Part shown: positions 1 through 64,000 of the stretch, piece after piece
Position numbering within the stretch: the first letter of the stretch is position 1
Layout of the letters: each line of letters opens with the position of its first letter
Source of the DNA: Rhodobiaceae bacterium
Lineage (GTDB): Bacteria; Pseudomonadota; Alphaproteobacteria; Rhizobiales; Aestuariivirgaceae
Direction of reading: 5' to 3'
Length of the DNA: 64,000 nt
Assembly: GCA_031417195.1 (NCBI GenBank)
Contig: JANOVC010000026.1
Coordinates: 23,100-87,099 of the forward strand
The notes under the pieces: model-generated
The model's database searches: none
The model's input: the letters and a program-made list of their open reading frames with translations, nothing else
Told to the model about the DNA's origin: nothing
Program-made: the position numbers and the translations under genes

Positions 1-330
1 CCGGAACTTGACGATATTGGTATTGGTCAGGGCCACGGTTTCAATACCGAGACTTTTGAATTCGCTCACCGTCTTGCCAACCTTGGGTGCGGCGAGCTTC
101 GGCATGCGGCTGCTTTCGAGTGACTGCATGAGAATGCGCTTGGCCGCACTTTCGGGGTCCATTGCCGCTGGCTTCAATCCGTTGACAGCAAAGCCGCGGA
201 ACGTGCTGCGCTCCTGCTTCAGTGCGCCCAGCATCTTGTTGTCCTTGGCGTTTGCGACATGAATGGAATAGGCCGTGAACAGCTTCCTGCGCTTGTCGGA
301 TGATGCGGTCTTGCGAGGTACTCTTGCCAT
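1..330 (-). CDS. N-terminal part of a probable M4-family (thermolysin-like) metallopeptidase, truncated by the window edge
   Basis: Not in the ORF track. Hand translation from ATG 330 gives MARVPRKTASSDKRRKLFTAYSIHV...DPESAAKRILMQSL...EFKSLGIETVALTNTNIVKFR, open to base 1, with RBS GAGGAAGG upstream. Resembles propeptide (FTP-like) regions of M4 peptidases; the catalytic HEXXH lies outside the window. Confidence 0.6.
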   Translation of the reverse strand, partial: MARVPRKTASSDKRRKLFTAYSIHVANAKDNKMLGALKQERSTFRGFAVNGLKPAAMDPESAAKRILMQSLESSRMPKLAAPKVGKTVSEFKSLGIETVALTNTNIVKFR

Positions 331-437
331 GATTTGGTTCCTTCCTCTTCTCAGCACGTCCCAGTCCGGGAGACTACTCCAGAAGTGTTTTCGCGTTAAG
401 GGTATCGGCAAGGATTTATGCGAACTCAGCACCAAAA

Positions 438-457
438 ACTGTGATAAAGTTCACAGT
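438..457. promoter_or_regulatory. CRP/FNR-family-like palindromic site ACTGTGA-N6-TCACAGT
   Basis: Perfect TGTGA-N6-TCACA core with palindromic flanks, about 110 nt upstream of the ATG at 330. Confidence 0.45.
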
Positions 458-550
458 CGCTTCAGCAAACGTTCAATTGTTTCAGTGATGCGGAAAGCCT
501 CCCGCTTCAACAAAACTGTCAATCAGGTTGGGTGATTGACACGAAGGAGA

Positions 551-586
551 CGGGCCAAACGTTTGTTGGCCCGCCTTTGATTTTTT
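551..586 (+). terminator. Terminator-like hairpin CGGGCCAA/TTGGCCCG followed by a T-rich tract on the + strand
   Basis: 8-bp stem at 551-558/566-573, then CCTTTGATTTTTT. Also lies downstream of the minus-strand hydrolase gene. Confidence 0.45.
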
Positions 587-644
587 GCACGGGGCCAGCA
601 ACATCATTCGACATGCTACGTTGGCGCATGGTTTGTAAAAAGCC

Positions 645-1424
645 TCACTCGGCCATTGCTGCGATAATCGCGTCCGCAGCCGCTTGAGGTGCAGTGATGA
701 AGAGTGAATGGCCCGCGTCAACTGAGATCACCTGTTTCAATCCCGCCCGCTCGATCATCATGTCCTGCAACGGTGTTGAAACGGCGTTGTCCTTTGTGGT
801 GCGAATGTAGGCCTTGGCCACACCATCAAACACAGCGGTGAGGTTTATGGATTCTGCCATTAGTGCAAGCGGTTCCTTAAGCAGGCTCTTGGTGACCATG
901 GACTGGATTTCCGGCGACCCGTCATTGGCGAAGATCAGCCCGCGATCCGCTTCCAGCACCTCGGCGTAGCTAAAGTCCTTGGCCACCACAAAATTCTCTT
1001 TCGTGAACTTGCTATTCTTGTCCTGCGCTGAAAGGCTCTGCAGGGACTCGCCCGATTTCGGGAGATAGGCCGCCACATAGATGAGCTTTTTGATCTTGGC
1101 GGGTTCGGCCTCGGCCACGTTGGAAATTGTGAAGCCGCCAAAGCTATGGCCCACGAGATAGGCAGGCTCAGCCTTGCCGTCGATCACGGCCCGCGCAGTG
1201 TCTCGATATGCTGCGAGGTTGATGGTCTTCAGGTCTCCTTCGGCACCGCGACCCGGCAGATCGACCACGTCTACATCGTGTCCCTCGGCTTCGAGCAGCT
1301 TTTCAACCTCCGACCAAGCTGCGGCATTCTGGAACGCGCCATGGATGATGATGATGCGGTCTGCGAAGGCGGAGCCTGCAAAGGCCCATGCGGCAGCGAA
1401 TGTTGCGAGCAAAAGTTTCTTCAT
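645..1424 (-). CDS. Secreted alpha/beta-hydrolase (esterase)
   Basis: Signal peptide MKKLLLATFAAAWAFAGSAFA, HGAF oxyanion motif, GHSFGG nucleophile elbow, C-terminal GHS. RBS GGGAGA before ATG 1424. Confidence 0.9.
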   Translation of the reverse strand: MKKLLLATFAAAWAFAGSAFADRIIIIHGAFQNAAAWSEVEKLLEAEGHDVDVVDLPGRGAEGDLKTINLAAYRDTARAVIDGKAEPAYLVGHSFGGFTISNVAEAEPAKIKKLIYVAAYLPKSGESLQSLSAQDKNSKFTKENFVVAKDFSYAEVLEADRGLIFANDGSPEIQSMVTKSLLKEPLALMAESINLTAVFDGVAKAYIRTTKDNAVSTPLQDMMIERAGLKQVISVDAGHSLFITAPQAAADAIIAAMAE

Positions 1425-1425
1425 G

Positions 1426-2196
1426 TCATTCTCCCAGGGCTTCGATGATTTTTTCGGCTGTCTCCATGCCGGAGAAATTCTGCTGGCCGGTGATGAGGTT
1501 GCCGTCGCGCACGGCGAAACCGCGCCACAGGCCCGCCTGGATGTAGTTGGCACCGAGTTTTTTCAGTTCGTCCTCGATGCGCCAAGGCATGACATGCTTG
1601 TCGCGTGCCAGAAGATTCATGCCCTACACGGCATTGTCGGCGAAATCCTCCTCCACATTGGCAAAGCCGGTCACCGTTTTGCCTCTGGCAAGTGGTTCGC
1701 CGTTTGAAAGCCTGGCGTATTTGAGAATGGCAACACCATGACAGAGAGCGGCCGCCACCTTGCCTGACTCATAGAAGTCCACAAACTTCTTGTGGAGTGC
1801 GGTTGCCTTGTCGAAGGTGAACATCGGTGCCTGGCCGCCTGCGACGACAATGGCATCAAAATCGGCCACCTTCAGCTCGTTGATCTTGCGTGTTGCCTCA
1901 ACCTTCGCCGCCAACGCGGGCATTGCAATGAAGCCCATGCTGATCAGATCGGTTGAGGAGTATTTTGTGGGATCACGCGGATCGCTCATGGCATCCGCCG
2001 CACACTTGCCGCCGTCTGGCGAAAAGATTTCGACTTCGTAGCCCTTCTCGGTGAAGGTGAGATAGGGGTGGCTGAGTTCCGACCACCAGAAGCCCACGGG
2101 CCAGCCAGTGGTTGTGGAGATCGCCGGATTGGAAATGACAATCGCGATGCGCTTGGGCTTTTTCGCATTGACGGGGTTGGGATCACGTAGGCTCAT
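1426..2196 (-). pseudogene. DJ-1/PfpI-family (type 1 glutamine amidotransferase-like) gene interrupted by an in-frame TAG at 1624-1626
   Basis: ORFs 1624..2196 and 1426..1620 share one frame, joined as GTG-TAG-GGC-ATG. N-part has GFWWSEL, VAGGQ and ALCHG; C-part has RDGNLITGQQNFSG. Confidence 0.85.
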
Positions 2197-2214
2197 GTTG
2201 TTCTCCTTTGATAT

Positions 2215-2814
2215 TCAGCGTTTGGTGATTGTGAACGCGAAGCCGCGGCCGAGGCCCTGCCGGAAGGCGAGGTCCATCCACAGGCTTGCCAGTTGTTCGA
2301 GTTTGTCGGATTTGGTGAGCGGACCTGCGTCAATGGCATCGAGGCCAAGATCGGCCACGAGCGTCATCACAACGGCTTTGCCTGCTACGTCATCACCCGT
2401 CACCAGCATGAGGGGCTTTGATGTGAAAGCTTTTGGGTTGATCAGGTTTTCAAAGCCGGTTTGATTGAGTGACTTGAAAACATATGCCTCGGGTTGCCAT
2501 TGTTGCACCTGTTCCGCGCCCGAAAGCACATGGCCGGTTTTGTCGGTGGGCGCACCTGCACCCATAATAACCGGGTTGGAACAGTCGATGATCACATTGC
2601 CCTTCTGCGGGCCCATCATCTTGCACGCCGCCTCCACCGCATCCCAAGGTGTGGCAATTGCAATCACATCGGTCTGGTCTGCCGCCGCCTTGATGCCGAC
2701 GTGGCCAAGGCCTTTCGGTTCGCGCGAGCCGTAGACGACCACATGCCCAGCCGCTTTCCAGCCTTCGCCAATGGCGGTTCCAATCCGTCCGGTTCCGATT
2801 ACCGCAATACGCAT
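2215..2814 (-). CDS. NADPH-dependent F420 reductase-like / NAD(P)-binding oxidoreductase
   Basis: MRIAVIGTGRIG Rossmann motif, IATPW, IIDCSNP, VFKSLN, DAIDAGPL. Confidence 0.85.
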   Translation of the reverse strand: MRIAVIGTGRIGTAIGEGWKAAGHVVVYGSREPKGLGHVGIKAAADQTDVIAIATPWDAVEAACKMMGPQKGNVIIDCSNPVIMGAGAPTDKTGHVLSGAEQVQQWQPEAYVFKSLNQTGFENLINPKAFTSKPLMLVTGDDVAGKAVVMTLVADLGLDAIDAGPLTKSDKLEQLASLWMDLAFRQGLGRGFAFTITKR

Positions 2815-2844
2815 ATTCACACTCTTCATTTCATACGCGATGTG

Positions 2845-2863
2845 ATATGAGTATAGTTCATAT
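2845..2863. promoter_or_regulatory. LysR recognition box (ATATGA-N7-TCATAT, containing T-N11-A)
   Basis: Perfect inverted repeat in the short divergent gap between the oxidoreductase and the LysR gene. Confidence 0.7.
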
Positions 2864-2884
2864 TAAAACCAGTGAATTAAACTC

Positions 2885-3808
2885 ATGACTGATATTGATC
2901 ATATTGCATTGCGCCGACTCGACATGACGATGTTGCTGGTATTCGCAGAGACGATGCGGCTCAGAAAGCTCACACTGGTGGCGCGTAGGCTGGGCCTCAC
3001 GCAATCGGCGATCAGCCATACGGTTGGTCGTCTTCGCGATGTGTTTGGCGATCCACTGTTCCTGCGCAAGCCCCATGGCATCGAGCCCACATCTCGCGCG
3101 CTCGACCTGGAACCACGTATCGCCGCCGTTTTGGCGATGACGCAGGACACGCTCAATATACCAGAGGCGTTTGATCCGGTCACGGTACGGCGGCGCTTCC
3201 GCATCGGCACGCTCGACTATCATGCGTCAATGTTCGGGCCTGCCTTGTGCGGCGTCTTTGAAAGGCAAGCGCCGGGCCTTGAACTCATGCTGCGGTCTGC
3301 AGCCCGCCAGGATGCGCTTGACCTGCTTGATGCCAATGAAGTGGATCTTGTCATTGGCTTCGTGACGAATGTGTCGCAGCAGCATTTTGTGCAACGGCTG
3401 CATGAGGAGATCTATGCCGTTGTGGCGCGGCAGAAAAACAAGATGTTTGACGGTTCCACCAAGTCCTATCTTGCCGCACGGCATCTCCTAGTTTCACTTT
3501 TGGGCGATGCGCGCGGCATTGTTGATGAGGTGCTTGAGTCAAAGGGTATGAAGCGGCATGTAGCGGCCGTGTTCCCGCTGTTTTTTCCGGCACTCGCCAC
3601 GGTGAGTGAGACGGACATGATCGCCACGCTGCCCAAGCGGCTGGCGGAGGCAAATGCCGCGCGGTTCAAGCTCAATCTTTTTCCACCGCCGATCAAGATC
3701 AGGTCGTTTCCCGTGAATGCCATCTGGCACCGCCGCAACGAGAAGGACGCCGGGTTGGCCTGGGTGGTGCAGCAACTTTCGGCAATGTCGGCATCGTTGG
3801 ATCGATAA
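2885..3808 (+). CDS. LysR-family transcriptional regulator
   Basis: HTH LTLVARRLGLTQSAISHTVGRLRDVFGDPLFLR plus substrate-binding domain; divergent from its likely target operon. Confidence 0.95.
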   Translation: MTDIDHIALRRLDMTMLLVFAETMRLRKLTLVARRLGLTQSAISHTVGRLRDVFGDPLFLRKPHGIEPTSRALDLEPRIAAVLAMTQDTLNIPEAFDPVTVRRRFRIGTLDYHASMFGPALCGVFERQAPGLELMLRSAARQDALDLLDANEVDLVIGFVTNVSQQHFVQRLHEEIYAVVARQKNKMFDGSTKSYLAARHLLVSLLGDARGIVDEVLESKGMKRHVAAVFPLFFPALATVSETDMIATLPKRLAEANAARFKLNLFPPPIKIRSFPVNAIWHRRNEKDAGLAWVVQQLSAMSASLDR

Positions 3809-3895
3809 TGCAGATCCCCGTTATGCTTCACGGCTTGTTTTGCATTTTTGACTCTTTGGACTAAGCTGAAGGTTTGTTGAGGAGAGACAGGAATT

Positions 3896-4399
3896 TTGAG
3901 TCTTACTGGGGATTTGGCGCGTATTGAACTGCAGGAGCAAACCTTGCGGTTTTCACATTTTGACGAGGTGGACGCCTGGGCCTTGGGAACGCAGATGCAA
4001 GCGGCGGCGGTTGTTAAAAACTTGCCCTTGGTGATTGATATCCGGGTGGCGGGCAGGGCGCTGTTTTATGCAGCGCTCGCCGGAACCACACCTGATAATG
4101 CGGAATGGGTGCGGCGGAAAATAAATGTGGTGATGCGCCTTCACAAGTCATCGTATCGTGTCAGCCGCGAGATTGCCAAAAGCGGGCAAGTGCTGGATGA
4201 ACTGCGCGGGTTCCATCCCATTGATGCGGCACCCCATGGTGGTTGCTTTCCCATACATATTATTGGCACGGGCGTTGTTGGCACTGTCACCGTATCCGGT
4301 GTTCCACAGCGGGAGGACCATAATTTTGTGGTTGCTGCCTTGTGTGAATTTCTGAAGCAACCGCATGACGGGTTGGCGCTGGCTGCTGAAACACCATGA
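3896..4399 (+). CDS. Heme-degrading-domain (UPF0303/DUF336-like) protein
   Basis: TTG start after RBS GAGGAGAG; motifs WVRRKINVV, HGGCFPI, GTVTVSGVPQREDH. Confidence 0.75.
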   Translation: MSLTGDLARIELQEQTLRFSHFDEVDAWALGTQMQAAAVVKNLPLVIDIRVAGRALFYAALAGTTPDNAEWVRRKINVVMRLHKSSYRVSREIAKSGQVLDELRGFHPIDAAPHGGCFPIHIIGTGVVGTVTVSGVPQREDHNFVVAALCEFLKQPHDGLALAAETP

Positions 4400-5154
4400 C
4401 ACCAGAAACGATGTTTTATATTCTGGCAGCCGTCGCCTCTTTCATGGTTGGCGCTTCCAAAGGTGGTTTACCCCTGATCGGCATCCTCGCGGTTCCGGTC
4501 ATGTCGCTGGTCATTTCACCTGTTGTTGCCGCCGGACTGCTGCTGCCGATTTACATCATCAGCGACATGTATGGCCTGTGGATTTACCGCAAGCAATTTG
4601 ATGCGCGCAACATCGCCATCATTGTGCCTGCTGCGGCCATTGGTATTGCCGTGGGCTGGGCTACGGCGAAATTCACCAATGATGACATGGTAAAAATACT
4701 TGTGGGCATCATCGGTCTTGCCTATTGCGCCGATGCCATTCTCAAAGCCAAGCGCAACTTGCCGCCCAAGTCCGCGGATGTTCCGCGCGGCGTTTTCTGG
4801 GGTGCAATTTCAGGCTTCACCAGTTTCGTGTCCCATGCGGGCGCGCCGCCTTACCAGATGTACGTTCTGCCGCAACGCTTGGACAAGATGGTTTACGCGG
4901 GCACGACAACAATCACCTTTGCGATCATCAATTTGCTGAAATTGCCGCCCTATTGGTTTCTGGGGCAGGTCAGCCTGAAAAGCCTCGAGCAGGCGCTGTA
5001 TCTTTCCCCCGTTGCCATCATTGGTGCTTATCTGGGATACCAACTCACCAAGATCATTCCGCAGGGTTTGTTCTTCAAGCTGGTGGAAGTTGTGCTCTTT
5101 TCCGTGTCTCTGAAGCTGATTTACGATGGCGTTGTCGGATTGACAACGGTGTAA
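4396..5154 (+). CDS. Sulfite exporter TauE/SafE family membrane protein
   Basis: Multi-TM protein with KGGLP and FTSFVSHAGAPP motifs; ATGA overlap with the upstream gene. Confidence 0.9.
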   Translation: MTPETMFYILAAVASFMVGASKGGLPLIGILAVPVMSLVISPVVAAGLLLPIYIISDMYGLWIYRKQFDARNIAIIVPAAAIGIAVGWATAKFTNDDMVKILVGIIGLAYCADAILKAKRNLPPKSADVPRGVFWGAISGFTSFVSHAGAPPYQMYVLPQRLDKMVYAGTTTITFAIINLLKLPPYWFLGQVSLKSLEQALYLSPVAIIGAYLGYQLTKIIPQGLFFKLVEVVLFSVSLKLIYDGVVGLTTV

Positions 5155-5203
5155 GGTTTCTGCCACTTTCCAGGTGAGTGGGCGCTCAACTGGAGTCAAC
5201 GAC

Positions 5204-6856
5204 ATGTCGATTCGCTTTGCTATACTGGCCGCTTTCCTGTTTTTATTCACACCTGCTCCCCTGCATGCCGAAGACGGCAGTCGTGTCATTTTGGTGCTGG
5301 ATGCCTCGGGTTCCATGCGCGGCAAGATCGATGGCACATCAAAAATGGATATTGCCAAGGAGGTTGTGGCCAAGCTGGTGAGTGAGTGGAAACCCGCCGA
5401 CGAGTTGGGGTTGGTGTCTTACGGCCACCGTGAAAAGGGGTCTTGCACGGATATTGAAGTGTTGCGTGAACCCGGCAAGCTCGATACCGGTGATTACATG
5501 AAGGCGGTGAATGCGCTGAACCCCAAGGGCAAAACACCGATGACAGCTGCGGTGCGCATGGCTGCGGAAGCTCTTCAGTACACGGAGAAAAAAGCCACTG
5601 TCATTCTGGTGTCAGATGGCATTGAAACCTGCGATCCCAACCCTTGTGCCGTGGCCGGGGAATTGGAAAAGCTGGGTGTTGGCCTCACGGTTCACACAGT
5701 GGGATTTGGTTTGGATGACAAGGGTGCCGTGGCCCAGCTCAAATGCCTCGCTGAAAAGACCGGCGGCACGTTTTCCACCGCCAACAATGCCCAGGAATTG
5801 CAGAAGGCTTTGACCAAAACCGTGGCTGCCGCACCGCCGCCGAAACCTGAACCTGCCGTGGACGAAAACAACTTCATCGGCCACGTGACAATGGCCAAGG
5901 GTGTCGAGCTTCCGGAAAAATTCAACCAACCAACTTGGGTGTTTTTTGGCTCCTTGGATGGCGAAGATGGCAAAATCATCAATACGGAGTATGGCCCGGA
6001 CGTGAAATACAACTTTCCAAGGGACGGTGATTTCATGGTGCGCATTGCCGAAGGCGTTGCCCGTTTGAAGTTTCCGATAAAAATTGAAAAGGGCAAGGTG
6101 ACGAAGAGTGATGTGAGCCTTGAGGCGGGTATTATTGAGTTTTCTGGTTTTCTGGATGACGACACACCGCTTCCCGAAGGCAGTGGCACGTGGGAGATTT
6201 TTGACGCTGAAGGAAAGCGGCTTGATACGAAATATGGACCCACCGTTGTGGTCATGGCCAATGCCGGAGTGCACAAGATTGAACTCACATTGGGAACAGC
6301 CCATGTGGAGCAGAACGTTGAGTTCATTGCTGGCAAGATCACGCAACAGAAGATGTCGCTGGGCGCTGGTGTGATTGAGGTGACGGCGGTGTTCTCGGAA
6401 GGCGGAAAGGCCGTTTCTGAGGGAGCACCTATGGAACTGCGCAAGGGTGAGGCCGATCTTGATGGCAAACACGAATTAATACAGACAGATTACGGCGCGC
6501 CGACGCGTTTCAAGGCGCCAGCGGGCACGTATCAAGTCGTGGTTTTCAAGGATTATGCCACGGCGACCATGCCTGTCACATTGGGGGCAGGTGCGGTTGC
6601 GAAAGTGCAAGTAAACATGAATGCGGGTTACATGGCGATCAAGGCTCTCGGTGCCACGTCCATGGTGATTTTCAGTGGTGAAAAGGATCTGGCTGGTGAA
6701 CGGCAGAACCTTGGTACGGAATATACTGAGGATTTGAACAAGGCGTTTACCGCAGGAACCTATCATGTGGTCATTCATGGGGCGGATGATGTTGTGATGG
6801 CTGAGAAGGATATCGAGATCAAGGCGGGCGAGCGCAATGAAAGCTCCGTTCCTTGA
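5204..6856 (+). CDS. Secreted von Willebrand factor A domain protein with C-terminal beta-rich repeats
   Basis: Signal peptide, MIDAS motif LVLDASGSM, ILVSDGIETC, Pro-rich linker AAPPPKPEP; RBS GGAG before ATG 5204. Confidence 0.9.
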   Translation: MSIRFAILAAFLFLFTPAPLHAEDGSRVILVLDASGSMRGKIDGTSKMDIAKEVVAKLVSEWKPADELGLVSYGHREKGSCTDIEVLREPGKLDTGDYMKAVNALNPKGKTPMTAAVRMAAEALQYTEKKATVILVSDGIETCDPNPCAVAGELEKLGVGLTVHTVGFGLDDKGAVAQLKCLAEKTGGTFSTANNAQELQKALTKTVAAAPPPKPEPAVDENNFIGHVTMAKGVELPEKFNQPTWVFFGSLDGEDGKIINTEYGPDVKYNFPRDGDFMVRIAEGVARLKFPIKIEKGKVTKSDVSLEAGIIEFSGFLDDDTPLPEGSGTWEIFDAEGKRLDTKYGPTVVVMANAGVHKIELTLGTAHVEQNVEFIAGKITQQKMSLGAGVIEVTAVFSEGGKAVSEGAPMELRKGEADLDGKHELIQTDYGAPTRFKAPAGTYQVVVFKDYATATMPVTLGAGAVAKVQVNMNAGYMAIKALGATSMVIFSGEKDLAGERQNLGTEYTEDLNKAFTAGTYHVVIHGADDVVMAEKDIEIKAGERNESSVP

Positions 6857-6918
6857 GGATACAATCGGGACAATATAGGGCTTGAAGCTGGGGCGGCGCG
6901 CTCGCTAGTGTGCCGTCC

Positions 6919-7827
6919 ATGAAGCTTACATTTCACACCCTTGATGTTTTCACCAACCGCCGCTTCTGCGGCAATCCCTTGGCCGTCGTTCTCGATGCCG
7001 ATCATCTGTCCACGGAGCAAATGCAGGCCATCACGAGGGAGTTCAATCTCTCGGAGACAATTTTCGTGATGAAGCCCGCTAATGCAGCGAACACGGCCAA
7101 GGTGCGTATCTTTTTTCCCGGTGGTGAAATGTCTTTTGCGGGGCATCCCACGGTGGGCTGTGCCATTCTGCTGGCAGAGATGAGGAATAAACCGGGGTGC
7201 AGTTTTGAAACAACCATACGGCTGGAGGAGAATGCTGGCCTCGTGCCCGTGAAAGTCACGCGCATTGGCGATGTGCCGCGGGCGCAGTTCACGGCACCTG
7301 TTGTGCCGCTTGCTGTTGATGTGGCGTTACCTGCGGTGGAATTGCTTGCCAAGGCGCTTTCGCTTAACCTCATGGACATTGGTTTTGACCAGCATCATAT
7401 CGGTGTTTACCAAGGTGGTCCGCGCTTTTTCTATGTTCCGGTCAATTCCCGCGAGGCACTCGCCCGATGCGTCGTGGCGGAACCCCATTGGTCAGCGATG
7501 ATCACACAGCTGGGCGTGGACAATGCCTATGTCTACACGCGCGGTGGCGAAAATCCCAAGACGGATTTCCGTGGTCGGATGTTTGCGCCAACGGGGGGCA
7601 TTCCTGAAGATCCAGCCACGGGTTCGGCAACAGCGCTTTTGGCTGCTCAACTCTTGAAAGCCGAAGCCCTGAACGACGGCACCCATAAGTGGCAGCTGGA
7701 GCAGGGCTACGAGATGGGGCGCCCGTCTGATCTTTGGCTTGAAGCAGATGTGAAGGAGAGTAAGCTCAGTGCTATTCGTGTCGCCGGTCAGGCGGTGCAT
7801 GTCATGCAGGGAACCCTTGAACTATGA
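6919..7827 (+). CDS. PhzF-family (phenazine biosynthesis-like) isomerase/epimerase
   Basis: DVFT..GNPLAVV, EFNLSET, FAGHPTVG, EDPATGSA, QGYEMGRPS. Confidence 0.92.
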   Translation: MKLTFHTLDVFTNRRFCGNPLAVVLDADHLSTEQMQAITREFNLSETIFVMKPANAANTAKVRIFFPGGEMSFAGHPTVGCAILLAEMRNKPGCSFETTIRLEENAGLVPVKVTRIGDVPRAQFTAPVVPLAVDVALPAVELLAKALSLNLMDIGFDQHHIGVYQGGPRFFYVPVNSREALARCVVAEPHWSAMITQLGVDNAYVYTRGGENPKTDFRGRMFAPTGGIPEDPATGSATALLAAQLLKAEALNDGTHKWQLEQGYEMGRPSDLWLEADVKESKLSAIRVAGQAVHVMQGTLEL

Positions 7828-8249
7828 ACTGGAACCAAATCCTTCTCGCATTGCACCTCATCTTTATTGCGACAGGGCTGGGCCTGAGCTTTTCCAATTT
7901 CATCAACACGCGCCTCAGTTTGGAAAAGACCGGAGACATGGCCAAGGGGCTGGGATTGCAGCGGCTTGCCGTGGCGCGCATTGGTGATGGCGTGATTGCG
8001 GGGATATGGATTACAGGCTTGGCCCTGTGGTCACTGCTCGGCGTGGCCAGTCCAAATGGCTGGTTTCATGCCAAGCTGGCCTTTGTCGTGTTGCTCACCC
8101 TTGCCCACATCCTTGCGCGGCGCACGGGGGGCGTAATGCTGCGCGAGGGAAAGCCTGAGCTCATGGCCCGTTTGAGCCTGTTCATTGGCGCCGGGTGGTT
8201 GTCGGCAGTGATCGCAGTTGTTCTGGCCGTGCTGGCGTTTGAAACCTGA
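7824..8249 (+). CDS. Small 4-TM membrane protein (DUF2269/CopD-like)
   Basis: Four hydrophobic segments, WFHAKLAFVVLL motif; ATGA overlap with the PhzF-family gene. Confidence 0.7.
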   Translation: MNWNQILLALHLIFIATGLGLSFSNFINTRLSLEKTGDMAKGLGLQRLAVARIGDGVIAGIWITGLALWSLLGVASPNGWFHAKLAFVVLLTLAHILARRTGGVMLREGKPELMARLSLFIGAGWLSAVIAVVLAVLAFET

Positions 8250-8492
8250 TTACTGGATATTCAGAATGGCCTTGGCTTCGGCGGTCACATCCAGGCCCTC
8301 CTGCTCGTTGCCTGCGCCACAAAGCTGAACTGCCTGGTTGCGCATGTCCTCGAGCTGGGATTTCTGGTCGTTGCTGAGTTCCTGGTTGGCCAGCGCATCG
8401 TCAATCTTGGCAATGTCATCTTGGCATTGGCCCGCGAGGGCTGAAGTGGTGAGGGCAGCTGCAAAGGCAGCGGCAAGCATTAAGGTTTTCAT
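8250..8492 (-). CDS. Small secreted hypothetical protein with a Cys pair
   Basis: Signal peptide MKTLMLAAAFAAALTTSALA, acidic helical mature part with 2 Cys, GGGA RBS. Confidence 0.75.
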   Translation of the reverse strand: MKTLMLAAAFAAALTTSALAGQCQDDIAKIDDALANQELSNDQKSQLEDMRNQAVQLCGAGNEQEGLDVTAEAKAILNIQ

Positions 8493-8609
8493 TGTCGTCG
8501 GTCCCTGAATTTGATTTGAGAAGCTTGTAATGGAAAATAGTGACGGAAGTTAGCCAGAGTGTTGACGTCAATAAAAACAGGCTTAATGCGGCGTAAAAGC
8601 CACAGTTGG

Positions 8610-9551
8610 CTAACGTGATTGTCGCTCGCCCCCTGCCAAAACGATAACGGCAATAATGATGAGGCCCGTCATGATCAGGCGCACGCCTGCACTCGCTCCG
8701 AATGTGTTAAGCATGGTTACGAGTAAATACATGAAAAGGGCGGCCCCCCAAATTCCAGAAATACTGGCGCGCCCACCGGCAACGGATGTTCCGCCAATAA
8801 CCACAACGGCGATTGATGCCAAAAGGAATTCCTCACCCATGTTAAGTGCGGCACCGCCTGAAAAACCTGACAGCAGAATGCCGCAGACGCCAGATAGCAA
8901 GGCGCTCAGCACATAGGTGTTGAAGCGCGTTTGGTTAACATTGAAGCCTGCCAGCCAAGCGGCTCTTGGATTTTGGCCTATGGCGACAACAGCGCGACCG
9001 TAGATTGTGCGTTTGATGATCATGGATAGAATAATGCTGAGGATGAGCACTAATATTGCGGCGAAAGGAATGCCAAAAATACGTGCCGTTGCAAAATTGT
9101 CCAGCAGTAAGGGTGGCTTTATGCGGATGCCACGGCCATAGGAAATTGCGGTTGAGAGAACCAGAAAGCTGGATGACAGTGTTGCGATAATCGGGGGAAT
9201 GCGCAGCAGGCGGATGAGCGCAAAGTTGAAAACGCCAACGAGAAAGCTTACTGCGAGAGCTGCCGCAATGCCGGGGACCAACAGGTGAGCGTCAGTATCC
9301 ATCACCTTCATGGCAACAACACCCGAGAGTGTGATTGTGGCCGGAATTGAGAGGTCAACATTGCCGGGACCGGTGGTAATCACCATCATCTGGCCCAACC
9401 CCACGATAATGCTGAATGTTGCAAATGAAAGTGCGGCGGTGAGGATTTCTCCCGCGCCTTGGCCACCTGTGTAAGCAATTGTAGCAAGCCAAACGCCGAG
9501 AGCTGCAATGAATGACCATACCCAGGGTTCACGACTCAATTTTTTGATCAT
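8610..9551 (-). CDS. Sugar ABC transporter permease (RbsC-like)
   Basis: Multi-TM; DLSI motif, IPPIIATL, AIGQNPRAA loop, SIAVVVIGGTSV. Confidence 0.92.
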   Translation of the reverse strand: MIKKLSREPWVWSFIAALGVWLATIAYTGGQGAGEILTAALSFATFSIIVGLGQMMVITTGPGNVDLSIPATITLSGVVAMKVMDTDAHLLVPGIAAALAVSFLVGVFNFALIRLLRIPPIIATLSSSFLVLSTAISYGRGIRIKPPLLLDNFATARIFGIPFAAILVLILSIILSMIIKRTIYGRAVVAIGQNPRAAWLAGFNVNQTRFNTYVLSALLSGVCGILLSGFSGGAALNMGEEFLLASIAVVVIGGTSVAGGRASISGIWGAALFMYLLVTMLNTFGASAGVRLIMTGLIIIAVIVLAGGERQSR

Positions 9552-10474
9552 CTGCGTTGCTCACTGTCTGTAAGAGGTGCTTTCAAGGCAATGATGAGAA
9601 TGAGGATGGCACCCTGTGCGCCAATCTGCCAGTCGGGTGAAATCTTCAGGAATATGAGAAATGAACCGGCGAGCGCCAGCGTAAGTGCGCCGACGACAGC
9701 ACCCAAGGGGGACACGCGTCCACCAATGAATTCACCACCGCCGAGAATGACACCGGCAATGGAAAATAGTGTGTAGCGGTCTGCCACATGGGCGTCCGCC
9801 GATGTGGTCAGGCCAAGGAGTGAAAGGCCGGACAAAACACCGAAAAATCCTGCGAGCGCGAACATCATGGTTTTTGTTCTGAGCATGGACCATCCCGCCC
9901 TTTCCATGGCGCGGGGATTGCCACCAGAGCCGCGCGCGATAACCCCATAGGACGAGTAAATCAGCGTTAATTGGACAGCCACGCCGATGACGATGGCTGC
10001 AATAATCGGGAATGGAATAATCGGCGTTTTCAGCGCCATAATCGTTTTCAGCCATTCCGGTGCTTTGCCACCAGGCGATGGCAAAATCAGGACGGCGATA
10101 CCCAGCCACACGAAGGAGAGGCCAAGGGTTACAACGATGGAGGGAAGGTTGCGCGTATGGATCAATGCGCCAACGGCGGCATAGGCAACGATACACAGAA
10201 TGAGCGCGAGTGTTCCAAGAATCGGATTTGTGTAGAGCAGGGTAGCGGAAATACAGCCGACAAGGCCGACAAATGGGCCAATCGACAAATCGAGATCGTT
10301 GACGGTGATCACAAACATCTGCGCTATGGTGGCCAGGGCAATCGGCACGGCGTATTGCAGCATGAGGTTGAGACCGAAGTAACTCATGGTGCGGGGTTGC
10401 ACATAGAATGTTGCCCCCAATACCACCGCCAGTGAAATGAAAGGCAGCAATGCCCGCAGGAGACTTTTGTTCAT
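9548..10474 (-). CDS. Sugar ABC transporter permease (RbsC-like)
   Basis: Multi-TM; [32 protein letters not shown]. Confidence 0.92.
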
Positions 10475-11919
10475 GCTGCAAAGTTTTCTGCGAAGGACGC
10501 CTGAAGGATTTTTTCTTCGGAGATATCCCCACTTGAAAGTTCCGCTGAAATGGAGCCGTTGCGGAAAACAATCGCGCGGTCACAGTAATGCAATTCATCC
10601 ATTTCCGTGGTGTACCAAATGAACGTGCGGCCCGTGCCTGCCTCCTTTGCAATCAACTCGTAGACTTCCAGCTTGGTGCCCACATCAACACCGCGCATGG
10701 GATCGTCCATGAGGATGATGCTGGCTTCAGACGCCAAGGCGCGGGCGAAGAGGGCCTTTTGCTGGTTGCCGCCAGACAGCGTGAGAATATTGTTGTCCAT
10801 GTTCGGTGTTCGAATGTTCATCCGGCTTTTCCAGTCGTCCGCCAGCACGCCCTCTTTGTTTGGCTCAATCAATCCCCATTTCAGCATCGCGCGTAGCGAC
10901 CGCACTGTTATGTTTGATGCGATGGACCACAGATTGAAAATGCCGTCGGACTGGCGGTCGCCAGCGATGAAGGCGACGGCCCCTTCAACCTGTGCCCCGG
11001 ATTTTTCATAGAGCTGGAGCAGCATGCGGGTTTGTCCGTGACCGGCGAGACCCGCGAGACCTACGATTTCGCCCTTGCGGGCGGTGAACTCCCCGGCACC
11101 CGTCTTGGGTTTGGCGCGAATGATGATGGGCCGGTCCGATTTTGGTTTGCGGGCCTTGGCCTCCACCACTTTCTTTTGCGCGATGTCCGTTCCCATGGCG
11201 GCCACCAGGGAGTGTCGGTCAAATCTGGCGGTTGGCCGCTCGGTGATGGATTTGCCGTCTTTCATCACAACGATGCGGTCGCAGGTTCCGAGGACATCGC
11301 CAAGCAAATGCGATATCAGAATTATGCTCGTTCCCTTGGTGACTTGTCGCCTCACAAAGCTCAAGAGTTGTTCGGCGGTTACGGCGTCGAGTGATGACGT
11401 GGGTTCGTCGAGGATAACCAGTCGCAGGGGCGTGTCGGTGACCGTAAAGGCGCGGGCGATTTCCGCCATCTGGCGCTTGCCGATGGGCAGGTCGGAAATG
11501 GCATCGTCCGCTGCGATACCGTGGCCGGGGAAGATTTCATTGAGCTTATCAAGTGCCAAGGCACTGGCGCGTTTTTTCCAGCCGAAGCCCTTCAACGGAC
11601 CGTGCACGACACGTACATTTTCAGCGACGGTGAGATTGGGACAGAGGGACAGCTCCTGAAACACGCAGCGGATGCCGTTGGCCTTGGCCACGCGTACCGA
11701 CCATTGGTTGGTGAGGTCTGAGGTGCCGATGCTCAACGTGCCTTTGTCGGGTGAAAGGGTGCCGGCGAGGATGTGCATGAGGGTGGATTTGCCGGCACCA
11801 TTGTGGCCGACGAGGCCGATGCACTCGCCTGCGCCCACATCCAGGCTCACACCTGCCAGTGCGCGGACGGCGCCGAAACTTCGTTCAACGCCGTCCAGTT
11901 TTATTGCGGGTTGGTTCAA
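10471..11919 (-). CDS. Sugar ABC transporter ATP-binding protein (two fused NBDs)
   Basis: Walker [25 protein letters not shown] signature. Confidence 0.95.
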
Positions 11920-11922
11920 GGC

Positions 11923-12933
11923 TTACTTGCCGGCGACAACTTTGGCTGCGTCTTCGGCACTATACTCCACATTGGCAACGCCGCCCTTTTCGGTGGTGGC
12001 GAGGTTGGCTTCAAGCGTATCTTGCGTGATGGTGAGGAATGGCACCGTGATGTCTTTCGGCACTTCCTTGCCATCCAAAATCATCTGGGCCACCCAGAAG
12101 GCGAGGGTTGAAACGCCGGGGGCAATCGAGACCGACATGGTTTGATAGCCGTTTGCGTCCTTCTGTTCTTTCCACCACTGCAGCTCATCCTGGCGGTTGC
12201 CCATGATGATCGTTGGTGTTGGGCGGCCTGCGGCTTTGAAGGCCTGGGCTGCGCCATAACCATCGCCGCCTTGCGTCACCACGCCCTTGATTTCGGGCAG
12301 TGATGGCAAGATACCAGCCACGGCCTTTTGGGCCACTTCCTGGGCCCAGTCGCCGTGAACGGAGCCTGCGATCTTGAATTGGCTGTATTTGTCAGCGCCA
12401 CGGTGGATGCCTTTGGAGATTTCATCGTCCACGAACACGCCAGCCAATCCGCGGATTTCCAGCAGGTTGCCGCCGTCCTTCATTTTTGAATTGAGGTAAT
12501 CCATCTGCACTTCGCCCATCTTGGCGAAGTCCACGGCGATGCGGTAGGCGCAGGGTTCGGTGACGATGCCGTCGAAGGACACGACCACAATGCCAGCGTC
12601 ACAGGCCTGCTTCACCACACCATTGAGCGCGTCCGGCGATGCGGCGTTGATGACGATGGCGTTGTAGCCCTGCAGGATGAGGTTCTGAATCTGGGCGGCC
12701 TGCTCGGTCACCTGATTTTCGGAGGTGGTGAAAGGATCGGCAGCGGCGACAACACCGTCAGCCACGGCCTTCTTCGTCACCTTGTCCCAGCTCTTGAGCA
12801 TGGATTGACGCCAGGAATTTCCGGCGTAATTGTTGGAGAGTGCGATTTTCTTGTCTTTGGTGTCCGCGAAAGCGGTGCTCGTTGCCAGCACGGCGGCAAG
12901 GGCGATCGAACACACGAGGGTTTTCTTGAGCAT
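11923..12933 (-). CDS. Sugar ABC transporter periplasmic binding protein
   Basis: Signal peptide MLKKTLVCSIALAAVLATSTAFA, NNYAGNSWRQ, periplasmic-binding-protein motifs; RBS GGGAGA before ATG 12933. Confidence 0.92.
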   Translation of the reverse strand: MLKKTLVCSIALAAVLATSTAFADTKDKKIALSNNYAGNSWRQSMLKSWDKVTKKAVADGVVAAADPFTTSENQVTEQAAQIQNLILQGYNAIVINAASPDALNGVVKQACDAGIVVVSFDGIVTEPCAYRIAVDFAKMGEVQMDYLNSKMKDGGNLLEIRGLAGVFVDDEISKGIHRGADKYSQFKIAGSVHGDWAQEVAQKAVAGILPSLPEIKGVVTQGGDGYGAAQAFKAAGRPTPTIIMGNRQDELQWWKEQKDANGYQTMSVSIAPGVSTLAFWVAQMILDGKEVPKDITVPFLTITQDTLEANLATTEKGGVANVEYSAEDAAKVVAGK

Positions 12934-13094
12934 TTCAGTCTCCCATGACTTTTCATTTTTTATCGAGCCATCGGGGACGAGGCCCGTGGGCGTGATGCTA
13001 TCACAGGGTCGAAGCGTTGCAATGGCAATAGTATGATAAATCGAAAGTGCCGCCCCAACTTGCGCCCGCGCCCGAGTTGGGTTATGTAACGCCC

Positions 13095-13142
13095 ATGTCT
13101 CACCGTTCGACACTGTCTCTCCTCCTTCTTAGCAGCCCCTGA
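13095..13142 (+). promoter_or_regulatory. leuA leader (attenuator) peptide MSHRSTLSLLLLSSP
   Basis: 15-codon ORF with 5 Leu codons (4 consecutive) ending 84 nt before leuA; candidate promoter TTGCGC-N17-TATGTA directly upstream. Confidence 0.8.
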
Positions 13143-13214
13143 GGGTCGGCTGGGCGTTTGCCTTGGCTCTTTGGGGAAAGCGACATAAACGATAACCCCA
13201 ACAGCTAAGAATAA

Positions 13215-14897
<1,683 letters not shown>

Positions 14898-14917
14898 AGG
14901 AAGGCCCCAAATTTCAT

Positions 14918-14966
14918 CCCCTTCTCCTGTTCTGCGAAGAAGAATGGGAGAAGGTGCCCGAAGGGC
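14918..14966. repeat. Truncated alphaproteobacterial palindromic repeat (CCTTCTCC...GGAGAAGG-GCCCGAAGGGC type)
   Basis: Stem CCTTCTCC 14920-14927 / GGAGAAGG 14947-14954, then hairpin GCCC-GAA-GGGC; lies just after the leuA stop. Confidence 0.6.
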
Positions 14967-15008
14967 GCTGGCGAGATTTCATATCCCCAAGCGCTTCATG
15001 GTTGGGTT

Positions 15009-15031
15009 TGGTCGGCATTGACCAGGACATC
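15009..15031 (-). repeat. Possible degenerate copy of the main REP-like repeat
   Basis: TGGTCGGCATTGACCAGGACATC matches TGGTCGGGCTTGACCCGACCACC at 17 of 23 positions; adjacent 14997-15010 matches CATGGTCGGGCTTG at 12 of 14. Confidence 0.4.
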
Positions 15032-15054
15032 GTACCGCTAGTTTCAATTAGAAG

Positions 15055-16095
15055 TTACTGCTTTGTACACACTGCTCTAAATTGTCCGCAGAAAAGCTTG
15101 TAGTCGCCGCCCGTGCGCGCGTATGCGCAGTTAAAGTCCTCTCTATGGGCAGCACCTGCCGTGACAAGTCTATCACCTACATATTCAAATCCTTCTAAGT
15201 GGTAATTTGGATAGCGTGCTGTTAAGCCTACGTTACCAACCGTATTCGGCCCGCATTCAGGCGTACCTTCTGTGCCAACTCCTCCTTCGTGATATACACC
15301 TATTCGCGGTTTTAAGACCTTCCAATAATAGCTATCAGCTGTTTTTGCGTTGCACGTAGCAAAATCCTTATTGTTAGCTTGTTGCCGAAATTCTAAGCAT
15401 GTTGTCTCCTGCGGCGGCGGCGTTTGAGGTGTCAAAGCCTTTGCAATGAAGGCTGTGCAAGCTGCCCCGGCACCTGCTCTTTTTATGTTGATTGTGATGC
15501 TTTTTGCCTCAGTACCAATAGCCTTCGTATACACGAATGTGTCACCGAGAGGAAGCTTGGAGCCAATTTTTAGATCTGTGCTGTCATAAATTACGTTTCT
15601 CGATGCTTTGACCGACCGTATTTTTGTCGGCCCGTTTGTATCACTAGAATGTCTTATGCGGAGCACTGGTTCACTTGATTCATTGTCAAATACACATACC
15701 AATGGTTGGCGCGACACGCATTCAACGTAGAGCGCCCGGGCTTCAATAGGAATAACCGCTACCGACGATTGAGACAAAGAAGATGCTGCTTCTTCCTTCG
15801 TAATGTCGCGACACTCCTTTTTTTGCGCTTCTCTGTATTTCTGGTTGTTAAATTTTCCAAATCCGCTGATTGAAAAATACGAACCCCCTGTATCTGCACC
15901 ATACGTATCGACGAATTTTTGATAGTCTAAAAAACACATTGCATCCCGGAAATATGTCCGAGTTCGTACGTCAGTCATATCAGTTTTAATGTTAGGCGAT
16001 AACAACTTTTCGCTGCAAATTTCTTGCGCTTTGACAGCCAAAGGACATGCAAGGAATAATGTGAGTAGTGCCGCTTTGAACTGAAGAGAAACCAT
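15055..16095 (-). CDS. Secreted Cys-rich hypothetical protein (AT-rich DNA)
   Basis: RBS GGAGG before ATG 16095; signal peptide MVSLQFKAALLTLFLACPLAVKA; 12 Cys in the mature part; no family recognised. Confidence 0.75.
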   Translation of the reverse strand: MVSLQFKAALLTLFLACPLAVKAQEICSEKLLSPNIKTDMTDVRTRTYFRDAMCFLDYQKFVDTYGADTGGSYFSISGFGKFNNQKYREAQKKECRDITKEEAASSLSQSSVAVIPIEARALYVECVSRQPLVCVFDNESSEPVLRIRHSSDTNGPTKIRSVKASRNVIYDSTDLKIGSKLPLGDTFVYTKAIGTEAKSITINIKRAGAGAACTAFIAKALTPQTPPPQETTCLEFRQQANNKDFATCNAKTADSYYWKVLKPRIGVYHEGGVGTEGTPECGPNTVGNVGLTARYPNYHLEGFEYVGDRLVTAGAAHREDFNCAYARTGGDYKLFCGQFRAVCTKQ

Positions 16096-16275
16096 TGTGT
16101 CCTCCACCAAACATTTTGTTGCACAGAGAAAACATACACCAAATTCATCGCCAGTGAAAATTAAATTTATGAGCAATTGGCCTGCCGCCGGGACTATGTT
16201 GACAGAGCATTCAATCAACGTTCCTCAAGGCCCACTCTCTACTGCACACATCAATGGTGCAACTTGCCAACTTGT

Positions 16276-16797
16276 CTAAGGATTGCAAATGACGGTAAAG
16301 CTGGTCCAGCCACACTGACCCCCGCCAACACTAATGTTGTGAATGAATTTGGAGGGAGCAATCTGTAACTTTCCGTCTTCGGTATACTCGCAAAACTGTT
16401 TTACAAGAATTTCCTGAGTTTTAGGACCGCCGCCACCAATCTTATCGTATTCGTCACAAGTATAGTACGCATCGACACCATTGGCACATGATGGTCCACC
16501 TCCATTCCCAGCACAAACCTTATACCTTTGCGTCGCATGATTTTGAATTTGCATTGCAGACGCCGCTTTTTCTTTAACTGAAAAAACTAACCCGCCAAAA
16601 CCAACCAAGAGGAGAACAAGAGTCGTTAGCTTGTAGCGAGGATCCTTCTCTTGGTGGAAAAAAGCTATCGCGATAGCGCCAAGCACAAGCACAAGCACAA
16701 TAAGTGCTATGATACCGAGTTGGCTTGCTGCAGCTTCCTTAATTATGGAAGGCCAATCCAATTTAGAAGCGGCTTCAGTTGCTCCCATCTCATTCAC
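16276..16797 (-). CDS. Membrane-anchored hypothetical protein with a Cys/Gly-rich C-terminal domain
   Basis: Two N-terminal TM helices, then a 6-Cys domain (VCAGNGGGPSC...GGGQCGWTSFTVICNP); AT-rich DNA. Confidence 0.7.
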   Translation of the reverse strand: MNEMGATEAASKLDWPSIIKEAAASQLGIIALIVLVLVLGAIAIAFFHQEKDPRYKLTTLVLLLVGFGGLVFSVKEKAASAMQIQNHATQRYKVCAGNGGGPSCANGVDAYYTCDEYDKIGGGGPKTQEILVKQFCEYTEDGKLQIAPSKFIHNISVGGGQCGWTSFTVICNP

Positions 16798-16859
16798 CCA
16801 GACTTGTGATAGATTACTTAATATACGAGTAGGGGCAAAAAAGCATTAAGTTATTTTTA

Positions 16860-17156
16860 TCACGCCGCCCGCTTCACCACCGTCTTCTTGACGCTCATCT
16901 TCACAGTCAACCCAGCTCTCGTTGCAAGTGTCGTCAGCGTATCAAGGCTGAACTTGCTGATTTTGCCGCGCAGCAAATCATTGAGGCGGGGGCGGGTGAT
17001 GCCTAGACGCTTGGCGGCCTCAGCTTGCGAGAGGTTCCAAGCGGCCACACTGCGTTCAATGCTGGTCATCAAATCCGAACGCATCGTCATGTTGATGGCG
17101 TTGGCCTCGTTGGCTTCAAGCGCAAACCACACATTGTCAAATTTCTCGTGTTTCAT
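16860..17156 (-). CDS. XRE-family HTH antitoxin (HigA-like)
   Basis: LSQAEAAKRLGITRPRLNDLLRGKISKFSLDTL helix-turn-helix; ATG 17156 follows the toxin stop with RBS AAGGAG. Confidence 0.9.
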   Translation of the reverse strand: MKHEKFDNVWFALEANEANAINMTMRSDLMTSIERSVAAWNLSQAEAAKRLGITRPRLNDLLRGKISKFSLDTLTTLATRAGLTVKMSVKKTVVKRAA

Positions 17157-17160
17157 GGTG

Positions 17161-17490
17161 TCACTCCTTTGCAATCTGGCGCAAGCGCGCTTGCACCAAG
17201 TCAATATCGCGCTTTGGTGTTTTCTGCATTTTCTTGTGGAAGGAATGCAGCACATAAATTGTGGTGCCGATATTCGCCACATAGATGACGCGGAATTCGC
17301 CCGGCCTGTCTGAAACCCTGATCTCGCGTACGCCCTTGCCAATGCTTGGCATGGGCTTCCAGTCCACAGGGTCTCGGCCTTCCTGAACCCGCACCAACTC
17401 GCGGCCTGCATCGCGCCGCGCATCTTCAGGAAAATCCCGAAGGCGGGTGAGCGAATCTCCAATGAACACAACAGGTTTTCGAACGGTCAT
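17161..17490 (-). CDS. Type II toxin, RelE/ParE superfamily (Gp49/HigB-like)
   Basis: DWKPMPSIGKGVREIRV, FRVIYVA, IYVLHSFHKK..KTP; toxin-first order with an XRE antitoxin. Confidence 0.9.
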   Translation of the reverse strand: MTVRKPVVFIGDSLTRLRDFPEDARRDAGRELVRVQEGRDPVDWKPMPSIGKGVREIRVSDRPGEFRVIYVANIGTTIYVLHSFHKKMQKTPKRDIDLVQARLRQIAKE

Positions 17491-17497
17491 TGTTTAA

Positions 17498-17519
17498 TGT
17501 GTATCAGTATTGATACACA
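17498..17519. promoter_or_regulatory. Probable TA operator, perfect inverted repeat TGTGTATCA-GTAT-TGATACACA
   Basis: 9-4-9 palindrome 8 nt upstream of the toxin ATG. Confidence 0.75.
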
Positions 17520-17557
17520 AAAACAAGTGCTTTTTGAATTGGCGGTTTATGACCCCC

Positions 17558-17983
17558 TCAATACATCATCTGCTTGCCCTTCGAAATCTTGAACCCATGG
17601 GCGTCGTCGTTGATGCATTCGAGGCCTTGCTTTGTGACGGTGCAGACGATGCCGTAGAAATCCAGTCGCTTGCCGTAGGGCAAATTGACTGCCTCGTTGT
17701 TGCGCAGCGTGTCTCCGGCGCAGACCATGGTGGCTTTGCCGTCGTTCTTCAACGCAAAGCGGCTGCCCCAGTCGAGGTCGCAGTCGGCGGGTTGGGGGCG
17801 CAGGGGCTCCTTGTTGGTTTGCGTCAGCAACTCGCAGTCAATGGTGGTGCCTTTACCCGACACTTCGCCATAACAATAGATGTTTTTCGATGGGGTGTGG
17901 AAGAGTGTGGTTTCGTTGGCGTGGGCTGCGCTTGCTGCCATGATGAGGGCCGCTGCGGTTGCGAATACGCTTAAGGTTTTCAT
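17558..17983 (-). CDS. Secreted hypothetical protein (DUF6636-like)
   Basis: Signal peptide MKTLSVFATAAALIMAASAAHA; F.TPS.NI.C, C..DWG, L.YG, C....GL.C...HGF motifs. Confidence 0.75.
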   Translation of the reverse strand: MKTLSVFATAAALIMAASAAHANETTLFHTPSKNIYCYGEVSGKGTTIDCELLTQTNKEPLRPQPADCDLDWGSRFALKNDGKATMVCAGDTLRNNEAVNLPYGKRLDFYGIVCTVTKQGLECINDDAHGFKISKGKQMMY

Positions 17984-18041
17984 GCTGTCATCCGTCCTTG
18001 ATGCAGGCACTATGTCAGGGTGGAGATTTGGGATCAAGATG

Positions 18042-18077
18042 CTGGGTGGTCGGGTCAGGCCCGACCATGGAGAGAAT
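18042..18077 (+). repeat. REP-like palindromic repeat, copy 1
   Basis: CTGGGTGGTCGGGTCAGGCCCGACCATGGAGAGAAT; core hairpin TGGTCGGG-N5-CCCGACCA; near-identical to the copies at 56-57.6 kb. Confidence 0.9.
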
Positions 18078-18136
18078 TTGGGAACCATGGCGAGTTTGGT
18101 GAGAGAGGATAAAGAGACAAAAATTATTTTCCTAAA

Positions 18137-18152
18137 TGTTCTTTACATGTTC
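18137..18152 (+). promoter_or_regulatory. Alphaproteobacterial LexA (SOS) box TGTTC-N6-TGTTC
   Basis: TGTTCTTTACATGTTC is an exact GTTC-N7-GTTC direct repeat in an AT-rich, promoter-like intergenic stretch. Confidence 0.65.
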
Positions 18153-18588
18153 CTTTTGTAGGAGTACATACCCTCTCGATGGTTTCCGGAAAGGAGGGGA
18201 CAGTGTCGACAGCGTCTCGAAATTGCCGGAACCATGGGCAGCGCCTGCGGGCTTGGGGAATTCACGCGCCCCACACCCCCGGGAGCCAAGGGCAAGACCC
18301 GTGGATACTACGATCCACGCGCCTTAAATGGCAAAGCAACTTTAGCGGAAAACACCAGACACCGTGCGATCTAAAGCTCTGTAAGCGCGAACCCCTGTCA
18401 CAAATCGCTGCGTTCCTCAAAATTCGCCAACGCTTTTCCGGAAAGTCTTCCAGCCTTCTGGGCGTGGGCGGATGTCGGGCTTTAAGCCGAACCACCAAAA
18501 CACTCAAAAACCACCGCATATGCCGGCTTGAAGCCTGGACGGGAACTTCCCCTCCATTTTATTTTCCCCATCATTCGAGGGCACCGCC

Positions 18589-19095
18589 ATGACCACAGAA
18601 AAAACCGTCTTTGTACGGATTAAAAAATCCAGATCTTCCAAACCATGCCCGCGCGTTTCGCACGAGCCGTGGTCGGGCTATACGCGCCATGACGCGCCGC
18701 GCAGGGTTGCATTGCCGCTCTGTCCCGCACCGCGCTGCCGCCGCGCCAGGCAATGTGCCGCAGCCCATGACGAGCTCTATTGCCAGCGCACGCATTTTTC
18801 GAAGCCTGAGCAGGTGAAGTGGCAGCGCAACCACCCCTTGCGCCGCGCGCTTGATGCTGTGCCTGAGGTCATCAATCCCACTGATCTCACAGAGCGGATG
18901 GAGCGCGTTGCGGAGCTGGCGGGCATCAAGCGCGGTTACGCAGCGGACATGACTAAGCGTTGGAAGGCAGGCGAATTTGATGCGCTCTATGGCAAGTACA
19001 CGGCCAAGGGCGTGATCAAGAAACCACCGCCGAAAATTTACGTGGACGCCGCCTTGTCCAGCGCCACGCAGACGCGCGTCAGGGCCTTGGGGTAA
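18589..19095 (+). CDS. Basic, Cys-containing hypothetical protein (possible Zn-binding C-x4-C-x5-C motif)
   Basis: 168-aa ORF with RBS GAGGG; CPAPRCRRARQC...YC motif; its 3' end overlaps purN convergently by 58 nt. Confidence 0.55.
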   Translation: MTTEKTVFVRIKKSRSSKPCPRVSHEPWSGYTRHDAPRRVALPLCPAPRCRRARQCAAAHDELYCQRTHFSKPEQVKWQRNHPLRRALDAVPEVINPTDLTERMERVAELAGIKRGYAADMTKRWKAGEFDALYGKYTAKGVIKKPPPKIYVDAALSSATQTRVRALG

Positions 19096-19631
19096 AGCTT
19101 GTGTTCCTGGGCCAGCACGCGGGCGTTCAGGCTTTCCACTGTGTCGCCCTCGAAAATCAGCACCTGGGTCTGGGCGATGATGGCGCCGGAATCGAGCTCG
19201 TGGGTTACATAATGCACGGTGCAACCGTGGACGGGGGCGTTGTCGGCAAGGGCCCTCTCATGGGTGCGCGTCCCCTTGTAATGGGGCAGGAACGAGGGGT
19301 GGATGTTGATCATGCGGCCCGCCCACGCGTCAATCATCACAGGCGACATCACGCGCATGAAGCCGGCGCAGGCGATGATGTCGAGGTTCTGCTGCTGCAG
19401 ATACGCGTTGAGTTCCGCGTCGAAAGCTTCGCGCGTGGCGAATGTCTTGTGGTCGATTGTCTTGGCGGTGATGCCGTGCTGCGCCGCGTATTCAAGACCG
19501 CCTGCATCGGGGCGGTTCGACACGACGCAGATGATTTCGGCAGGGTACGAAGGTGCGCGTGCCGCGTCCACAAGGGCTGCCATATTGGAGCCGCGCCCGG
19601 AGATGAGAACGCCAACGCGCTTCTTCTTCAT
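19038..19631 (-). CDS. purN: Phosphoribosylglycinamide formyltransferase
   Basis: [36 protein letters not shown]; ATGA overlap with purM. Confidence 0.97.
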
Positions 19632-20716
19632 GCCTTCACGCTGAGGGCGCCGGTGATTGCCACTTGCTCCTCGCGGCCACGGCGCTTGCGCAGCGCACCG
19701 AGGGTGACCACATGCTCGCCGGATTTCTTGAGAGCGGCGGCGATGGTCTTGGCGTCCTTTGCTTTCACCACCACAATCATGCCAATACCGCAGTTGAAGG
19801 TGCGCAGCATTTCGCGCGTCGGTGTGCCGCCCACGTCTTCGAGCCATTTGAACACGGGCAGATATGGCACCGCATCGAGGTTGATCTCGGCCACGCAGCC
19901 CTTCGGTAACACGCGCGGAATGTTTTCGAGAATGCCACCGCCGGTGATATGGGCCAGCGCCTTCACGGATTTGGTTTTCGCAAACAGCTTGAGGAGGGAC
20001 TTCACATAAATCCGCGTGGGCACCAGCAGCGCCTCGCCCAGCGTCTTGCCTTTGGCGAAGGGGGCAGGGGCGTCATAGGCCACACCGCTCATCTCCACGA
20101 TTTTGCGGATGAGGGAATAGCCGTTGCTGTGCGGGCCGGAGGAGGCAAGCCCGAGGATCACATCACCGGGGCCAACGTTCTTCGCGGGCAGAATGCGTTT
20201 GCGCTCCACGGCACCCACGGCAAAGCCCACAAGGTCGTAATCCTTGCCGTGATACATGCCGGGCATTTCAGCCGTCTCGCCGCCGATAAGCCCACAACCC
20301 GCCTGTTTGCAGCCATCGGCAATCCCTGCAATCACCTCGCGGGCTTGGGCCACATCGAGTTTTCCGGTTGCAAAGTAGTCGAGGAAGAACAGGGGTTCAG
20401 CGCCTTGTACAATGAGATCGTTCACCGACATGGCGACGAGATCAATGCCGACGCCGTGATGTATGCCGGTTTCAATGGCCACGCGCAGCTTGGTGCCCAC
20501 GCCATCATTGGCGGCCACCAAAACCGGGTCCTTGTAGCCACAGGCCTTCAAGTCAAACAAGCCGCCGAAGCCGCCAAGCGCCGAATCAGCACCCTTGCGC
20601 TTCGTGGATTTCGCCAGCGGCTTGATGGCATCCACCAGCGCGTTTCCGGCGGAGATATCCACGCCTGCGTCGGCATAGGTCACGCCGGTTCGTTTTGCTT
20701 GTTTGCTCTCGCTCAT
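19628..20716 (-). CDS. purM: Phosphoribosylformylglycinamidine cyclo-ligase (AIR synthetase)
   Basis: [61 protein letters not shown]. Confidence 0.98.
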
Positions 20717-20826
20717 GCCGCTAGTTTGCCCCAATATTCGTGGTATGGAGGCGTCTTAGCGTGAAGCAGCGCCCAAATAAAGTGTTGTGGTGGACTTTCA
20801 CCAGAAGAAATGGAGCAGTTGACGGC

Positions 20827-21948
20827 ATGATCACCCGGGGCCTGTGGCCGATTTTAATGGCCATATTGATCATGTTTGGCGTCAAAACATTGGCCCGCGC
20901 CGCGGGGCCGATCGAGACCAGCATTTTTGCCGTCCAAGGCGTTGATGTGGATGTGACCGACAAGGACGCAACCACCGCCAAAAATCTTGCGCTCCTGCAG
21001 GTGCAGATGAAGGCCATCGTGATGCTCGCAACCAAGCTCGGCAATCCGGAAATGAGCGCTGAGATTGCCAAGCTCGAAGACAAGGACGTGTTGCCCCTGC
21101 TCAAATCACTCTCCATCGAAGAGGAGAGCACTGGCCCAGGCCGCTATATCGGTAAATTCACCGTGCGTTTTCTGCCTACCAAGATCCGCACCCTGTTTGC
21201 CAAATACGGTGTGGACGTGGTGATCGTGCAACAAGCCAAGCCCATGTTGCTTCTGCCCCTGTGGAAAACGGCAGATGGGACAGTGCTCTGGGAAGACAAT
21301 TTGTGGCGAAAGGCCTGGCTTGATCTCCATCCCGAGCAATCGGCGGTGCCGCTGATCATTCCGATCGGAGATGCCGAAGACAAGGCATCGGTGACTGCGC
21401 AAGATGTGGTTGACAACAATCCGGTGAAACTGGAAGTGTTGCGCCGCCGCTATGCCTGCCAGGACATTCTCGTGGCCATCGGAGAAGCCGCGGAAGGCAA
21501 CGGCATCCACGCCGTCATGTCGGGAGATTCACAATTGGGGAAAATGAATTTCGACAAGATCTACACGGCGGATCCCGCCACGACGGAAACATCTGCGGCG
21601 CTGGCGGCAAGCCGCTTTCACAACGTGATGATTGAAAAATACAAGTCTGACCAGAACAAACTGGCAGCACAGGCGCAAGCCGCAAAGGACGAGCAGGCGG
21701 CCAATGCCTCGCATTCCATTCCGGTTTCTGTTCCTTTCACCAGCCCATCGGAATGGAACGGCATCCGCTCGCGCATTCTGTCCACACCGGGTGTTATCGG
21801 CGTTGACGTCTCAACACTTGCGGGCAACGGTGCGGTCGTGCGTCTGATGTATGTGGGCAATCTGGAAGCCACACAAAATTCAATGCAGGCAACGGGTCTT
21901 CAACTGTCGCAAATCGGGGGGAGCTGGGTCATTCAACCCACGTTCTAA
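20827..21948 (+). CDS. DUF2066-like exported protein
   Basis: Signal peptide-like N-terminus; divergent from purM at the head of the pgsA-like/AI-2E/hda operon, its usual position in alphaproteobacteria. Confidence 0.7.
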   Translation: MITRGLWPILMAILIMFGVKTLARAAGPIETSIFAVQGVDVDVTDKDATTAKNLALLQVQMKAIVMLATKLGNPEMSAEIAKLEDKDVLPLLKSLSIEEESTGPGRYIGKFTVRFLPTKIRTLFAKYGVDVVIVQQAKPMLLLPLWKTADGTVLWEDNLWRKAWLDLHPEQSAVPLIIPIGDAEDKASVTAQDVVDNNPVKLEVLRRRYACQDILVAIGEAAEGNGIHAVMSGDSQLGKMNFDKIYTADPATTETSAALAASRFHNVMIEKYKSDQNKLAAQAQAAKDEQAANASHSIPVSVPFTSPSEWNGIRSRILSTPGVIGVDVSTLAGNGAVVRLMYVGNLEATQNSMQATGLQLSQIGGSWVIQPTF

Positions 21949-21956
21949 AATCTCCC

Positions 21957-22508
21957 ATGAACATGCCCAATCTGATTACCATTGGACGCATCCTGTTGGT
22001 TCCCCTGACGGTGTGGCTCATAATTTCAGCTGAATTCTCACTCGCGTTCTTTGCTTTTGTCGCCGCAGGCATCAGCGATGGTGTGGATGGCTTCATTGCC
22101 CGCCGTTTTAACCAGCGCACGGAACTCGGTGCCTATCTCGATCCTATCGCTGACAAAGCCCTGCTGGTGTCCATCTATGTGTCCCTTGGCCTGCTTAAAT
22201 TTCTGCCGGCATGGCTGGTGATCCTCGTTGTGACCCGCGATGTGCTGATCGTGGGCGCATTTATCCTGTCGTGGGTTGTTGGCAAACCTCTTGTTGTCGC
22301 GCCGTCAATTGCCAGCAAGTTCAACACGGCAGGACAGATCATTCTGGCGGGTGTGGTCCTTGGCTTTCTCGGGCTGAAGATGAATCTTCTGCCCGTGCTG
22401 AATGTTGGTTTCATTGCAGTTGCGATTTTGACCTTCGGGTCCGGTGCCCTATATATGAAGGCATGGCTACGGCACATGGCCAATGGCACACAGGGTGGCA
22501 AGACATGA
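21957..22508 (+). CDS. CDP-alcohol phosphatidyltransferase (PgsA-like)
   Basis: NMPNLITIGR; DGVDGFIARR...LGAYLDPIADK signature. Confidence 0.95.
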   Translation: MNMPNLITIGRILLVPLTVWLIISAEFSLAFFAFVAAGISDGVDGFIARRFNQRTELGAYLDPIADKALLVSIYVSLGLLKFLPAWLVILVVTRDVLIVGAFILSWVVGKPLVVAPSIASKFNTAGQIILAGVVLGFLGLKMNLLPVLNVGFIAVAILTFGSGALYMKAWLRHMANGTQGGKT

Positions 22509-23611
22509 CACTGCAAAAACAGGTAACATTCTGGATCGTCGCTTTTGTGTTGCTGATCCTTGTGCTGTGGTTGCTCAGCCCGATTTTGCTGCCCTTTATT
22601 GCCGGGCTGATTTTGGCCTATTTCCTTGATCCTGTGGCTGACGCGCTTGAACGGTTGGGGCTGCCGCGCATATTGGCAACACTCGCCATTCTTGTGGTCA
22701 GCATTCTCTCGCTGGTTTTGATTGGCCTGCTGATCGTTCCGATTTTGGGCGACCAGATTGTAAAATTTGCCGGTGACCTGCCGCACTTGCTGCAATCACT
22801 GCTGGCGCGGTTTAACGAAGTGGCACCTGTCTGGGTGAAGGATACCATCGCAAAATCCGGAACCGATATCCAAGGTTCTGTCTCCGATATTGCCGGAAAG
22901 GCCGCCGTCTGGATTGCCGCTTTGCTGGCCTCAATTTGGTCGGGCGGATTGGCTCTGGTCAATGTCCTCTCTTTGCTCGTCGTGACGCCGATTGTTGCAT
23001 TCTATCTTTTGGCTGACTGGGATCACATCGTAGCCAAGGTGGATGGTTGGTTGCCGCGTGACCACACATCTGCCATTCGCACCATTGCCTCGGATATTGA
23101 CAAGACGCTTGCGGGCTTCATACGCGGGCAGGGAACCGTATGTTTATTGCTGGGGATATTCTATGCCGTGGCACTTTCGTTCGCTGGATTGAAGTTTGGG
23201 CTTGTTATCGGCCTGGTCGCGGGATTGCTGAGTTTCATTCCGTTTGTAGGCGCACTGGTTGGCGGTGTGACCGCAATTGGCGTGGGGCTCGTACAGTTTT
23301 GGCCAGACTATGCGAGCATTCTTACAGTTGCCGGAATTTTTGCTTTTGGGCAATTTCTGGAAGGTAATTTCCTGTCTCCCAAACTTGTTGGCGGAAGTAT
23401 CGGCCTGCATCCGGTTTGGCTGATGTTTGCGCTATTTGCGTTTGGTTACCTCTTTGGTTTTGTAGGGTTGTTGCTTGCAGTTCCCATGGCGGCGGCGGCA
23501 GGCGTGTTGGTACGTTTTGCCCTCAATCAATATTTAGGCAGCAAGCTTTATGGCGGAATTCCCCGTGACATTCCCGTTCCGACGCCAGTTCGGACTGCCC
23601 GCAAGAAATGA
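22505..23611 (+). CDS. AI-2E family transporter (PerM-like)
   Basis: Multi-TM; GFIRGQ, FIPFVG, LEGNFLSPKLVG..GLHPVW; ATGA overlap with the upstream gene. Confidence 0.93.
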   Translation: MTLQKQVTFWIVAFVLLILVLWLLSPILLPFIAGLILAYFLDPVADALERLGLPRILATLAILVVSILSLVLIGLLIVPILGDQIVKFAGDLPHLLQSLLARFNEVAPVWVKDTIAKSGTDIQGSVSDIAGKAAVWIAALLASIWSGGLALVNVLSLLVVTPIVAFYLLADWDHIVAKVDGWLPRDHTSAIRTIASDIDKTLAGFIRGQGTVCLLLGIFYAVALSFAGLKFGLVIGLVAGLLSFIPFVGALVGGVTAIGVGLVQFWPDYASILTVAGIFAFGQFLEGNFLSPKLVGGSIGLHPVWLMFALFAFGYLFGFVGLLLAVPMAAAAGVLVRFALNQYLGSKLYGGIPRDIPVPTPVRTARKK

Positions 23612-24306
23612 CGGGACGTGGCCATCAACTGGTTCTTGATTTGCCACACCGTCAAGCCTTGGGCCGCGATGACTTTCTTGTGGAATCGTCAAACGCAGCG
23701 GCTGTTGCACTTATTGATACCTGGCCCAATTGGCCCTCCAATGTGGCGCTGCTGGTTGGTCCGGCGGGAAGCGGCAAAACCCACTTGGTTGAAGTCTGGC
23801 GACAACGTTCACATGCGGCGCGCATAGAAGCATCGGCCCTCACTGTTGAAAATGCGCCTGCCTTGCTTGCAACCGGGGCTTTGGCCGTTGAGGATGTGGT
23901 CACACCTTTCGATGAGCGCGCATTGTTTCATTTGCTCAATCTTGCAAAACAGCAGAACAACAGCTTGCTTCTCACCTCGCAAACACGCCCTGACACGTGG
24001 AAAATTGCCATTCCTGATTTACTTTCAAGGCTACGGGCGGTTCCCGTGCTGGAAATATTGTCGCCAAACGACGCGCTCCTGAGAGGGGTTTTGGTGAAGC
24101 TGTTTTTTGACCGTCAAATTACTGCGGACGAGTCAACAATCAGTTTTATGCTCGTTCGCATGCCAAGGTCATTGGGTACCGCGCGCAATTTGGTTGCCGA
24201 GATTGATCGCCGTGCCTTAGAAGAACGTGCAGAGGTTACGCGGCCATTTGTGGCCAAGGTATTGGCAGATTTTTCCGCGCCTGAGCTTTTTGAGGATATG
24301 GATTAG
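23608..24306 (+). CDS. hda: DnaA regulatory inactivator Hda/HdaA
   Basis: N-terminal QLVLDL clamp-binding motif, Walker A GPAGSGKTHL, PDLLSRL. Confidence 0.88.
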   Translation: MTGRGHQLVLDLPHRQALGRDDFLVESSNAAAVALIDTWPNWPSNVALLVGPAGSGKTHLVEVWRQRSHAARIEASALTVENAPALLATGALAVEDVVTPFDERALFHLLNLAKQQNNSLLLTSQTRPDTWKIAIPDLLSRLRAVPVLEILSPNDALLRGVLVKLFFDRQITADESTISFMLVRMPRSLGTARNLVAEIDRRALEERAEVTRPFVAKVLADFSAPELFEDMD

Positions 24307-24378
24307 GCCATCCCGTTCTTGACCTTCACGATTTCGTCATATGTGCTTATTATCGCTTGTAGTCCAAAGGAATGCCAT

Positions 24379-26547
24379 ATGAACGACATGCCGACAGCAG
24401 GTTCCATAGCAGCAATTGCCAACGATGATCCACAGCGGTTTTTTAACCGTGAGCTCTCTTGGCTGGGCTTCAACATGAGGGTGCTTGAAGAAGCGCGAAA
24501 CCAGAGCCATCCTTTGTTGGAGCGTCTTCGGTTTCTTTCGATTTCCGGGAACAATCTGGATGAATTCTTCATGGTTCGGGTTGCAGGACTGGTTGGCCAG
24601 GTGCGCGAGCACGTTGTTGAGATCAGTGATGATGGATTGACACCTTCGGAGCAGCTCGAAAAAATCCGAAAAATGGCGCAGGAGTTGATGGCGGAGCAAG
24701 ACAGGCGCTGGCTTCAGCTTAAAATTGAATTGGCCCAAAACGGTATCGACATGGTGGAAGAGGGCCAACTCACCAAAGATGACCATAAATGGCTGGATAA
24801 CCGTTTTCTTGAATACATTCTTCCTATCGTCACGCCCATTGCGATTGATCCCGCCCATCCTTTTCCATTCATTTTGAACCGTGGGTTCATTATAGCGCTG
24901 GAACTGAAACGCCGCACGGATGGTGGTATCATGAACGCCATTCTTCCCATTCCTCCCCAACTCGAACGGTTTATCCGTTTGCCTGGCATCAATGCGCGTT
25001 TCATCTCATTTGAAAACATGCTGGGTGTTTTTCTGCCAAAGCTGTTTCCTGGCTATGATGTTCTTGGACAAGGGTTGTTTCGCATTATTCGTGACAGCGA
25101 TCTTGAAATTGAAGAAGAGGCTGAAGACCTTGTGCGCGTATTCGAAAGTGCACTTAAACGACGCCGCCGGGGAACGGTTATCCGCATGGAGGTGGATGCT
25201 GACTGCCCCTCCGGCATTCGCAATTTCATTGCCGACCAGTTGGACTTCAGCGATGACGTCACGGTGACATGTGAAGGTCTTGTTGGCTATGCCGATACCA
25301 AGCAGCTTATTCTAGATGAGCGACCCGACTTGAAGTTTACGCCCTACGTGGCACGGTTTCCCGAACGGGTGCGCGATCATGGTGGTGATTGCTTTGCTGC
25401 CATCCGGCAAAAGGATTTTGTTGTCCATCACCCCTATGAGTCATTTGACGTTGTCGTGCAGTTTGTTTTGCAGGCAGCAAGTGATCCGAATGTCGTTGCG
25501 ATAAAACAAACCCTATATCGCACTTCGAGCAACTCGCCGATTGTCGCAGCGCTTGCAAAAGCCGCAGAAGCCGGCAAATCCGTGATGGCACTGATCGAGC
25601 TGAAGGCGCGTTTTGACGAAGAGGCCAATATCCAGTGGGCACGTGATTTGGAGCGGGCCGGTGTGCAGGTGGTTTTTGGGTTCATCGAACTTAAAACCCA
25701 TGCGAAAGTTTCCATGGTGGTGCGCCGCGAAGCTGGCGGCATGCGCAGCTATGTGCATTATGGCACTGGAAATTATCATCCGATTACCGCCAAGATCTAC
25801 ACGGACCTCTCCTTTTTCACCAGTGATCCTGCGTTGTGCAGGGATGCAGCCCGGCTTTTCAATTTCATTTCAGGCTATGCCCAGCCGGAAGACTTGGAAA
25901 AACTTTCGCTGTCTCCCATCAATCTAAAGCCACGTCTGCTGAAGCATATTGACGATGAAATTGCCCATGCAAAAGCGGGCAGACCTGCTCAGATTTGGGG
26001 CAAGTTCAACTCGCTGGTTGATCCCGGCATTATTGATGCGCTCTACAAGGCAAGCCAAGCGGGCGTGCAGATCGATTTTGTAGTGCGTGGCATTTGCTGC
26101 CTGCGTCCTGGCGTTCCCGGCCTTTCTGACAATATTCGTGTAAAAAGCATTGTCGGGCGCTTCCTTGAGCACTCGCGCATCATCTGTTTTGGTGCGGGCC
26201 ATGGTTTGCCACATGCGAAGGCTTTGGTTTACATTGGCTCAGCTGACCTCATGCAGCGTAACCTGCATCGCCGCGTGGAAACACTGATTCCAATCGAAAA
26301 CCCGACGGTGCATGAGCAAATCCAGGACCAGATCATGGTTGTAAACTTCAAGGACAATCAACAAAGCTGGAATATTTTGCCTGATGGGTCTGCTATCCGC
26401 GTGGTGCCACCTGCAAATGAGGCCCCTTTCAATGCCCACGATTATTTCATGAATAACCCGTCGCTGTCTGGACGTGGACGCTCACTCAAAGCTAGTGTAT
26501 CTGGCGGTGTCAGTGTGTTGAAAAGAAAGTCCAAGGTTCGCAAGTGA
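24379..26547 (+). CDS. ppk1: Polyphosphate kinase 1
   Basis: [68 protein letters not shown]. Confidence 0.98.
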
Positions 26548-28052
26548 GTTGGCATAAAGGCTTTAGAACAGAACCACCGACGTACCGTCCAGTGGCGGTT
26601 GTTGACATCGGTTCAAACTCGGTGCGGCTTGTGGTTTATGATGGCTTGCGCCGGTCACCTTCGCCAGTGTTCAATGAAAAAATTCTATGCGGTCTTGGCA
26701 AGGGGGTTGCCATCACTGGCAGATTGGCTGATGGCGGCATTGCCAGAGCACTCTCTGCACTGCGAAGATTTCGGGCATTGGCAAAACAAATCGGCGTTAA
26801 GCAGGTTTTTGCAGTGGCCACTGCCGCAGCGCGTGAAGCCTCCAATGGCCCTGATTTTATCGAAAAGGCTGAAGAAGCAGTGGGTGTTGGAATTAATATC
26901 CTCACTGGCAAAGAGGAAGCGCGCTTTGCCGCTCTCGGTGTTATCGCCGGCATTCCTGAAGCGGATGGAATTGTCGGTGATCTTGGCGGCGGCTCATTGG
27001 AACTTATCGATGTTCTTGACGGCAAGTTGCGTGATGGCATTACACTGCCAATCGGACCTTTGCGTCTGATCGACATGTCCGGCGGTTCCATTGCGCGGGC
27101 GAAGGAAATTGTTGATGAGTATCTCGATAAAACCCATATTCTGGAAAACCTGACTGACCGTACGTTTTATGCGGTGGGTGGCACGTGGCGAAATCTCGCT
27201 CGGCTTCATATGGCGCAAAACAAATATCCACTCCATGTCCTGCATCATTACGCAATGACGCGGGTGCAAGCTGCGGGTGTAGCTGACCTCGTGTCCGGAC
27301 TTTCATCATCATCGCTGAAGGATGTACGCGAAGTATCACGCAGCCGTTCTGATACCTTGCCCTATGGTGCGCTCGTTCTTGAACGCCTGTTGGCCAAGAG
27401 CAAAGCGACAAATGTTGTGGCATCTGTTTATGGCGTGCGTGAAGGGCTGCTGTATTCAAAGCTGCCGCGCAAGAAGATGGAATCAGATGCGCTACTTGCC
27501 TCCTGTTGGGATTTCGCGCGGCGCTACGCACGTTCACCACAGCATGAGTTGGAGCTGTGTGACTGGACTGACCAGCTGTTTGGTGAAGCTGGCATTCAGG
27601 AAACCGAAGTTGAAAGGCGACTGCGGTATGCGGCTTGCCTGCTTGCTGACATCGGCTGGCGTGCTCACCCGGATTACCGCGCTGAACGGTCACTTGGCAT
27701 GATTTCACAGGCGGCATTCGTGGGTATCGATCATCCAGGACGCGTGTTTTTAGCACTCACCATTTTTTACCGCTACGAAGGTGAGGATATGGGAGACGGA
27801 CTTGTGCATTTACTTGATGATGACCAGACATCCCGCGCCCATCTTCTGAGTTCGATTTTCCGGTTGGCCTATATCCTGTCTGCTGCAATGCCCGGCATGT
27901 TGCCGCGTATTGGCCTCAAATTGGCGGAAGGAAAGGTTCTTCAGCTTGTCATGCCCAAAAAGCTAAAGGATTTGATGGGAGAGCGGGTTGAAAAGCGCCT
28001 GGCAGGTCTTGCTGCTGAAATGGGCCGGGTTGCTAAGGTTGTGATTGCGTAA
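26544..28052 (+). CDS. ppx: Exopolyphosphatase (Ppx/GppA family)
   Basis: [36 protein letters not shown]. Confidence 0.96.
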
Positions 28053-29190
28053 TTACAATTTTCCCATCGCGAAAACCAATCATCGCTTTCCCGCGCTTTA
28101 TGTCCAGTGCCAGATTGCCAAAAACTTCGCGCCGCCAGCCATGCATCAGTGGAACATCGGCCTCATCACTTTCGGCAACGGACTCGATGTCTGATGTATT
28201 GGCAACCAGCTTGGGTGCCAGGTTTTCACGCTCGCAAACGACTTTTAAGGCAAGCTTCAGGATTTCTGCGGCAGCTTGGGTGGATTCGGATGTTTCATCA
28301 CGGCCCCAATTTGCGTTGGGCAGTGTTGCAGGGTCTCTCGCAAGACCGTCTTTCACCGCTTTTATCAAGCCATCGCCAAGGCGCGAATTGTTCATGCCGC
28401 GGGGCATGGCGCGGAGTTGGCCAAGTGCTTCCTTGGTTTGCGGCATCTGTGTTGCAATTTCGACAACCGCATCATCCTTGATCACGCGCGAGCGCGGCAC
28501 ATTCTTTTCTTGTGCCTCGGTTTCCCGCCAACCCGCAACGGCGACAAGAACGGCCAACTGCTTTTTGGATTTGAGGCGTACTTTGACACGCTTCCACGCG
28601 TCATCGGGTTCTGTGCGATAGGTTTCGATGGCAGTGAGAATATCCATTTCTTGAGCAAGCCAAGGTTCGCGACCCGTTACATCCAATTCCTTCTTCAGCC
28701 CCTCATATACTGTGCGGAGATGTGTCACATCTGACAGGGCATAGGTGAGTTGCTTCTCCGTAAGTGGTCGGCGCGACCAATCGGTGAAACGGGATGATTT
28801 GTCGATTTGAACCTTGGCCAATTTGCGGACAATGGCTTCATAGCTCACCTGATCACCAAATCCGCACACCATGGCAGCGATCTGCGTGTCAAAAATGGGG
28901 TGAGGGACAGTGCCTGCGAGATGAACCATTATTTCCACGTCCTGGCGGGCAGCGTGGAACACTTTCAGGATGTTCTTGTTGTCCATTAGCGCGAAGAAAG
29001 ACTTGAGGTTGATGCCCTCAGCCATTGGATCAATCAGGCCATTTGTCTCTTCACCAGCGATTTGTATGAGGCACAAATCCGGCCAATAGGTGGTTTCGCG
29101 CATGAACTCCGTATCGACGGTAATATATGAATCGTTGGCAAGCTGGGCGCAGAGCGCGTCCAGTGATTTTGTATCTGTAATCAGGTCCAT
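28033..29190 (-). CDS. rnd: Ribonuclease D
   Basis: ITVDTEFMRE, KVFHAARQD, FDTQIAA, DWSRRPL, YALSDV and HRDC domain. Confidence 0.96.
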   Translation of the reverse strand: MDLITDTKSLDALCAQLANDSYITVDTEFMRETTYWPDLCLIQIAGEETNGLIDPMAEGINLKSFFALMDNKNILKVFHAARQDVEIMVHLAGTVPHPIFDTQIAAMVCGFGDQVSYEAIVRKLAKVQIDKSSRFTDWSRRPLTEKQLTYALSDVTHLRTVYEGLKKELDVTGREPWLAQEMDILTAIETYRTEPDDAWKRVKVRLKSKKQLAVLVAVAGWRETEAQEKNVPRSRVIKDDAVVEIATQMPQTKEALGQLRAMPRGMNNSRLGDGLIKAVKDGLARDPATLPNANWGRDETSESTQAAAEILKLALKVVCERENLAPKLVANTSDIESVAESDEADVPLMHGWRREVFGNLALDIKRGKAMIGFRDGKIVITQSQP

Positions 29191-29305
29191 GGGCAATACC
29201 ACGCCAGAGTCGAAGGTCGCGGTCAACAAAAAGGCTGGTATTTTCAAAATATATATTTTTATCTCTTAAAATCAATTTCTTATGTTGATTTAATGAGATG
29301 TTGAA

Positions 29306-30604
29306 TCAGAATACGCGTTTGAAGATCGTCTCCACATGTTTCGTGTGATAGCCAAGGTCAAACAGGGCTTTCAACTCATCTGCCGTTAAATGTGCAGAAA
29401 CTTCCTCGTCTACCATGAGCAAATCGAGGAAATTTCCTTCGCCGCGCCAGACAGGCATGGCGTTGCGTTGAACTGCCGAATAGGAATCTTCGCGGCTCAT
29501 GCCTTTTTGGGTGAGGGCCAGGAGAATTCGCTGGGAATGGATAAGGCCGCCGAGGCGGTCCAGGTTGCGTTTCATGTTTTCGGGGTAAACCAGCAGCTTA
29601 TCCATGACACCGGTGAGGCGCTTCAAGGCAAAATCCAGATGTACGGTGGCATCCGGCCCGATACCACGCTCAACCGATGAATGTGAAATATCACGTTCGT
29701 GCCAAAGGGCAACATTTTCAAGCGCGGGAACGGCCGCAGAGCGCACAAGGCGTGCGAGACCCGTCAGGTTTTCTGTCAGTACGGGATTGCGCTTGTGTGG
29801 CATGGCGGACGACCCCTTTTGACCGGAGGAGAAGAACTCCTCAACCTCTAAAACTTCGGTGCGCTGCAAATGACGGATTTCGATGGAGAGTCGCTCAATG
29901 GAGCTGGCAACAACTGCCAAAACAGAGAAATACATCGCGTGACGGTCACGCGGTATAACCTGGGTGGAAACAGGCTCCGGCGACAGGCCAAGCTTTGCTG
30001 CAACGTATTCTTCGACACTGGGATCAATATTGGCATAGGTTCCAACAGCACCTGAAATGGCACAGGTTGAGACCTCTTCCTTTGCCGCCACAAGCCGTGC
30101 GCGGCAGCGGGTAAATTCTGCATAGGCATAGGCCAGTTTCACGCCGAATGTGGTGGGTTCTGCATGAATGCCGTGGCTGCGGCCAATGCAGACGGTATTC
30201 TTATGTTCAAACGCGCGGCGCTTGAGAGTGGCCAGAAGACCGTCAAGGTCAGAGATCAGGATATCAGCCGCGCGGACGAGCTGGATGTTGAAACAGGTGT
30301 CAAGTATATCTGACGATGTCATGCCCTGGTGAACGAACCGGGCTTCTGGACCAACAATTTCCGAGAGGTGGGTGAGAAAGGCGATAACGTCGTGCCTGGT
30401 TTCAGATTCGATTGCGTCGATACGGGCCACATCGAAAACCGCATTTCCACCTTTTTCCCAAATCTTTGCGGCGGCTTCCCTAGGTACAATGCCGAGGCCT
30501 GCCATGGCATCCGCCGCATGCGCTTCAATCTCAAACCAGATTTTGAACCGGGTTTGAGGTTCCCAAATCTGGGTCATCTCGGGGCGTGAATAGCGCGGGA
30601 TCAT
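29306..30604 (-). CDS. purB: Adenylosuccinate lyase
   Basis: MIPRYSRPEM, GRSHGIHAEPTTFG, GSSAMPHKRNP, RDISHSSVER. Confidence 0.98.
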   Translation of the reverse strand: MIPRYSRPEMTQIWEPQTRFKIWFEIEAHAADAMAGLGIVPREAAAKIWEKGGNAVFDVARIDAIESETRHDVIAFLTHLSEIVGPEARFVHQGMTSSDILDTCFNIQLVRAADILISDLDGLLATLKRRAFEHKNTVCIGRSHGIHAEPTTFGVKLAYAYAEFTRCRARLVAAKEEVSTCAISGAVGTYANIDPSVEEYVAAKLGLSPEPVSTQVIPRDRHAMYFSVLAVVASSIERLSIEIRHLQRTEVLEVEEFFSSGQKGSSAMPHKRNPVLTENLTGLARLVRSAAVPALENVALWHERDISHSSVERGIGPDATVHLDFALKRLTGVMDKLLVYPENMKRNLDRLGGLIHSQRILLALTQKGMSREDSYSAVQRNAMPVWRGEGNFLDLLMVDEEVSAHLTADELKALFDLGYHTKHVETIFKRVF

Positions 30605-30656
30605 GAATTACCTCTTGTGGGGAGGTCTGTAACAAATACTGGAGGCGGGTGCTACC

Positions 30657-30893
30657 CTAGAACGCCCTGAACGTGATAATCGTTGTGGTATCCTTGATAC
30701 CGGGGATAATCTGCAATTTTTCCGAAATGAAGCGGCCTGTGTCTTCTTCATCTTCCAGATAGAATTTTACCATGAGGTCATAGTTGCCAGCGGTGGAATA
30801 AATTTCTGAGGCGATCTCGGCATCGGCAATTGCGGTTGCCACCGGATAGGATTTTCCAAGCTCGCATTTGATTTGGACGAAAACTGCTTTCAT
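30657..30893 (-). CDS. Lrp/AsnC ligand-binding-domain-only protein
   Basis: 78 aa, EIYSTAGNYDLMVK...IPGIKDTTT; no HTH. Confidence 0.85.
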   Translation of the reverse strand: MKAVFVQIKCELGKSYPVATAIADAEIASEIYSTAGNYDLMVKFYLEDEEDTGRFISEKLQIIPGIKDTTTIITFRAF

Positions 30894-30906
30894 AGACGAC
30901 TCGTTT

Positions 30907-32010
30907 CTAGGGAAATGGTTGAACCTCAACATACTTGCCCGCTGACCATTTATACCATGCGAACTGTGGATTTTTAACGTCGCCTTTATCATCAAGAGAC
31001 AGCGGGCCAAGTACGGTGTTAAGCGTGTTTCCGGCGCGCAACCACTGGCTTAGTGTTTTCCCATCCAAGCTTTTGGTGGCAGCACTTGCCTGAGCGAAGG
31101 TTTGCACTGCGGCATAGGCATGAAGCGTATAACCTTCGGGCGTGTAGGCAGCGGCCTGCAACTTCGCGACGACTGCCGTTGCTGACGCAAGTTTCTGTGC
31201 ATCTGCGGCGAAAGTTACCAGTGTACCTTCGCCAGTTGTTCCTGCGGTTTTCCAGAACTGCTCGGTTAAAATGCCATCGGCGCCAACCAGGACTGCGTTC
31301 GATGCAAGTTCTCGCATTTGACGTATTATTGTGCCTGCCTCACCGGCAAAACCACCGATGTAAACAACATCCACATTTGCCGTCAGAAGTTTTTGTACGA
31401 GGTCATTGTAATCGTTCAGGCCAGGTTTGAATGTTTCCCGCACGGTTTCCGTAATGCCACCCTGATTGAGCGTCGCCTTAAACATGTTTGCAAGCCCGGT
31501 ACCTGCAACGGAGCCATCGTCAATAATGCCGATGCTTTTTCCTGCATAGGCGCGTGCAATTGCGCGACCAGCAAATGCACCCTGCGCATCGTCTCGACCA
31601 CATATGCGGAGGACATTCCACCCGCCTTCATCCGTAAATTTGGGGTTGGTGGAGGAGGGGCTGATCATGACAATACCCGCTGCCTCATAAATTTTGGCGA
31701 CCGCGATGGATGAGCCCGAACAATAGTGACCCGCCACCAGCTTCACACCTTTGGCGACAAGTTGGTTGGCTATCTCAATGGCTTGCTTTGGATCGCAGTT
31801 ATCATCTTCCGCATCAAGAACAAGCTGTTCGCCGTTGACACCGCCTGTTGCATTGATATCGATGACAGCTTCCAGCGCACCTCTGCGGAGCTGTTCGCCA
31901 AGGGCCGCATACTGGCCTTTCAAGGGGCCAACAGTGGCAATAAGGATTTCAGCGTTGGCCGATACGCTAAAAAATACCAGGCCAAAAAACAATTTCAGAA
32001 GATACCTCAT
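30907..32010 (-). CDS. Branched-chain amino acid ABC substrate-binding protein (LivK/LivJ paralog)
   Basis: Signal peptide; DDNCDPKQA, VAGHYCSGSS, SPSSTNP, RICGRDDAQG. Confidence 0.93.
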   Translation of the reverse strand: MRYLLKLFFGLVFFSVSANAEILIATVGPLKGQYAALGEQLRRGALEAVIDINATGGVNGEQLVLDAEDDNCDPKQAIEIANQLVAKGVKLVAGHYCSGSSIAVAKIYEAAGIVMISPSSTNPKFTDEGGWNVLRICGRDDAQGAFAGRAIARAYAGKSIGIIDDGSVAGTGLANMFKATLNQGGITETVRETFKPGLNDYNDLVQKLLTANVDVVYIGGFAGEAGTIIRQMRELASNAVLVGADGILTEQFWKTAGTTGEGTLVTFAADAQKLASATAVVAKLQAAAYTPEGYTLHAYAAVQTFAQASAATKSLDGKTLSQWLRAGNTLNTVLGPLSLDDKGDVKNPQFAWYKWSAGKYVEVQPFP

Positions 32011-32050
32011 GATGTTTTGGAGTATCGCCACAACTTGGGTAATCCGCAAT

Positions 32051-32083
32051 AAAAAAACCGCGTGAATTTCTCCACGCGGCTTT
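32051..32083 (-). terminator. Rho-independent terminator after the upstream livK-like gene
   Basis: Stem CCGCGTG/CACGCGG followed on the minus strand by a 7-nt T run. Confidence 0.8.
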
Positions 32084-32101
32084 GCCTAGATTGCTTTAAG
32101 C

Positions 32102-33217
32102 TTATTGCAGTGATGCATCTTCGGCATACTTGCCGTTGCTGAACTTGTACCAAACGTATTTGGCGTCCTTGATGTCGCCCTTGGCATCCATAACGATGGT
32201 GCCGAGAACTGTGTTAACCGGGTTGCCAGCACGGAGCCATGCAGCAATTGCCTTGTTGTCAAAGCCCTTGGTTGCGGTAGCAGCGGCAGCATATTCCTGG
32301 ATCGCAGCGTAGGTGTAGAGCGTGTAGCCTTCTGGGTCATAACCAGCGGCCTTGAACTTTTCCACAAGTGCCTTGGCTTCAGGAATATTGCGTGGCTCTG
32401 GAGCGAACGTGAAGATCATGCCTTCGCCAGCGGTGCCGGCAATGGTCCAGAATTCCACGTTGTTCATGGAGTCACCAGAAATGATCTGGGCCTTCAGGCC
32501 TTGCTCACCCATCTGACGGGCAATAACGCCTTCTTCAGGGTGATATCCGCCGATGTAAACGGCTTCAATGCCTGCATCCTTCATCTTGGATACGAGAGCG
32601 GTGTAATCCTTTTCGCCAGCAGTGAATGATTCACTGAGGGCAAGCTTCACACCAGCTGCTTCAAGGCCACCACGCGTTACATCTGCCAAGCCCTTGCCGT
32701 AGGCTGACTTGTCGTCAAGTACGGCAATTTTCTTGCCTGCAAAGTTTTTTGCAATGAAAGCTGAGGCAACGGCACCCTGTGCATCGTCACGACCGCAAAC
32801 ACGGTGAACGTTCCAGCCACCAGCATCAGTGAAGGTTGGGTTGGTTGATGCTGGCGAGATTTGCAAAATGCCTTCTTCTTCGTAAACCTTTGAAGCGGGA
32901 ATCGAAGAACCTGAGCACAAGTGGCCGGCCACGAACTTCACGCCCTTTGATGCCATCTGGTTTGCAACAGCCACGGCTTGCTTTGGATCGCAGGCATCGT
33001 CACCAATTTCAAGTTTCAGCATTTCGCCGTTGATGCCGCCTGCTGCGTTGATGTCAGCAACAGCCATTTCAGCGCCGCGCTTGTATTGTTCGCCAAGGGC
33101 TGCGAGTGAGCCGGTGATCGGTCCAACCGTTGCAATGGTGATCTCAGCAAGCGCTGTCGAAGCGTTCAATGCTGCAGCGAAGCTGAGTGCCACGCCTGCG
33201 AGGATAAGTTTCTTCAT
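32102..33217 (-). CDS. livK: Branched-chain amino acid ABC substrate-binding protein
   Basis: Signal peptide MKKLILAG; GDDACDPKQA, VAGHLCSGSS, HRVCGRDDAQG, YTLYTYAA. Confidence 0.93.
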   Translation of the reverse strand: MKKLILAGVALSFAAALNASTALAEITIATVGPITGSLAALGEQYKRGAEMAVADINAAGGINGEMLKLEIGDDACDPKQAVAVANQMASKGVKFVAGHLCSGSSIPASKVYEEEGILQISPASTNPTFTDAGGWNVHRVCGRDDAQGAVASAFIAKNFAGKKIAVLDDKSAYGKGLADVTRGGLEAAGVKLALSESFTAGEKDYTALVSKMKDAGIEAVYIGGYHPEEGVIARQMGEQGLKAQIISGDSMNNVEFWTIAGTAGEGMIFTFAPEPRNIPEAKALVEKFKAAGYDPEGYTLYTYAAIQEYAAAATATKGFDNKAIAAWLRAGNPVNTVLGTIVMDAKGDIKDAKYVWYKFSNGKYAEDASLQ

Positions 33218-33341
33218 AAAAATCGTCTCCCTTATTCTTCTGAATATTCGTCTTCGGGTTAGTATTACCCTTGAGCCCATATTTGCTCAAAGGGGCATGA
33301 TTGGAAAGGGAAATCAGGTTCCCCTTAGCCAAATTCGTGAA

Positions 33342-33683
33342 TTAAGATTTATTTCTCCAGGTCAGTATGCCTGACCTTTCGTAGAGCCATGGATATTGGG
33401 TGACCATTTGGCTTACGCGCTTCATGCGGTAACCCAAATAAGCAAGCACCATGAGTATAGCAGTGTGCGTAATAAAATATTGAAGCGAGAACAGGTTCTG
33501 CTGAAACAGCGCAAAATGCAGGAAACGCACACCGAAACCCAGCGGGATCATAAAAATCATGAGTTGTTTCACGTCGCGCCAATCCGTGGCCAATGAACGG
33601 CCTGCCATGAATGCGGCGCCACCGCCCAAAATCACTGTAAGCAACAGGAATATCCAAGTGCTGCTTTCAACGAACAGCGGCAT
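33342..33683 (-). CDS. Small membrane protein of the liv operon (DUF6867-like)
   Basis: Three TM segments; GGGAA...GR..A..W, VRFLHFALF, QM..QYPWLYER. Confidence 0.75.
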   Translation of the reverse strand: MPLFVESSTWIFLLLTVILGGGAAFMAGRSLATDWRDVKQLMIFMIPLGFGVRFLHFALFQQNLFSLQYFITHTAILMVLAYLGYRMKRVSQMVTQYPWLYERSGILTWRNKS

Positions 33684-33684
33684 G

Positions 33685-34407
33685 TCAATGGCCTCCTTCA
33701 AGGTAAGCTGCCCGCACTTCCGGACGTGACAGAAGCTCCTTGCCAGTGCCTGAAATCGTGATCGCTCCGTTTACCATCACATAGGCACGATGGGCGAGTT
33801 TGAGCGCGTGGAAGGCGTTTTGTTCAACGAGGAAAACTGTGAGGCCTTCTTTCTCATTCAATTCCTTGATGGCATTGAAAATGAGCTTCACAATCAGCGG
33901 TGCCAAGCCGAGGGAAGGTTCATCCAGCAAGAGCAGGCGAGGGCGCGCCATCAGAGCGCGGCCAATTGCCAACATTTGCTGTTCGCCACCAGAGAGGGTA
34001 CCACCGCGTTGGCTCTGGCGCTTTTCCAGCACGGGAAACATTTTAAAAATGCGGGCAATGTCCGCGTCAAAGTATTGCGGGTCAGCAACGGTGGCGCCCA
34101 TCTGCAGGTTTTCCAGAACGGTCATGCGCGGAAAAATGCGGCGGCCTTCGGGAGACTGTGCAATGCCCATGCGGATAATTTCGTGGGTTGGCGTTTGGGT
34201 GATGTCTTTGCCGTCAAAGGTTATTGAGCCGTGACGGGCGCGGGGTGAGCCGCAAAGTGTCATCATCAGCGTTGATTTGCCAGCACCATTGGAGCCAATG
34301 AGGGTGACGATTTCGCCTTGTTTCACATCAATATCGATGCCTTTGAGGGCTTGAATTTTACCGTAAAAGGCCTGCACACCGCGGGCCGTGAGGAGGGCGT
34401 TGGTCAT
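33685..34407 (-). CDS. livF: Branched-chain amino acid ABC ATPase
   Basis: [36 protein letters not shown]. Confidence 0.95.
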   Translation of the reverse strand: MTNALLTARGVQAFYGKIQALKGIDIDVKQGEIVTLIGSNGAGKSTLMMTLCGSPRARHGSITFDGKDITQTPTHEIIRMGIAQSPEGRRIFPRMTVLENLQMGATVADPQYFDADIARIFKMFPVLEKRQSQRGGTLSGGEQQMLAIGRALMARPRLLLLDEPSLGLAPLIVKLIFNAIKELNEKEGLTVFLVEQNAFHALKLAHRAYVMVNGAITISGTGKELLSRPEVRAAYLEGGH

Positions 34408-35360
34408 TTACGTCCTCCGGTCTTTTTAGGCGCCGTCTTTTTCGCAGGAACTTTCTTCCGTGCGACTTTCTTGGGTGCCGCCTCTTTTGCGGGAATTTCC
34501 TTGTGACCGATCAACATGACTTCGGGTGCCACGTCCGCTGCTTCTTCCTCATCTTCGACGCCGAGGTATGCACGAATAACGGCGGGATCATTTTTCACCA
34601 TTGACGGCGAGCCATCGGAGATTTTCTGGCCATAATCCAAGACAACAACGTGATCCGAGATTCCCATCACAACGCTCATGTCGTGCTCGATTAGAAGAAT
34701 GGCAACATCGTGGTCGCGGCGAATGCCAAGCAGCAACTTATTAAGTTCTTCAGATTCGCGCGGATTAAGACCGGCGGCGGGCTCATCAAGGCACAGCAAC
34801 AGGGGGTCAGTACACATGGCGCGGGCGATTTCAAGACGGCGCTGGTCACCGTAGGGCAAGTCTCCGGCGGGATCGTCGGCGCGGTTCATGAGATTGATTT
34901 TATTGAGCCAGTATTTTGCTTTCTCAATCGCCGCATCCTCAGCGCGTTTGTAAAACGGGCTGCCAAAAATACCTGCTATGGTAAAGCCAGAGGCCTTCAT
35001 CAGGACATTGTGCTGGGCCACCATAAGATTTTCCAGAACAGTCATGCCCGAGAACAGGCGGATATTTTGAAATGTGCGCGCGACTTTGGCGTGACGCGTG
35101 ATGATGAAGTCATCCATGCGCTCAAGCAGGAACTCTTTGCCATCGGGATGGCGCAGGTTGATCATGCCCTCCGATGGTTTGTAAAAGCCCGTGATGCAGT
35201 TGAACACGGTGGTTTTACCCGCACCATTGGGGCCAATGAGTGCCGTAATCTGCTTGCGCGCCGCACTGAATGACAGTTCTGAAATGGCCGTCAAGCCGCC
35301 AAAACGCATTGTCAGCCGCTCCACCTGGAGTACGGCATTTGTATCCCAGGTTGTCATCAA
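34404..35360 (-). CDS. livG: Branched-chain amino acid ABC ATPase with a Lys/Ala/Pro-rich tail
   Basis: [39 protein letters not shown]. Confidence 0.95.
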
Positions 35361-36751
35361 CCATGCCCCTGCGAAACGAGATCGGCAGACACTGCCTTCT
35401 TCTCCTTGAGGTAAACCGTGGGGTCACGTTTGGTAACAAACCCACGAGGGCGGAAGCGCATCATCAACACCATGGCAAGGCCTACGGCGAGCATGCGGAA
35501 CTGGATCGGGTCTGTGCCAGTTGGAAGTATGGCTTTGAGGAAATCCATTTCGCGGAAGAGTTCGAATGAACCCATAATGGCGATGGCTGAAAACACGATG
35601 CCGATTTGCGAGCCCAAACCGCCGAGAACAACAATGGCAAGGATGATCGCTGATTCGAGATACACAAAAGACTCTGGCGACACAAAGCCTTGGCGGGCGG
35701 CGAAAAAGCTTCCTGCAAAGCCACCAAACATTGCGCCGATCGCAAAAGCAGTAAGCTTGGTATTGGTGGTGTTGATGCCCAACGCGCGACAGGCGATTTC
35801 ATCTTCGCGCAACGCTTCCCATGCGCGGCCGATTGGCAAGCGGCGCAAGCGGTTGGTCACAATAAAAGTAAGAAGGGCAAGTGCAAGAATGACGTAGTAG
35901 AGGAAAATATAGAAATGAATGCGGTCATAGGGAATGTCAAAGAAGGCCGCAAAACCACCCGGATCATCTTTGAATGGTAGTCCAAAGAAAGTTGCCTTTG
36001 GAACAATAATTCCCTGTGGGCCATTGGTAAACGCAAACCAGTTCACCAAAACAAGACGGATGATCTCACCGAAGGCCAATGTTACGATTGCAAGGTAATC
36101 GCCCCGCAAACGCAATACTGGAAAGCCCAGAACAATCCCCCACGTTGCAGCAAGGAGGCCCGCCAACGGGAGTGTTAAATAGAAAGCCCAGGGAATGACA
36201 CCCGCACCGAACCATTGTGGCAAATAGATTGTTGAGAGCAGGGCGTAAGCATAGGCACCAACGGCGTAGAATGCGACATATCCCAGATCGAGAAGGCCAG
36301 CGAGACCGACCACTATGTTCAGGCCCCATCCCAGCATGATGTAAGTGAGAACGTAGATGGCAAGATCAATAATGCGCTTGTCACTGCTTGGAAACATGTG
36401 TGCGACGAAGGGCAAAATCAGGGCGACCACCAGCATTATGGGGCCTATGTATTTTCCGATTTGTGATGAGATGGATGGAGTTGCGCTGACGGCCTTCGAA
36501 GGTTTTGACGTTTCAATGCGGTTCCATACAAAAAGATGGAACATCAAACGGCCAACGACAACAATGGCGGCCAGCAACATAACCAACGGCCAACGCGTTG
36601 AAAGCGAGAGTGAACCCTGATCAAGAGTCGTTCTGAATGCCACAATCGGAATAAGAATTAGCGCTGTGATTATGCCAGACCCAACGACGTCCTTGGCTAT
36701 TGCAGGCCAGTCATACGGTTTCGTAGTGGGCATATTTTCAGATGACGACAT
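35357..36751 (-). CDS. livM: Branched-chain amino acid ABC permease
   Basis: [42 protein letters not shown]. Confidence 0.95.
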
Positions 36752-36753
36752 TG

Positions 36754-37689
36754 TTAAACTTTCTCAACAGCAGGTTTGCCGAGCAAGCCTTGCGGCATGA
36801 AAATGAGCACAATGACGAGAAGCGTGAAGGCTGCCACATCTTTATACTCAACTGTGAAATAGGCTGACCACATGACTTCAACGAGGCCGATGATCAATCC
36901 GCCGAGCATGGCACCGGGAATGGAACCGATGCCGCCAAGCACGGCTGCGGTGAATGCCTTGATGCCTGCTAGAAAGCCCACGAAAAAGTCCGTGTTGCCA
37001 TAATAGAGGAGGAACAGGATGCCAGCGAAGGCAGCGAGGGCCGCGCCCATGATGAAAGTGATGGAAATGGTACGGTCCACATCGATGCCAATGAGAGCAG
37101 CCATTTTCATGTCCTGTTCGCAGGATCGTTGCGCGCGGCCAAGTGCCGTACGCTGGATGAGGGCAGTGAATATAGCCATCAATACGAGTGTTGAAATGAT
37201 GATGATGATCTGCATGTTTGAAATGCGGACAATGAATTCGCCCTTGTCACTGGCGCGGTGCATGATTTCGAAGCCACCATTGATTATGGGGTGAATTGGT
37301 TTCGGACGGCCTTCCTGGGCAACGCGCACAAATTCCTGCAATACGATCGACATGCCGATAGCTGAAATAAGTGGTGCCAAACGGAATGATCCGCGCAGCG
37401 GTTTGTAAGCGAGCCGCTCTATTGACCAATTGTATGCTGCAGCAATGATCATGGCGATTACAACAATAACAGCGAGTGCCAGGATCAACATGAATGCACC
37501 GGTACCGCCTGTTACGCCAAAGGCGAGGATGACAATGAACGCAACCATGCTACCCACCATAAATACGTCGCCGTGGGCAAAGTTGATCATACCGATGATG
37601 CCGTAAACCATCGTATAGCCGATGGCGATAAGACCGTAGATGGAACCGAGTGTAACGCCGTTAATGAGCTGCTGGAGAAAATACTCCAT
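36754..37689 (-). CDS. livH: Branched-chain amino acid ABC permease
   Basis: [45 protein letters not shown]. Confidence 0.95.
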
Positions 37690-38060
37690 ACGCGCCCCCC
37701 TTTTTACTTACCTATGTTCGCAGCGCATAAGGTGGCTGCGTTTGTGAGGTGGTAATAGATGCTTCCAAAATTGAATACAAGCCACAATTAACAATTGATT
37801 TACTGTTTAATTTCAGTTGCTTCCAAATCAGGCAATGAAAACATGCCATTGCATAACAATTCAACAGGACAAATTTTAGGCGCTTAAGTGCCTAAAATTT
37901 ATACAATATTTTTTGCCGGTTGTGGAGATTGGGTTCTCATATACATTTAGTTACGTACAGTTACGAAGTTTCGTGTTGCAGTGCGAGATAATGCTTGACG
38001 TTAAGCCTACTCAAAATGTACCGTACTATATCGCTTCGTTATATATCGGATTGACATAGC

Positions 38061-38597
38061 ATGAATGTTCGAACTCTTTGCTTGGGTATCCTGTCTCTTC
38101 GGGAATCGTCTGGGTATGAAATCAAACAGGACGTTGAAGACGGCCTCTTCAGCCATTTCATTGATGCCAGCTATGGTTCGATTTATCCGGCCCTTAACCA
38201 GCTTGCTGTCGAGGGATTTGTGACGGTTCGTGCCGAGGAGCAAACGGGCAAGCCCGCCAAGAAAGTCTACAGCATTACAGAGTCGGGTAAAAACGCCCTT
38301 GCTCGGGCCATTTCTGTTGTGCCTGTGAAGGACAAATACAAGTCGGAATTTTTGTTTCAGATGCTCCTTAAAGACTACATGACGCCTGACATGATGTTGG
38401 TCGCCATTCAGAAGCAACTCGATGACCTCAACGAAGATCTCGCATGCATTGCTGTGTGCAGCCAAGGTGAACCGATATGTAATGGTGCGCGTTTTGTGGA
38501 GGAATATGGACATGCGGTGCTGACAGCAAGTGTCAAATGCTTGGAATATAAAAAAACAGAGCTTTTGCAGCAGATGGCTGCAAAGGCCGCAGAATAA
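38061..38597 (+). CDS. PadR-family transcriptional regulator
   Basis: SGYEIK, ASYGSIYPAL..L, KKVYSITESG. Confidence 0.93.
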   Translation: MNVRTLCLGILSLRESSGYEIKQDVEDGLFSHFIDASYGSIYPALNQLAVEGFVTVRAEEQTGKPAKKVYSITESGKNALARAISVVPVKDKYKSEFLFQMLLKDYMTPDMMLVAIQKQLDDLNEDLACIAVCSQGEPICNGARFVEEYGHAVLTASVKCLEYKKTELLQQMAAKAAE

Positions 38598-38614
38598 TTT
38601 GGAGACGTGACGAC

Positions 38615-39712
38615 ATGCGTAAATCGTACCTTTGGGCCACGGCCATAACGTTGGGCTTGGGCCTGTGGATGGCTTCTCCTTACATTATGCCAAAGCTGAC
38701 AGGCGTTCCGCGTGCAACTGAGGAGGCTGAGGCTCCAGCGGTAACCACTGCTGGAAAGCTCTTCAAAGTACGGGTCAAAACCTTCACAGCAGTCCCCCGT
38801 GTGGCTTTTGTGACGGCCAATGGAATCACGGCTGCGTCCAAACGCGTTGATGCGCGGGCGCGTACAAGTGGCATCATTCTCGATTCCAAATTCAAACAGG
38901 GTCAAAGTGTCAAGTCGGGGGATGTCCTCTGCCAACTCGATACCGGTGACCGTACCGCGCAAATGGTCCAGGCGAAGGCCTCGCTTGCCAGTGCGCAGCG
39001 CGACTTTGATGCGACACAAAAACTGGTAAAAAATTCATACAGCACACAATCCAAGCTTTCATCTGATCAAGCCCGGCTTGATGCCGCGAAAGCCGTGCTG
39101 ATTGGTTTTGAAACAGATATGGCCTATCTCGAAATCAAGGCTTCTGCCGATGGCGTTCTGATTGAGAAGCCTGCCGAAGCTGGCAGTCTTCTTGCCCCAG
39201 GCGGACTGTGCGCAACTGTCAGTGCGCTTGATCCTCTGCTGGTTGCCGTTCAGGTGAGTGAGTCCTACGTGCCTTATGTCATAGAAGGCATGGCTGCCAA
39301 GGCGACCCTCGCCACTGGCGAAACAGTTGATGGAAAAGTAACGTTCATTTCCAAAACCGCAGAGGTCACGACGCGGACATTCCGTGTGGAGTTGGAAGTG
39401 CCAAATCCAGGTGAAAAAATGCGCGAGGGTGTGACTGCAGAGCTATCTGTGCCGCTGCCGCCGCAAATGGCGCAGAAACTTCCGGGTTCGGTTTTGATCC
39501 TCAATGACACTGGTAAATTTGGCGCGCGGGTTCTCAACGATGCTGACCACACATCAAAATTCATGCCCGTCGACGTCATTGCCCAAGATCAGGATGGCAT
39601 GTGGGTAACCGGATTGGCAGACAGGGTGACGTTGGTCACAATTGGCCAAGATTATGTGCGTGACGGCGAAAAAGTGGAACCCGTTGTTGAAACCGCGGAG
39701 ATAACCCAATGA
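38615..39712 (+). CDS. RND efflux periplasmic adaptor (MFP) 1
   Basis: N-terminal TM, lipoyl/hairpin pattern, TRTFRVE, MREGVTA. Confidence 0.92.
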   Translation: MRKSYLWATAITLGLGLWMASPYIMPKLTGVPRATEEAEAPAVTTAGKLFKVRVKTFTAVPRVAFVTANGITAASKRVDARARTSGIILDSKFKQGQSVKSGDVLCQLDTGDRTAQMVQAKASLASAQRDFDATQKLVKNSYSTQSKLSSDQARLDAAKAVLIGFETDMAYLEIKASADGVLIEKPAEAGSLLAPGGLCATVSALDPLLVAVQVSESYVPYVIEGMAAKATLATGETVDGKVTFISKTAEVTTRTFRVELEVPNPGEKMREGVTAELSVPLPPQMAQKLPGSVLILNDTGKFGARVLNDADHTSKFMPVDVIAQDQDGMWVTGLADRVTLVTIGQDYVRDGEKVEPVVETAEITQ

Positions 39713-42700
39713 TTGGCTGGCTCGATACAATTCTAAGGCGGCCGCGCGCTGTTCTCTCAGCCATGCTCGTGTTGGTGGTGGCTGGGCTTCTCTCCTACAT
39801 GACCATTCCAAAGGAGAGCAACCCCAACATCACGATTCCGACGTTCTTTGTATCAACATCTATTTCAGGAATTTCGCCTCAAGATGCGGAGCGCCTGTTG
39901 GTCAAGCCTATTGAAGTAAAGCTGCGCGGTCTTGAAGGTCTAAAGCAAATCACAGCCTACGCAACCGAAGGCCGCGGTGCACTCATTGTTGAGTTTGAAA
40001 CGGATGTGAATATTGAAAAAGCTTCGCGTGATGTGCGCTTGAAGGTTGATGAGGCAAAGCCAGATTTGCCAACTGATGCGACAACGCCAGCCGTGGCCGA
40101 GATTAACCTGAGTTTAGAGCCTACAATTCTTGTGGCCATTTCAGGTGATGTTCCAGAACGCACGTTGGAGGCTCGATCAAAGGATTTGCAGGATGCCCTG
40201 CAGCGCATACCCACGGTTCTTTCGGCTGACCTCAAGGGCAAGCGCGATGAGGTTCTGGAGGTTATTGTCAACAAGCAGAAGCTTGAGGCTTATGGACTCG
40301 GACCCACAGATATCTATAACATTGTTTCACGGAACAACTTGCTTGTTGCTGCGGGCTCATCTGAAGGTTCGACAGGGCGATTCACTGTTAAAGTTCCCGG
40401 TCTCATACAGTCGCCGCAAGACTTGTTTGATCTGCCGATAAAGAGTTTTCAAGGCACTGTGGTGACCCTGAAAGACGTCGCTGATGTGCGTCGTTCATTT
40501 CAAGACCGCACAGATTATGCGCTCTATAATGGTCGACCTGCGATCACCGTCGAGGTGGTGAAGCGCCAAGGCACCAACATCATTGAAACCAATGCTGAGG
40601 TGAGGCGCGTTGCCGAAGAAATGTTAAAGACCTGGCCAACTGCAATGCATATCGATTACGCGCTGGATCAATCCAATACCATCAAAGACGTGCTGCAATC
40701 CCTGCAGGATGGTGTGCTTCTGGCCATCATATTGGTAATGATACTGGTCGTTGCCTCGCTTGGCCTGAGGTCCGGCATACTGGTCGGCATTTCCATTCCA
40801 ACTTCATTTCTCATCGGGTTCCTCATACTGGCGATTATGGGCTACACGCTTAACATCATGATCATGTTTGGCCTTATTCTGTCAGTTGGTATTTTGGTCG
40901 ACGGTGCCATTGTGCTTTCCGAATATGCCGACCGAAAAATGGCTGAAGGAATTGAGCCGAAGGAAGCTTATATTGCTGCTGCAAAACGCATGTTCTGGCC
41001 AATCGTGTCATCGATGGCTACCACGATTGCAGCATTTGTTCCCCTGCTTTTTGCTCCCGGCATTGCAGGCAAGTTCATGAGCTATTTGCCGGTTACCGTC
41101 ATCATTGTGCTTTCAGCTTCTTTGTTGACTGCCATGGTTTTTGTGCCTGCTGTCGGCTTTTTCATCGGCAAGACAGATAAGGAAACCATGGAACAGTTCG
41201 GCCATTTTGCCGATGACGAGCATGCAGATTTCCGCAAGATGAAAGGGCTCACGGGACTTTACCTCCGCTTTATTGAACGTATCATCCGCCATCCAATTTT
41301 GGTTAGTGTGGCTGTGTTGACGCTTATGGGTAGTATCGTTGCGACCTATGCAACACATCCAACGGGCGTTCAATTCTTTGTGGATACAGAGCCTGAGCAG
41401 GTCAATGTTTACGTGCGTGCCCGCGGTAATCTGGGTGTTGCACAGCAGCTCGCACTCACGCGGGAAGTTGAAGCCCGGGTTATCAAGGTGGATGGCATCA
41501 AGACCTATGCCACGTCGGCCGGAAAGTCTGGCGGCGGTGCACAGGGCAGCCAGGATATTCCGGCAGATGTTGTTGGTACAATTCAGCTGGAATTGCGTCC
41601 GGTCGGAAGCAGGAAACCCTGGAAAAAACTGAACGAAGAACTTGCTGCGATTGTGGCCGACATGGCTGGTATCATTGTCGAGGTTCGTCCATTGGAAGGC
41701 GGACCAACATCCGGCAAGGACATTCGCCTACAGATCACATCAAACGACAGGGACGCAGCATTTGCGGCAGCCCGAAAGATTGAAGCTCATGTGGTAGGCG
41801 GAATGAAAGGTATTGTCGATGTCGATGACGATCTTCCATTGCCTGGTTACGAATGGAGTCTTACGATTGACAGGGAAAAAGCGGGTCGATTTGGTGCTGA
41901 TGTTGCATCGGCGGGTACACTTGTCCAACTTGCAACAACAGGTGCAAAAGTAGGTTCCTATCGTCCCGATGACAGCAATGACGAAATCGACATTCGCGTT
42001 CGGTTGCCGGAGAACGAGCGGTCAATCACTGCAGTCAAGGACATTAAGCTGACGACTGCTGCTGGACTTGTTCCCATGTCCAACTTTATCAAATCTACCG
42101 CAGAGCCTTTGGTGAATGTGCTTTACCGGCTGGATGGAGTGCCTTCCGTTTTCGTCAAGGGCAATGTTGCACCGGGCATTTTTGCGGGCGACAAAATCAA
42201 GGAATTGGACACTTGGGTTAACAAACAGAAATGGCCAGAAGGCGTGAAGTTCAAATTCCGTGGCGATGATGAGGACCAGGCCAAGTTTGGCGCATTCCTT
42301 GTAAAAGCGATGGTTGCGTCCGTGTTTATGATCTTCATGATTTTAATTGTGCAGTACAATAGCTTCTACCATGTGATGATAACGCTTTCGACGGTGATCA
42401 TGTCAACGGTAGGTGTGCTGCTGGGCATGTTGGTGACCGGGCAATACTTCTCGATGATTATGACTGGTACAGGCGTGATTGCACTTATTGGTGTTGTGGT
42501 CAGTCACTCGATTGTGCTGATCGATACCTTCCATCGCCTGCGGGATGCAGGGCAGAATGGCATCGAAGCGGCCATCCGCACGTGTTCCCAGCGCATGCGG
42601 CCCGTGTTGCTCACATCAATAACAGCCATGCTCGGCTTGTTGCCATTGGCGCTTGAACTCAATGTGAACTTTTTTACACGCCACATCGTAATTGGCAGTG

Positions 42701-42921
42701 TGACGAGTGCGTGGTGGGTTCATTTGTCGACAGCGATGGTGTTTGGTTTGCTGTTGGCAACAGTACTGACGCTCATCATGACACCCGTTCTACTGGCCGC
42801 ACCGACCGTGTTCAGTGAAAATCGCGCTGCACGAAAAGCTGCAAAAATGTTGAAGCAAGATGTTGTGGCACAGGATGACAACGACCTTGATGAGCCACCT
42901 ATACGTCAGGCTGCGGAATAA
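39709..42921 (+). CDS. RND permease (AcrB/AcrD/AcrF family) 1
   Basis: 1070 aa; TM4 GILVDGAIV, TTIAAFVPL, RMRPVLLT. Confidence 0.95.
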   Translation: MIGWLDTILRRPRAVLSAMLVLVVAGLLSYMTIPKESNPNITIPTFFVSTSISGISPQDAERLLVKPIEVKLRGLEGLKQITAYATEGRGALIVEFETDVNIEKASRDVRLKVDEAKPDLPTDATTPAVAEINLSLEPTILVAISGDVPERTLEARSKDLQDALQRIPTVLSADLKGKRDEVLEVIVNKQKLEAYGLGPTDIYNIVSRNNLLVAAGSSEGSTGRFTVKVPGLIQSPQDLFDLPIKSFQGTVVTLKDVADVRRSFQDRTDYALYNGRPAITVEVVKRQGTNIIETNAEVRRVAEEMLKTWPTAMHIDYALDQSNTIKDVLQSLQDGVLLAIILVMILVVASLGLRSGILVGISIPTSFLIGFLILAIMGYTLNIMIMFGLILSVGILVDGAIVLSEYADRKMAEGIEPKEAYIAAAKRMFWPIVSSMATTIAAFVPLLFAPGIAGKFMSYLPVTVIIVLSASLLTAMVFVPAVGFFIGKTDKETMEQFGHFADDEHADFRKMKGLTGLYLRFIERIIRHPILVSVAVLTLMGSIVATYATHPTGVQFFVDTEPEQVNVYVRARGNLGVAQQLALTREVEARVIKVDGIKTYATSAGKSGGGAQGSQDIPADVVGTIQLELRPVGSRKPWKKLNEELAAIVADMAGIIVEVRPLEGGPTSGKDIRLQITSNDRDAAFAAARKIEAHVVGGMKGIVDVDDDLPLPGYEWSLTIDREKAGRFGADVASAGTLVQLATTGAKVGSYRPDDSNDEIDIRVRLPENERSITAVKDIKLTTAAGLVPMSNFIKSTAEPLVNVLYRLDGVPSVFVKGNVAPGIFAGDKIKELDTWVNKQKWPEGVKFKFRGDDEDQAKFGAFLVKAMVASVFMIFMILIVQYNSFYHVMITLSTVIMSTVGVLLGMLVTGQYFSMIMTGTGVIALIGVVVSHSIVLIDTFHRLRDAGQNGIEAAIRTCSQRMRPVLLTSITAMLGLLPLALELNVNFFTRHIVIGSVTSAWWVHLSTAMVFGLLLATVLTLIMTPVLLAAPTVFSENRAARKAAKMLKQDVVAQDDNDLDEPPIRQAAE

Positions 42922-42936
42922 TTTGGAGTTTAAATT

Positions 42937-44079
42937 ATGATACGCCGAATATTTTATTTTATTCTTGTAACAGTGATTTTGGGCGGACTTGCTGGTGGAA
43001 TTGCGTTCTATGCCTTTGACTTCAAGCCAAAATTTTTGGCCGCAGTCATTCTCGGGGCACCAAAGCCTCCTGAAACTGTTTCGGCGGAGGCCGCACGTAC
43101 AGATTCATGGCAACCGCAGATCAACGCCATCGGAACACTGGCGGCACTGGATGGTATTGATGTTACTCCGCAGGTTGGGGGGGTTATCAAGGGCATCAAA
43201 TTTGACTCAGGACAGAGCGTTAAAAAAGGTGATGTCATCGTTGTTCTTGATACCGACACCGAAGTGGCTGACATGCAAAGTCTCGAAGCCCAACTGGCGA
43301 ACGCGCAATTGGATCTTGCCCGAAAAGAAACGCTGGTTAAAAAAGGTGTTTCACCACGTAACGACGTCGACAGTTTGCGCACGCAAACTCTGACGCTCTC
43401 CGCGAGCATTGACCGGCTTAAGGCCGTCATTGCTCAAAAGTCGGTTTATGCCCCCTGGGATGGCAAACTGGGTCTGAGGAATGTCTCGCTTGGTAGCTAT
43501 CTGGCTCCGGGTCAGAAGATTGTATCCCTGGATAAAACCGACCCCATTTATGCTGATTTCACGATAACCGAAGTGGACTATGGTAAAATTGCAATAGGCC
43601 AACTGGTTGCCGCGCGTTTCAATGCGTGGCCACAAGATGTTTTCAAGGGTGAAATCATGACGACAGGCGGTCGCATGTCGGATGTCAGCCGTCTTATCAC
43701 CGTGCGCGCGAAAATTGCCAACCCGGATGGCAAGCTGCTGCCGGGCATGTACGCGAATGTGATGGTGGATGATGGCAAGCCTAAACAGGTTGTCACTGTT
43801 CCTCAAACGGCAGTGACATTCTCGCTTTACGGCGACAATGTTTATGTCGTTGTTCCAGCCACCAAGGTGGATCCCAAGGCGAAGCCCGAAGAACTCGCTA
43901 TAGAGCGCCGGTTCGTGAAAGCAGGTGAAGTTAGGGACGGCAGGGTTCAGATTGTTTATGGACTGCAGCCGGGCGACCAAGTGGTGACTGGCGGACAAAA
44001 CAAGATTGACCAAGGTACAAAGGTGCTGATCAACAACTCGGTTGCACTCAAGGCCGAAGATTCAGACACCATCCAGTGA
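42937..44079 (+). CDS. RND efflux periplasmic adaptor (MFP) 2
   Basis: N-terminal TM, APWDGKLG, VRAKIANPDGKLLPGMY, VPQTAV. Confidence 0.93.
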   Translation: MIRRIFYFILVTVILGGLAGGIAFYAFDFKPKFLAAVILGAPKPPETVSAEAARTDSWQPQINAIGTLAALDGIDVTPQVGGVIKGIKFDSGQSVKKGDVIVVLDTDTEVADMQSLEAQLANAQLDLARKETLVKKGVSPRNDVDSLRTQTLTLSASIDRLKAVIAQKSVYAPWDGKLGLRNVSLGSYLAPGQKIVSLDKTDPIYADFTITEVDYGKIAIGQLVAARFNAWPQDVFKGEIMTTGGRMSDVSRLITVRAKIANPDGKLLPGMYANVMVDDGKPKQVVTVPQTAVTFSLYGDNVYVVVPATKVDPKAKPEELAIERRFVKAGEVRDGRVQIVYGLQPGDQVVTGGQNKIDQGTKVLINNSVALKAEDSDTIQ

Positions 44080-44089
44080 GGCACCATAA

Positions 44090-47000
44090 ATGCATTTTAC
44101 AGATATTTTCGTAAAGCGGCCTGTTCTCGCAACCGTTGTTAGCCTTGTCATCCTGCTTGCCGGATTGCAGGCCGTGTTCAAGCTTCCGATCCGTCAGTAT
44201 CCAGAGGTTTCGGATACGAAGATTGAAATTACCACGGTTTACCCTGGTGCCAATGCAGACCAGATCAAGGGTTTTATTACTACTCCTCTGCAACAGGCCG
44301 TCGCGTCCACAGAAGGTATAGACATCATTGAATCACGTTCTGCCCAAAACGTGTCGACCATTACACTCAAGCTTCGGCTTGATGCGGACGCAGACCGTGC
44401 GCTTGCAGATGTGCTCTCCAAGGTAAATGAGGTCAAAGACCAGCTTCCAGACGAAGCGAGTGACCCGGTTGTGAAGCGCACGACTGGCGCAGGATTTGCT
44501 CTGATGTATTTGAGCTTCAAAAGCGACAAAATGTCTGCACCTCAAATCAGCGATTATCTGGACCGTGTTGTAAAGCCAAGATTGCAGGCTATAAGCGGTG
44601 TTGCTTCAGCTGAAATCTTCGGGGGTTCGACTTTCGCTATGCGTGTCTGGCTTGATCCTGACAAAATGGCATCACTCGGTGTGACGCCGCTTGATGTGCG
44701 GCAGGCGCTTGCGGCAAACAACTTCACCACTGCGGCTGGTGAAATCAAGGCGGACTTCACACAGAAGAACATCAATGCGCAAACCTCGCTTGAGACACCG
44801 AAGGACTTCGCTAATCTAATTGTCTCAACCCGGACAGACGGAGTGGTGCGCCTCGGACAGGTTGCGACGGTTGACTTGGGTCGGCAAAGCTACAATTCAA
44901 GCTCGGCCTTCGACGGTGTGAAGGCAGTGTTCGTGGGAATCCAGACAACACCGGATGCCAATCCGCTTACAGTCATATCGCAGGTTCGAGAATCCGTTCC
45001 CGAGATTCAACGCGCCCTGCCAGCTGGGCTTGAGGCGAAAATCGCCTATGATGCAACCGAGTTCATAACGGCCTCCATTACAGAGGTTCGCAACACCTTG
45101 GGAGAAGCGGCAATCATTGTTGTTGTCGTTATCTTCCTCTTCCTCGGAAACTTCCGTTCAACAATCATACCTGTTATCACCATTCCATTGTCTCTCATCG
45201 GCGTTGCGCTTATTCTTGTCGCGTTTGGATATTCGATCAACCTGTTGACACTCCTTGCCTTGGTTCTTGCCATCGGCCTTGTTGTTGATGACGCGATTGT
45301 CGTGGTTGAAAACATACAAAGGCACATTGAAGACGGCATGACGCCTTATGATGCTGCGTTGATGGGGGCCCGTGAGATCACCGGGCCTGTTATCGCAATG
45401 ACCGTTACGCTTGCCGCTGTTTATGCACCTATCGGATTTACGTCCGGGCTTACGGGTGCGTTGTTCAGGGAGTTTGCGTTTACGCTGGCGGGGGCTGTTG
45501 TTGTATCTGGTGTTGTTGCCCTCACGCTGTCTCCCATGATGACTTCGAAACTGCTGAAATCACACGAGCAACAGAGCTGGTTTGGACGTCTTGTCGAACG
45601 TGTGTTTGGCTCTCTGCAACGTTTCTACCGCCGCAGGCTTGACGGCACGATCAAGCAGCGTTCTGTGTTTGCATGGATTGCCGTTCTGACGGTGGTCCTA
45701 TCGGGTGTGCTTTACCAATCCATCAACAAGGAGTTGGCACCGGCGGAAGATCAAGGCGTGTTGTTTGCGTTCGTGAACGCACCGGAACATACCAACCTCG
45801 ATTATCTCACAAGCTATACCGATAACTTGACGGAAACATTCCTGAAGATTCCGGAAAAGCAAAACCTGTTTGCGATCAATGGTTTTCAAAGTACCCATTC
45901 GGCTTTCATGGGGTTGATCCTCAAGCCATGGGAGCAGCGTGAGCGGTCCGATCTGTCCGTGATGGGTGAGCTGCAGCCGAAGTTCAAGGATGTGGCTGGC
46001 GTTAATATCTTTGCAACGGCCCCTGCTGCCATCCCGGTGGGGGCTGGCGATCTTCCTATTGAATTCGTGATGACATATCCCGGCGACTACACCCGTCTTG
46101 CGAGCACGCTTGACCAGTTGGAGAAAGAAGCAAACAAAAGTGGTTTGTTCATTTTCACCAATGCTGATCTCCGCTTTTCAACACCGCAGGTGGAGCTCAT
46201 CGTTGACAAGGACCGCGCCAATAAACTTGGCGTGACCATGCAGGACGTGGGCGTAACACTGGCAACATTGCTCGGCGGCAACAATGTTAACCGCTTTAGT
46301 ATTCAGGGCCGCTCCTATGAAGTTATCCCGCAGGTGCAACGCACCGAACGGGCATCGACTGAGCAAATCCTTAAATACCGCGTCAGGGCAACCGATGGAA
46401 CGATGGTGCCCATGTCATCGTTTGTGACAGTTGGGCAAACAGTGCAGCCCAATGGTCTTGCCACGTTCCAGCAGTTGAACTCAGCGACACTTCAAGGTGT
46501 ACCGTTCCCCGGTCGCACAATTGGCGAAGGCATCGCGTTCCTGCAGCAGAAGGCTGATGAAATCATGCCGCAGGGCATGTCATATGACTTCAAAGGCGAG
46601 AGCCGCCAGTTTGTGAATGAAGGCAATGCTTTGGTGACCACATTCGGCTTTGCGTTGATCCTGATCTATCTCGTTCTTGCCGCTCAGTTTGAAAGCTTCC
46701 GTGATCCCTTTGTGGTTTTGATTGGCCTTCCAGCAACGTTGTTTGGCGCATTGTTTGTATTGTTCATATTTGGTGAAGTGAATGGCGCGATGCAGAACAA
46801 TCCGCCTGTGAACCTAGGGTCTGGCACGATCAATATCTATACGCAGATCGGTTTGGTGACGCTGATTGGACTTATTGCCAAGCACGGCATTCTGATGGTG
46901 GAATTCGCCAATAAACTTCAGGAAACCCAAGGTCTGGACAAGCATACGGCCATCAAGGAAGCGGCAGCCGTACGCCTGCGTCCCATCTTGATGACCACGG

Positions 47001-47275
47001 CTGCCATGGTCATGGGTATGGTGCCGTTGCTGTTTGCCAATGGTGCCGGTGCAAAGAGCCGCTTTGATATCGGCATCGTGATTGCTGCTGGCATGACGAT
47101 TGGCACCATATTCACGTTGTTCATCACGCCAGCGATCTATTCCTTTGTGGCACGGGACCGACGCAAGGATATCGACGCTGTTGCAGAATCCGGTGAGATC
47201 ATTGCGCTGCCTGCGAAACGCAAGGCAAAACAGAAAGCATCGCCACGGTCGCCGATGAGTGAAGCTGCAGAGTGA
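44090..47275 (+). CDS. RND permease (HAE1-type, MexI/MexW-like) 2
   Basis: 1061 aa; KRPVLATV, GLVVDDAIVVVEN, GLIAKHGILMVEFAN, RLRPILMTT. Confidence 0.95.
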   Translation: MHFTDIFVKRPVLATVVSLVILLAGLQAVFKLPIRQYPEVSDTKIEITTVYPGANADQIKGFITTPLQQAVASTEGIDIIESRSAQNVSTITLKLRLDADADRALADVLSKVNEVKDQLPDEASDPVVKRTTGAGFALMYLSFKSDKMSAPQISDYLDRVVKPRLQAISGVASAEIFGGSTFAMRVWLDPDKMASLGVTPLDVRQALAANNFTTAAGEIKADFTQKNINAQTSLETPKDFANLIVSTRTDGVVRLGQVATVDLGRQSYNSSSAFDGVKAVFVGIQTTPDANPLTVISQVRESVPEIQRALPAGLEAKIAYDATEFITASITEVRNTLGEAAIIVVVVIFLFLGNFRSTIIPVITIPLSLIGVALILVAFGYSINLLTLLALVLAIGLVVDDAIVVVENIQRHIEDGMTPYDAALMGAREITGPVIAMTVTLAAVYAPIGFTSGLTGALFREFAFTLAGAVVVSGVVALTLSPMMTSKLLKSHEQQSWFGRLVERVFGSLQRFYRRRLDGTIKQRSVFAWIAVLTVVLSGVLYQSINKELAPAEDQGVLFAFVNAPEHTNLDYLTSYTDNLTETFLKIPEKQNLFAINGFQSTHSAFMGLILKPWEQRERSDLSVMGELQPKFKDVAGVNIFATAPAAIPVGAGDLPIEFVMTYPGDYTRLASTLDQLEKEANKSGLFIFTNADLRFSTPQVELIVDKDRANKLGVTMQDVGVTLATLLGGNNVNRFSIQGRSYEVIPQVQRTERASTEQILKYRVRATDGTMVPMSSFVTVGQTVQPNGLATFQQLNSATLQGVPFPGRTIGEGIAFLQQKADEIMPQGMSYDFKGESRQFVNEGNALVTTFGFALILIYLVLAAQFESFRDPFVVLIGLPATLFGALFVLFIFGEVNGAMQNNPPVNLGSGTINIYTQIGLVTLIGLIAKHGILMVEFANKLQETQGLDKHTAIKEAAAVRLRPILMTTAAMVMGMVPLLFANGAGAKSRFDIGIVIAAGMTIGTIFTLFITPAIYSFVARDRRKDIDAVAESGEIIALPAKRKAKQKASPRSPMSEAAE

Positions 47276-47277
47276 AC

Positions 47278-48489
47278 TCAGCCTAAACTGTTTAGAGCAT
47301 TGGAAAGGCGTACCAGCGCTTTTTCGAGCTCTATTTCGCTGGCCGCGAATGATAGTCTTAGGGATGTTGCCGCACCGAATGCCGTTCCGGGTACCGTTGC
47401 AACGCCGTGGGTTTCGAGCAACCAATCACAGAGTGCCTCTGGTGTATCAAGGAGATGGTTGCCAGATTTTTTGCCGAGCAGGGCGGATACATCGGGCAAG
47501 GCGTAAAACGTAGCCGGAATGGCACCGATTTTCACGCCATTGATATTCTTCAACGCGTCCACCACCATGTCGCGCCGGTTCTGGTAACGCAGGCGCATTG
47601 CTTCAACAGCATCCCTTGGACCCTCCAACGCCTCAATGGCCGCGCGTTGCACGAATTGGTTGGCACCCGTGGTGATGGTGCTTTGGATGCGGGCCATGGC
47701 TTTGGTAATGGGGTCGACTGCCGCCGCGTAACCCAACCGCCACCCAGTCATGGCAAAGCTTTTGGAAAATCCATTCACCGTGATCGTGCGTTCCCGCATG
47801 CCGGGCAGCGCACCGATGGAATTCATCTCACCTTCAAAAATGATATATTCATAGATTTCGTCGGAGAGCACCATCATATGCGAATACGTCAAAACAATTG
47901 CTGCGATTTCCTCGAGTTCGGTTTTGGACCATACCGCACCCGACGGGTTGCTTGGTGAATTCAGGATGAGAAGCTTTGTACGCGGCGTTATCGCTGCCGC
48001 AATGCGTGATGCAGGAACCTTGTACCCTTCGCTCACATTGGAATGGAGCACGACTGGTGTGCCGCTGGCATACCGCACGGTGGCTTCATAGGACACCCAA
48101 AAGGGTGCCAGCATGATGACCTCGTCACCGTCATCAATGATGGACAGTATGGCATTGGCGATCGCCTGTTTGGCACCATTGGTGAGTACGATTTCACTTT
48201 CCGCGTAATCCAGATTGTTTTCGGTTTTAAGTTTTTTGGAAATCGCCGCGCGTAATTCGGGGATGCCCATAACAGGTGAATAATGCGTGAAGCCTGCTTT
48301 CATGGCGGCAGTGGCCGCATGTTGAATATTGTCCGGCGTATCAAAATCAGGTTCGCCCACCGTGAGGCTTACAACGTCATGGCCAGCAGCACGAAGGTCG
48401 CGGGTTTTTTGTGCCATACGGATGATGGCACCTTCATCGGCGGCGTTCGCACGTGAAACGAGAAGGGATGCTGGATCAAATTTTGTCAT
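47278..48489 (-). CDS. PLP-dependent class I/II aminotransferase (aspartate aminotransferase-like)
   Basis: GEPDF, NSPSNPSG, SDEIYE, NGFSKSFAMTGWRLGY. Confidence 0.95.
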   Translation of the reverse strand: MTKFDPASLLVSRANAADEGAIIRMAQKTRDLRAAGHDVVSLTVGEPDFDTPDNIQHAATAAMKAGFTHYSPVMGIPELRAAISKKLKTENNLDYAESEIVLTNGAKQAIANAILSIIDDGDEVIMLAPFWVSYEATVRYASGTPVVLHSNVSEGYKVPASRIAAAITPRTKLLILNSPSNPSGAVWSKTELEEIAAIVLTYSHMMVLSDEIYEYIIFEGEMNSIGALPGMRERTITVNGFSKSFAMTGWRLGYAAAVDPITKAMARIQSTITTGANQFVQRAAIEALEGPRDAVEAMRLRYQNRRDMVVDALKNINGVKIGAIPATFYALPDVSALLGKKSGNHLLDTPEALCDWLLETHGVATVPGTAFGAATSLRLSFAASEIELEKALVRLSNALNSLG

Positions 48490-48547
48490 GATCCAGATAT
48501 GCCACGGCGGACTTGCCGCGTCGAGACTTCACGGGCATAAGGGCCCC

Positions 48548-48901
48548 ATGAAAAAACTGATTGTCATTACAAGTTGTTTTGTTGTTCTTGCAGGATGCAC
48601 CACACGTAACAAAATCGAAATTACTCGGGTCAAGCCTGCGCCAACCGTTCAAACCAAGTCACGCTCCGAACCCATTTTCTACAATGGCAAAAACTACCAA
48701 TTGGACTACACCTTCAATGCGGCCCAGAATGCCTTTGACATGAAAGTGTCCGGTCTCGGTCCCAAGCAGCAAAAAGATGCCACCAATATCGCCACATCAT
48801 CGCTGGCCTATTATGCCTGCCCTAACGGCCAACGTGGCAAGCTCATCGGCACGCCTGCCTATGTTGACGGCAAGTGGGACCTTCAAGCGAAGTGCGGGTA
48901 G
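48548..48901 (+). CDS. Small lipoprotein, unknown function
   Basis: MKKLIVITSCFVVLAGC lipobox; 2 further Cys. Confidence 0.8.
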   Translation: MKKLIVITSCFVVLAGCTTRNKIEITRVKPAPTVQTKSRSEPIFYNGKNYQLDYTFNAAQNAFDMKVSGLGPKQQKDATNIATSSLAYYACPNGQRGKLIGTPAYVDGKWDLQAKCG

Positions 48902-50209
48902 TCAGCCTATCCTCCGATCAATCCAATCCCGTGTCCTGAAGTATCTGCCAATCCATGGCAGGAACCAAGTGTTGCCTGTGTAAAGCGGGTGACTTGGAAA
49001 TTCGGGTTGGTCGAACGCGCAGATGCGGTTTGATTTGCCAGCAACTTTTCGCGCGGTTTGCTGGCCGAGATAGGTCATCATTGCGATGCCAGAACCATTG
49101 CAGCCAAGTGCATAATGGAGGTTTTCAAATTTGCCCATATGCGGCAGCTCATCCAAGGTGAAAGCTACGTTACCAGTCCAGGCATGGGTGATTTTGGTTC
49201 CCCTCAATTGGGGAAAACGATCCAGCATGAAACGGTGGAGTATTGGTGCGGTTTCAACCGGGTCGGTGTGGCCAAACTTGGCGCGGCCGCCAAAAATCAT
49301 GCGCTTGCCATCTGGTGACAGGCGGTAGTAGGTCAGCACGCGGCGGGTGTCGGATATGGCGCGGTTCTTTGGGCTGAGTGACTTGGCGAGATCAGGTGGT
49401 AATTCTTCCGTCGCGATGATGTAGGAGCCTACGGGCACAACGCGGCGCTTGAGTTGCTGGGTGATGTCTCCCGTGTAGCCATTGGTGGCGATGATGACAT
49501 CGCCCGCAGCTATGGTTCCGCGTGGTGTTTCCACATTCCAACCAGTGGCCATTTCAATTAACTTCGTAACCGGTGTTTTTGACGCGATTTTTACGCCGTA
49601 CTTGCGACAGAGATCGAGCAGGCCTTTGAAATACAGGGCAGGGTGAATGTGGGCGGCGCGGCCCACGACCATGCCGCCACGATAGTAATCCGAACCGATT
49701 TCCTCACGCTGGCGTTCCGGTGGCACAAGATAACAACCGGAGTCGGCTGCCGCATTAAGCAGGGAAACTTTTTTGGCCATGTCATCAAAATGGCTTTTGC
49801 ACCATGCGCCAAAGAAATAGCCGGATTTGGTCCAGCCGCAGTCAATTTTTTCGCGGGCAATGAGGTCTTCGATCAACGTGAAGGCATCGGCTGCATCGGC
49901 CAAATAGGGCGCTGCCTGGTGAGCGGGCATGGGGGCAGACATGTAACGCTTACCAACATTGGCCCCGCTCGACACCATGCCGCCGTTGCGGGTTGATCCA
50001 CCAAAGCCCGGCTCGTTGGCATCCAGCACAAGGCAATCCATGCCTTGCGCCGTGAGTTCAAGTGCAGCGGAAAGTCCTGCGTAGCCCGCTCCAATGATGG
50101 CGACTCGCGCTTCCCTGGGAAGTTCTGTTTCTGGCAGCACGGTTGGCTTGTAGGCCTCCCACCAGTATGGTTGTGCTTTGAAATCGCTATGAAAAATCCC
50201 ACTGCCCAT
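48902..50209 (-). CDS. FAD-dependent oxidoreductase (DAO family, PuuB/OrdL-like)
   Basis: IIGAGYAGLSAA, GGSTRNGG, ATNGY, LGCNGSG. Confidence 0.92.
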   Translation of the reverse strand: MGSGIFHSDFKAQPYWWEAYKPTVLPETELPREARVAIIGAGYAGLSAALELTAQGMDCLVLDANEPGFGGSTRNGGMVSSGANVGKRYMSAPMPAHQAAPYLADAADAFTLIEDLIAREKIDCGWTKSGYFFGAWCKSHFDDMAKKVSLLNAAADSGCYLVPPERQREEIGSDYYRGGMVVGRAAHIHPALYFKGLLDLCRKYGVKIASKTPVTKLIEMATGWNVETPRGTIAAGDVIIATNGYTGDITQQLKRRVVPVGSYIIATEELPPDLAKSLSPKNRAISDTRRVLTYYRLSPDGKRMIFGGRAKFGHTDPVETAPILHRFMLDRFPQLRGTKITHAWTGNVAFTLDELPHMGKFENLHYALGCNGSGIAMMTYLGQQTARKVAGKSNRICAFDQPEFPSHPLYTGNTWFLPWIGRYFRTRDWIDRRIG

Positions 50210-50358
50210 TTTCAAAACCTACCGGAAACACCATTGATTTTGCAACCCGTCTGCTCCCTGGAAATATCATAAGGCCAGTCCATTTTATCCTCTCGACGAC
50301 GCATCAGAGTTAAGATAGGACATTAAGACTGGATTTATGGTTTTGGGGGAAATAACAA

Positions 50359-50907
50359 ATGATGGCCATCTTGCGCGCATATTTTGCTTTTTTGGCGATT
50401 TTGGTGGGGCTGGCTGTAATGTCCCCTGCGGCGAACGCCACCAAGGTTTTGATCACCATCAACAAGGTTTCGCAGAAGATGACAGTTCAGGTTGACGGCT
50501 CAACCGAATATGTCTGGCTGGTTTCCACAGGAGCTGGTCAATATGACACGCCAAGCGGTTCTTTCCGCCCCTTCCGCATGGAGAAAGAGCATTTTTCCAA
50601 GGAATGGGATGATGCGCCCATGCCATACTCGATGTTCTTTACGGGTGATGGCCACGCCATTCACGGCAGCTATCATGTCAAAAGCCTTGGGCGCAAGGCT
50701 TCGCACGGCTGCGTGCGACTGGCGCCTGAAAATGCTGCCAAGCTGTTCTCGCTCGTCAGCAAGGCGGGCATGAAGAATACGCGGATCGTTTTGCGTGGTG
50801 GTTTCTTTGATGGCGGCTTTAACCGCGATGCTGATTTCTTTGACGGCATTAAAAAATCCAAGAACAAGGGCAAGCGTCGGTTTTTCCTGTTCAGCAACAA
50901 CGGTTAA
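50359..50907 (+). CDS. L,D-transpeptidase (YkuD family)
   Basis: Signal peptide; AIHG...ASHGCVRL catalytic motif; basic C-terminal tail. Confidence 0.93.
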   Translation: MMAILRAYFAFLAILVGLAVMSPAANATKVLITINKVSQKMTVQVDGSTEYVWLVSTGAGQYDTPSGSFRPFRMEKEHFSKEWDDAPMPYSMFFTGDGHAIHGSYHVKSLGRKASHGCVRLAPENAAKLFSLVSKAGMKNTRIVLRGGFFDGGFNRDADFFDGIKKSKNKGKRRFFLFSNNG

Positions 50908-50997
50908 CACCGGCGGCGACATTCGCCGATAGTCCTAAAAACTTGACAAATCATGGTACCCATGCGCTTTTCCGCGCGAGTTTGAAGGATTGAAACT

Positions 50998-52779
50998 ATG
51001 ATGCACGCCTATCGCAGTCATAAATGCGGTGACCTCAGAATTGACCACGCAGGCCAGGATGTTCGGCTTTCCGGCTGGGTGCACCGGGTGCGGGACCATG
51101 GCGGACTGTTGTTCATCGACCTGCGTGATCACTATGGCCTGACACAAATTGTCATCAATCCTGCATCACCGGCTTTCAAGGTCGCAGAAAAATTGCGTTC
51201 TGAATGGGTGGTTCGGGTTGACGGCAAAGTACAGCCGCGACTGGCCGGAACAGAGAACAAAAACCTTCCAACAGGGCTCATTGAAATCGCAGCGAGTGAA
51301 ATCATGGTTCACTCGGAAGCCAAGGAACTTCCGTTGCCGGTATTTGGCGACACGGAGTATCCTGAAGACATTCGCCTGAAGTACCGCTTCCTTGATCTTC
51401 GCCGTGACCGCATTCATGGCAACATGATGAAGCGTGGTGCGATTATTGATTCACTGCGCAGCCGCATGAAGGGGCAGGGGTTCTTTGAATTCCAGACGCC
51501 TATCCTGACGGCGTCGTCTCCGGAAGGTGCGCGGGATTATCTGGTGCCGAGCCGTGTGCATCCCGGCAAGTTCTATGCTTTGCCGCAGGCACCGCAGCAG
51601 TTCAAGCAATTGCTGATGATGTCTGGCTTTGATCGTTATTTCCAGATTGCGCCATGCTTCAGGGATGAAGATGCGCGGGCTGATCGTTCGCCCGGTGAAT
51701 TCTACCAACTCGATATCGAAATGAGTTTCGTGACGCAGGAAGACGTGTTTGATGCGGTGGAGCCGGTGCTACGCGGGGTGTTTGAGGAGTTTGGCAGCGG
51801 GTTGCCTGTCACGCAAAAATTCCCCCATATCGCCTATAAGGATTCCGTGCGCTGGTATGGCACCGACAAGCCCGACTTGCGTAACCCCATCAAGATGCAA
51901 TCGGTGACCGAACACTTCGCAGGCTCCGGCTTCAAGGTGTTTGCGGGCATGATTGCCAATGACCCGAAGGTTGAAGTGTGGGCGATACCCGCACCCAAGG
52001 GCGGATCGCGTGCGTTTTGCGACCGCATGAATTCGTGGGCGCAGTCCCAGGGTCAACCCGGCTTGGGCTATGTGTTCTGGCGCGATGGTGAAGAGGGTGC
52101 TGCTGGCCCGATTGCAAAGAATATTGGCCCCGAAAGAACCGAGGTCATCAAGACGCAGTTGGGACTTGATGTTGGTGATGCTGCCTTTTTCGTGGCTGGC
52201 GTACCATCCAAGTTCTACAAGTTTGCAGGTGAAGCCCGTACCAAGGCGGGAACCGAACTTGGTATTGTGGCCAATGACCGTTTTGACTTCTGCTGGATTG
52301 TCGATTTCCCGATGTATGAGTGGAACGAGGACGACAAGAAGATCGACTTCTCGCACAACCCCTTCTCCATGCCGCAAGGTGGATTGGAGGCGCTCAATAC
52401 GCAAGACCCGCTGACGATCAATGCCTACCAGTATGACATCGTGTGCAACGGCGTGGAGCTTTCGTCAGGCGCTATCCGTAACCACAAGCCGGACGTCATG
52501 AAAAAGGCGTTTGAGATTGCGGGCTATCCGGAAGATGTGATCATCGAGAAGTTCGGTGGCATGTACCGGGCCTTCCAATACGGCGCACCTCCCCATGGTG
52601 GCATTGCACCGGGTGTGGACCGTATTGTCATGCTCTTGTGCAACGAGCCGAATATCCGCGAAGTGGTGCTGTTCCCGATGAACCAGCAGGCGGAAGATTT
52701 GTTGATGGGGGCGCCTTCCGAGGCCACCCCCAAGCAACTGCGTGAGCTTCACATCCGGCTTAACCTGCCGGATGCGTGA
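50998..52779 (+). CDS. aspS: Aspartyl-tRNA synthetase (probably non-discriminating Asp/Asn)
   Basis: [27 protein letters not shown]-like motif, [22 protein letters not shown]. Confidence 0.98.
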
Positions 52780-53988
52780 TCAATCGTTTGCGGTTACGGA
52801 AACGCCCAGCATGGTGATGGCGGCGGCCGGGTCGGCTGGATTGAGTGTCATCAATGACTGAACGGGAACCGGCTGTGCAGGTTTCATGGAGATGGTGATC
52901 GACTTCGGGTCCTTGAGATAAGCGTTCACCGCTCCTACGACCTGATCAGTGAAGGCCTGGCTTTTCAGCTGCATCAAGCCCAATTGCATAATGGCACCGG
53001 CATTGGAAACCAAGGTTGCTTCATCCATGCCTTGCATCTTTGCAATGAGGGGAAGCACTTTCTTGGTAATCGATGCGTCTTCAAAGCGAATGACGAAGTT
53101 GCTGAGGGAAACATTCATCAACTGTGGCATGAGTGCCGCAAATTCGGGTGGCCGTCCGGCCTTTTGGGCCGCCTGCATTTCGGCCATGACTGTCATTGGA
53201 ATACCGTCTGCTGCATAGGACACCTTGAGCCCCGCCACGTCCTTGCCAACAAATCCGATGTTCGCACTCATGCCGAACTTGTCGCCTGTGACCGTCATCT
53301 CGCCATCGCCTGACGCAGAAAACGCAAGCTCGTTATAGCCCAGTGCTTTCATTTGACCTGATGGATCAATTGTCGAAAGAACCGCTTCGGGAATAACCAC
53401 ATCAGCGAGGCTCATGGTAATCTTTCCGGCACCCGTGGCAGGGTCACCGTCCCAGCTTGATTGATATCCATCGGTGGAAATTGTTTGGCCATTGCCTGTG
53501 AAGGTGATTTTGCCTGACGTTATTTTCTTGGCAATGCCCATGCCGGAGCGGAATGCCTGTGCCGGCGTTGGGTTGTCACCTGCAACTCCGATATACCAGT
53601 CTTCCGCCTTGGCTTCTGGCAAGGCAATCAATGCCACTTTTCCATCTGTGCCGGTGAACTCGATTTTTGTGTCTTTGAAGGTTGCGGCACCAACATTTAT
53701 GAGGCCATCCTTTTCAACAGCAACGGTTTTGAGCGAAACCTCACCTATCGTAACTTTTGCGCCATCCACCGCACCCTGCGTTACGGCATTGGCAACAAGA
53801 TTGGTAATTGTGACACTGCCATCCGCGCCCGTTTCAATCTTGTCATATGTGGGGGTTACCTTGAGCTGGGTTTCCCAGTTCTTGAAAATTGCGGTCACGA
53901 CAGGCGGAACGTCTTCCGCACGGGTTGGCAACGTCAATGCAGATGTGGCCAAGAGAAGAAAAAGGGCGGAGCGTAGGGTGGTTTTCAT
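52780..53988 (-). CDS. Secreted hypothetical protein
   Basis: Signal peptide MKTTLRSALFLLLATSALTLPTRA; 402-aa beta-rich ORF with host-like codon usage. Confidence 0.8.
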   Translation of the reverse strand: MKTTLRSALFLLLATSALTLPTRAEDVPPVVTAIFKNWETQLKVTPTYDKIETGADGSVTITNLVANAVTQGAVDGAKVTIGEVSLKTVAVEKDGLINVGAATFKDTKIEFTGTDGKVALIALPEAKAEDWYIGVAGDNPTPAQAFRSGMGIAKKITSGKITFTGNGQTISTDGYQSSWDGDPATGAGKITMSLADVVIPEAVLSTIDPSGQMKALGYNELAFSASGDGEMTVTGDKFGMSANIGFVGKDVAGLKVSYAADGIPMTVMAEMQAAQKAGRPPEFAALMPQLMNVSLSNFVIRFEDASITKKVLPLIAKMQGMDEATLVSNAGAIMQLGLMQLKSQAFTDQVVGAVNAYLKDPKSITISMKPAQPVPVQSLMTLNPADPAAAITMLGVSVTAND

Positions 53989-54124
53989 GTGGTTTTCCTT
54001 ATTGCAGGGTTTTAAAGAGGGTGGTTTATGTCTTAACTTATGTGAACGGCTGATGAACTCAAGCCGCTTGCTGAATCAGTGTTAAATGGCTAATTAGCAC
54101 GCCTCTCTTTTCAAGGAAATTCAC

Positions 54125-54907
54125 ATGATGCGCAAATTTTTTATGGCAGTGCTGTTCGTAGTGCTGACAGCAGGCTTTGTTCCGGCTGAGGCCCTTGCCG
54201 CTGTGAAGCAAGGCAAGGAAGATGTCCTGCTTCTTAAAAAGAAGAAGCAGCTGGCCGAACTGCAGGCGGGTATCAAAAGGAAAAAAATCGAACTTGCCGT
54301 TGCGGCAGCCAAGGCAAGAGCCGCACGGCAGAGGGTGACGCGACTTTCCACACGCCGCACCTGCGGCTCTTTCATGCAGTGTCTGTTTGGCTCATCGCGT
54401 CGTCGCCCTGCCGCGGTCAATGCATCATTGGCAAGCTCTGGCCTCAGCGGAAATTCATTGCGCGAAACGGTTGAATGGAATGAAACCAGATACAAGCCCG
54501 GTTCACTGATTGTGAAAACACCGGAACGTGCGCTGTATTATGTTTTGGCTAACGGAGAAGCTGTACGATATTCGATCGGTGTGGGCCGCGAAGGTTTTCA
54601 GTGGAGCGGGAAGTCCAAGATTGTTGCCAAGTCAGAGTGGCCAACGTGGCGCCCGCCCGCAGAAATGATCAGGCGCGAAGCGGCCAAGGGACATATCCTG
54701 CCGGACATGATGGAAGGCGGGCCGGGAAATCCGCTTGGGGCACGCGCGATGTATATCGGCGGTACCATCTACCGCGTGCACGGCACCAACAATGAAGACT
54801 CCATCGGCGGTGCTGTTTCATCGGGCTGCATCCGCATGATGAATGCCGACGTCATTGACCTCTATGCCCGCGTGAAAGTCGGCTCGCCGATATTCGTTTA
54901 CCAATAA
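54125..54907 (+). CDS. L,D-transpeptidase (ErfK/YbiS type) with basic coiled-coil N-terminus
   Basis: YSIGVGREG, EWPTWRPP, NPLGARA, YRVHGTN, VSSGCIRM. Confidence 0.95.
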   Translation: MMRKFFMAVLFVVLTAGFVPAEALAAVKQGKEDVLLLKKKKQLAELQAGIKRKKIELAVAAAKARAARQRVTRLSTRRTCGSFMQCLFGSSRRRPAAVNASLASSGLSGNSLRETVEWNETRYKPGSLIVKTPERALYYVLANGEAVRYSIGVGREGFQWSGKSKIVAKSEWPTWRPPAEMIRREAAKGHILPDMMEGGPGNPLGARAMYIGGTIYRVHGTNNEDSIGGAVSSGCIRMMNADVIDLYARVKVGSPIFVYQ

Positions 54908-54926
54908 GCGCAATTGCAGAATCCAG

Positions 54927-54954
54927 AAAGGCCGCAGTGTTTTGCGGCCTTTTC
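54927..54954 (+). terminator. Rho-independent terminator after the L,D-transpeptidase gene
   Basis: AAGGCCGCA-N6-TGCGGCCTT followed by TT. Confidence 0.8.
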
Positions 54955-54974
54955 ACTTGAAGATGGTGGTTCAC

Positions 54975-55014
54975 AAAAGAATTGACCCCGAAGGCGATGC
55001 CGTCCGGGGTCCAA
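54975..55014 (-). terminator. Rho-independent terminator after the 30-aa basic microprotein
   Basis: Stem GACCCCG/CGGGGTC followed on the minus strand by TTCTTTT. Confidence 0.7.
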
Positions 55015-55041
55015 TCCTAAAAGTTTATGCTCGAAAAAGAA

Positions 55042-55134
55042 TTAGATCTTCTTCTTTGCAGCAGCCTTCTTCGCTGGTTTCTTTGCAGCAGCCTTTTTAG
55101 CGGGCTTCTTTGCAGCTTTTTTCGCAGCAGCCAT
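55042..55134 (-). CDS. 30-aa Lys/Ala/Pro histone-H1-like microprotein MAAAKKAAKKPAKKAAAKKPAKKAAAKKKI
   Basis: Not in the ORF track. RBS AGGAGAG before ATG 55134, TAA at 55042-55044, own terminator; wobble positions vary among the Ala/Lys codons, as expected for coding DNA. Confidence 0.85.
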   Translation of the reverse strand: MAAAKKAAKKPAKKAAAKKPAKKAAAKKKI

Positions 55135-55669
55135 TTTGTTCTCTCCTAGAGATTAGTTGTTAGTGCCCCACAACGCAGGCTAGTCCATTACACTAACGAT
55201 TCTTCCTACATGTATTCCGTATTCGTAATCGTCATTGGTTGCTTTTCTACCCGTTTGTGTGATTCGGCAATATGCCGTCAACATGTTGTGTATCAACCCA
55301 ACATCCCTAACAATTGGTAAACGATACGGGTGGTTGGTGTATCGTCCGTATACTGAGGGATTTTTTAAAACAGCGATTTACACCATAAAAAGTAGTATTT
55401 TTAAGGCTCCTCCGTGTACAGATGGATTATAGATTTTGAATGTTTTTAGTTGAAAAAGCGGAGTTGAATTTTTTGCCGCCTGGCACCCTGTGGAAAAATA
55501 TTTGAAAATAATTTGCGCTTTGTGCTGATTCAACACAGCTATCAATGCGGTCATCGCGCCTATTGGCACTCTTTCGATCATGGACATAGGGCAAGGCGGA
55601 TAGTGTCATGAGGGGCTGGCCTCGCAGTTCACCATGGCGGAAAAACCAAAGCCGACGTTCGATGCATGG

Positions 55670-56134
55670 TCAGGTGAAAAAAACATCCTTCAATTCGGCT
55701 GGAAAACTTGGTTCCTTGAATATTGCTGCATGGCGGTCTGGTCCATAATAAAAACCAAAATTTACGTTCAGCAAAACGATTGTGTAGGCCTTGTTCGTTT
55801 TGCCGATCAGGTTTTTGCCAAATGGCGCAACATCAACCCGTCCATCCGTTTGCGGAGGCCGCACATCGCTCATCAAGGCCTGAAACCTTTCTATGGACCC
55901 GATTGTTTCCGGTCCACAAACGCCATCGATTGAAATTTCAGGTTCACCAGCTCGGGCACTGCTGAATGTTTCCTTCCAAACCGAATCAACCTTATCTGCA
56001 AGCGACCGCAACAGAAACTGGACCAGCAAAACATCTTTCCTGTGATTCACACATCCCCGCCCAACTGTTGCATCATTGAAATATGCAACGCGGACATACT
56101 GGCTGGGAGTTGACAGAAGTCTTACATGTGGCAT
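55670..56134 (-). CDS. Hypothetical protein with a peptidoglycan-binding-like domain
   Basis: VG.G..N...DV.LVQ.LL...IDG.CG.ETI..I..FQ...DGRVD pattern; AT-richer DNA; start uncertain (56134 or 56155). Confidence 0.6.
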   Translation of the reverse strand: MPHVRLLSTPSQYVRVAYFNDATVGRGCVNHRKDVLLVQFLLRSLADKVDSVWKETFSSARAGEPEISIDGVCGPETIGSIERFQALMSDVRPPQTDGRVDVAPFGKNLIGKTNKAYTIVLLNVNFGFYYGPDRHAAIFKEPSFPAELKDVFFT

Positions 56135-56249
56135 TTTACTACCTGATCGAGACAACTATGCTTTACATTAGCACTGCGGCTCAAATGCCACAAGACAGTG
56201 CGCCCCGCTGGTTGACTATCCGGCTAGGAAAATTGATCTTACCTAACCA

Positions 56250-56284
56250 CTCTCCATGGTCGGGCTTGACCCTGCCACCCAGAC
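56250..56284 (-). repeat. REP-like palindromic repeat, copy 2
   Basis: CTCTCCATGGTCGGGCTTGACCCTGCCACCCAGAC, the reverse complement of the family consensus. Confidence 0.9.
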
Positions 56285-56350
56285 TTAACAGCAAGATTTG
56301 CGCTTGGGTATTGCGAGGAAATTTACCAAACTGACTTTTGTTTCAAAAGA

Positions 56351-56388
56351 GTCTGGGTGGTCGGGTCAAGCCCGACCATGGAGAGAAT
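56351..56388 (+). repeat. REP-like palindromic repeat, copy 3 (inverted pair with copy 2, 66-nt spacer)
   Basis: GTCTGGGTGGTCGGGTCAAGCCCGACCATGGAGAGAAT. Confidence 0.92.
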
Positions 56389-56417
56389 AATGGTTTGATT
56401 TAGTTTGAAATCATAAA

Positions 56418-56439
56418 TGGCCGGAGTTACCTCCGGCCA
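56418..56439. repeat. Perfect hairpin TGGCCGGAG-TTAC-CTCCGGCCA (terminator or related REP variant)
   Basis: 9-4-9 inverted repeat followed by an AT-rich tract. Confidence 0.55.
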
Positions 56440-56494
56440 AATTCTATTTTGGTTTTCCTGACGACTTTCGATTAGGTTTTTGTGTGAGTGCTGA

Positions 56495-56731
56495 TGCCGT
56501 CACCCTGAACTCGCGCAGCAGGAGCGCGAGGAGATCGACGTAATCCAGAGCTATATGCCGAAGCAGTTGTCCGACGATGAGGCGAAGGCGGCAGTTGCTG
56601 CAATCATCGCGGGCTTGGGCGCAACATCAGTCAAAGACATGGGCAAGGTGATGGCCGAGTTGAAAACGAAATATGCGGGTCAGATGGACATGGCCAAGGC
56701 GGGCGGGATTGTGAAGGGGGTGTTGGGGTAG
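56495..56731 (+). pseudogene. 5'-truncated GatB/YqeY-domain gene fragment
   Basis: Hand translation RHPELAQQEREEIDVIQSYMPKQLSDDEAKAAVAAII...KDMGKVMAELKTKYAGQMDMAKAGGIVKGVLG* matches the C-terminal half of YqeY proteins; an in-frame TGA lies at 56492-56494 just upstream. Confidence 0.8.
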
Positions 56732-56762
56732 CTCTCAAAACGCGAGAGAGCTTCACCACCAT

Positions 56763-56794
56763 CTCTCCATGGTCGGGCTTGACCCGACCACCCA
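56763..56794 (-). repeat. REP-like palindromic repeat, copy 4
   Basis: CTCTCCATGGTCGGGCTTGACCCGACCACCCA. Confidence 0.92.
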
Positions 56795-56817
56795 AAGTCT
56801 CCAATAAAATGAATTTT

Positions 56818-57537
56818 TTAATGCAGAAAGTTCTGAAGCCAATCATTTCGCGACTGTGAATAATTTTCACGCGCCAATTTCACTTCGTTCCACGTATCAG
56901 GAAAGAATATATCCAAATTTGTTGATGCTTCACAGGCAAGCGAACCCATTTCGGTCAACATGATTTTTAGCATCTTGTGTTCGATAAAAGGACCGATGAA
57001 AGCGTCGCCATCAGGTTCGTGTCGAAGCAAATAATTTGACTTCATGGTCGGATGACTGGCTAGTTCAGAAAACGCTTTGTATCGTTCTGCTCGTCTCTTC
57101 TGTGTGAAGCCGTCCCGTGCATCTAAAATTATACGCACTTTAGGTGGGCCGAATTTTTTATTGCGCTCGCTATCCTCGGTCAATCTCCAAGTCGATATTG
57201 AACTTTTGTCCGTACTAAACATATCCAAAAGAAACACAGTTTCCAAAATGTCTCTCATAATCAGCGCGCTGTTTTGACTGTAACCAACCATTACCAATTT
57301 GATACTGGCGGCGAAGGCATTAAATATTCGCATGCCAAAGATTTGTATAACCTTCAAATCTTCGTCCTCAGTTTTAAACTGCCGCAGCATATTGGCCATA
57401 TCCATCGTTTGTTGGACGATGTTAATATGTAAAACAAGATCAGCGTCGCTTGTAATCAAATTTAAGGCTTTTTGACGCAATAATTCTTCGCCTTTGTGAA
57501 GGCGCAATAAGTTTTCAAGCGTCATAATTGAATTCAC
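56818..57537 (-). CDS. AT-rich helical hypothetical protein (possible HEPN/DUF5677-like), bracketed by REP copies 4 and 5
   Basis: 239-aa ORF on AT-rich DNA; ALIMRDILETVFLL and RYKAFSELASHP motifs; start may be GTG 57537 or ATG 57525. Confidence 0.7.
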   Translation of the reverse strand: MNSIMTLENLLRLHKGEELLRQKALNLITSDADLVLHINIVQQTMDMANMLRQFKTEDEDLKVIQIFGMRIFNAFAASIKLVMVGYSQNSALIMRDILETVFLLDMFSTDKSSISTWRLTEDSERNKKFGPPKVRIILDARDGFTQKRRAERYKAFSELASHPTMKSNYLLRHEPDGDAFIGPFIEHKMLKIMLTEMGSLACEASTNLDIFFPDTWNEVKLARENYSQSRNDWLQNFLH

Positions 57538-57552
57538 CGTTAGGGAAAAGGA

Positions 57553-57587
57553 GTCTGGGTGGTCGGGTCAAGCCCGACCATTGAGAG
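57553..57587 (+). repeat. REP-like palindromic repeat, copy 5 (inverted pair with copy 4)
   Basis: GTCTGGGTGGTCGGGTCAAGCCCGACCATTGAGAG. Confidence 0.92.
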
Positions 57588-57612
57588 TTGGGGTTTGATT
57601 GGGTCTTAAATT

Positions 57613-57648
57613 AAAAAAATGCCCGCGAAATTTTCACGGGCATTTTTT
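57613..57648 (-). terminator. Rho-independent (potentially bidirectional) terminator after nrdJ
   Basis: AAAAAATGCCCG-N11-CGGGCATTTTTT. Confidence 0.85.
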
Positions 57649-57668
57649 GTTTTATGTTTTAGACGCTA

Positions 57669-60600
57669 TCAAGAACATCCACTCGTTGACCCACACGAGT
57701 TACACTTCAAACATGTGCCGTTGCGCACGAGCGTGTAGTTTCCGCATTCGCCGCAGCTGTCGCCTTCGTAGCCTTGGAGCTTGGCTTTGGCGCGTTGGTC
57801 TTGGGCGTTGAGCGTGGCTGCAGGTGCTGGTTGCTCATAGACGTGTGCGGTTGGGGCTTCGGCAAGCGCGAGGGCACCCACTGACATCGATTCCGCGGCG
57901 CGCATTTGCAGGGCGTGGGCGGGGGATGACGCCGTGGTGGCCGACTGGGGCATGACCACTACGTTCGACAGGTTCTGTTTTCGCACAAAGCCTGACGACA
58001 TGAACTTCTGGGCCGGAACCGATGGCACCTTGGGTTCATCCTCATCAATGCCTTTGCCGAGCGCGTCAAAACCCATTTCGGAGGCTTCAACATGGGCCAG
58101 ATCATTGCGGCCCAGATAGGACACGGCAAGTTCGCGGAACACGTAGTCCAAGATGGACGTGGCATTCTTGATGGACTCGTTGCCCTGCACCATGCCGGCG
58201 GGTTCAAACTTGGTGAAGGTGAAGGCATCGACATATTCTTCCAGCGGCACACCGTATTGCAGGCCCACCGAGATGGAAATGGCGAAGTTGTTCATCATGG
58301 CGCGCAGGGCCGCACCTTCCTTGTGCATGTCGATGAAGATTTCACCGAGCTTGCCGTCGTCATATTCACCAGTGCGGAGATAGACCTTATGGCCACCGAC
58401 CACGGCCTTCTGAGTATAGCCCTTGCGGCGGCCCGGCAGCTTGTCACGGCCACGGGCAATTTCGATCACCTTCTCGACGATGGTTTCGATGCGTTGAACG
58501 ATGGGCTTGGCCATCAGGCCTTCGACCATATCTTCGCCCTCGTCCGCATCATCGGAAATGAGCTGGGTGGAGAGGGGCTGCGAGAGCTTGGAGCCATCGC
58601 GATACAGTGCGTTTGCCTTCACGCCCAACTTCCACGACAGCATGTAGGCTGCGTTACAGTCGGCAACCGTTGCATCATTCGGCATGTTGATGGTTTTGGA
58701 AATGGCACCCGAGATAAAAGGTTGTGATGCCGCCATCATGCGAATGTGGCTGTCCACGCTCAAGTAACGCTTGCCCAGACGACCGCAGGCGTTGGCGCAA
58801 TCGAACACGGGGAGATGCTCGTCCTTCAAGCCGGGAGCGCCTTCCAGCGTCATGGCACCGCAGACATGCAGGTTGGCCTTGTCGATATCGGCCTTAGAGA
58901 AGCCGAGATGGGCCAAGAGATCAAAGCTGTAGTCGCTCAACTGCTCGTCGCTGATTTTCAGCACTGACTTGCAGAAGTCTTCGCCCAGCGTCCACTTGTT
59001 GAACACGAACTTGATATCGAAGGCGGACGCCAGACCGGCTTCAACTTTTTCAATCTGTGTGTCACCCAAGCCCTTGGAGCGGAGCTGGCCATGGTTGAGG
59101 GCAGGGGAATCCTGCAGGGTGCCAAGACCTACCGCGTAGTTGATGATCTTTTCGATCTGGGTTGCATCATAGCGGAGCGTGCGCAGGGCCTCCGGTACGG
59201 CCTGGTTGATGATCTTGAAGTAGCCACCGCCTGCAAGCTTTTTGAACTTCACGAGCGCGAAGTCCGGCTCAATGCCTGTGGTGTCGCAATCCATGACAAG
59301 GCCGATGGTGCCGGTTGGCGCCACAACGGTTGCCTGCGCATTGCGGTAGCCATGGGCCTCACCGAGTTCAACGGCCTTGTCCCAGGCAAGACGTGCATGG
59401 GTAACCAGGTCCTTGTCGAGGCAGGCCGCATCATCCAATGGCACGGGTGCGATGTTCACGCCTTCGTAGCCCACGGCCGCACCATAGGCAGCGCGGCGAT
59501 GGTTGCGCATCACGCGCAGCATGTGGTCGCGGTTCTTGGCAAAGCCAGGGAAGGGGCCAAGCTCCTTGGCCATTTCAGCCGAGGTTGCATAGGATACGCC
59601 GGTCATGATGGCCGACAGTGCACCGCAGATAGCGCGGCCTTCATGGCTGTCATAGGAAATGCCGTTAGTCATCAGAAGCCCACCGATATTGGCAAAGCCC
59701 AAACCGAGGGTGCAATACTCATAGGATTGCTTGGCAATTTCCTTCGATGGGAACTGTGCCATGAGAACGGAGATTTCCAGAACCATGGTCCACAGGCGAA
59801 CGCCGTGCTCGTAAGCGGCCACATCAAACTTTGCGGTGTCCGGATTGCGGAACTGCAACAGGTTCAATGATGCAAGGTTACACGCCGTATCATCGAGGAA
59901 CATATATTCCGAGCAAGGGTTCGATGCGCGGATTTCACCGGATGCGGGGCAGGTGTGCCAGTCATTGATGGTGGTGTGATATTGAATGCCGGGATCGGCT
60001 GACGCCCAAGCGGCTTGGCCAATCTTGTCCCACAGGTCGCGGGCCTGCAACGTCTTGGTGACCTTGTTGGACATGCGGGCATTCAGATTCCATGCGCCAT
60101 CGGTTTCAACGGCGCGCAGGAACTCATCGGTCACACGCACCGAGTTGTTGGAGTTCTGGCCCGACACCGTTCGGTAGGCCTCGCCATCCCAATCGGTGTC
60201 ATAGGCATCAAATTCAAGCTCGGTGTAGCCCTGCTTGGCAAACTGCACCACGCGCTTGATGTAATTGTCCGGCACCATGTTGCGGCGGGCATCTTTCACC
60301 GCGCGCTTGAGGGCAGGATTTTTTTCAATCTCGAAGCAATCATCGCCGGGGCCTTCGCAATTCACGCAGGCCTTCATGATGATGCCGAGATGCTTTTTCA
60401 CAATCTTGGAACCGGTGACGAGAGCTGCAACCTTCTGCTCCTCCTTCACCTTCCAATCGATATATTCCTCGACATCGGGATGATCCACATCAACGACCAC
60501 CATCTTGGCCGCACGTCGCGTGGTGCCGCCGGACTTGATGGCACCCGCTGCACGGTCACCAATTTTCAGGAAGCTCATCAGGCCGGAGGATTTTCCGCCG

Positions 60601-61340
60601 CCGGAGAGTTTTTCGCTTTCGCCGCGCAGGTGCGAAAAGTTTGAACCGGTGCCGGAGCCATATTTGAACAGGCGCGCTTCACGCACCCAGAGATCCATGA
60701 TGCCGCCTTCGTTGACAAGATCGTCAGCCACGCCCTGAATAAAGCAGGCGTGGGGTTGTGGATGCTCATAGGATGACTTGGATTTGGTGAGCTTGCCGGT
60801 TTCAAAATCCACATAGAAGTGACCTTGACCTGGGCCATCAATACCATAAGCCCAGTGCAGGCCGGTGTTGAACCATTGTGGTGAGTTTGGCGCGCACTTT
60901 TGGGTGGCCAGCATGTAGCAGAGTTCATCATAAAAGGCTTGTGCGTCGTCTTCGGTGTTGAAGTAGCCGCCCTTCCAGCCCCAATAGGTCCAGGTGCCGG
61001 CAAGCCGGTTGAACACCTGCTTGGAGCTCATTTCGCCAATGATGCGTTGCTTCTCAGGAATCGCTTCCAACGCGGCGTCATCAGCCACGGAGCGCCACAA
61101 CCATGAGGGAATGCTGTTTTCTTCAATGCGCTTCAACGCAGCGGGAACACCAGCCTTGCGGAAATATTTCTGGGCCAGAATATCAGTCGCAACCTGGCTC
61201 CACGATGCGGGAACCTCGATGTTTTCCAGACGGAAAACAATCGACCCGTCCGGGTTCTTGATTTCGCTGGTCGCCCTGCGGAATTCGATCTCCGCGTAAG
61301 CGTTCTGTCCGGCCTTGGTAAATTTGCGTTCGACTAACAT
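57669..61340 (-). CDS. nrdJ: Class II (vitamin B12-dependent) ribonucleotide reductase
   Basis: [48 protein letters not shown]-terminal CGECG...CNSCG; 1223 aa with no intein-like insert seen. Confidence 0.97.
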
Positions 61341-61566
61341 TCAGTCCCCTCTTATTCTTCAATTTTCGTTGCCGCGAGCGCACAAACTGACACTCACGGT
61401 GTTGCCTTACCCCGTGTTTGACGACACAATCTTCCCTGGCTGGAAAACACCTATTTCCCAGATTTTCGGCTCTATTTTTGGTTTTTGTACTCTTGGGAAA
61501 CCGATAAGAACTTCCGATTTCCAACCCCACGGCCTTGATCACTAAACTATAACAGACACCCGAATA

Positions 61567-61613
61567 CGTCAATAGCTAGTGTGTTAACAAAACCCTAACG
61601 CTATATGTTGTGT
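61567..61613. promoter_or_regulatory. Tandem NrdR boxes upstream of nrdJ
   Basis: CGTCAATAGCTAGTG (from 61567) and ACGCTATATGTTGTG (from 61598) fit the NrdR consensus acaCwAtATaTwGtg and are 31 bp apart. Confidence 0.8.
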
Positions 61614-61631
61614 CCACAGCTTCCCGCCCTC

Positions 61632-61640
61632 TGTGGATAA
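61632..61640. promoter_or_regulatory. DnaA box (TGTGGATAA)
   Basis: Exact reverse complement of TTATCCACA, next to the NrdR boxes. Confidence 0.6.
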
Positions 61641-61815
61641 CCTGACATTCCACCGATTCTGGGGGCAAGCTCAAGTGTTTCATGGATAAATTGTTATGGT
61701 CCAAGGCTGACCGGTTCGGCAAGCCAGCACAGTCAAGATATTAACGACTGTTTTCAGAAATATATTTTTGTGAAGGTGTGATGACGGATGCATCAGGAAA
61801 AGTTGCAATGGTGAC

Positions 61816-63354
61816 TTAGGTTGCGGTTCGGGAGTCTCGAATCGGACCCATGACCCACAGAACTACGAGGGCCATCGCTGTTACACCACCCAGCATCAGC
61901 CAAGCCTCGTTAATGGCGAGAGTCAGGCTGGCCTGCTGGATGATATCCATGATTCCTATCAGGCCTGAGGGGTCCTCCGGGTCCGGCAGGTCGGTAACGT
62001 TCAATCCAAGTTGCGTTGCTGCTTTGCCGGGGTTGGATTTCAGCAACCCCATGATGGTGTCGGCATGGTCAGACCCACGGCTGAAAACGATTGTATCAAT
62101 GAGGGCAATGCCAATGGCACCGCCGAGATTGCGAGACACGTTAAAGAGACCGCTGGCATCGGCAATGTTCTCACGTGAAACGAAGCCCAGGGCAAAGCGG
62201 ATGGGCGGCAGGATGCAGAGTGCGACGAATGCGCCGCGCACGACCTGCGGCCAGAACATTTCGTTGTAGCCCGTGCCTGTGGTTTGAAAGCCGCTCATGA
62301 ACATCCCCAAGGCGAACGCGGCAAAGCCAATGGCTGAGAGCAGCCGCGCATCAAAGAGGCGGTCAAGCTGGACTGTGAGGGGCGATGTAACCAGTTGGGC
62401 GATGCCCGTCACCAAAATCACCATGCCAATATTGAGAGGCGTCATTCCTTGTACGAAGGCCAGGAATAGCGGCATGAGATAGACTGATCCAAACAGGCTA
62501 AAACCCAAAATGAAACTGAGAATACAGCCAAAAGCCAAATTACGATCGTTCAACAGCCCGAAGGCCACAGCGGGTGACGAACGTTTCAGGGTCAAAACGG
62601 CGCATAGGATGAACAGTGTGAAGAGACCAAGCACGATTGGCGACATCCATCCGTCACTTGGGGCTTGTTTCAAGCCGATCAGAAGGGCCGCAAGACCAGC
62701 GATGATATAAACCAGTGACAGCCAATCCAGCGTTTTGAACAGGCGCAGGCGGGTTTCACCCCTTGGCAACGTGACAATGCCGATGACCAGGGTGAGTACC
62801 CCCGGTGCCACGTTGATGAGAAACAGCCAGTGCCATGAATAGTTTTCGGTAATCCAGCCACCGGTGAGTGGACCGAATGTGGGAGCCAGAACCGCGAGAA
62901 GGCCGCCGATTGTGGTCGCCATGGTTTGATTGAAACCTTTGCCGAACAAAAGAAAAATGGCAGAGAAAACCAGTGGGATAAGTATGCCGCCCGCAAAACC
63001 CTGCAAAACCCGAAATGTAATGAGCGATGCGAAATCATAACTCAGGGCGCAGCCTACGGACGCCAACGTGAATGCGGTGATTGCGCCCGCAAACAACCAT
63101 CTTATGGTGAAAACACGGATCAGTAGTCCGGTGAGTGGAATGGAAATGACTTCTGCGATGAGGTAGGTGGTTTGCACCCAGCTCATGCGGTCCGCACCTA
63201 TTCCCAAGGCCTCTTCAATTACCGACAGGGATGTGACAACCACCTGAATGTCAAGGATTGCCATGAACATGCCAACGCACAGCGTGCCATATCCGAGCCA
63301 GAGGCCAATTGTTGCAGGAGGCGTAAGGGAGGTATCGGCGTGCTGCGTATTCAT
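61816..63354 (-). CDS. DHA2-family MFS efflux permease (EmrB/QacA-like)
   Basis: MFMAILDIQVV, WVQTTYLIAEV, FRVLQGFAGG, APTFGPLTGG, SWHWLFLIN, RNLGGAIG. Confidence 0.95.
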   Translation of the reverse strand: MNTQHADTSLTPPATIGLWLGYGTLCVGMFMAILDIQVVVTSLSVIEEALGIGADRMSWVQTTYLIAEVISIPLTGLLIRVFTIRWLFAGAITAFTLASVGCALSYDFASLITFRVLQGFAGGILIPLVFSAIFLLFGKGFNQTMATTIGGLLAVLAPTFGPLTGGWITENYSWHWLFLINVAPGVLTLVIGIVTLPRGETRLRLFKTLDWLSLVYIIAGLAALLIGLKQAPSDGWMSPIVLGLFTLFILCAVLTLKRSSPAVAFGLLNDRNLAFGCILSFILGFSLFGSVYLMPLFLAFVQGMTPLNIGMVILVTGIAQLVTSPLTVQLDRLFDARLLSAIGFAAFALGMFMSGFQTTGTGYNEMFWPQVVRGAFVALCILPPIRFALGFVSRENIADASGLFNVSRNLGGAIGIALIDTIVFSRGSDHADTIMGLLKSNPGKAATQLGLNVTDLPDPEDPSGLIGIMDIIQQASLTLAINEAWLMLGGVTAMALVVLWVMGPIRDSRTAT

Positions 63355-63532
63355 TGCGTTCCTGATACGGTGAATTGACCTCGATGATAAACTAAATTTA
63401 AGGTAACGAATCTTTTCCACAACAACTTGCAGCGTGACTCATGGCATTTGACTCATTAAACGAATGTATTAGTTTTCATGTTCCGGGTGGAAACGTGATT
63501 TGGGCCGTGACACACGAGTATCATTTTCGACC

Positions 63533-64000
63533 ATGGATTTTGTAAAACCCTATCTCGACTATTTCGCTGCAAATCCGACATGGGCCCTGATTGTCATCTT
63601 TCTCATCGCCTTTGGCGAGGCGCTTCTCATCATCGGTTTGTTTGTGCCGTCAACAGCGGTATTGGTGGGGGCCGGCATTCTGGTGGGGGCAGGGCACCTG
63701 GAATTCTGGCCCGTGTTTGCCGTTACAGCGGTGGGTGCCATGGCGGGTGACCAGGTTTCGTTCTGGGCCGGTCGCTTTTTTGGTGACCGCTTGCGAACGA
63801 AATGGCCGTTGAACCGCTTCCCCCAATTGATGGAGCGCGGTGAAGACTTTGTGAAAAACCATGGCGGCAAGAGCATTGCCCTCGGCCGTTTCGTGCCGGG
63901 CGTGAAAGCCGTCGTACCCGGAATAGTGGGCATGTTGGGAATGGGAGAACTTTACTTCCTCACCGTCAATTTTTTCTCGGCACTGGTATGGACCATCGTG
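63533..64000 (+). CDS. DedA-family membrane protein, truncated by the window edge
   Basis: Not in the ORF track. Hand translation MDFVKPYLDYF...FGEALLIIGLFVPS...GDQVSFWAGR...GRFVPGVK. Confidence 0.9.
   Translation, partial: MDFVKPYLDYFAANPTWALIVIFLIAFGEALLIIGLFVPSTAVLVGAGILVGAGHLEFWPVFAVTAVGAMAGDQVSFWAGRFFGDRLRTKWPLNRFPQLMERGEDFVKNHGGKSIALGRFVPGVKAVVPGIVGMLGMGELYFLTVNFFSALVWTIV

Follow-up and report, generated by a model that had tools for sequence, protein, structure and literature searches.

How did a block of five genes come to stand between leuA and a structured RNA element, and does the hairpin repeat at its right edge mark one end of a mobile cassette? A preliminary description of the window (the whole 64,000-nucleotide stretch of DNA analyzed here) proposed that cassettes had accumulated at this site between copies of one repeat, with a toxin–antitoxin (TA) pair holding the resulting 3-kb block in place. 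On balance, we favor a different reading, in which the block is the present filling of a variable slot of long standing (an islet hot spot) that runs from the 3' end of leuA to the RNA element and orf168. The features of the locus are listed below by position in the window, strand, and the evidence used.

13227–14897, plus: leuA (2-isopropylmalate synthase), the slot's conserved left flank; 78–90% identity in relatives
14918–14967, no strand: palindromic repeat of a second family, unit AATGGGAGAAGGTGCCCGAAGGGCG with a truncated inverted left arm; inverted repeat
15002–15038, minus: weak candidate for a decayed copy of the Ssn-cognate repeat; position weight matrix (PWM), gapped alignment
15055–16095, minus: orph1, 346-aa secreted protein; ORF list
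16276–16788, minus: orph2, 170-aa membrane-anchored protein; homologs and alignment
16795–16805, minus: 11-nt match to the repeat's inner end, in the orph2 5' leader; exact match
16860–17156, minus: higA-like antitoxin (HTH_37); Pfam E=3.8e-21
17161–17490, minus: higB-like toxin (Gp49, RelE/ParE superfamily), upstream of the antitoxin; Pfam E=1.7e-24
17498–17519, no strand: perfect palindrome TGTGTATCA-N4-TGATACACA just upstream of higB; direct sequence reading
17558–17983, minus: DUF6636 secreted protein; Pfam E=1.9e-24, native-like GC3 of 0.75
18038–18077, plus: intact Ssn-cognate hairpin repeat (AAGTCTGGGTGG-stem-loop-stem-CCATGGAGAG family); PWM, nhmmer, fold
18114–18592, plus: multi-copy, promoter-bearing structured RNA element, the slot's conserved right flank
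18589–19095, plus: orf168, conserved Cys-rich protein paired with the RNA element; homologs, no Pfam match
19038–19640, minus: purN, after orf168

Gene content and composition of the block

The gene content is as first described: all five genes lie on the minus strand and encode the DUF6636 protein, the Gp49 toxin, the HTH_37 antitoxin, and the products of two AT-rich genes, orph2 and orph1. GC and GC3 likewise bore out the compositional contrast. GC drops to 40–48% over positions 15050–16850, and GC3 is 0.40 in orph1 and orph2, compared with 0.62–0.75 in the rest of the block and 0.62–0.81 across all neighbors. The step in GC3 coincides with the 11-mer at 16795–16805.

Calling the two AT-rich genes orphans proved an overstatement, since orph1 has homologs in 54 remote representative clusters (E<=1e-3) and the C-terminal domain of orph2, with six conserved cysteines (VCAGNGGGPSC...GGGQCGWT), is common to nine other proteins. 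The orph1 product consists of a signal peptide, a helical bundle, an Ig-like sandwich, and a variable Cys-rich C-terminal domain (AF2 model, pLDDT 73.8), and its N- and C-terminal domains shuffle among the homolog clusters. It had no match in Pfam, NCBIfam, or PADLOC, and a fold search returned generic Ig-like sandwiches only (query TM-score <=0.2). The orph2 gene directly follows the HTH gene here, in contigs L123–L126, and in the distant L160 and L161.

The TA genes form a tight, toxin-first bicistron, with higB (17490–17161) separated from higA (17156–16860) by 4 nt, and the palindrome at 17498–17519 is a putative operator of the pair. That this pair stabilizes the block is plausible. Among defense families, PADLOC gave no real match for the block's proteins, the toxin alone showing a weak, partial match to NsnC, and a promoter and terminator scan of the block yielded counts at or under those expected from shuffled sequence. 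A homolog of the DUF6636 protein (42% identity) occurs in genome G009 in an unrelated context.

A variable slot after leuA, filled from separate modules

The leuA stop codon is where DNA homology breaks off in every relative; it is regained at the repeat in G013 and at the RNA element in other relatives, which supports the earlier view of the block as accessory, variable DNA between conserved flanks. In at least five relatives, leuA is followed by 2.4–6.6 kb and then by the RNA element, with an orf168 homolog behind it in four. The cargo in between is unrelated from genome to genome and mostly low in GC. Where the RNA element lies downstream of leuA, the cargo includes SMODS with DUF6602 and Shedu (G013), HEPN_Swt1 with DUF5343 (G019), ABC-3C (L006), and TPR and cNMP-binding genes (L209). 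Ten relatives carry non-homologous genes directly after leuA, and none of the block's five genes was present at the leuA locus in the approximately 30 relatives examined. The slot thus has the makeup of a genomic islet: the same flanks enclose differing cargo across genomes, and the cargo contains no mobility gene. The window harbors no tRNA or tmRNA genes, and hence this is not a tRNA-type integration site. Exact-protein look-ups for same-species variants recovered only two short contigs, both from SRR20217190 and identical to the window, and LeuA, scanned against metagenomes, had no match exceeding 86% identity. Neither search thus provided a genome of the same species in which the slot is empty or filled differently, so we infer the direction and mechanism of turnover.

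The right flank of the slot is itself repetitive. The genome contains eight full and ten or more partial copies of the RNA element, and 29 of its 69 predicted base pairs show compensatory changes. It belongs to no Rfam family at threshold; a PAGEV match in a scan of 14500–19500 (E<=1) was treated as spurious (24.6 bits vs. a gathering score of 61.1). Each copy keeps one long stop-free frame. A coding reading was nonetheless rejected and the element read as RNA, because the frame differs between copies over identical nucleotides and reverse frames are often equally long. Homologs of orf168 (33–57% identity) adjoin the element in G013, G022, G010, G019, and L006.

Within the block, the genes have distributions of their own. 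The TA tract (16860–17515) is 72% identical to a locus in G013 (C18), and higBA occurs alone at six or more other sites or contexts in eight congeners, including a site that is filled in G007 and empty in G000. The tract 17109–15411 (higA-orph2-orph1) is contiguous at 78% identity in contigs L123–L127, which are without higB, DUF6636, and leuA. The antitoxin gene is the overlap of two homology tracts, one found in congeners and the other in L123–L127. Judged by these homologies, the block has a mosaic makeup, with three or more modules that appear to travel separately. One would be the low-GC3 pair orph2-orph1, encoding membrane and secreted proteins and physically linked to higA; another, the HigBA-like pair with its own putative operator; and a third, the DUF6636 secreted protein. 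Comparing the leuA-to-purN interval among relatives, as the preliminary description had suggested, thus supports a variable slot; the proposed accumulation of cassettes in repeat-to-repeat order finds no support, since the modules have separate histories.

Hairpin repeats at the edges of the block and elsewhere

The intact repeat reported upstream of the block's first gene is real. It lies 58 nt from the DUF6636 start (17983), scores 54.9 bits on a PWM (derived from 17 copies in the genome and run over 7.07 million genome positions), and folds into a hairpin of -17.9 kcal/mol. The AAGTCTGGGTGG...CCATGGAGAG arrangement is common to the 17 aligned copies, and the stems covary (GGTCGGG/CCCGACC, GGCAGGG/CCCTGCC, CATCGGC/GCCGATG). 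The genome holds 33 copies, 12 of them single. All 10 adjacent pairs are oriented (-)(+), and three pairs enclose genes; the cargo of the two other such pairs had no match in Pfam or PADLOC. At other loci too, the family brackets cargo with the polarity (-)...(+) throughout, and the known filled pairs enclose 0.3–1.7 kb with one or two genes.

The repeat (REP) also flanks all four Ssn orthologs at >=80% identity (G000 C64, G013 C20, G013 C4, and G003 C56), with REP(-) to the left of the gene and REP(+) to its right. Roughly 20 Ssn paralogs at <=61% identity are without a flanking repeat, bar one weak match (E=0.009) in L187. The repeat is thus the predicted cognate hairpin of one small GIY-YIG Ssn-type nuclease, that is, of a single ortholog group. 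A REP(-)-Shedu-REP(+) arrangement is shared by two Aestuariivirga genomes, where its contexts differ, and REP(-)-ssn-REP(+) is present in G013 (C4) and absent from the orthologous G000 site (C72:4390|4391). Since pairs bracket cargo elsewhere and this ssn site is found both filled and empty, the cassette idea applies to the repeat family; for the 3-kb block it is not demonstrated.

Indeed, the proposed remnants at the left edge and inside the block are at best weak candidates. The site at 15002–15038, described as a degenerate copy, ranks in the top 0.0235% of genome positions yet has negative log-odds (-10.8 bits); 0.057 hits as good are expected per 157-nt spacer, and a gapped local alignment gives 14/17 matches (p=0.03), which puts p at about 0.03–0.06. 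Its hairpin is lost, and nhmmer at E<=10 did not report it, so it stands only nominally above background and may be a chance match. The 11-mer is present at 16795–16805 as described. It is only nominally rare: 54 exact 11-nt matches to the repeat consensus lie outside recognised repeats, equivalent to 0.048 expected per 3160 nt, and the full-length PWM score around it is background. Two of its 11 positions differ in the homologous tract of L124, and the match is probably fortuitous. Nor is a cassette boundary supported here, inside a tract inherited in one piece in L123–L127. True (-) copies do lie 150–300 nt after leuA in L003 and L004. The truncated palindrome noted at the left edge (14918–14966) is genuine and belongs to a second multi-copy family, with about 12 partial or paired copies in this genome, many in congeners, and a frequent position just upstream of RNA-element copies in relatives.

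On its other side, the intact repeat is orthologous to the (+) copy beside the RNA element in G013. Of the 34 RNA-element copies with their 5' end preserved, 4 (the window copy, C34, C90, and G013) have a member of the family 18–101 nt upstream, and about half of the others have a different REP-like hairpin within ~50 nt upstream. By position and orthology, the intact repeat appears tied to the RNA element at least as tightly as to the block.

Origin of the block and comparison with known systems

Under slot turnover, homologous recombination would account for most exchange of cargo once DNA had entered by uptake or transduction, using the conserved flanks as well as homologies that are themselves portable (higA and the 90%-identical RNA-element copies). 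The hairpins would not be ends of the 3-kb block but places where DNA breaks or recombines locally, or else guards. The TA pair would disfavor loss of the DNA that hosts it, act in phage defense, or both. Several observations run against slot turnover: two weak repeat-like signals (p about 0.03–0.06 each) lie where the cassette model predicts them, true (-) copies follow leuA closely in two relatives, and, given their native-like GC3, DUF6636 and higBA may be long-standing residents and not imports.

A less probable but serious alternative is that the repeat at 18038–18077 belongs to the RNA element, as an upstream hairpin, insulator, or insertion target, and is uninformative on the block. The recurrent placement of this and other hairpins upstream of the element, and the orthologous repeat–element junction in G013, agree with this reading. 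Nevertheless, intergenic DNA in the genus is full of hairpin repeats from many families, so the adjacency may reflect a shared intergenic preference; moreover, the orientation is inverted at the C90 copy, and the orthologous copy in G013 is also the right end of a Shedu cassette. We consider it rather unlikely that, as first proposed, cassettes accumulated within a split repeat doublet, with 15002–15038 and 16795–16805 as decayed ends and the TA pair stabilizing the array. Its appeal lies in the uniform pair polarity, the three gene-enclosing pairs, the Shedu and ssn arrangements, the copies past leuA in L003 and L004, a remnant and an 11-mer that are nominally rare and of the predicted polarity, and the GC3 step at the latter. 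Yet neither candidate end scores well, the 11-mer sits in a contiguous tract, the block (3 kb, five genes) exceeds every known filled pair, and a lone copy needs no partner, given that 12 of 33 are single. Slightly more doubtful still is a version in which the Ssn-cognate hairpins are the two ends of a small cassette system and the block is an old multi-gene cassette with a decayed left end. REP(-)-ssn-REP(+) would then be the autonomous unit, the tight (-)(+) doublets its empty derivatives, the pairs around Shedu or other genes cargo derivatives moved in trans, and the leuA–RNA element slot a landing pad.

That the block is ancestral core-adjacent DNA lost by relatives, with no acquisition, seems improbable: the GC3 of DUF6636, higB, and higA (0.62–0.75) would suit it, but the low GC3 of orph1 and orph2, the absence of all five genes from the locus in the relatives examined (about 30), and the presence of higBA at other loci in congeners argue against it. 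Even further from the evidence is an integron-like cassette array, which a single gene orientation, a TA pair, and ORFs of unknown function might bring to mind, as in sedentary integrons. We rejected it: the window's contig, C26, has no tyrosine recombinase match (PF00589), the repeat is not built like attC and has a GIY-YIG gene as its partner, and no repeats lie between the block's genes.

As it stands, the block is an ordinary accessory islet with a TA pair, and its value lies in its context. The leuA slot collects defense systems across a freshwater genus, and a non-canonical hairpin family is tied to one subgroup of Ssn nucleases. First hints that hairpin pairs can carry cargo come from the polarity rule, from the Shedu cassette found in two contexts, and from a single filled/empty site. 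If they do, Ssn nucleases would take part in moving cassettes, or would guard accessory genes, in addition to their reported effect on transformation.

The slot resembles the minimal mobile elements (MMEs) of Neisseria, genomic islets exchanged between conserved flanking genes, in its conserved flanks, genome-specific cargo, and lack of a mobility gene in that cargo. Unlike in MMEs, one flank is a multi-copy RNA element and not a unique gene, and transformation with recombination in the flanks is a presumed route here. The TA pair shares with HigBA type II systems its gene order, 4-nt gap, Gp49 and HTH_37 domains, and upstream palindrome, but both proteins fall below the NCBIfam HigA and RelE/ParE equivalog cut-offs (TIGR02607, 17.8 vs. 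47.7; TIGR02683, 20.1 vs. 62.85), and a different lineage has the antitoxin gene joined directly to two secreted/membrane protein genes, without the toxin gene. Similar to REP/BIME sequences, the repeats are short, palindromic, intergenic, and often arranged as inverted doublets; the associated gene, however, encodes a GIY-YIG nuclease. A RAYT reading was rejected, as the flanks of the genome's two Y1_Tnp genes contain no copy of the Ssn-cognate repeat.

The closest comparison is with Ssn nucleases and their NTS or Ssn-related-motif (SRM) hairpin repeats (Chenal et al. 2025, PMC11893778). In Neisseria, Ssn repeats cluster beside genes for accessory membrane proteins, and the nuclease lowers recombination at the repeats by cutting the ssDNA next to them (PMC11893778). 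Like SRM and NTS, the repeat described here is an oriented, intergenic, multi-copy hairpin with non-palindromic flanks, and it borders a single-domain GIY-YIG gene (~95 aa) on both sides. Unlike SRM, it has an extra 5-nt spacer between GTC and the stem, and the degenerate pattern published for SRM, HGTCWYN(0-2)YYVSBRHN(0-5)WNVSBRGN(0-2)RNCYNB, matches 30 sites in the genome, all of them away from the 33 copies. It further differs from SRM and NTS in numbering only ~33 copies per genome, in that its pairs enclose cargo other than ssn (Shedu and unknown genes), and in that the ssn unit itself is present at a site in one genome and absent from it in another.

The block after leuA

The host is an Aestuariivirga-like member of the Hyphomicrobiales, with a LeuA 78-90% identical to those of Aestuariivirga MAGs and a genome GC of 0.53. 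ORFs and domain matches confirmed the five-gene, all-minus-strand block claimed in the preliminary description. The intact plus-orientation repeat at its right edge was likewise confirmed, scoring 54.9 bits against a position weight matrix (PWM) and folding at -17.9 kcal/mol.

Features of the block and its edges
13227-14897, plus: leuA, followed by five minus-strand genes
15002-15038, minus: left site, a candidate decayed repeat
15055-16095, minus: orph1, a 346-aa secreted protein
16276-16788, minus: orph2, a 170-aa membrane protein
16795-16805: 11-nt match to the repeat (11-mer)
16860-17156, minus: higA, HTH_37 antitoxin, 4 nt downstream of the toxin
17161-17490, minus: higB, Gp49 (RelE/ParE-superfamily) toxin
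17498-17519: perfect palindrome TGTGTATCA-N4-TGATACACA in front of the toxin gene
17558-17983, minus: DUF6636 gene, signal peptide present
18038-18077, plus: intact hairpin repeat
18114-18592: RNA element, followed by orf168

Over orph1 and orph2, GC drops to 40-48%, and both have a GC3 of 0.40, against 0.62-0.81 in every neighbor. The label "orphan" given to them did not hold. For orph1, we recovered 54 representative clusters at E<=1e-3, across which its N-terminal (approximately residues 10-230) and C-terminal (approximately residues 200-346) domains occur in different combinations, and the C-terminal 85 aa of orph2 form a domain, common to nine other proteins, in which six cysteines are invariant. 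These remote clusters and the shared six-cysteine domain therefore place both in rare, uncharacterized extracytoplasmic families; PADLOC returned no match for orph1 or orph2. The AF2 model of orph1 consists of a helical bundle and an Ig-like sandwich, predicted with good confidence, and a poorly modeled C-terminal domain, and a fold search with this protein was uninformative. The C-terminal third of orph1 (15055-15411) is non-homologous to that of its closest relative, yet shares 59% identity with the C-terminal end of a different member of the family, within which C-terminal domains are therefore exchanged. An Xre-type HTH gene also precedes a distant orph2 homolog (P0012), which hints at a functional link between the HTH gene and orph2.

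Comparison with relatives showed that the block is a mosaic whose modules are distributed independently. The tract 16860-17515 corresponds exactly to higB-higA, is 72% identical to a tract on contig C18 of the congener G013, and is also found in eight congeners, in six or more distinct neighborhoods; in G007, higBA and one further gene take the place of a 139-nt spacer of the window's own genome, G000 (C82:6778-6916). An HTH_37 gene and homologs of orph2 (88%) and orph1 (69%) stand in the window's order on five metagenome contigs (L123-L127), with DNA homology unbroken from 17109 to 15411 (78% identity). These five contigs are without higB, DUF6636 and leuA, and the palindrome upstream of their HTH gene differs from that of the window. 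The only overlap between these tracts is in higA; the toxin-antitoxin and low-GC modules therefore join inside this gene, and not at 16795-16805, where an internal cassette boundary had been proposed.

A conserved slot with variable content

The block fills the interval between leuA and the RNA element, a slot that is itself conserved while its content varies. DNA homology with 24 congeners stops at the leuA stop codon, and in ten relatives with long flanks the genes right after leuA are absent from the window's own genome. In five genomes, 2.4-6.6 kb separate leuA from a downstream RNA element in identical orientation; a homolog of orf168 stands behind the element in four of the five, and the contig of the L209 locus stops within it.

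Content of the slot
Window: five-gene block (DUF6636, higB, higA, orph2, orph1)
G013: SMODS+DUF6602, ankyrin/cytochrome c, cNMP-binding protein, PilZ, L,D-transpeptidase, then REP(-)-Shedu-REP(+)
G019: REP(-), small membrane protein, then HEPN_Swt1+DUF5343
L006: ABC-3C system
L209: TPR and cNMP-binding genes

Most of the cargo is of low GC (0.41-0.48), and the slot collects accessory and defense genes. On the right, homology resumes at the (+) repeat in G013 and at the RNA element in the other relatives.

The hairpin repeat, its nuclease and its cargo

Searching the genome with an HMM of the window's five copies gave 33 copies of the repeat (E<=1), with the consensus AAGTCTGGGTGG-stem-loop-stem-CCATGGAGAG and covariation in the stem. 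The copies form 7-8 tight doublets, three gene-enclosing pairs and 12 singles, and all adjacent pairs run (-) then (+), with the AAGTCT ends inward. One of the three small GIY-YIG genes of the genome (C64:56930-57217, 95 aa) has the repeat at both sides, and the remaining two have other hairpins at their flanks. In congeners, all four Ssn orthologs of at least 80% identity lie between a left-hand REP(-) and a right-hand REP(+), irrespective of gene strand, and none of approximately 20 paralogs at <=61% identity is clearly flanked, a result that makes the hairpin the cognate of a single Ssn subgroup. The published degenerate pattern of the Ssn-related motif (Chenal et al. 2025, PMC11893778) matched none of the 33 copies. 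Given this result and the ortholog-specific flanking, the repeat resembles an Ssn-related motif in its gene association, yet is a sequence variant of it.

The two other small GIY-YIG (Ssn-like) genes, at C34:63938-64153 and C22:5346-5570, have their own hairpin families (CGTCATCCCGACGAAAGTCGGGA... and CGTCATCCCCGCAATAAATGCGGGGATGAC), suggesting three nuclease/hairpin pairs within one genome. Three repeat doublets (C46:4844-, C63:-53574 in reverse, and C89:3348-) each precede, at a distance of 20-25 nt, a TAGTCCTTGACA promoter, a GTTC-N7-GTTC box and a multi-copy gene for an uncharacterized protein (VDWAGVITLNSTALKPVIDTLF...).

REP(-)-Shedu-REP(+) cassettes occur in G013 (L093 5268-6661) and in another Aestuariivirga MAG (L163 2803-4250). 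The two Shedu (SduA_C) proteins are 73% identical, and the flanks are unrelated, homology being confined to the gene itself and its pair of repeats. Contig C4 of G013 carries a 1.4-kb segment (L200 1416-2816) made of REP(-)-ssn-REP(+) and a low-GC gene, while at the same site in the window's own genome two convergent genes abut (C72:4390/4391), a filled versus an empty site. In L200, TTTAAA lies at both flanks of the ssn unit, and a 35-45 nt direct duplication of the neighboring core gene's 3' end (1876-1925 and 2822-2870) brackets the low-GC gene. The Shedu cassette in two contexts and the filled and empty ssn site thus support, for the repeat family, the proposal that cassettes lie between REP ends, and provide some evidence that repeat pairs move cargo. 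This support does not extend to the 3-kb block. Known filled pairs enclose 0.3-1.7 kb; of the 33 copies, 12 stand alone.

For the block, a degenerate left copy and the 11-mer had been put forward as remnants of the repeat. Scored with a PWM built from 17 copies over 7.07 million positions, the left site falls in the top 0.0235% (0.057 such matches expected per 157-nt spacer), but its log-odds are negative (-10.8 bits), so that it resembles background more than the repeat, and the hairpin is lost. A gapped alignment (CTTCATGGTTGGGTTTG versus CTCCATGGTCGGGCTTG) gives 14/17 matches, all three differences being C-to-T (p=0.03 relative to 6000 genome segments drawn at random). True (-) copies 150-300 nt after leuA in L003 (G019) and L004 count in favor of a real left remnant. 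The 11-mer is an exact consensus match of a kind found 54 times genome-wide outside recognized copies (0.048 expected per block), but the full-length score around it is at background; it lies in the leader of orph2, where the homologous tract of L124 differs at two positions. Each site is nominally rare, and neither is convincing; both were chosen post hoc. Overall, the observations of the preliminary description were partly confirmed, and its interpretation was partly supported.

The RNA element and proposed turnover of the slot

The RNA element is a multi-copy sequence of 380-440 nt, with eight full and at least ten partial copies (at contig ends) and many more in congeners; its copies are 90% identical over approximately 450 nt.

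Copies in the window and in its own genome
RNA element: window 18114-18592; C69:38260-38700; C34:578-1018; C100:13188-13565; C15:45696-46065; C91:7153-7579; C90:30606-31029; C29:2-365
Second repeat family: window 14918-14967; C26:17611-17702; C69:36988-37159; C22:29511-29616; C4:32280-32371

A TTGACA-type promoter, which in the window's own genome overlaps GTTC-N7-GTTC, and a U-tract terminator belong to the element itself. In the RNAalifold model, 29 of the 69 predicted pairs show compensatory changes, and GGAGGGG/CCCCUCC forms the closing helix. The Rfam search returned no family at threshold, and the element appears to represent a so far undescribed family of structured RNAs. Each copy has one stop-free frame of 100-146 codons, that of the window (18179-18592) sharing its final ATGA with the orf168 start (18589). 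This frame varies between copies over identical nucleotides, so coding is doubtful.

The intact repeat at 18038-18077 is linked to the RNA element at its right as well. Of the 34 element copies with a kept 5' end, four are preceded by the hairpin repeat at a distance of 18-101 nt, and about half of the others by a different REP-like hairpin within approximately 50 nt. A second repeat family (unit AATGGGAGAAGGTGCCCGAAGGGCG), usually in inverted pairs approximately 55 nt apart, is abundant in some congeners, often immediately upstream of RNA-element copies there.

The higBA pair adjoins orthologs of the C69 genes 40523-42164 and 39445-40467 in G013 (L097, G013:C18), and of 34386-36323 in G014 (L150, G014:C72). 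Between those genes, C69:34386-42164 of the window's own genome holds a 90%-identical RNA-element copy, second-family palindromes and a GC-0.40 ORF, and no higBA; the toxin-antitoxin pair and the RNA element are therefore markers of shared hot spots.

We infer that recombination replaces the slot content, acting in the conserved flanks as well as in portable homologies, namely higA and the RNA-element copies; no tyrosine recombinase lies nearby on contig C26. The toxin-antitoxin pair would penalize loss of its own DNA and may have an additional role in defense. The hairpins could act as ssDNA break sites or guards, by analogy with the Ssn hairpins of Neisseria, for which these roles were reported (Chenal et al. 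2025, PMC11893778). The block itself is a toxin-antitoxin-bearing islet inside a hot spot, a kind already known, and the more interesting features sit around it.

Follow-up and report, generated by a model that had tools for sequence, protein, structure and literature searches.

Locus organisation

The window, that is, the whole 64,000-nt stretch of DNA analysed here, comes from a genome of 3.54 Mb in 112 contigs, in which it spans C26:23100-87099. On its minus strand lies a very short open reading frame (micro-ORF) that no gene finder has called, and it is placed among the following features:

24319-26547: ppk1, 27 kb from the micro-ORF
26544-28052: ppx, 27 kb from the micro-ORF
50998-52779, plus strand: aspS
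52780-53988, minus strand: an unknown 402-aa protein
54125-54907, plus strand: ykuD, encoding a YkuD L,D-transpeptidase, convergent with the micro-ORF
54975..55018, minus strand: intrinsic terminator (GC-rich hairpin and U-run), found by folding, with pairing kept between species
55042..55134, minus strand: microprotein ORF, 30 codons plus TAA, product MAAAKKAAKKPAKKAAAKKPAKKAAAKKKI
55044-55042, minus strand: stop codon TAA (sequence inspection)
55134-55132, minus strand: start codon ATG (sequence inspection)
55141..55147, minus strand: Shine-Dalgarno (SD) sequence AGGAGAG, followed by a 6-nt spacer, AACAAA, and the ATG
57669-61340, minus strand: nrdJ, encoding a class II ribonucleotide reductase, upstream of the micro-ORF on the same strand

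The 13 Lys, 13 Ala and 2 Pro in 30 aa reported in the initial annotation were counted correctly, the other two residues of MAAAKKAAKKPAKKAAAKKPAKKAAAKKKI being one Met and one Ile. The strong ribosome-binding site AGGAGAG, ATG, reading frame, TAA and dedicated terminator that it described are likewise all present, on the minus strand. An in-frame stop codon lies six codons upstream of the ATG, and the product opens directly with MA(A)(A)KK. The terminator hairpin (55018-54979, then UUUU) begins 23 nt after the TAA and has a folding energy of -27.1 kcal/mol (z = -3.5), a stability reached by 0 of 200 shuffled sequences. Its stem letters differ between species while the pairing is retained. A simple terminator scan missed this hairpin because its stem and loop exceed the limits of the scan. 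A second hairpin, aaaggccgcagtgttttgcggcctttt (window 54925-54958), is found between ykuD and the micro-ORF terminator; it resembles a ykuD terminator and is possibly bidirectional.

The order nrdJ - cassette - ykuD is conserved in relatives. In 87 loci nrdJ precedes the cassette on the same strand, with 442-2672 nt (median 589) between its stop codon and the ATG of the micro-ORF, and it has its own strong terminator 20-35 nt past the stop codon at every locus examined (58 printed), which rules out an operon with nrdJ. Downstream, ykuD is convergent in 95 loci. The micro-ORF unit therefore stands alone, as had been claimed when it was called a complete stand-alone transcription unit. Furthermore, because ykuD is convergent, the micro-ORF has no downstream gene under its control and does not act as an attenuator; an attenuation leader peptide was rejected as it would precede a co-directional gene and control it through alternative hairpins, and what follows here is a terminator and then, in the 95 loci, the convergent ykuD.

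The gap between nrdJ and the cassette is only ~450-600 nt in most relatives. In the window, a 2.5-kb AT-richer insertion (~55460-57660) separates nrdJ from the control region of the micro-ORF and carries, on the same strand, two orphan ORFs (55670-56155 and 56818-57537) and a 3' fragment of yqeY (56555-56731). Despite this insertion, the region from palindrome 1 onward (~290 nt upstream of the ATG; see below) is intact.

Conservation of the micro-ORF

The micro-ORF is the sole free-standing ORF of K/A composition in the 3.54-Mb genome, which also encodes several larger proteins with K/A/P-rich tails. The statement that it is unannotated holds widely, as none of 16 exact family peptides (23-72 aa) occurs among 15 billion predicted proteins. 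Neither Pfam nor NCBIfam profiles placed the peptide in a family, a word-indexed HMMER search with a 43-aa homologue gave no family placement, and a six-frame protein search across the order (301 genomes) failed, missing even known same-genus copies. As low-complexity scoring blinds protein-level tools here, DNA patterns and synteny were used instead.

By DNA search, the cassette was recovered from 24 of 24 same-genus genomes, and later from 36 of 36, with a K/A ORF in the same place and convergent with ykuD at every usable locus. Species genomes were searched with a pattern that joins leader, SD and start (CGTTGTGGGG...CTAGGAGA...ATGGC). It matched 109 of ~185,000 genomes, comprising 105 complete ORFs of 21-72 aa, two ORFs cut by contig ends and two chance matches. 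Since the SD motif is part of this pattern, alignments of the loci that it found are not independent evidence for the SD; in the independent blastn set, the SD core CTAGGAGA is identical in 19 of 19 aligned loci. Similarly, a metagenome search with an independent leader 18-mer matched 111 contigs, 78 of which have a K/A ORF 131-149 nt downstream, the remainder being seven truncated copies, one cassette with an ATT start and about 25 unrelated chance matches. The ATT case (contig Ga0105047_10044612, ~5190) is otherwise intact, and ATT may be a sequencing error or serve as an uncommon start codon. A metagenome scan for expression yielded no transcript-sized contigs.

Homologous ORFs are also present at eight loci of other genera. 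In total, the cassette was found in nine of the 14 Aestuariivirgaceae genera examined and in none of 16 other families sampled. Linkage to nrdJ is confined to Aestuariivirgaceae: a search of the 1.5 kb downstream of nrdJ showed a K/A ORF in two more of its genera but in 0 of 16 other families of Rhizobiales. Outside the family, K/A-like DNA matches proved to be the tails of large proteins and not free-standing genes. Two such matches, L173 (G040:C42) and L174 (G028:C318), from other Rhizobiales families, are K/A/P-rich C-terminal tails of open frames of at least 272 and at least 243 aa, respectively. Within relatives, the SD, ATG, frame and terminator are conserved in the setting nrdJ - cassette - ykuD, as expected of the gene that the initial annotation proposed.

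The homologues are 20-72 aa long, with 81 distinct peptides in 105 species, and length changes by in-frame gain or loss of AKK/PAKK-type units. When the peptides are pooled, K makes up 49% of residues, A 39%, P 6%, M 3% and V 1.3%, and R, E, D, N and Q are wholly absent from ~3,500 pooled codons. The 105 ORFs end in TAA (91), TAG (8) or TGA (6). Over twelve anchored codons, entropy at codon positions 1, 2 and 3 is 0.44, 0.42 and 1.15 bits, and this concentration at third positions is the signature of a translated frame. Moreover, AAG makes up 83% of the Lys codons in the micro-ORFs, compared to 50% genome-wide and 84% in dnaK, rpoB, rpoC and atpD, a bias that would fit high expression and avoidance of slippery A-runs. 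These comparisons show that purifying selection acts on the reading frame, the start codon, the SD and the terminator in more than 100 Aestuariivirgaceae species, and the micro-ORF is very probably a real protein-coding gene.

Leader RNA and candidate promoter

In an alignment of 19 loci, a region of ~290 nt before the ATG is conserved. It contains the following elements:

55162..55284, minus strand: leader element (model R1), from RNAalifold and a covariance model
~55233-55193, minus strand: variable hairpin P3, enclosed by P2
~55262-55249 (5' strand) and ~55180-55166 (3' strand), minus strand: long-range helix P2, UC.CACAA.CGGGU with GCCUG..UUGUG.GG
55277-55265, minus strand: inverted repeat CGGCA-TAT-TGCCG, invariant, inside the nearly invariant stretch ATGTTGACGGCATATTGCCGAATCACACAAACGGGT
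55269..55296, minus strand: candidate sigma-70-type promoter, TTGATA, 16 nt, CATATT (promoter scan, 9/12 matches)
55307..55322, minus strand: box GTTTACC-N3-TTGTTAG, upstream of the candidate promoter (alignment of 19 loci)
55345..55356: palindrome 2, minus-strand sequence TCAGTATACGGA, starting 222 nt before the ATG
55411..55422: palindrome 1, TCTGTACACGGA, 288 nt upstream of the ATG, with one mismatch to TCMGT-NN-ACKGA

Downstream of ATGTTGACGGCATATTGCCGAATCACACAAACGGGT the order is the variable hairpin, the invariant CCTGCGTTGTGGGGC and then the SD. The leader model pairs 94.4% of cells over a set of 98 distinct sequences, against 30-52% when the partners are slid. Compensatory changes occur in all six P3 pairs, and the inner P2 pairs covary, one of them with five pair types. 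No covariation evidence comes from outer P2 or from the inverted repeat, both of which are invariant and never vary on both sides. Covariation thus supports P3 and inner P2 only.

The leader motif is single-copy, with no copies elsewhere in the genome. Rfam 15 has no match for the leader: over the whole window none reached gathering score, and a second Rfam search gave nothing better than E = 0.35, those matches falling on the terminators. An upstream ORF across the inverted repeat was considered and rejected, since ATG-TAG breaks it in many species and conservation there is invariance at the nucleotide level.

The candidate -10 element lies inside the inverted repeat, so transcription would start near 55263, with P2 at the very 5' end of the mRNA and the repeat left outside it as promoter or operator DNA. 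An alternative start near 55283 would instead place the inverted repeat in the RNA as a hairpin, P1. Under either predicted start, P2 and P3 are within a predicted 5' UTR of ~130-150 nt. The box GTTTACC-N3-TTGTTAG occurs once in the genome; it is not a canonical CtrA box, and the genome has genuine TTAA-N7-TTAAC sites at other positions.

The two palindromes mark the upstream end of this region. In most species palindrome 1 lies at ~-289 and palindrome 2 at ~-223 relative to the ATG, with ~-295 and ~-226 in other genera. Both are present, at fixed offsets, in 78 of 105 species, and the position is kept across at least seven genera.

Comparison with known systems

Lys/Ala/Pro tails that bind DNA are known from AlgP and PhaF, and AlgP also binds polyphosphate granules (PMC11894788). 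The peptide shares with Pseudomonas AlgP, the C-terminal domain of PhaF, Bordetella BpH1 and Chlamydia Hc2 their low-complexity repeats of the AKK/PAKK type (PMC11894788). Like them, it is very highly positively charged, is predicted to be disordered and differs in repeat number between close relatives. These proteins are ~100-350 aa long, however, whereas the microprotein has 20-72 aa and consists of the tail alone. The AlgP/PhaF type is defined by a Lys/Ala/Pro tract of variable repeat number, which is present (K 49%, A 39%, P 6%), and by a structured N-terminal domain, folded or coiled-coil in AlgP and PhaF, which is missing, given the direct start of the product and the upstream in-frame stop. 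Unlike AlgP, PhaF, BpH1 and Hc2, the microprotein gene has its own leader RNA and upstream palindromes.

The C-terminal tail of eukaryotic H1 provides a similar comparison. In that tail, too, K is much commoner than R, Ala and Pro are abundant and (S/T/P)AKK-type units recur, and its presumed action, non-specific neutralisation of phosphate charge, would be shared with the peptide. The likeness is compositional only, as the peptide is too short for the winged-helix globular domain of linker histone H1 (PF00538, no match) and there is no evidence of homology. Similarly, the resemblance to Chlamydia Hc2 on which the initial annotation drew does not amount to formal family membership, since Pfam HC2 (PF07382) matches the peptide at E = 0.81 and 10.2 bits against a cut-off of 40, and two homologues that were tried gave no match. 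As the HC2 profile failed and the folded domain of AlgP, PhaF and H1 is missing, the peptide would be a tail-only variant and not a member of these families. No paper describing such stand-alone K/A tail peptides was found in the literature.

What is specific to the present case is the family-wide conservation, the covarying leader and the paired palindromes that belong to an over-represented genomic motif. The new elements are a 5' leader with covariation-supported helices and two 12-bp palindromes at fixed positions.

Proposed function and alternative explanations

With moderate confidence, the micro-ORF can be regarded as an independently transcribed gene whose product, a disordered polycation of 29-30 residues (13 Lys, no acidic residues), coats nucleic acid in the manner of an H1-type tail. 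Judged by its residues, the peptide is in effect a histone-H1-type Lys/Ala/Pro tail without an attached folded domain. A composition of Lys, Ala and Pro only, the lack of a hydrophobic face and a variable length built from repeats match H1-type tails, and non-specific coating of nucleic acid, DNA first, is favoured for this reason. The peptide would bind the phosphate backbone through Lys-phosphate contacts without sequence specificity, chromosomal DNA being the most likely target and RNA the second. Neutralisation of charge could then compact or bridge the polymer, as with the tails of H1, AlgP and PhaF. Synthesis might be controlled at two levels, at transcription by a protein recognising TCMGT-NN-ACKGA and at mRNA stability or translation by the P2/P3 leader, possibly with feedback through the leader when free polycation accumulates. 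The nucleoid-condensing role is inferred from composition and from the likeness to H1-like tails. An antimicrobial peptide or type I toxin was rejected on compositional grounds, as the peptide has neither a hydrophobic face nor a signal peptide and no transporter is encoded close by.

Two observations count against this explanation. Arg is wholly absent although AGG is a single step from AAG, which suggests that more than charge alone is at stake and hints at a Lys-specific need, for example for modification or for weaker, more dynamic binding. Moreover, a separate tail-only product is not obviously needed in a genome that already encodes several larger K/A/P-tailed proteins.

The main partner of the peptide could instead be polyphosphate or another non-nucleic-acid polyanion, with the peptide coating or spacing polyP granules as the AlgP tail does. 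A pure polycation cannot tell polyanions apart, ppk1 and ppx are present in the genome, and AlgP, whose tail is built of KPAA repeats, is found at polyP granules and sets their spacing (PMC11894788). The N-terminal coiled-coil domain of AlgP is missing from the peptide, however, and there is no genomic linkage. The initial annotation had taken its polyphosphate hint from the presence of ppk1 and ppx in the window; this hint is not supported, as both genes are 27 kb away and the neighbours conserved with the cassette are nrdJ and ykuD. We consider this explanation unlikely. Much the same low probability is given to a ribosome- or RNA-associated microprotein comparable to bS22, bL37, Thx or eL41, which are 20-45 aa long, extremely basic and, like the microprotein, often missed by gene callers. 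In such a case, the leader would be an autoregulatory RNA mimic of the binding site. Size and charge are compatible, the AAG bias is like that of highly expressed genes, and a dedicated structured leader is a feature of many ribosomal-protein operons. Ribosomal microproteins, however, have fixed lengths and specific, Arg-rich sequences, whereas the micro-ORF family is built of repeats, ranges over 20-72 aa by their gain and loss, conserves composition alone and has essentially no Arg. The peptide also had no match in NCBIfam, the micro-ORF is not within a ribosomal-protein operon, and the range is narrow (nine of 14 genera of the family and none of the 16 other families sampled).

It is still less probable that the transcript is what matters and the peptide has no job, whether the transcript is a regulatory RNA or the ORF a sensor of, for example, Lys-tRNA supply or ribosome stalling. 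Ribosomes can stall on Lys-rich ORFs, and the leader nucleotides are more conserved than the ORF. Against such a role, there is no co-directional gene to control beyond the strong terminator, only the convergent ykuD; third positions drift across more than 100 species in which composition, charge and frame are preserved; and the apparent upstream ORF across the inverted repeat is broken, as described above. The AAG preference, which avoids slippery A-runs, also argues for a faithful product. Finally, purine-rich repeats can stay open in several frames, and the ORF could in principle be a chance product of low-complexity DNA, or the true gene could be the 40-codon ORF on the opposite strand (55027-55149, plus strand). 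This is barely credible given that the 19 loci recovered through DNA similarity do not differ in SD or ATG, that third-position periodicity tracks the K/A frame, that the terminator is oriented for the minus strand and that conservation extends across more than 100 species; in the window, no SD was seen by eye before the plus-strand ATG.

Genome-wide distribution of the palindrome

The motif of the two upstream palindromes, TCMGT-NN-ACKGA, is present in 79 copies in the genome of the window, compared to ~6 expected from half-site counts, a ~12-fold excess. Enrichment is confined to the 2-nt spacing, all other spacings and orientations being at background, and 71 of the 79 copies lie deep inside ORFs, along which they are evenly spread. 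On a complete Aestuariivirga chromosome there are 77 copies against 13 of a control pattern, at ~17 per Mb throughout. Among 21 further genomes, eight other cassette-bearing genera have 16-122 copies against 2-11 for the control. The enrichment is thus seen in all nine cassette genera, Aestuariivirga included, and is absent from five cassette-less genera of the family and from eight other families. Palindrome DNA with which the binder could be identified is TCCGTATACGGA.

An Rrf2 regulator (C55:50608-51024) has a palindrome upstream and shares the phyletic pattern of the cassette. It is not supported as the palindrome binder, since its orthologues lack an upstream palindrome and have GTAAC-N7-GTTAC instead. 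In five of the nine Rrf2 orthologues examined (L175-L183), this conserved inverted repeat extends across the SD immediately before the start codon. In the NrdJ tree the cassette-less genera cluster together, so the co-occurrence of cassette, palindrome and Rrf2 regulator may reflect only one or two events.

A wider, tentative possibility, to which we assign a low probability, is that microprotein, leader and genome-wide palindrome form one lineage-specific chromatin module, in which a sequence-specific protein on the 16-122 sites per genome, mostly intragenic and including the six near the putative gene-transfer-agent cluster described below, would control or cooperate with the H1-tail-like polycation, whose gene bears a conserved pair of such sites. 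Such a module would join a sequence-specific anchor to a polycationic coat that lacks specificity.

The search for nucleoid proteins in bacteria usually centres on folded proteins of at least 90 aa, and a freshwater and soil family of Rhizobiales appears to keep a domain-less, histone-tail-like polycation with its own promoter region, leader and terminator. Genes of this kind escape the common approaches, because a micro-ORF is too short for gene callers and its low complexity defeats HMM searches, while in tryptic proteomics every second residue of the peptide is a cleavage site. Cultured Aestuariivirga strains exist, which makes this a tractable case for learning what such peptides bind, and the covarying leader RNA and the over-represented 12-bp palindrome are two new elements that make the binding question testable.

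Several individual copies of the palindrome are also of note. The window holds two further copies besides those of the cassette, at 5575-5586 and 14619-14630 (G000 C26:28674 and C26:37718). One copy lies in the spacer between dnaA and rpsT (C90:39172), 318 nt upstream of the dnaA start, rpsT having been read by eye. Against a genome average of about one copy in 45 kb, six copies fall within 14 kb of a putative gene-transfer-agent cluster (contig C22, ~26.5-41 kb), in which portal-like, large host-specificity-like, lysozyme-like and NlpC/P60-like proteins were identified by eye.

Follow-up and report, generated by a model that had tools for sequence, protein, structure and literature searches.

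The inverted hairpin repeats around an AT-rich open reading frame (ORF) downstream of nrdJ probably belong to an Ssn/SRM-type system, in which such repeats go together with a nuclease of ~95 aa, and on the same reading the enclosed ORF is a co-inherited accessory gene and not a cassette. The ORF sits in a ~2-kb mosaic insert downstream of nrdJ, and it was inherited in this place, along with both repeats, by two lineages.

Organization of the locus

The window, meaning the whole stretch of 64,000 nt analysed here, covers C26:23100-87099 of an Aestuariivirga metagenome-assembled genome (3.54 Mb, 112 contigs, GC 0.53), whose source sample was freshwater sediment. A 32-nt repeat occurs in this window in five copies with 0-2 mismatches, compared to an expectation of 0 in shuffled sequence. 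One copy, carrying one mismatch, is solitary (18043..18074, minus strand; HMM match C26:41141-41175). The stretch 15009-15031 was considered as a degenerate partner copy and discarded, its sequence being too decayed to call.

Copies 4 (56763..56798, plus strand, exact core 56763-56794) and 5 (57552..57587, minus strand, core 57556-57587, one head mismatch) form the bracket under study. Their ...ACCCAGACT ends point inward with the ORF between them (56818..57525 from an ATG or ..57537 from a GTG, minus strand), and the coordinates confirm the inward-facing arrangement around an AT-rich gene (GC 0.40 vs 0.53 for the genome) that the original prediction had described. The predicted spacings largely held: copy 4 begins 23 nt past the stop codon, and the GTG lies ~14-15 nt from copy 5 when its GACT extension is counted, though 18 nt from the core; from the ATG, copy 5 is 30 nt upstream. 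The terminator of nrdJ does lie beside the bracket, as a hairpin with a T-run (57612..57649, minus strand) next to the nrdJ stop codon at 57669, and a similar hairpin follows nrdJ in the cassette-free relative G022. The nrdJ gene itself (57669..61340, minus strand), encoding a class II ribonucleotide reductase, is conserved and anchors the variable region on its right side.

A second inverted pair was likewise found 400 bp away (56250/56354), with 72 nt between the cores and the predicted 66 nt between the extended repeats. It consists of copy 2 (56250..56285, plus strand), which has an A/B hybrid stem (CCCTGCC) with two broken base pairs, and the exact copy 3 (56350..56385, minus strand, core starting at 56354). 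The spacer of this gene-less doublet (56286..56349) partly resembles that of a ~103-bp doublet in the relative G013. On the outer side of copy 3, AATCAAACC and a hairpin share 83% identity with the junction in front of the filled cassette on contig L040 of a close relative. Hairpin T2 (56418..56439) resembles a terminator, and its homologue in L040 is the terminator of an additional gene of 116 aa. Between T2 and the bracket lies a truncated GatB/YqeY gene fragment (56503..56731, plus strand; residues 56-131), which is 85% identical at the nucleotide level to the complete native gene on contig C61. Read along the plus strand, the insert thus runs from ORF161 (55670..56155, minus strand; without family match, in the ~2-kb block missing from species-level relatives) through the gene-less doublet, T2 and the 3' part of yqeY to repeat, ORF and repeat. 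No known RNA family scored above its gathering score in 54900-57800. As predicted, the window holds no recombinase among the three families searched: PF00589, Y1_Tnp and GIY-YIG match other contigs only.

The repeat family forms a conserved, oriented hairpin

The repeat folds into an 8-bp hairpin that is under selection and carries a conserved, oriented head and tail. Allowing up to three mismatches, 11 copies were found genome-wide, and an iterated HMM recovered ~48 members of the wider family; these counts are lower bounds because 13 of the 48 matches sit at contig ends. The family consensus comprises CTCTCCAT, a stem of 7-8 nt, a CTTGA-like loop, the complementary stem and ACCCAG(ACT), so that each copy is oriented by its head (CTCCAT) and its tail (ACCCAG). 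Stems vary and include GGTCGGG, GGCAGGG, CATCGGC and CACCGCC, and each variant, folded as DNA, forms a hairpin (about -10 kcal/mol, z of -3.6 to -4.9; window repeat: -9.9 kcal/mol, z = -4.9). In an alignment of 25 distinct variants from the genome and the genus, hand-picked from HMM and pattern matches, compensatory changes were seen in six of eight stem pairs and 97.5% of cells were paired. Across the same alignment, CCAT in the head and CCAG in the tail were invariant or near-invariant, the tail following the pattern A[C/A]CCAG.

The repeats are intergenic and cluster in variable regions that hold AT-rich foreign genes. Among the 48 matches, 20 neighbouring pairs lie within 2.5 kb of each other, whereas 1.5 would be expected; 16 of these 20 are in (+,-) orientation with the tails inward, and three are in (-,+) orientation and represent junctions of successive units. 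The proposal of a REP-like hairpin family was right, and the inverted pairs of this family form a genuine unit of structure. A pattern search detected the repeat in 27 of 61 genomes of the genus, with recurring (+,-) spacings of ~59, 103-120 and 338 bp. Most of the 16 apparently single copies fetched from three relatives turned out to be heterotypic doublets. For the source metagenomes, Logan contigs, which break at each repeat, showed neither empty nor filled junctions, and the 'joints' listed there are repeat ambiguities.

Inverted repeat pairs enclose a GIY-YIG nuclease gene

Throughout the genus Aestuariivirga, an inverted pair of this repeat encloses a nuclease gene. All seven of the ~338-bp exact-copy pairs that we fetched (two from G013 and one each from G075, G036, G062, G068 and G072) contain a GIY-YIG gene of 94-95 aa. 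The genome of the window carries such a gene as well: a 95-aa ORF at C64:56931-57218 matches PF01541 over its whole length (E = 4e-17) and is flanked by decayed inverted repeats 17 nt upstream and 2 nt downstream, with six mismatches each. Including the latter, nuclease brackets are present at eight loci in seven Aestuariivirga genomes. A search for small nuclease genes flanked by the repeat had been proposed as a check, and the link proved right, in the own genome as well as at seven loci in six others.

The layout of the nuclease element is constant: repeat, ACTTAGC, ~10 nt, ATG to stop, inverted repeat. At the gcrA locus, the element is found in three species (G013, G075 and G062), with a stem that differs on both flanking copies in G062, and the gcrA locus of the present genome has neither the nuclease element nor the repeat. 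Further GIY-YIG genes on contigs C34 and C22 are flanked by other palindromes of the CGTCAT type. The nearest solved structures to the nuclease are the UPF0213 proteins 1zg2 and 1ywl, both weak matches (E = 3e-4 and 8e-3).

Based on these results, we consider it probable that the repeat family is the partner sequence of a ~95-aa single-domain GIY-YIG nuclease of the Ssn/SRM kind with a variant head.

Similar brackets hold other AT-rich genes

Four brackets enclose genes other than the nuclease, including the ORF of the window, and in all of them the cargo is AT-rich and the repeats are in (+,-) orientation. On C64, the pair 55002(+)/56759(-) encloses 1.68 kb (GC 0.44) with ORF282, which has more than 400 homologues, and ORF74. 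The pair C38:4993(+)/6455(-) encloses 1.39 kb (GC 0.45) with a small secreted ORF and other repeats. In another species, a (+,-) pair on contig C37 of G013 encloses 1.32 kb (GC 0.41) with a gene for the Shedu defence protein SduA (PADLOC E = 1e-122). The occurrence of AT-rich foreign genes between such pairs, first suggested for the window alone, is therefore recurrent. Under independent insertion in random orientation, the shared geometry of the four brackets would have a chance of ~0.4%.

The enclosed gene is a widespread accessory gene

The bracketed ORF is nothing exceptional: an accessory gene of wide distribution, similar to DUF5677. The original prediction regarded it as an orphan; more than 550 homologues at E ≤ 1e-3 contradict this. 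They are ~245 aa long, occur in Hyphomicrobiales and beyond and are all annotated as hypothetical. From the GTG the frame has the predicted 239 aa. The likely start is the ATG at 57525, giving 235 aa; this corresponds to the protein-database form (P0001) and aligns with the start in a relative. Searches of NCBIfam and PADLOC for a function of the ORF returned no match, and Pfam only DUF5677 below threshold, which was likewise matched below threshold by 21 of 40 family members. The AlphaFold model is all-helical with a pLDDT of 90, and no PDB neighbour was found for it at E < 0.2.

Compared with the copy on L040, the ORF shows a dN/dS of ~0.29 and is under purifying selection. It is sporadic within the genus (3/37 genomes), and the accessory surroundings of its homologues elsewhere are diverse, with a HigB/HigA pair immediately in front of the gene in one case. 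On the minus strand, a consensus scan of the interval from nrdJ to the ORF detected no sigma-70-like site.

Comparison of the locus among relatives

In five species-level relatives, a gene for an L,D-transpeptidase (Ldt), a small Lys/Ala-rich gene and a spacer of ~400 bp directly adjoin nrdJ, and neither the ORF nor the repeats are present at the nrdJ site of species-level relatives. Two further relatives carry different inserts of 1.3 and 2.5 kb in the same slot; between the Ldt/microprotein genes and nrdJ, this slot holds ~0.4, 1.3, 2.3 or 2.5 kb of inserted DNA in related strains. Since relatives have either a short spacer or other inserts at this position, the ~2 kb from ~55600 to 57610 represent an insert in a variable slot.

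The JGI contig L040, from a close relative and recovered in five samples, shows the order nrdJ, 116-aa gene, hairpin T2', repeat, ORF, repeat, yqeY, with a yqeY of at least 131 aa. Its ORF is 92.4% identical to that of the window at the nucleotide level and 89% at the amino acid level, and nrdJ is ~92% identical in nucleotides. As this unit lies at the same locus and has diverged as much as nrdJ, the bracket predates the split of the two lineages. Both repeat cores are identical in L040 despite a background divergence of ~8%; 58 bases would remain unchanged at this divergence with a probability of ~0.008 (0.92^58).

On contig L069, ohr and a terminator are followed by a decayed repeat, an ORF homologue with 64% identity and a short yqeY fragment, the native yqeY being located 1.6 kb further on. 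The 3' repeat is absent after this ORF homologue; the shared block is therefore longer than the bracket, and the 3' repeat is not required. At 71 loci of ORF homologues in other genera, flanking inverted repeats did not exceed the control and no match to the repeat HMM was found, and two homologues of ORF282 are also without flanking repeats. Mobility of the bracket as a cassette thus receives no support: ORF and repeats have diverged like nrdJ, the L069 block outruns the bracket, and the 71 homologues elsewhere are unbracketed.

The comparison of empty and filled alleles led to the same outcome. At the orthologous sites of three brackets in relatives, no repeat-delimited empty or filled alleles were detected; the cargo-free nrdJ, Shedu and DUF2948 sites contain no repeats, and 43-375 nt separate the repeats from the edges of the indels. 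In G036, the site orthologous to the Shedu bracket measures 264 nt and has neither a repeat nor an alignable edge at the repeat positions. A search for a second copy of any bracket cargo found none.

Relation to known repeat systems

The closest match among described systems is that of the Ssn nucleases, reported from Neisseria in 2025. These are single-domain GIY-YIG proteins of 94 aa whose only substrate is single-stranded DNA, which they cleave beside an oriented hairpin repeat called NTS/SRM (PMC11893778). In 42% of Ssn homologues, the repeat is found on both sides (Chenal et al. 2025, Nat Commun, PMC11893778), and the repeats cluster around particular genes (PMC11893778). The arrangement of repeat, nuclease and repeat and the gene-clustered repeats have thus already been published, and the mechanism cannot be called undescribed, as the original prediction had it. 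Our search for literature on GIY-YIG proteins with REP, REPIN or palindromic repeats yielded nothing relevant.

Both systems share a GIY-YIG gene of ~94 aa between inverted hairpin repeats of 30-36 nt, a conserved and oriented head and tail around a variable palindrome with a C following it, and repeats that are intergenic, clustered and located around particular genes. Several nuclease/repeat pairs per genome are a further common feature, represented here by the C34 and C22 genes with their CGTCAT-type repeats, and the tail (ACCCAG) largely agrees with the published ATCYRG. In contrast, the head differs (CTCCAT here, CGTCAT or NGTCWY in the published repeats), and the published SRM regular expression HGTCWY...RNCYNB did not match the window repeat on either strand. 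Moreover, ~48 copies are present here instead of hundreds, the host is a free-living freshwater Aestuariivirga, and the brackets contain AT-rich genes of the accessory or defence kind instead of surface-antigen genes.

As in REP, REPIN and BIME elements, we found short extragenic palindromes in inverted doublets, which are frequently heterotypic like those of BIMEs. Copies of the repeat also flank the putative enzyme gene, as in REP/RAYT systems, but this gene encodes a GIY-YIG nuclease instead of a Y1 (HUH) transposase, and the repeat does not have a GTAG-type head. The likeness of NTS-ssnA-NTS to insertion sequences and REP/RAYT was also noted by the authors of the Ssn study (PMC11893778). 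A RAYT/REPIN system was rejected for the present genome: the flanks of the two Y1_Tnp genes (C47:2378-2710 and C17:1484-1816) contain neither a match to the repeat nor comparable inverted pairs, and the proposed mobilization by a RAYT is not supported.

Similarly to integron cassettes, a small single ORF, possibly promoterless, adjoins a foldable imperfect palindrome whose single-stranded hairpin is the likely active form. However, each gene has two inverted 36-nt repeats here and not one 3' attC, and neighbouring modules are neither co-oriented nor arranged in an array. An integron was therefore discarded as a candidate: intI, attI and Pc are missing, all seven PF00589 matches of the genome lie on other contigs, and the layout of the repeats is wrong. 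With no integrase on the contig and two inverted repeats per gene, the integron analogy is not supported, and an integron-like capture of genes is unsupported.

In the minimal mobile elements of Neisseria, whole genes vary between related strains in a slot between conserved anchors. These elements and the dRS3-flanked variable regions resemble the present locus by a variable gene slot between anchors with repeats at its borders, and differ by their host, which is here an alphaproteobacterium. dRS3 is discussed in the Ssn study as well (PMC11893778).

Possible mechanism and alternative explanations

By analogy to Neisseria, the hairpins would fold when DNA becomes single-stranded during uptake, conjugation or replication, and the nuclease would cut next to the head. 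On each strand, an inverted pair would then present a single site for cutting, located at the bracket's outer edge, and cutting there would part the gene from its flanking homology and thereby modulate recombinational exchange. Two published observations are relevant here: NTS-gene-NTS DNA integrates less by transformation, the incoming strand being cut near the repeats, and the published enzyme leaves the reverse strand of NTS intact (PMC11893778). From the latter, a single cut per strand would follow; it fits a modulating role in recombination and argues against excision by two cuts on one strand. In addition, the identical 35-nt copies may act as substrates for recombination, and recombination between them would explain the local mosaic, namely the truncated yqeY and the duplicated terminator-repeat junction. 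If this mechanism applies, the bracket would be an 'SRM-gene-SRM' arrangement and neither a self-mobile nor an integron-like cassette.

Some observations speak against the Ssn/SRM reading: the published SRM pattern misses the repeat, the best solved relatives of the nuclease are UPF0213 proteins at only E = 3e-4, and the repeats beside the nuclease gene of this genome have decayed, in contrast to the nearly perfect pair around the ORF. The uniform geometry of the brackets also implies a process that makes or keeps the pairs as units around foreign DNA, which this reading leaves unexplained. An alternative view sees the doublets as landing pads or as portable arms of homology: single foreign genes would enter an existing doublet between its two copies, or recombination within the 35-nt repeats would swap them from one bracket to another. 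The tail-to-tail geometry common to doublets and brackets would fit, as would the four brackets with AT-rich cargo (GC 0.40, 0.44 and 0.45 in a genome of 0.53, and 0.41 in G013) and the 83% identity between the terminator-repeat junction of the gene-less doublet and that of the filled cassette in L040. The bracket would be an 'expanded doublet' in this case and the 72-nt doublet an empty site. Yet the cargo-free nrdJ, Shedu and DUF2948 sites of species-level relatives lack the repeats, the edges of the indels lie 43-375 nt away from them, L069 has the ORF and the yqeY fragment but, of the repeats, just a decayed 5' copy, the 3' one being absent, and no cargo was found a second time; we regard landing pads as unlikely. 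Mobilization of the whole repeat-gene-repeat unit in trans by the GIY-YIG nuclease or a RAYT, as a promoterless integron- or transposon-like element, is more doubtful still and in our opinion very unlikely. In its favour, its layout equals that of the nuclease's own element, the consensus scan revealed no sigma-70-like promoter upstream of the ORF on its strand, and three species carry the nuclease element at gcrA, where this genome lacks it. Against it, the cassette has the same age as its flank, and the 71 homologues elsewhere are unbracketed. Furthermore, with one cuttable orientation per strand (PMC11893778), the two cuts needed for excision are not expected, the contig has no integrase, and the RAYT-like genes are without these repeats.

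A further account would treat the repeats as neutral selfish or terminator-like hairpins that gather where insertions are tolerated, for instance at the margins of foreign DNA, making the bracket a formation without consequence or common origin. This agrees with their intergenic position, with the 13 of 48 matches at contig ends and with L069, where gain or loss of the 3' copy seems to have been independent of the ORF. It would not lead us to expect the uniform (+,-) orientation of the brackets, repeat cores that stayed unchanged between lineages ~8% diverged, or the compensatory evolution of the stem, and we judge it quite unlikely. An assembly artefact, in which segments between near-identical repeats were mis-joined, might be suspected from the 112 contigs, the many contig ends at repeats and the breaks of the Logan unitigs at copies 3, 4 and 5. 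Considering that independent JGI assemblies from five samples show the same order of repeat, ORF, repeat and yqeY next to nrdJ, and that the junction of the truncated yqeY lies within a single unitig, this explanation is extremely improbable.

Implications

The probable assignment to the Ssn/SRM type extends these nuclease and hairpin-repeat systems to a free-living freshwater genus of alphaproteobacteria. As the published pattern misses the CTCCAT head, such systems have therefore probably been under-counted. The 48 copies, together with the four brackets whose AT-rich contents are accessory or defence genes, link the repeats to hotspots of gene gain, and if the repeats direct the landing or exchange of foreign genes, they would constitute a new route of gene-cassette traffic. 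A bolder reading holds that any DNA between inverted Ssn-type hairpins is a transferable module, the repeats providing portable cleavage sites and homology arms through which single accessory or defence genes would be inserted into doublets or exchanged between them throughout the genus. We give it little credence; if true, it would amount to a gene-cassette system of nuclease and hairpins that is distinct from integrons. Candidate modules in that reading are the DUF5677-like ORF, ORF282 on C64 and the Shedu gene of the sister species. On present evidence, the bracket downstream of nrdJ is an example of the repeat-gene-repeat arrangement already known in Neisseria.

Neighbourhood and word depth of the bracketed ORF

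A truncated yqeY fragment covering residues 56-131 lies at positions 56503-56731 of the window, near the bracketed DUF5677-like ORF (56818-57525, minus strand), and shares only 85% nucleotide identity with the native yqeY gene on contig C61. A shorter yqeY fragment likewise follows the homologue of this ORF in L069, a contig on which the ORF is 64% identical, and the fragment therefore seems to travel together with the ORF. In run X1 from the source metagenome, the unitig bearing the ORF showed a word depth of 13.5, compared with approximately 9.5 in four neighbouring unitigs (window 56765-57580); this segment may also be carried by a second strain or be present in a second copy.

On the nrdJ side, the bracket in the contig of a close relative (L040) is separated from nrdJ by an additional gene of 116 aa (840-1190), which is missing from the window and weakly resembles Cas2 (Pfam E = 0.007; PADLOC E = 4e-4). 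The small Lys/Ala-rich gene (window 55042-55134) keeps its place beside the L,D-transpeptidase gene in the sister species G013; in the related genome G022, whose contig stops short of this gene, the immediately adjoining sequence is likewise conserved. On the far side of the gene, the spacer (55300-55430) carries CCGTATACGG palindromes conserved in all three genomes (G000, the source genome, G013 and G022).

Further repeat brackets and their cargo

A second cluster with five repeat copies was located in the source genome at C64:54904-57251 (L003 3905-6252), where one repeat pair holds a 1.68-kb AT-rich insert encoding ORF282 and ORF74. Directly following this bracket is the cognate 95-aa GIY-YIG gene of the genome, with decayed repeat copies on either side.

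A homologue of the bracketed ORF was found 9 nt behind a HigB-like toxin/HTH antitoxin pair (L071/L072), and an ORF282 homologue behind a Gp49/HTH_37 pair (L185), which hints at a link of both cargo families to toxin-antitoxin or defence modules.

In G013, a (+,-) pair of the window's repeat encloses the Shedu anti-phage gene SduA (G013:C37:41272-42660, L200 2673-4061; PADLOC E = 1e-122; 400 aa, GC 0.41). The orthologous site in the relative G036 comprises 264 nt, from which the repeat is absent.

Repeat variation and additional repeat families

At the gcrA locus of G013, G075 and G062 (L056, L058, L060), an identical stem change was observed on both repeats around the nuclease gene, the stems reading GGTCGGG in two species and GGCCGGG in the third. 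The same change on both repeats at one orthologous locus implies that the two copies changed in concert.

The source genome also harbours other repeat families, of the CGTCATCCCGAC...GTCGGGA and GTCATCCCCGC types (C38:5100-6800, C34:64240-64350, C22:5230-5830), some of which border the other two GIY-YIG genes. On C38, a long palindrome of approximately 130 nt occurs at least twice.
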